A stretch of DNA of 11,244 nucleotides from Archangium sp. (lineage in GTDB: Bacteria; Myxococcota; Myxococcia; Myxococcales; Myxococcaceae). The stretch spans positions 1 to 11,244 of the forward strand of contig JANLPS010000421.1 in the NCBI GenBank assembly GCA_031367385.1, in the 5' to 3' direction. Numbering within the stretch: the first letter of the stretch is position 1; every line of letters starts with the position of its first letter. Positions 1 to 11,244 of this stretch are shown here, one piece after another. The notes below the pieces were generated by a model, which saw only the letters and a program-made list of their open reading frames with translations, was not told the DNA's origin and did not search any database. Made by a program: the position numbers and the translations under genes.

Positions 1-830
1 GCGGCGCCAGGCACGAGGCCGTTCTTCGTGTGGCAGCTGATGCAGAAGTCAGTGCCGTGGCAGCGGGCGCACGAGGTCTCGTCAGCGCGAGCCTCGACCG
101 GGTGACGGCTCAGAAAGTCGTTGCGGTGAATGAACATGCGGTCGACCCGCTCCGGCAAAATCGCTTCGATGCGCGTGCTGACGGTCTTCGCGTGGCACTC
201 GCTGCAGAAGGTCTGCTCGTGACAGGTTTCGCAGGCTGCTCCGGCCGAGTGCGCTTCATTGCCGTGCCGCTTCAAGAAGTCGCCGCGGTGACTGAAAGCG
301 GCGACCGGCTTGAGCGGGTACTTCGTCAAATCTTGGTGGCAGACCGAGCAGTTGCCCGCCTCGTACTGGGCCTTGTGCTCGTGGCAGTTCAGGCACGAGT
401 CCATCGTGGGGGGCGTCACTTGGGTGACCAACGGCTCCGGCAGCGAGGTGTGACAGACCGAGCAGTCTTCTTTGACGCGCTCGATGTGCTCGGCGTGGTT
501 CATCTTGAGCTCGCGCTTGGGCGGCGAAAACGTCTTCGGGTGCTCGGGGCTCGTGTGACAGAACGCGCAGTTGCCCTTCTGCTTTTCTTCTTTGTGGCAG
601 CTCAGACACTTTTTCTCGGTGGGGAGATCGACCGTCGAGAGGGTCGTCGACTCGAAGATGGTCTCGTGGCACGTGGCGCAATCGACGTCGGCTTTGGCGT
701 GGCGCGCGTGCGGCACGATGATGTGGTCAGCTCCACGTGCGAAGAGGCCGGTCAGCCCCGCGCAGGCAGCCAGAACCACCGCGCCCACCGCGAGCGGCAT
801 GCGTCGATTCAGAAAACGAGGGGCCGTCAT
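1..830 (-). CDS. Multiheme c-type cytochrome lipoprotein (cytochrome c3/c7-like repeats, at least 10 hemes), 3' end outside window
   Basis: Manual translation from the ATG at 830, which overlaps the porin stop as ATGA: MTAPRFLNRRMPLAVGAVVLAAC (LAAC lipobox, Cys23), then CATCH, CLSCH, CAFCH, CSVCH, CLNCH, CSVCH, CETCH, CSECH, CARCH, CISCH with interspersed distal His. The frame is open to the window edge. Not listed in the ORF track. Confidence 0.95.
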   Translation of the reverse strand, partial: MTAPRFLNRRMPLAVGAVVLAACAGLTGLFARGADHIIVPHARHAKADVDCATCHETIFESTTLSTVDLPTEKKCLSCHKEEKQKGNCAFCHTSPEHPKTFSPPKRELKMNHAEHIERVKEDCSVCHTSLPEPLVTQVTPPTMDSCLNCHEHKAQYEAGNCSVCHQDLTKYPLKPVAAFSHRGDFLKRHGNEAHSAGAACETCHEQTFCSECHAKTVSTRIEAILPERVDRMFIHRNDFLSRHPVEARADETSCARCHGTDFCISCHTKNGLVPGA

Positions 831-2065
831 TGGAGTGAACCCCCACGGGGAAAGGTGTACGTGACTTTGCCCATCAGCTCGACGCGGCCGACGGCGTAGG
901 GCGTTGAACCCGCGAAGCAGGCGACGCTGGCGAACCATGCGGGTGCGAATTGCCAGCCGACGGTGGCCGAGCCCGACACCGAGGTGGTTCTGCCGCGAAT
1001 GGCCTGATCGAGCACGTAGGTCTCGACGTCGAGTGAGAAGCCGAGCCCGTTGGGCAGCACATGGCGCCCGCCAACCCTGGCCTGGGTCAGCCCCGCCGAG
1101 GGCACGTACATGCGGCGAAACGTGACTGACGCATTGGTCGTTCGCGACCACGGGGCAGTGACGGCGGCCCGCGCGAGCAGCTCGTAGCCAGACTCGGAGT
1201 TGACCCAGAGCGCGCGGCCGTCGGCGAACACCGAAAGCGCACGGTTGACCTGGTAGCTCAGCTCGAGGCCAAGGTCGTCTCGAGAGGTGTCTGCGAAGAC
1301 GCTGAAGATCGAATCACGCGACAAAAACAAGTCGGGCGCCGTGCGCCGGTAGCCGACTGACAGATCGAGGTCGGGCAGGGGTTGCCAGTGCGGGCCGACG
1401 TGAAATTCTTCGAGGCGCTTGTCGGCGATGCTCCACGCGAGGGCGGCCGAGGCGTTGAGCTTTTTCGAGAACGCCCAGCGACCGTCGACGCCCACGTCTT
1501 GGCGAATGACCGCGTCGCCCTTGGTAACATTGAGAATCGAGACGCCGACCTGGCCGTCGTAGAGAGGCGACCACGAGGCTCGGGCGCCCATGCTCAAGCC
1601 GCCGTGTACATAGTTCGCGAAGCGGGCGACCACGGGCTCGCCGATGAAGGCCGAGAGCCCCAGGTTCGCCGGGCCTCTCACGTTGGCCCAGACGCCGTCG
1701 ATGAATTGAGCGCGGGCGACGCCGCCAGACACGAACTGTCGGCCGAGACGGAGTTGGAGGTGCCTGTGGAACGTCGACCCTTCGACGTAGAGCAGCGTGA
1801 TGTCGCCCGACAGCGGCGAGGGCGGCGAGGAGGGCAGGGTGAGCGCTCCCCAGGCGTCGAGCGTCACACCGACATCGTCGAACAGCGGTGTCTCAAGCCG
1901 ACGCACGTGCAGCCCGACGAGCTCACGCAGCGGCACCATGGTCTGGTTCGGGCCCGCGCGCGGGTCTGGTGCGGCGCTGATCATGCTGGTCGAGTTGACC
2001 TCGACATCGGCCCACGACGGAGCACCCACCAACAAAGCAGCCAGGCACAGTCGCCTCGATGTCAT
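827..2065 (-). CDS. Predicted outer-membrane beta-barrel (porin of a porin-cytochrome conduit), 412 aa
   Basis: Signal peptide (MTSRRLCLAALLVGAPSWA). Many alternating amphipathic strands (LQLRLGRQF, DLSVGYRR, LGLELSYQV, ATVGWQF) and a near-terminal GKVTYTF beta-signal-like strand. AGGAGG RBS at 2074-2079. Translationally coupled to the multiheme gene. Confidence 0.8.
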   Translation of the reverse strand: MTSRRLCLAALLVGAPSWADVEVNSTSMISAAPDPRAGPNQTMVPLRELVGLHVRRLETPLFDDVGVTLDAWGALTLPSSPPSPLSGDITLLYVEGSTFHRHLQLRLGRQFVSGGVARAQFIDGVWANVRGPANLGLSAFIGEPVVARFANYVHGGLSMGARASWSPLYDGQVGVSILNVTKGDAVIRQDVGVDGRWAFSKKLNASAALAWSIADKRLEEFHVGPHWQPLPDLDLSVGYRRTAPDLFLSRDSIFSVFADTSRDDLGLELSYQVNRALSVFADGRALWVNSESGYELLARAAVTAPWSRTTNASVTFRRMYVPSAGLTQARVGGRHVLPNGLGFSLDVETYVLDQAIRGRTTSVSGSATVGWQFAPAWFASVACFAGSTPYAVGRVELMGKVTYTFPRGGSLQ

Positions 2066-2073
2066 CAGCCGGC

Positions 2074-2079
2074 CCTCCT
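2074..2079 (-). promoter_or_regulatory. Shine-Dalgarno site of the beta-barrel gene
   Basis: AGGAGG on the minus strand, 8 nt upstream of the ATG at 2065. Confidence 0.75.
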
Positions 2080-2095
2080 GGGCGAAGACGAAGCG

Positions 2096-2443
2096 CTACT
2101 TGAGCTCGCGAATCAGAGCGACCAACGCGTCGGCTTCACCGGGCTTGAGCTCGTCCTTGAAGGCGTCCATCTCCTGCTTGACGCCTCCCTTTTCTTTCGT
2201 CACGCCGTCGAGAATCGCCTTCTTCAAGTCGGCGTCGCTCGTCTTCTGAAATTCAGCCGAGGTCATGTCGCGAAGCTGAAGCTTCTGACCCTTTTCGGTC
2301 TTGCCCTTGCCGTCTTTGCCGTGGCAGCTCGCGCACTTCGAGCCCCAAAGGCGTTCGATTTTTTTGTCAGCGGCCGACGCGTCGTTCGACACCAGCATCG
2401 AAGTGGCGATCGCGATTGCTGCGAGAAGATTGGTTTTCTTCAT
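2096..2443 (-). CDS. Periplasmic monoheme class I cytochrome c (c6/c553-like), about 115 aa
   Basis: Start placed at the ATG at 2443 (GAGGGT upstream). Sec signal MKKTNLLAAIAIATSMLVSNDASA, a single CASCH, a distal Met (QEMDAF), C-terminal helix EADALVALIREL. Very Lys-rich. Confidence 0.92.
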   Translation of the reverse strand: MKKTNLLAAIAIATSMLVSNDASAADKKIERLWGSKCASCHGKDGKGKTEKGQKLQLRDMTSAEFQKTSDADLKKAILDGVTKEKGGVKQEMDAFKDELKPGEADALVALIRELK

Positions 2444-2545
2444 GGTGATCACCCTCGAGTGTGTTCGAGCCACCCTACGCTCAAAGTTGGTTTGCGCCAG
2501 AGCCGAAGCGACGATGTTTCATCTGCGTTGGTGCTCTCTTCGCGC

Positions 2546-2601
2546 CGCGCATTTCTTGCGCGCGAAACGGCAATTTCCGCTGCGAGAACGCACATTTTGC
2601 G
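2546..2601. promoter_or_regulatory. Pair of CGCA-N5-TGCG palindromes in the divergent intergenic region (candidate transcription-factor sites)
   Basis: CGCGCA-TTTCT-TGCGCG at 2546-2562 and CGCA-CATTT-TGCG at 2589-2601, centres 41 bp apart. The same core occurs at 5657-5677. Confidence 0.45.
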
Positions 2602-2739
2602 CCGGTGAAATGCCGATGCGTTCGTCTCTCGATTCTTCTCAGTCTCAATGCAGTTGGCCGCTTGTTAATTTGTGCGAACAGAATTACCGCTGATCTGCGC
2701 GAAGCAGCTTGTTCACTCACTCTTCGCCAGGAGCCGACC

Positions 2740-5538
2740 ATGACTGCGAACCGGTACACGCGTGTGACGGCGATGTTTTTTCTTGCGACGTTGGCGGGGC
2801 CAGCGTGCTCTGGGCCTGCGAGCTCACCTGGCAAGCCATGCACGGTGACGGCGAATGACAATGGTACCGCGACCGTGTTGTGCCCCGATGGCAGCAAGAC
2901 GATTCTGACCAACGGTGCCAACGGCACGAATGGCACGATCGGAGTCAACGGCACGAACGGCACCTCGTGCTCGTTGTTCGTCAGCGATGCGGGCGGCAAG
3001 ACCATCACCTGCACCGATGGCACGAGCGTCACCGTGACCGACGGTCAAAACGGAGTCGATGGCAACGCGATGATCGATTTTTCTACCCTCACGCCCGTAG
3101 AGCAGAATGGCCTCGACCTCTCGGTGACCGTGAGCAGCATCACCAACGACGCGCGCCCGGTCGCGACATTCGCCGTGCGCAACTCGAAGGGCCAGCCGGT
3201 GAAGAACATCCCCCCTGCTGACTTCTCGGGGTTGGCGCTGCTGCAGTTGGTGCCCGGTGACCTGGGCCCCACCGGCAACGGCGTCGCCAACGACACGTGG
3301 GTTTCGCACATCACCAATTGCGCGACCTGCGTAACGTCGACCGAGACGGCCAACGCTGCACAGTTGATTGACGCTGCCAACGGTACCTATCGGTACACCT
3401 TCGCCAAAGACATCAAGAACCCGACCCCGTACGACGGCGGTCAGGCCATCGCTGGAGTGGCCTTCGACGCCAATGCGGTGCATCGGTTCGGCATGCGCAT
3501 CGCCACCAGCAGCAACTCATTTCGACCCGTCGACGTCGTCTATGACTACGTGCCGGCCACGGGCGCGGTGGTGACTGGCGAGAACGACAAGGTGGCGACC
3601 GCGACGTGCCTTGGCTGCCATCAGCAGTGGCGTGCGAACCCGCTCAACGCCGGCGGCGTCACTCCGTTTCACAACGGTCAGCGCTACGAAGTGCAGTACT
3701 GCGTGGTGTGTCACAACGAGCAACGCAAGTATTCGGGCACGCTGATCTCTGGCAACTCGGTCATCGCCGAGCCCACCATCGATGGCGAGGGCATGATGAC
3801 TCCGCCCAGTGGGCAGACCAGCGTTCGGGTGCTCAAGGGCCAAGCGGTGCTGCACCTGCCGGTGTTCATTCACAAGATTCACATGGGCGATCGGCTGACG
3901 CTGAAGGGCCCGTACGCGGGCCTCGGCACCGAGCTGAATGAAATCGCCTTCCCCCAGAGCCCCGCGAACTGCAAGACGTGCCACATCAACGCCGCGCTGG
4001 CTGATCACTGGCAAGGCCAGCCCAGCCGCCGCGCGTGTGGCTCGTGCCATGACGCCGTCGACTTCGTGACTGGCGCGAATCACACTGGAGGGCCGCAAGC
4101 CGACGATAAGGTGTGCGCTGTGTGTCACAGCCAGGCTGGCATCGCCGCGGCCCACGTGCCGCTCGAGCCGCCAGACCCGGCGAATATTTATTCGACTCCG
4201 GTCGGGGGCAACAACTACACCAACGCGTCGTGGTTGGGCAACCCGCTCACCCCGCCGCCGGGCGCGAAGGTCGTTTCGTACTCGATGCCGAAGAGCGCGG
4301 TGAGCACCGTTGACGCAGGCGCTGGCAACGTCTTCGCAAGAGTGAAGTTTGTGTTTTTGATCAACGATGCAGGCGTGGTGTTCAACGCGTCGAACGGTAC
4401 CAATGAGTTGATCGACGGCTTCACCGGCTCGCCGAGCGTCACGTGTGCGTTCGCGATGCCGCAAGATGGGCTCGCTGCTCCGGGCGATTTCAATGTGCAG
4501 ATCAACGGCTATCTGAAGACCCTCTGGCGAGGCACGGCGACTGGAGCGGGAGCGGGCAACCTGACGGGGCCAGACACCAGCGGGTACTACACGGCGACGC
4601 TGACCGGCGTGGCGATACCGCCCGCTGCGACGATGCTGACCTGCGGCGTGGGCTACAGCTACGCGCTCGCCGCCACCCAACCCCTGACGCAGATCGATTT
4701 GCCGGGCGAGCTGGCGTACGACGCTGGCACCAGGGTCGGTGGGCTGAGCGTGCCCGCGGCGAACATCTGGCAAGTGGCCGCTGGCTACACCGGGCGCCGG
4801 GGCTCGACCAACAGCGCGGTGGCCGCAGGGCAAATCGTCAGCACGGCCAAGTGCAACAACTGCCACAACCGGCTCGGCGTCGCGCCGACCTTTCACGTAG
4901 GGCAGCGAAACGATGCCCCGACGTGCTCGTTCTGCCACACGCCCAACAAAACCAGCAGCGGCTGGTCGGCCGGCTCAGAGAGCTTCGTGCACGCGATTCA
5001 CGGTGCTGGGGTGCGACGAGTCCCCTTCAACTGGCACGCGATCTCTGAAGACGAGGGCTTCTACAAGATCGCTTTCCCCGGGCGGCCTCAGCTGTGTGAG
5101 GGCTGTCACAACGCGGGGTACTTCGACTTCAGCGCTGCTTGGTACACCGACGAGCGGGTGGCGAGCCGGTTGATGCAAACGGTCGCGACTGGCACCTTCA
5201 ACAGCAGCCCGACGCTGGCCGACGGTGGCGTCAACAGCGCCTCGTGGGCGGTCTCACCGTACGTGAATGGTGACGGTGGCGTGAACTACGGAGCCGCGTA
5301 CGCCTACAACACGACCAGCATGGTGGTGACCGAGGCCTCGCCCAACACGTTGGCCAACTCACCCATCTCGAATGCGTGCTTCGGCTGCCATGACGCTCCG
5401 ACCGCGATTGCTCACATGCGCACCAATGGCGGTCTGATTTACGCGCCGAGACCCGCCGTCGCTGCGTCGACCGAGCAGTGTCTGATCTGTCACGGGCCGG
5501 GCCGCATGGCGGCTATTCGAGACGTGCACGCCCGATAG
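2740..5538 (+). CDS. OmcA/MtrC-family decaheme outer-surface cytochrome c lipoprotein, 932 aa
   Basis: ATG at 2740 with AGGAG RBS (2729-2733). Signal peptide ends in LAGPAC (Cys23). 5+5 heme layout: CLGCH, CVVCH, CKTCH, CGSCH, CAVCH, then a heme-free domain, then CNNCH, CSFCH, CEGCH, CFGCH, CLICH. Family-typical segments NGTYRYTF, FIHKIHMG, FPQSPANC, PSRRACGSCH, FVHAIH, HMRTNGG, EQCLICHGPG. Confidence 0.93.
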   Translation: MTANRYTRVTAMFFLATLAGPACSGPASSPGKPCTVTANDNGTATVLCPDGSKTILTNGANGTNGTIGVNGTNGTSCSLFVSDAGGKTITCTDGTSVTVTDGQNGVDGNAMIDFSTLTPVEQNGLDLSVTVSSITNDARPVATFAVRNSKGQPVKNIPPADFSGLALLQLVPGDLGPTGNGVANDTWVSHITNCATCVTSTETANAAQLIDAANGTYRYTFAKDIKNPTPYDGGQAIAGVAFDANAVHRFGMRIATSSNSFRPVDVVYDYVPATGAVVTGENDKVATATCLGCHQQWRANPLNAGGVTPFHNGQRYEVQYCVVCHNEQRKYSGTLISGNSVIAEPTIDGEGMMTPPSGQTSVRVLKGQAVLHLPVFIHKIHMGDRLTLKGPYAGLGTELNEIAFPQSPANCKTCHINAALADHWQGQPSRRACGSCHDAVDFVTGANHTGGPQADDKVCAVCHSQAGIAAAHVPLEPPDPANIYSTPVGGNNYTNASWLGNPLTPPPGAKVVSYSMPKSAVSTVDAGAGNVFARVKFVFLINDAGVVFNASNGTNELIDGFTGSPSVTCAFAMPQDGLAAPGDFNVQINGYLKTLWRGTATGAGAGNLTGPDTSGYYTATLTGVAIPPAATMLTCGVGYSYALAATQPLTQIDLPGELAYDAGTRVGGLSVPAANIWQVAAGYTGRRGSTNSAVAAGQIVSTAKCNNCHNRLGVAPTFHVGQRNDAPTCSFCHTPNKTSSGWSAGSESFVHAIHGAGVRRVPFNWHAISEDEGFYKIAFPGRPQLCEGCHNAGYFDFSAAWYTDERVASRLMQTVATGTFNSSPTLADGGVNSASWAVSPYVNGDGGVNYGAAYAYNTTSMVVTEASPNTLANSPISNACFGCHDAPTAIAHMRTNGGLIYAPRPAVAASTEQCLICHGPGRMAAIRDVHAR
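2839..3066 (+). repeat. Two C-x13-C-x-DG modules separated by a Gly-x-y (NGT) collagen-like run at the cytochrome N-terminus
   Basis: CTVTANDNGTATVLCPDGS and CSLFVSDAGGKTITCTDGT flank NGANGTNGTIGVNGTNGT (2911-2964, degenerate 9-nt repeats). Confidence 0.75.
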
Positions 5539-5656
5539 GCCTGGTCTCAAGGTCAGGGCGTGGCATGCGATGCCGCGTCGACAGCGCTGCGCGACCAGAC
5601 TCCCTCGCTCCAGGCGTGCGAATGGCGAACGGCGAAGGGCAGCAGGAGCGTGGGGC

Positions 5657-5677
5657 CCAGCGCAAAACCTGCGCTGG
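5657..5677. promoter_or_regulatory. Perfect 8-bp-arm palindrome, candidate enhancer-binding-protein site
   Basis: CCAGCGCA-AAACC-TGCGCTGG, centred about 117 bp upstream of the start inferred from the sigma-54-like element. No U-tract follows. Confidence 0.5.
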
Positions 5678-5757
5678 AGTCAAGGTCCATGCATTCTGTG
5701 CGGCCTCGGAGATTACCGCCTAGGGGGGAGCGCCCTCTTCCACGCCCCGTCGCCGGT

Positions 5758-5773
5758 GGGCACGCGGCTCGCA
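5758..5773 (+). promoter_or_regulatory. Sigma-54 (RpoN) -24/-12-like promoter
   Basis: GGGCACG-CGGC-TCGCA versus consensus TGGCACG-N4-TTGCW, with exact GG-N10-GC spacing (GG 5759-5760, GC 5771-5772). Confidence 0.55.
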
Positions 5774-5784
5774 TCACCAGGGCC

Positions 5785-6336
5785 ATGGCCCAAGACAATC
5801 TTGAAATACCCGCAGTCGCTCCGGCGCTTCATCGAAGCCACGCGATGCATCGCGACAGCGAAGCCGCCGCGTTGGCGCTGCGCGAAGCGGAGGCCGAGCT
5901 GTTGCGGCGGAAAACCCGACGTCAGCACCAACAGGCACAGCTCTATTCGGTGGGTCGCATGCTGTTGGCGATGCTCTTCGTGGTCAGCGCGCTGGTCAAA
6001 GTCAGCACCTTCGCAGCGACCCGAGACGCGTTGGCCACCAGCGGCATCGCTGACAGCGCGTTCGTGCTGAGCGCCGGCATCACCCTCGAGCTGGTGCTCG
6101 GCGGGCTGCTGATGGTCGGCCTGCAGACCCGCGGCGTGGCGGTGGCTCTCATCGCCTACCTCGCCTGCGCGACCGTATTGGTGCTGCACGACCTGAACGT
6201 TGGCTTCAACGCGACCTTTGCCATGAACAACGTCGGGCTGTGCGGAGGCCTGCTGATGCTGATGGGCCATGGTGGCGGCGTCTGGAGCATCGACCGTCTT
6301 CTCGAGCACCGGAGCGCTCGCCAATTTCGGGCCTGA
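5785..6336 (+). CDS. DoxX-family membrane protein
   Basis: GRMLLAMLFVVSALVK...LELVLGGLLMVGLQTRGVA...NNVGLCGGLLMLMGHGGGVWSID is the DoxX pattern, with about 4 TM helices. Start uncertain (ATG 5785 preferred, 5845 alternative). Confidence 0.88.
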   Translation: MAQDNLEIPAVAPALHRSHAMHRDSEAAALALREAEAELLRRKTRRQHQQAQLYSVGRMLLAMLFVVSALVKVSTFAATRDALATSGIADSAFVLSAGITLELVLGGLLMVGLQTRGVAVALIAYLACATVLVLHDLNVGFNATFAMNNVGLCGGLLMLMGHGGGVWSIDRLLEHRSARQFRA

Positions 6337-6343
6337 GGACTCC

Positions 6344-7273
6344 ATGCGCCGCGCCCTGCAGCCGCTCGACATCACTCTGCGGCATGGCCGCCTGTACCAG
6401 TGGGTGCGCCGGCTCTTCTTGGGTTTCTCGGTCTCACTGACCTTTTTCTTGCCGCTGTGGCACTTGCACGCCGGTGACGTGGTTGGCAGCGGCCTCGCCG
6501 GTGACAGGCCGTGGGCTGGCCTGGCTTCGCTCCTGCCTGATCGCGCGCCGCCGCTGATCGGGGCCCCCACGTCGATCTCCTTCTTCGGCGTCGAGCTGCT
6601 CGACCCGGCGATGGCGCTCGGAGTCGCGTTGGTTCGCGGCGTCGACATGAATTGGCTGTGGGCCGTCGGGCCGGGGCTGATACTGGTCGCGGTGCTGGGC
6701 AGGTTCTTCTGCGGGTGGGCCTGCCCCTATCTGCCAATTCTCGCCGCCAGCAACGCAGCCCGGTGGTTTCTCAGCAGGCTCGGCGTGCCGATGGCCGACC
6801 TGAAGGTGCCCCGCCTGACGTCGCGGGTCGTGCTGGTCGGCGTGCTCATCGCCACGGCGTTCACCGGCCTGCAAGTGATGCCGCTGGTCTACCCACCCGC
6901 GCTGATCGGCCGCGCTGCTTTTCACGCGATCTTCTTCGGGTCGCTCGGCCTGGGGGCGTTGCTGGTCATGGCGGCGTTTCTCTTCGACACCCTGGTGTCA
7001 CGCGCGGGGTTCTGTCGCTCGCTGTGCCCGGGCGGGGCGATGTTCTCTCTCATCGGCAGCGCGTCGGTCGTCTCGGTGAAGCGCGAGGTCTCCAAGTGCA
7101 CCGACTGCACGGTCTGCGACGTGGTGTGCAATCTCGGTCAACGCCCGATGACCGACCGGCTCGACGGCGGCTGCGAGCGCTGCGGCAAGTGCATCGCCGC
7201 GTGCCCGACCGGGGCGCTCTCCTGGGGCTTCGGCAAACCCGCGATGCTCCGCGGCTCCGCGGAGCGCCCTTGA
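6344..7273 (+). CDS. NapH/MauN-family membrane ferredoxin (quinol dehydrogenase membrane subunit), 309 aa
   Basis: ATG at 6344 after GAGGA. TM helices, two CxxxCP motifs (GRFFCGWACP, FCRSLCPGG) and two C-terminal 4Fe-4S motifs (CTDCTVCDVVC, CERCGKCIAACP). Confidence 0.9.
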   Translation: MRRALQPLDITLRHGRLYQWVRRLFLGFSVSLTFFLPLWHLHAGDVVGSGLAGDRPWAGLASLLPDRAPPLIGAPTSISFFGVELLDPAMALGVALVRGVDMNWLWAVGPGLILVAVLGRFFCGWACPYLPILAASNAARWFLSRLGVPMADLKVPRLTSRVVLVGVLIATAFTGLQVMPLVYPPALIGRAAFHAIFFGSLGLGALLVMAAFLFDTLVSRAGFCRSLCPGGAMFSLIGSASVVSVKREVSKCTDCTVCDVVCNLGQRPMTDRLDGGCERCGKCIAACPTGALSWGFGKPAMLRGSAERP

Positions 7274-7854
7274 ATCGGCGGCGGCTGGTCGGTGCCTTGG
7301 CCGCCGCGCTCGCATTGACCGCGGTGCCGAAACGAGCCCTCGCCGAACGAAGGATTCGGCCTCCAGGGGCGCTCCCGCCTGGGGCCTTCGAGCAAGCGTG
7401 CGTGGGCTGTTACCGATGTGCCGAGGTGTGCCCCACTCGGTGCATCGCGTTTCCCTCTGGGTTGACGCTCGAGCAAACGCTGCCTCAGCTCGACTTGTCT
7501 TCGAGGGCCTGCGTGCTGTGTATGCAGTGCACCCAGGTCTGCCCGACTGATGCCCTGGTGCCCATTCTGGCCGACACCGAAACGGTCGCTTCGCAGGTGC
7601 GAATGGGGGTGCCGGTGCTCACCCGCTCGAAGTGCCTGCCGTGGACTGGCGCAGGCATCTGCCGGCTCTGCTACCAGGTCTGCCCCTACCCTGACCGCGC
7701 GGTCGAGCTGGTCGGGCCGCAAAAGGCGCCCCTGTTTCACGCGGAGGCCTGTGTGGGGTGCGGGCTGTGCGAAGAAGCCTGCCCCGACAAGGCTTCGGCG
7801 ATCGTGATTGAGCCACTGGGTACGGTCGGGCCCGTTGTGCGAGGCGCGCCGTGA
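7270..7854 (+). CDS. NapG/MauM-family Tat-exported polyferredoxin (4 x 4Fe-4S), about 194 aa
   Basis: TTG start overlaps the upstream stop (TTGA), with GGAG at 7261-7264. Twin-arginine leader MNRRRLV...ALA, IRPPGA signature, and Cys groups CVGCYRCAEVCP, CVLCMQCTQVCP, C...CRLCYQVCP, CVGCGLCEEACP. This is the 3' half of track ORF 6652..7854. Confidence 0.9.
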   Translation: MNRRRLVGALAAALALTAVPKRALAERRIRPPGALPPGAFEQACVGCYRCAEVCPTRCIAFPSGLTLEQTLPQLDLSSRACVLCMQCTQVCPTDALVPILADTETVASQVRMGVPVLTRSKCLPWTGAGICRLCYQVCPYPDRAVELVGPQKAPLFHAEACVGCGLCEEACPDKASAIVIEPLGTVGPVVRGAP

Positions 7855-10010
7855 GCCGCCCATCGCTCAACACCATCGTGCGCGCCCGGTTCTCGCGCAG
7901 AGACCTGGTCAAGGCTGGGCCCCTCGTTGCGGTTGCCGCTGGCGCCGTCGGTCTCGGGGTGTGCGGTGACAAGGCCGAGGCCTTGGTGCACACCGACGGC
8001 ACGTGCCGGTTCTGCCTCATGCACTGTGGCATCACGACCGAGGTGCGTGGCACGCACCTGGTGAAGGTCGAGGGCCGGCTCGCGTCGAGAACCCGGGGCT
8101 TTTTGTGCGAGCATGGGTTTGCCCTGCGTGAGGTCGTGCACAGCCACGAACGCCTGCAGCAACCGTTGATTCGCCGCGGAGATGCGTTTCACGAAGTGTC
8201 GTGGCCCGAAGCGCTGGCAGAAGTCGCGCGCCGACTTGAAGCGGTGAAGCGGGCACACGGCCCAGAGGCGTTTGTCATTCGCACCGGGTGGCCGCTGGTT
8301 CGACACCCGCTGGTGAATTTTCTGCACCGCTTCGCGCGGGCGTTCGGTTCTCCAAATGTAGCGACGGTGTCGAGCCTGTGTGAGGCCTCGCTGCGCATGG
8401 GCCAGGCCCTCACGGTCGGCAGCAAATACTCACCAGATCTCCATCAGACCAAGACGCTCTGCGTCTGGGGCGCCAACCCGCCCACTTCAGCTCCGCCGTT
8501 CGCGCACCTGGTATCGGCGAAGGCCACGACCGGCACGTTGATCGTCGTCGACCCGATCAAGACCAACCTGGCCAAAGAAGCGACGCTTCATCTCCAGGTG
8601 CGCCCCGGCTTCGACGGAGCCCTCGCTCTCGGCATGGTCAACGTGGTGATCTCCGAGGGGCTCTACGATGCCGCTTTCGTGGCCCAGCAGACCATCGGGT
8701 TCGAAGCACTGAAGGCGCTCGCCATGCAGTACCCGCTGGCCCGCACCGAGCAGCTCACCTCGGTACCCGCTGAGTCGATTGCGCGCGCGGCGCGAGCGCT
8801 CGCGACGCAGGGCCCGTCTGGCATCTGGGCTGGCCTGGGCGTTGAGCACCACGAGAACGGCGTTCAAGCGATTCGCGCCATTGCCTCACTCGAAGCCCTC
8901 TGCGGCCGGTGGAATGGGCAGCAGAGCCCGCGAACGGTCGTCTCTCCCATGCACGAAGACTTTTTCTCCCAGATGCTTCCCGCGTTGTACGACATGAAGA
9001 CCCCCGAGCCCGTGCCCCCCGCACCTCGTGCACGCGCCCTGGGTCACGGCGCCTTTCCGTTGTTCGAGATGTACAACCGCGAAGCGCAGGGCGAGCTGCT
9101 GGCCGACGCGATTCTCGACGACACGCCGTACCCGGTGCGCGCGCTGATGCTGGTCGCCAGCAACGCGTTGATCACATCACAAGGGGGCGCACGGCTCGAG
9201 AAAGCCTTCGACGCGCTCGAGGTGGTGGTCGTGGTCGACCCATTCTTCACCGCTTCTGCGCAGCGCGCCGACATCGTGTTGCCCTCGACCACCTTTGCTG
9301 AATCACTCGATGTCGACGACGCCGCCGCCGTCGCGCGCGGCAGTCTGGTGCCAGTGCAGCATGGTGCGAGGCCTGACTTCACCATTCTGACCGAGCTGGC
9401 CCGCGTGATGGGGCTCGGTCACTACTTCCCGTGGCAGAATTTGCACGAGGCGATCTCCGCGCCCCACGTACCGTGGATGACCGACCCTCGGTCTCAACCG
9501 CTCCCCAGACCCGAGACCGCGACGCCCACCTTCGGCACACTTTCGGGCAAAGCCGAGTTCACCAGCCGACTGCTGCCCGAGTTTGGGCACCCAGCGCTTC
9601 CGGAGTTTACGGCGCCAACCGAGCCGCTCACGCCCGAGTTTCCGGTGAGGTTGATCACAGGGCCCCGTCCGCGGGCGTACATCAACTCCCAATTTCGCGG
9701 GGCACCGAGCATCAAGGCTCGAATGCGAGAGGCCGAGGTGATGATGCACCCCCAGGTTGCTGCGCGCTTCGAGGTGACCCACAACCAGCTCGTCATGCTC
9801 GTCTCACCGCATGGGCGCCTGACGTTGCGCGCAGTGGTGACCGCCGACGTGCACCCGGAGTGCGTGGTGATCTCAGCCGGGTGGGCCACCGCCAACGCCA
9901 ATCGCCTCATCTCGCCCGATAAACGAGACCCCATCAGTGGGTTTCCCGCATTTCGGTCGGGCGTCTGCCGTGTCGAGCCAGCCACGTCAGCGACTCCAGC
10001 GACCGAGTGA
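7851..10010 (+). CDS. DMSO-reductase-superfamily Mo/W-bisPGD oxidoreductase catalytic subunit with Tat signal, substrate unknown, 719 aa
   Basis: GTG start overlaps the upstream stop (GTGA). SRRDLVK Tat motif, FS0 motif C-x2-C-x3-C-x26-C, and ERLQQPLIR, VSWPEAL, RFARAFGSPN-SSLC, WGANP, VVDP, RPGFDGALALGM, DPFFTASAQRADIVLP. C-terminal dinucleotide-binding domain (MHPQVA, SPHG, GW-NAN). Confidence 0.93.
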   Translation: MSRPSLNTIVRARFSRRDLVKAGPLVAVAAGAVGLGVCGDKAEALVHTDGTCRFCLMHCGITTEVRGTHLVKVEGRLASRTRGFLCEHGFALREVVHSHERLQQPLIRRGDAFHEVSWPEALAEVARRLEAVKRAHGPEAFVIRTGWPLVRHPLVNFLHRFARAFGSPNVATVSSLCEASLRMGQALTVGSKYSPDLHQTKTLCVWGANPPTSAPPFAHLVSAKATTGTLIVVDPIKTNLAKEATLHLQVRPGFDGALALGMVNVVISEGLYDAAFVAQQTIGFEALKALAMQYPLARTEQLTSVPAESIARAARALATQGPSGIWAGLGVEHHENGVQAIRAIASLEALCGRWNGQQSPRTVVSPMHEDFFSQMLPALYDMKTPEPVPPAPRARALGHGAFPLFEMYNREAQGELLADAILDDTPYPVRALMLVASNALITSQGGARLEKAFDALEVVVVVDPFFTASAQRADIVLPSTTFAESLDVDDAAAVARGSLVPVQHGARPDFTILTELARVMGLGHYFPWQNLHEAISAPHVPWMTDPRSQPLPRPETATPTFGTLSGKAEFTSRLLPEFGHPALPEFTAPTEPLTPEFPVRLITGPRPRAYINSQFRGAPSIKARMREAEVMMHPQVAARFEVTHNQLVMLVSPHGRLTLRAVVTADVHPECVVISAGWATANANRLISPDKRDPISGFPAFRSGVCRVEPATSATPATE

Positions 10011-10059
10011 GTGAGTGCTGAGCGCCTGGGAGTCGCTCGCAAAAAATCGCGGCAACGCT

Positions 10060-10490
10060 CGGTCTTTTCGACGGTGAGGTGACCGCCCACGCCAGGTCGG
10101 TACCAAATGGTAACCCCGATTTTGTTGTCGCTCATCACCGCTCCGACCTGGGCGAAGGCCCGAATCGCGTGGGCATTGGCGACGGCGACCAGGCCGCCTT
10201 CGGCGGTCGACTCGGAGTTCTTTGGTCTGAGGCGGAGCATCGACCAGGTGGTTGAACCGCGCGGCTTTGCCCTTGCCCATCACCTGAGCAATCACGTCGA
10301 TAGGTGCAGATTCGCCGAGTTGACCGGCACGATGCGAATCGATAGGCGCTCGGCGTCGGGCTCTTTGATCTTCCCGTCGGCCGCGGCGTACATGTTGCGC
10401 GCGAAGACCGCCGTGTTCTGCTCGTTGTATTGGCGAGCAGGCGCAATGCTGCCGCTGGTGCCTTGAGCGAAAGTCGCTGTCTGCTCCGCC
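10060..10490 (-). pseudogene. Possible decayed/frameshifted gene remnant, unidentified
   Basis: One minus-strand frame reads protein-like with G/C-ending codons (QYNEQNTAVFARNMYAAADGKIKEPDAE...; ...STAEGGLVAVANAHAIRAFAQVGAVMSDNKIGVTIWYRPGVGGHLTVEK) but is broken by TGA stops near 10283-10294. No clear start or RBS. Confidence 0.3.
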
Positions 10491-10497
10491 CCCGCAC

Positions 10498-11244
10498 TTA
10501 GGGCGTACGAAGCCCCGGGGCCGGTGCGGTCTCGGTCGCTGCCCCTTGCATTCGGTAGAGCGCGAGCAGCCAGGCGCCGGCTGAAGCGATGAACGCCACC
10601 GCGGCGAGGGTCATCCACTTCAGGTAATTTGCGGAGTCGAGCTGCATCATCACGCGCGCGATCATCGCGACCCACGTGCCAGCGGCCATCGCAATGGTCG
10701 CCTTCGCCCACCCCTGCAGCCACGCCTGGTGACCGCCATGTGCCGCCATCACGTGGTGCCCGATGGTCATCGACAGCAAGCTGAAGCCGCCGATGAAGAT
10801 GACGTGCAAGCCCGCTGAGCGCTGCATTGGCCACAGCGTCAAGAGCAGGTACCCCACCGGCAGGCACCACGCAGCGAACCACACCAGGCGCCGGTTCAAC
10901 CCTGGCTCGGTCGGCCACACCCACAGGCGCGCACCGCGCACCAGCACTGCACTGGCGACCACCAGCCGCAAGCCGTACCCCACGCGCATCGAAGCCATCG
11001 GCTCAGCCTGAATGACGAAGCTCGCGGCGAACGCGACGGCGAGCGCTCCATGCAGAATCAGCGCATCACGGGTGAGCGGCTTGGGGGGCTCGGCGCGAGT
11101 CACCACCGGCACCAACATGGCCCCGATGCCCATCACCAGCGAGGCCATCAGCCCCTCGAGCAGCAACCCCTTGCCCAGCGCGTGCAAGCTCGGCATCGCG
11201 GTCAAGACCGCGCCGATCAACCCGAAACCCAAGCCCAGCGGTAC
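10498..11244 (-). CDS. nnrS: NnrS-family membrane protein, 5' end outside window
   Basis: The frame is open to the window edge. Multi-TM protein with AGLHVIFIGGFSLLSMTIGHHVMAAHGG, matching the NnrS LH..IGG...V..HGG motif, followed by the A-R-V helix and a terminal W-containing helix. Confidence 0.8.
   Translation of the reverse strand, partial: VPLGLGFGLIGAVLTAMPSLHALGKGLLLEGLMASLVMGIGAMLVPVVTRAEPPKPLTRDALILHGALAVAFAASFVIQAEPMASMRVGYGLRLVVASAVLVRGARLWVWPTEPGLNRRLVWFAAWCLPVGYLLLTLWPMQRSAGLHVIFIGGFSLLSMTIGHHVMAAHGGHQAWLQGWAKATIAMAAGTWVAMIARVMMQLDSANYLKWMTLAAVAFIASAGAWLLALYRMQGAATETAPAPGLRTP

What the first reader, a model, noticed from the sequence alone, without database searches (positions are those of the whole stretch)
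6344..10010. NapH-NapG module translationally coupled to a non-NapA Tat molybdoenzyme: candidate undescribed periplasmic reductase
Seen: napH-like, napG-like and Mo-enzyme genes joined by 4-nt overlaps (TTGA 7270, GTGA 7851), in H-G order, with no napB/napC/napD, NrfD-type anchor or TorD chaperone in the operon. Established: NapGH-type quinol dehydrogenases serve NapA and clade II NosZ, and related MauMN occur in methylamine dehydrogenase clusters. NapA has an N-A-R-x-C-M-A-S-A active-site segment. Here the segment is VSSLCEAS (Cys177), with no Met after the Cys, which is closer to polysulfide/thiosulfate-reductase-like or unclassified Cys-ligated clades. Inference: a three-subunit quinol:acceptor oxidoreductase with an unknown substrate (S, Se, As or N oxyanion, or an S/N-oxide).
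Basis: partly seen in the sequence, partly recalled or inferred. Interest (0 to 1): 0.8.

Follow-up and report, generated by a model that had tools for sequence, protein, structure and literature searches.

The report
Myxobacterial low-oxygen molybdenum respiratory module
A conserved three-gene module in uncultured myxobacteria joins a NapH/NapG-type electron feed to an unclassified exported molybdenum enzyme; it is likely switched on at low oxygen and is predicted to let the cell breathe an oxyanion, possibly nitrate, by a route that marker-gene surveys would miss.

Summary
napH-like (6344-7273), napG-like (7270-7854) and a Tat-signal MopB enzyme (7851-10010) overlap by 4 nt. The H-G-Mo order holds in 59 of 63 unique loci (3 cut by contig ends, 1 split), against 1 of 55 outgroup loci. 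The enzyme occurs in 66 of 401 Myxococcota genomes. It is not NapA; its best sequence and fold match is acetylene hydratase, whose catalytic Asp13 it lacks. New here: a sigma-54 promoter and a box matching the M. xanthus low-oxygen regulator NmpR lie upstream (window: 5660-5674, 5759-5772, ahead of an extra doxX gene), and the same layout precedes this genome's nirK. A complex model docks G on the enzyme's Fe-S loop (0.78, controls 0.00). Carriers are enriched in nosZ and nirK (44 of 66 versus 56 of 334; kin-confounded). Best reading: a hypoxia-induced, quinol-fed periplasmic terminal reductase (about 0.75); nitrate is the leading but untested acceptor (about 0.35-0.4). NapGH-like partners of non-NapA enzymes have precedent (DadhG/H), so this is a new variant, not a new kind.

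The parts
5660..5674 (.). Perfect GCGCA-N5-TGCGC palindrome, the published NmpR enhancer consensus (candidate low-oxygen activator site)
   Evidence: consensus from PMC11841059. Only one good site here, whereas bound M. xanthus promoters have two.
5759..5772 (+). Sigma-54 -24/-12 promoter-like box GGCAC-N5-TCGC, 12 nt before the doxX start
   Evidence: same box upstream of the napH-like gene in 33 of 48 relatives vs shuffle mean 6
5785..6336 (+). DoxX-family membrane protein; first gene of the unit in this genome only, not part of the conserved cassette
   Evidence: PF07681; absent next to H in relatives; 80% identical paralogue on contig C238
6344..7273 (+). NapH-like membrane polyferredoxin (309 aa, about 4 hydrophobic segments, 2 CxxxCP, 2 x 4Fe-4S motifs); predicted quinol-oxidising subunit
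7270..7854 (+). NapG-like four-cluster ferredoxin (194 aa, TTG start, twin-arginine-like leader); predicted to dock on the Mo enzyme
7851..10010 (+). Tat-signal MopB (DMSO reductase superfamily) catalytic subunit, 719 aa, acetylene-hydratase-like radiation
7851..7982 (+). Tat signal peptide (SRRDLVK, hydrophobic stretch, AEA); twin Arg in 114 of 120 aligned homologues, the other 6 gapped
8004..8114 (+). FS0 4Fe-4S motif C52/C55/C59/C86; His88 replaces the usual Lys/Arg; Leu56 at the acetylene hydratase Asp13 position
8379..8384 (+). Cys177 (predicted Mo ligand, aligned with AH Cys141, NapA Cys, FdhH Sec) followed by clade-invariant Glu178
10498..11244 (-). NnrS-family gene, convergent, cut by the contig end (context: NO/low-oxygen gene, also near the cassette in G010, G363, G370)

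Best explanation
This is a conserved three-gene module encoding a NapH-like membrane protein, a NapG-like ferredoxin and a Tat-signal molybdenum enzyme, which likely form a low-oxygen-induced periplasmic terminal reductase whose acceptor is an oxyanion, most likely nitrate. Steps: (1, inferred from motif match) when O2 falls, an NmpR-type sigma-54 activator switches the unit on with cbb3 oxidase and nirK; (2, by analogy with NapH) H oxidises quinol in the membrane; (3, modelled) G carries electrons through its four 4Fe-4S clusters and docks its third cluster on the enzyme's FS0 loop, so no NapB cytochrome is needed; (4, by family chemistry) electrons pass FS0 to a Cys177-ligated Mo-bis-MGD centre, which removes an oxygen atom from the substrate, Glu178 serving as the likely proton donor and Arg151/His152/Arg182/Arg410 as possible anion binders. 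Odds: quinol-fed reductase of some acceptor about 0.75; nitrate to nitrite specifically about 0.35-0.4.
For: Linkage 59 of 63 unique loci vs 1 of 55 outgroup loci. Cofactor-binding motifs and Cys177 invariant in 120 of 120; genome has moaA, moeA, modA and a mobA-like gene and only two other MopB-domain genes, one being NuoG. Complex model 0.78 vs best control 0.00 (mark reached by 116 of 157 solved and 2 of 215 mismatched pairs; runs agree in at least 95% of contacts; partner pLDDT at least 86), G residues 128-139 on enzyme residues 81-87. NmpR box (at most 1 mismatch) in 33 of 57 upstream windows vs 29 of 285 coding windows, sigma-54 box 20 of 57 vs 15 of 285. Of 58 perfect boxes in G000, only two have a near-canonical sigma-54 box and an ORF: this unit and nirK. 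nosZ or nirK in 44 of 66 carriers vs 56 of 334 non-carriers, both in 20 of 66 vs 7 of 334 (unpublished G233 left out). nosZ within 10 kb of the cassette in five genomes, nnrS beside it in four. G000 has nirK but no Nap or Nar.
Against: No activity, expression or binding data. The enzyme lacks NapA's Cys-Met and is outside the Nap branch, so nitrate activity would be convergent. 22 of 66 carriers have neither nirK nor nosZ (nrfA checked only in the 61-genome set). G006, a single-contig carrier, has nosZ but no nirK, nrfA or nirS hit (the nirS search had no ringing control). 4 of 17 carriers also have NarG or NapA, and most non-carriers with a nitrite reductase lack Nap/Nar too, so there is no complementary pattern. 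Co-occurrence is confounded by kinship and lifestyle. The window promoter has one NmpR site, not the paired sites of bound M. xanthus promoters; no box was seen within 700 nt upstream of 7 nosZ genes or of the nirK of carrier G030; the control windows were coding, not other intergenic DNA. The complex pass may reflect likeness to solved MopB-ferredoxin pairs. Which conserved residues line the pocket was inferred from alignment, not measured on coordinates. MauMN-type genes also sit in dehydrogenase clusters (recalled), so direction is not fixed by H and G.
Confidence: 0.4

Rival explanations
1. Same module and direction, but the acceptor is not nitrate: an S- or N-oxide (DMSO, methionine sulfoxide, an amine N-oxide), another oxyanion (chlorate, selenate, arsenate, tetrathionate) or an organic acceptor, as in catechol dehydroxylases that need DadhG/H.
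For: Enzyme unrelated to Nap/Nar at family level; the promoter type senses oxygen, not nitrate (PMC11841059); 22 of 66 carriers lack nirK and nosZ; pocket positions are hypervariable across the acetylene-hydratase-like radiation, implying many substrates; DadhG/H precedent; grouping with Psr/Phs not rejected.
Against: No arsenic, selenium, sulfur-transfer or chlorite dismutase family among 133 of 187 neighbour clusters scanned at E 1e-12, plus the recurrent clusters scanned earlier; presence in about one in six Myxococcota genomes argues for a common substrate; thiosulfate/polysulfide reductases use PhsC/NrfD-type anchors (energetics recalled).
Confidence: 0.35
2. The flow runs the other way: a periplasmic dehydrogenase that oxidises a low-potential donor (formate, sulfite, an aldehyde) and feeds quinone through G and H, supplying cbb3, NirK and NosZ under hypoxia.
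For: Best single-sequence PDB hit is FdhH (182 bits vs 173.5 AH) and best NCBIfam score is Fdh-alpha (289 bits, cut-off 666); G000 has no formate dehydrogenase; grouping with Nap+Fdh not rejected (p-AU 0.30); co-occurrence with nosZ fits a donor as well as an acceptor role.
Against: Lacks FdhH's Cys/Sec-His pair (has Cys-Glu) and the RGQNNVQG-type segment; characterised NapGH-type modules serve reductases (NapA, Dadh; NosZ and PceA recalled or from search listings).
Confidence: 0.15
3. The MopB subunit is cofactor-free or non-catalytic (like ActB, QrcB, NuoG) and the module is a general quinol-to-periplasm wire for NosZ, NirK or multiheme cytochromes.
For: His88 replaces the Lys/Arg next to FS0 in 118 of 120 (Lys or Arg in 66 of 70 outgroup rows); no TorD-type chaperone in 5 of 5 carriers; nosZ co-occurrence is the strongest single association.
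Against: Cys177 and the MGD-binding motifs are invariant; Moco synthesis and molybdate uptake genes are present; 27 of 66 carriers, including G000, lack nosZ; clade-specific invariant pocket residues imply catalysis.
Confidence: 0.07
4. It is a divergent member of a characterised family (NapA, or acetylene hydratase proper).
For: NapGH-like neighbours; AH is the top fold match; the 39-row tree test did not reject clade+NapA (p-AU 0.083).
Against: NAPA model 72 bits vs cut-off 931; 24-row test rejects clade+NapA (p-AU 0.0001); no Cys-Met; AH Asp13 is Leu in 111 of 120 and never Asp; AH is cytoplasmic and monomeric (PMC10100899 table, PMC12096430).
Confidence: 0.03

Closest known systems
Periplasmic nitrate reductase with NapGH (E. 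coli napFDAGHBC)
   Same: NapH- and NapG-type subunits (about 30-35% identity to E. coli NapH/NapG); Tat-signal, Cys-ligated MopB subunit with one FS0 cluster.
   Different: Catalytic subunit far below NapA cut-offs, no Cys-Met, separate branch; no NapB, NapC, NapD, NapF; order H-G-Mo; sigma-54/NmpR-type promoter, FNR box in only 3 of 48.
Acetylene hydratase (PDB 2e7z) and its uncharacterised radiation
   Same: Top profile and fold match (574 bits; Z 36.9, rmsd 2.7 A over 630 residues); Cys141 equals Cys177.
   Different: 23-26% identity; Asp13 replaced by Leu, Ile142 by Glu; Tat signal; membrane electron-transfer partners, which 54 of 55 outgroup loci lack.
Eggerthella dopamine dehydroxylase DadhABC with DadhG/DadhH (PMC11887054, passages read)
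   Same: A non-NapA MopB enzyme that needs NapG/NapH-like accessory ferredoxins.
   Different: Dadh also has B and C subunits and a TorD-like chaperone, with G/H predicted to contact B/C; here G is modelled directly on the catalytic subunit and nothing else is conserved. No Dadh sequence was compared.
Polysulfide/thiosulfate reductase PsrABC/PhsABC
   Same: Tat-exported Cys-ligated MopB subunit with a four-cluster ferredoxin partner; second-best profile match (496 bits).
   Different: PhsA model 240 bits vs cut-off 694; NapG/NapH-type rather than PsrB/NrfD-type partners; separate branch in the best trees.
M. xanthus NmpRSTU low-oxygen regulon (PMC11841059, passages and section 22 read)
   Same: GCGCA-N5-TGCGC box plus sigma-54 site; neighbours of the cassette include protoglobin kinases, USP, CBS proteins, globin and P-type ATPases.
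   Different: The regulon members named in the parts read include no terminal reductase ('molybd' 0 occurrences); NmpR orthology and binding not tested here.

Membership tests
MopB / DMSO reductase superfamily | Molybdopterin, Molydop_binding and Fe4S4 domains; MopB fold | tested here: met
   All three Pfam domains over cut-off; model pLDDT 94.5 matches MopB structures at Z 28-37
MopB / DMSO reductase superfamily | Binds Mo/W-bis-MGD | not testable with these tools
   Ligand Cys and motifs conserved; biosynthesis genes present; no metal data
NapA | Score above curated NapA models | tested here: not met
   TIGR01706 72 bits vs 931; NF010055 80 vs 904
NapA | NARxCMASA segment (Cys-Met) | tested here: not met
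   SLCEAS; Glu178 in 120 of 120
NapA | Branches with NapA | tested here: not met
   Separate in all best trees; sister grouping rejected in the 24-row test (p 0.0001) but not in the 39-row test (p 0.083)
NapA | napB/napD in the cluster | tested here: not met
   None in the window or among recurrent neighbours
NapA (works-like claim) | Reduces nitrate to nitrite | not testable with these tools
   Only contextual evidence
Acetylene hydratase | Asp13 after the second FS0 Cys | tested here: not met
   Leu56 (111 of 120; Thr 7, Gln 1, gap 1); role of Asp13 from PMC12096430
Acetylene hydratase | Cytoplasmic monomer without export signal | tested here: not met
   Tat motif conserved; partner genes conserved
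Acetylene-hydratase-like radiation (broad) | Closest solved relative is AH; groups with AH-like proteins | tested here: inconclusive
   AH is top by profile and fold and trees group it with AH-like rows (SH-aLRT 95-96), but real AH was not in the tree and alternatives with Psr or Nap+Fdh were not rejected
PsrA/PhsA | Score above PhsA model; PsrB plus NrfD/PhsC anchor | tested here: not met
   240 vs 694 bits; partners are NapG/NapH-like
Formate dehydrogenase | Cys/Sec-His pair and curated score | tested here: not met
   Cys-Glu; 289 vs 666 bits
ArrA / TtrA / SerA / catechol dehydroxylases | Branches within these families | not tested
   No reference sequences obtained for the tree (one search found no ArrA); model scores are low (ArrA 60, TtrA 43 bits); no model for catechol dehydroxylases was hit
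NapH/MauN and NapG/MauM | Curated score cut-offs | tested here: not met
   110 vs 213 and 63 vs 179 bits, yet these are the best families
NapH/MauN and NapG/MauM | CxxxCP motifs plus two clusters (H); leader, RPPGA and four clusters (G) | tested here: met
NmpR regulon | GCGCA-N5-TGCGC upstream of a sigma-54 site | tested here: met
NmpR regulon | Paired sites 14-15 nt apart; binding; induction by hypoxia | tested here: inconclusive
   One site in the window, pairs in some relatives; binding and induction not testable

The most novel reading that the evidence does not exclude
A third, independently evolved respiratory nitrate reductase (neither Nap nor Nar), built on the acetylene-hydratase-like scaffold, wired directly to a NapGH-type quinol dehydrogenase without cytochromes, and present in about one in six Myxococcota genomes, which surveys now score as unable to reduce nitrate.
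Probability: 0.35. Interest if true: 0.9.

Novelty: new variant of a known kind. Interest (0 to 1): 0.64.

Why it matters
It defines a tight, widespread, uncharacterised family of exported molybdoenzymes with a fixed electron-transfer module and a recognisable promoter, in predatory soil, freshwater and sludge myxobacteria long treated as aerobes. Any substrate found would be a first redox function for this branch of the acetylene-hydratase-like radiation. If the substrate is nitrate, many nirK/nosZ-bearing myxobacteria counted as partial denitrifiers have a hidden first step, which bears on nitrogen and N2O budgets. The enzyme-G pair also offers a minimal system for studying a NapG-type ferredoxin, for which the G profile found no solved close relative.

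Tried and rejected
FNR and CRP boxes upstream of H: 3 of 48 each, near shuffle level. Sigma-70 promoter scan: none. RNA evidence: no RNA holder listed; no evidence either way. Earlier scan findings: three look-ups empty. ArrA reference: none in 151 genomes, no control rang, so a recalled match of Arg182 to an ArrA active-site Lys was dropped; that paper and the original AH structure paper were not held. Complementary distribution with Nap/Nar: not seen. nirS: 0 of 5 carriers, no control rang. Substrate clue from neighbours: none; the cassette moves among unrelated genes apart from low-oxygen genes. doxX as a fourth subunit: rejected, not conserved. Plasmids: no clade member, best hits under 30%. 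The 39-row clade+Psr test did not finish. Literature: searches listed no description of this cassette; most hits were seen as listings and abstract starts only, the library lacks most subscription papers, and the supplements of PMC10100899 (its trees and sequence lists) were not read and may contain members of this clade.


Full report
Observation. H and G score best against NapH/MauN and NapG/MauM but under the curated cut-offs; the third gene carries the three MopB Pfam domains and falls far below every NCBIfam family (Fdh-alpha 289 of 666 bits, PhsA 240 of 694, NapA 72 of 931). The window is a whole contig of a 7.97 Mb, 98% complete genome whose relatives with this gene are titled Myxococcaceae, Myxococcales or Myxococcota MAGs.

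Conservation. A query with a divergent member found one full-length or partial match in each of 66 of 401 Myxococcota genomes, mostly one family but also six others. Of 63 unique loci fetched, 59 have H, G and Mo in that order on one strand (one with a gene inserted between H and G); 3 are cut by contig ends and 1 has H displaced downstream. Of 55 outgroup loci (28-37% identity) with enough upstream DNA, 1 has a NapH-like neighbour. Nothing else is conserved beside the cassette; doxX is specific to this genome. All named carriers seen were MAGs.

What the enzyme is. A profile of the clade plus its nearest outgroups ranks acetylene hydratase first among solved structures (574 bits), then PsrA and an FdhF (496 each), NapA at 357; the single sequence ranks FdhH 182, AH 173.5, PsrA 172. 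The model (pLDDT 94.5) also matches AH best (Foldseek rank 1; Z 36.9 against 33-35 for Fdh, Arr, Psr and Nap). Trees put the Tat-bearing clade (support 99-100) among uncharacterised, mostly leaderless AH-like proteins, apart from NapA, Fdh, Psr/Phs and DmsA/BisC. Constraint tests are mixed: clade+NapA was rejected with 24 rows (p-AU 0.0001) but not with 39 (0.083); clade+Psr (0.26) and clade+Nap+Fdh (0.30) were not rejected. Real AH, ArrA, TtrA and catechol dehydroxylases were not available as rows. Wells et al. (PMC10100899; passages and the first part of section 5 read) report unclassified Cys-ligated lineages from MAGs with AH-like best hits, which is where this family probably belongs. In 120 aligned homologues, Cys177 and the cofactor-binding motifs are invariant or nearly so, as are TGWPxVRHP (145-153), Glu178, Arg182 and Arg410; these last positions are highly variable in 70 outgroup rows, as expected of substrate-specific residues. 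By the alignments, Leu56, Cys177, Glu178 and Pro148/Leu149 correspond to AH Asp13, Cys141, Ile142 and Ile113, all active-site residues in PMC12096430 and PMC7970554 (passages read). So the AH catalytic Asp is missing and a carboxylate sits next to the metal ligand. His88 replaces the Lys/Arg beside FS0 (its electron-transfer role is recalled). The window's copy has Arg144 where 115 of 120 have Gln. The genome encodes moaA, moeA, modA and a below-cut-off mobA-like gene; no TorD-type chaperone was found in 5 of 5 carriers.

Electron path. A complex model of the mature enzyme with G scored 0.78 against a best control of 0.00 (mark reached by 116 of 157 solved and 2 of 215 mismatched pairs; runs agree in at least 95% of contacts; partner pLDDT at least 86), placing G's third cluster motif (residues 128-139) on enzyme residues 81-87 around FS0 ligand Cys86. 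This supports but does not show direct transfer; MopB-ferredoxin pairs are solved and may have been recalled by the model, although the G profile's only PDB hits at E 1e-12 were Fwd/Mvh polyferredoxins.

Regulation. Regions upstream of H carry a sigma-54 box (33 of 48, shuffle mean 6, max 12) and the palindrome CGCA-N5-TGCG (27 of 48); FNR boxes are near chance. The palindrome is the consensus of M. xanthus NmpR, an activator whose targets are induced by hypoxia and include cbb3 oxidase, USP, CBS and hemerythrin genes (PMC11841059; passages and section 22 read). With at most one mismatch it lies in 33 of 57 upstream windows against 29 of 285 coding windows. In the window it is at 5660-5674, 84 nt before a sigma-54 box at 5759-5772. 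Of 58 perfect boxes in the genome, three have a near-canonical sigma-54 box downstream and two of these lead into an ORF: this unit and nirK; two more boxes lie between the cbb3 locus and a protoglobin kinase. Neighbours of the cassette in relatives include protoglobin kinases, USP, CBS, globin, CRP-type and sigma-54 activator genes; G000 has a 74% identical counterpart of that activator, not shown to be NmpR. Against: one site rather than a pair in the window, and no box before 7 nosZ genes or one carrier's nirK.

Substrate. Carriers have clade II nosZ in 39 of 66 and nirK in 25 of 66, non-carriers in 46 and 17 of 334; both genes in 20 of 66 against 7 of 334 (the unpublished genome G233, a non-carrier, is left out). 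Kin are not independent, so no p-value is claimed; one within-genus contrast is notable (the single carrier among 32 genomes of one genus is also its only nirK holder). nosZ lies within 10 kb of the cassette in five genomes and nnrS beside it in four. G000 has nirK but no NapA, NarG, nrfA, nosZ or NO reductase hit. Against nitrate: 22 carriers have neither gene, 4 of 17 in the smaller set already have Nar or Nap, and nitrite reductase without Nap/Nar is common in non-carriers. No arsenic, selenium, sulfur or chlorite genes were seen among the neighbours scanned. Nitrate is therefore the best single guess by abundance, lifestyle and analogy with NapGH, not by active-site likeness.

Comparison and novelty. 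It works like a Nap-type periplasmic reductase in layout but is not a member of NapA, AH, Psr/Phs or Fdh. NapG/NapH-like partners of a non-NapA MopB enzyme are known (DadhG/H, needed for activity; PMC11887054, passages read), and PceMN-type modules appear in search listings. Searches listed no account of this cassette, with the limits given under Tried and rejected. Verdict: a real, widespread, apparently undescribed family and a new variant of a known kind; interest 0.64, rising to 0.9 if it proves to be an independent nitrate reductase (probability about 0.35).

Noticed in passing
window 2740-5538 (+), with 2096-2443, 827-2065 and <1-830 (-): An OmcA/MtrC-family decaheme cytochrome (TIGR03507 over cut-off) is divergent from a small cytochrome c, a 412-aa protein with no Pfam hit (porin-like by eye) and a multiheme cytochrome: a possible porin-cytochrome conduit. 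Two NmpR-type boxes (2547-2561, 2588-2602) lie between them with no canonical sigma-54 box found.
   Followed up: partly
G000:C493:2004-3431: nirK has the same NmpR-box plus sigma-54 layout and a divergent nnrS-like gene nearby, yet no NO reductase was found in the 98% complete genome (only two heme-copper oxidase hits).
   Followed up: partly
window 5785-6336 and G000:C238:12608-13132: Two doxX copies, 80% identical; the second lies near the cbb3 oxidase, USP and protoglobin-kinase locus.
   Followed up: no
L207 (metagenome outgroup locus): A distant (29%) MopB gene also has NapH- and NapG-like genes directly upstream in H-G order: possibly an independent or ancestral pairing.
   Followed up: no
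L162 (G370): Split cassette: G sits 1.5 kb before the Mo gene with another ORF between, and H lies 5.7 kb downstream with its own sigma-54 box.
   Followed up: no
L033:7663-11085 and L034:34-3681: Leaderless acetylene-hydratase-like MopB proteins of 1141-1216 aa, i.e. fused to an extra C-terminal region of about 450 residues.
   Followed up: no
G000:C261:8933-11149 (L077:1324-3540): The genome's only other intact MopB gene is a leaderless, unclassified enzyme directly behind a gene that looks like a lycopene cyclase by eye.
   Followed up: no
window 8280-8282 (residue 144 of the Mo enzyme): Arg here (and in the closest homologue) where 115 of 120 family members have Gln, just before the invariant TGWP segment; may alter the pocket.
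   Followed up: no
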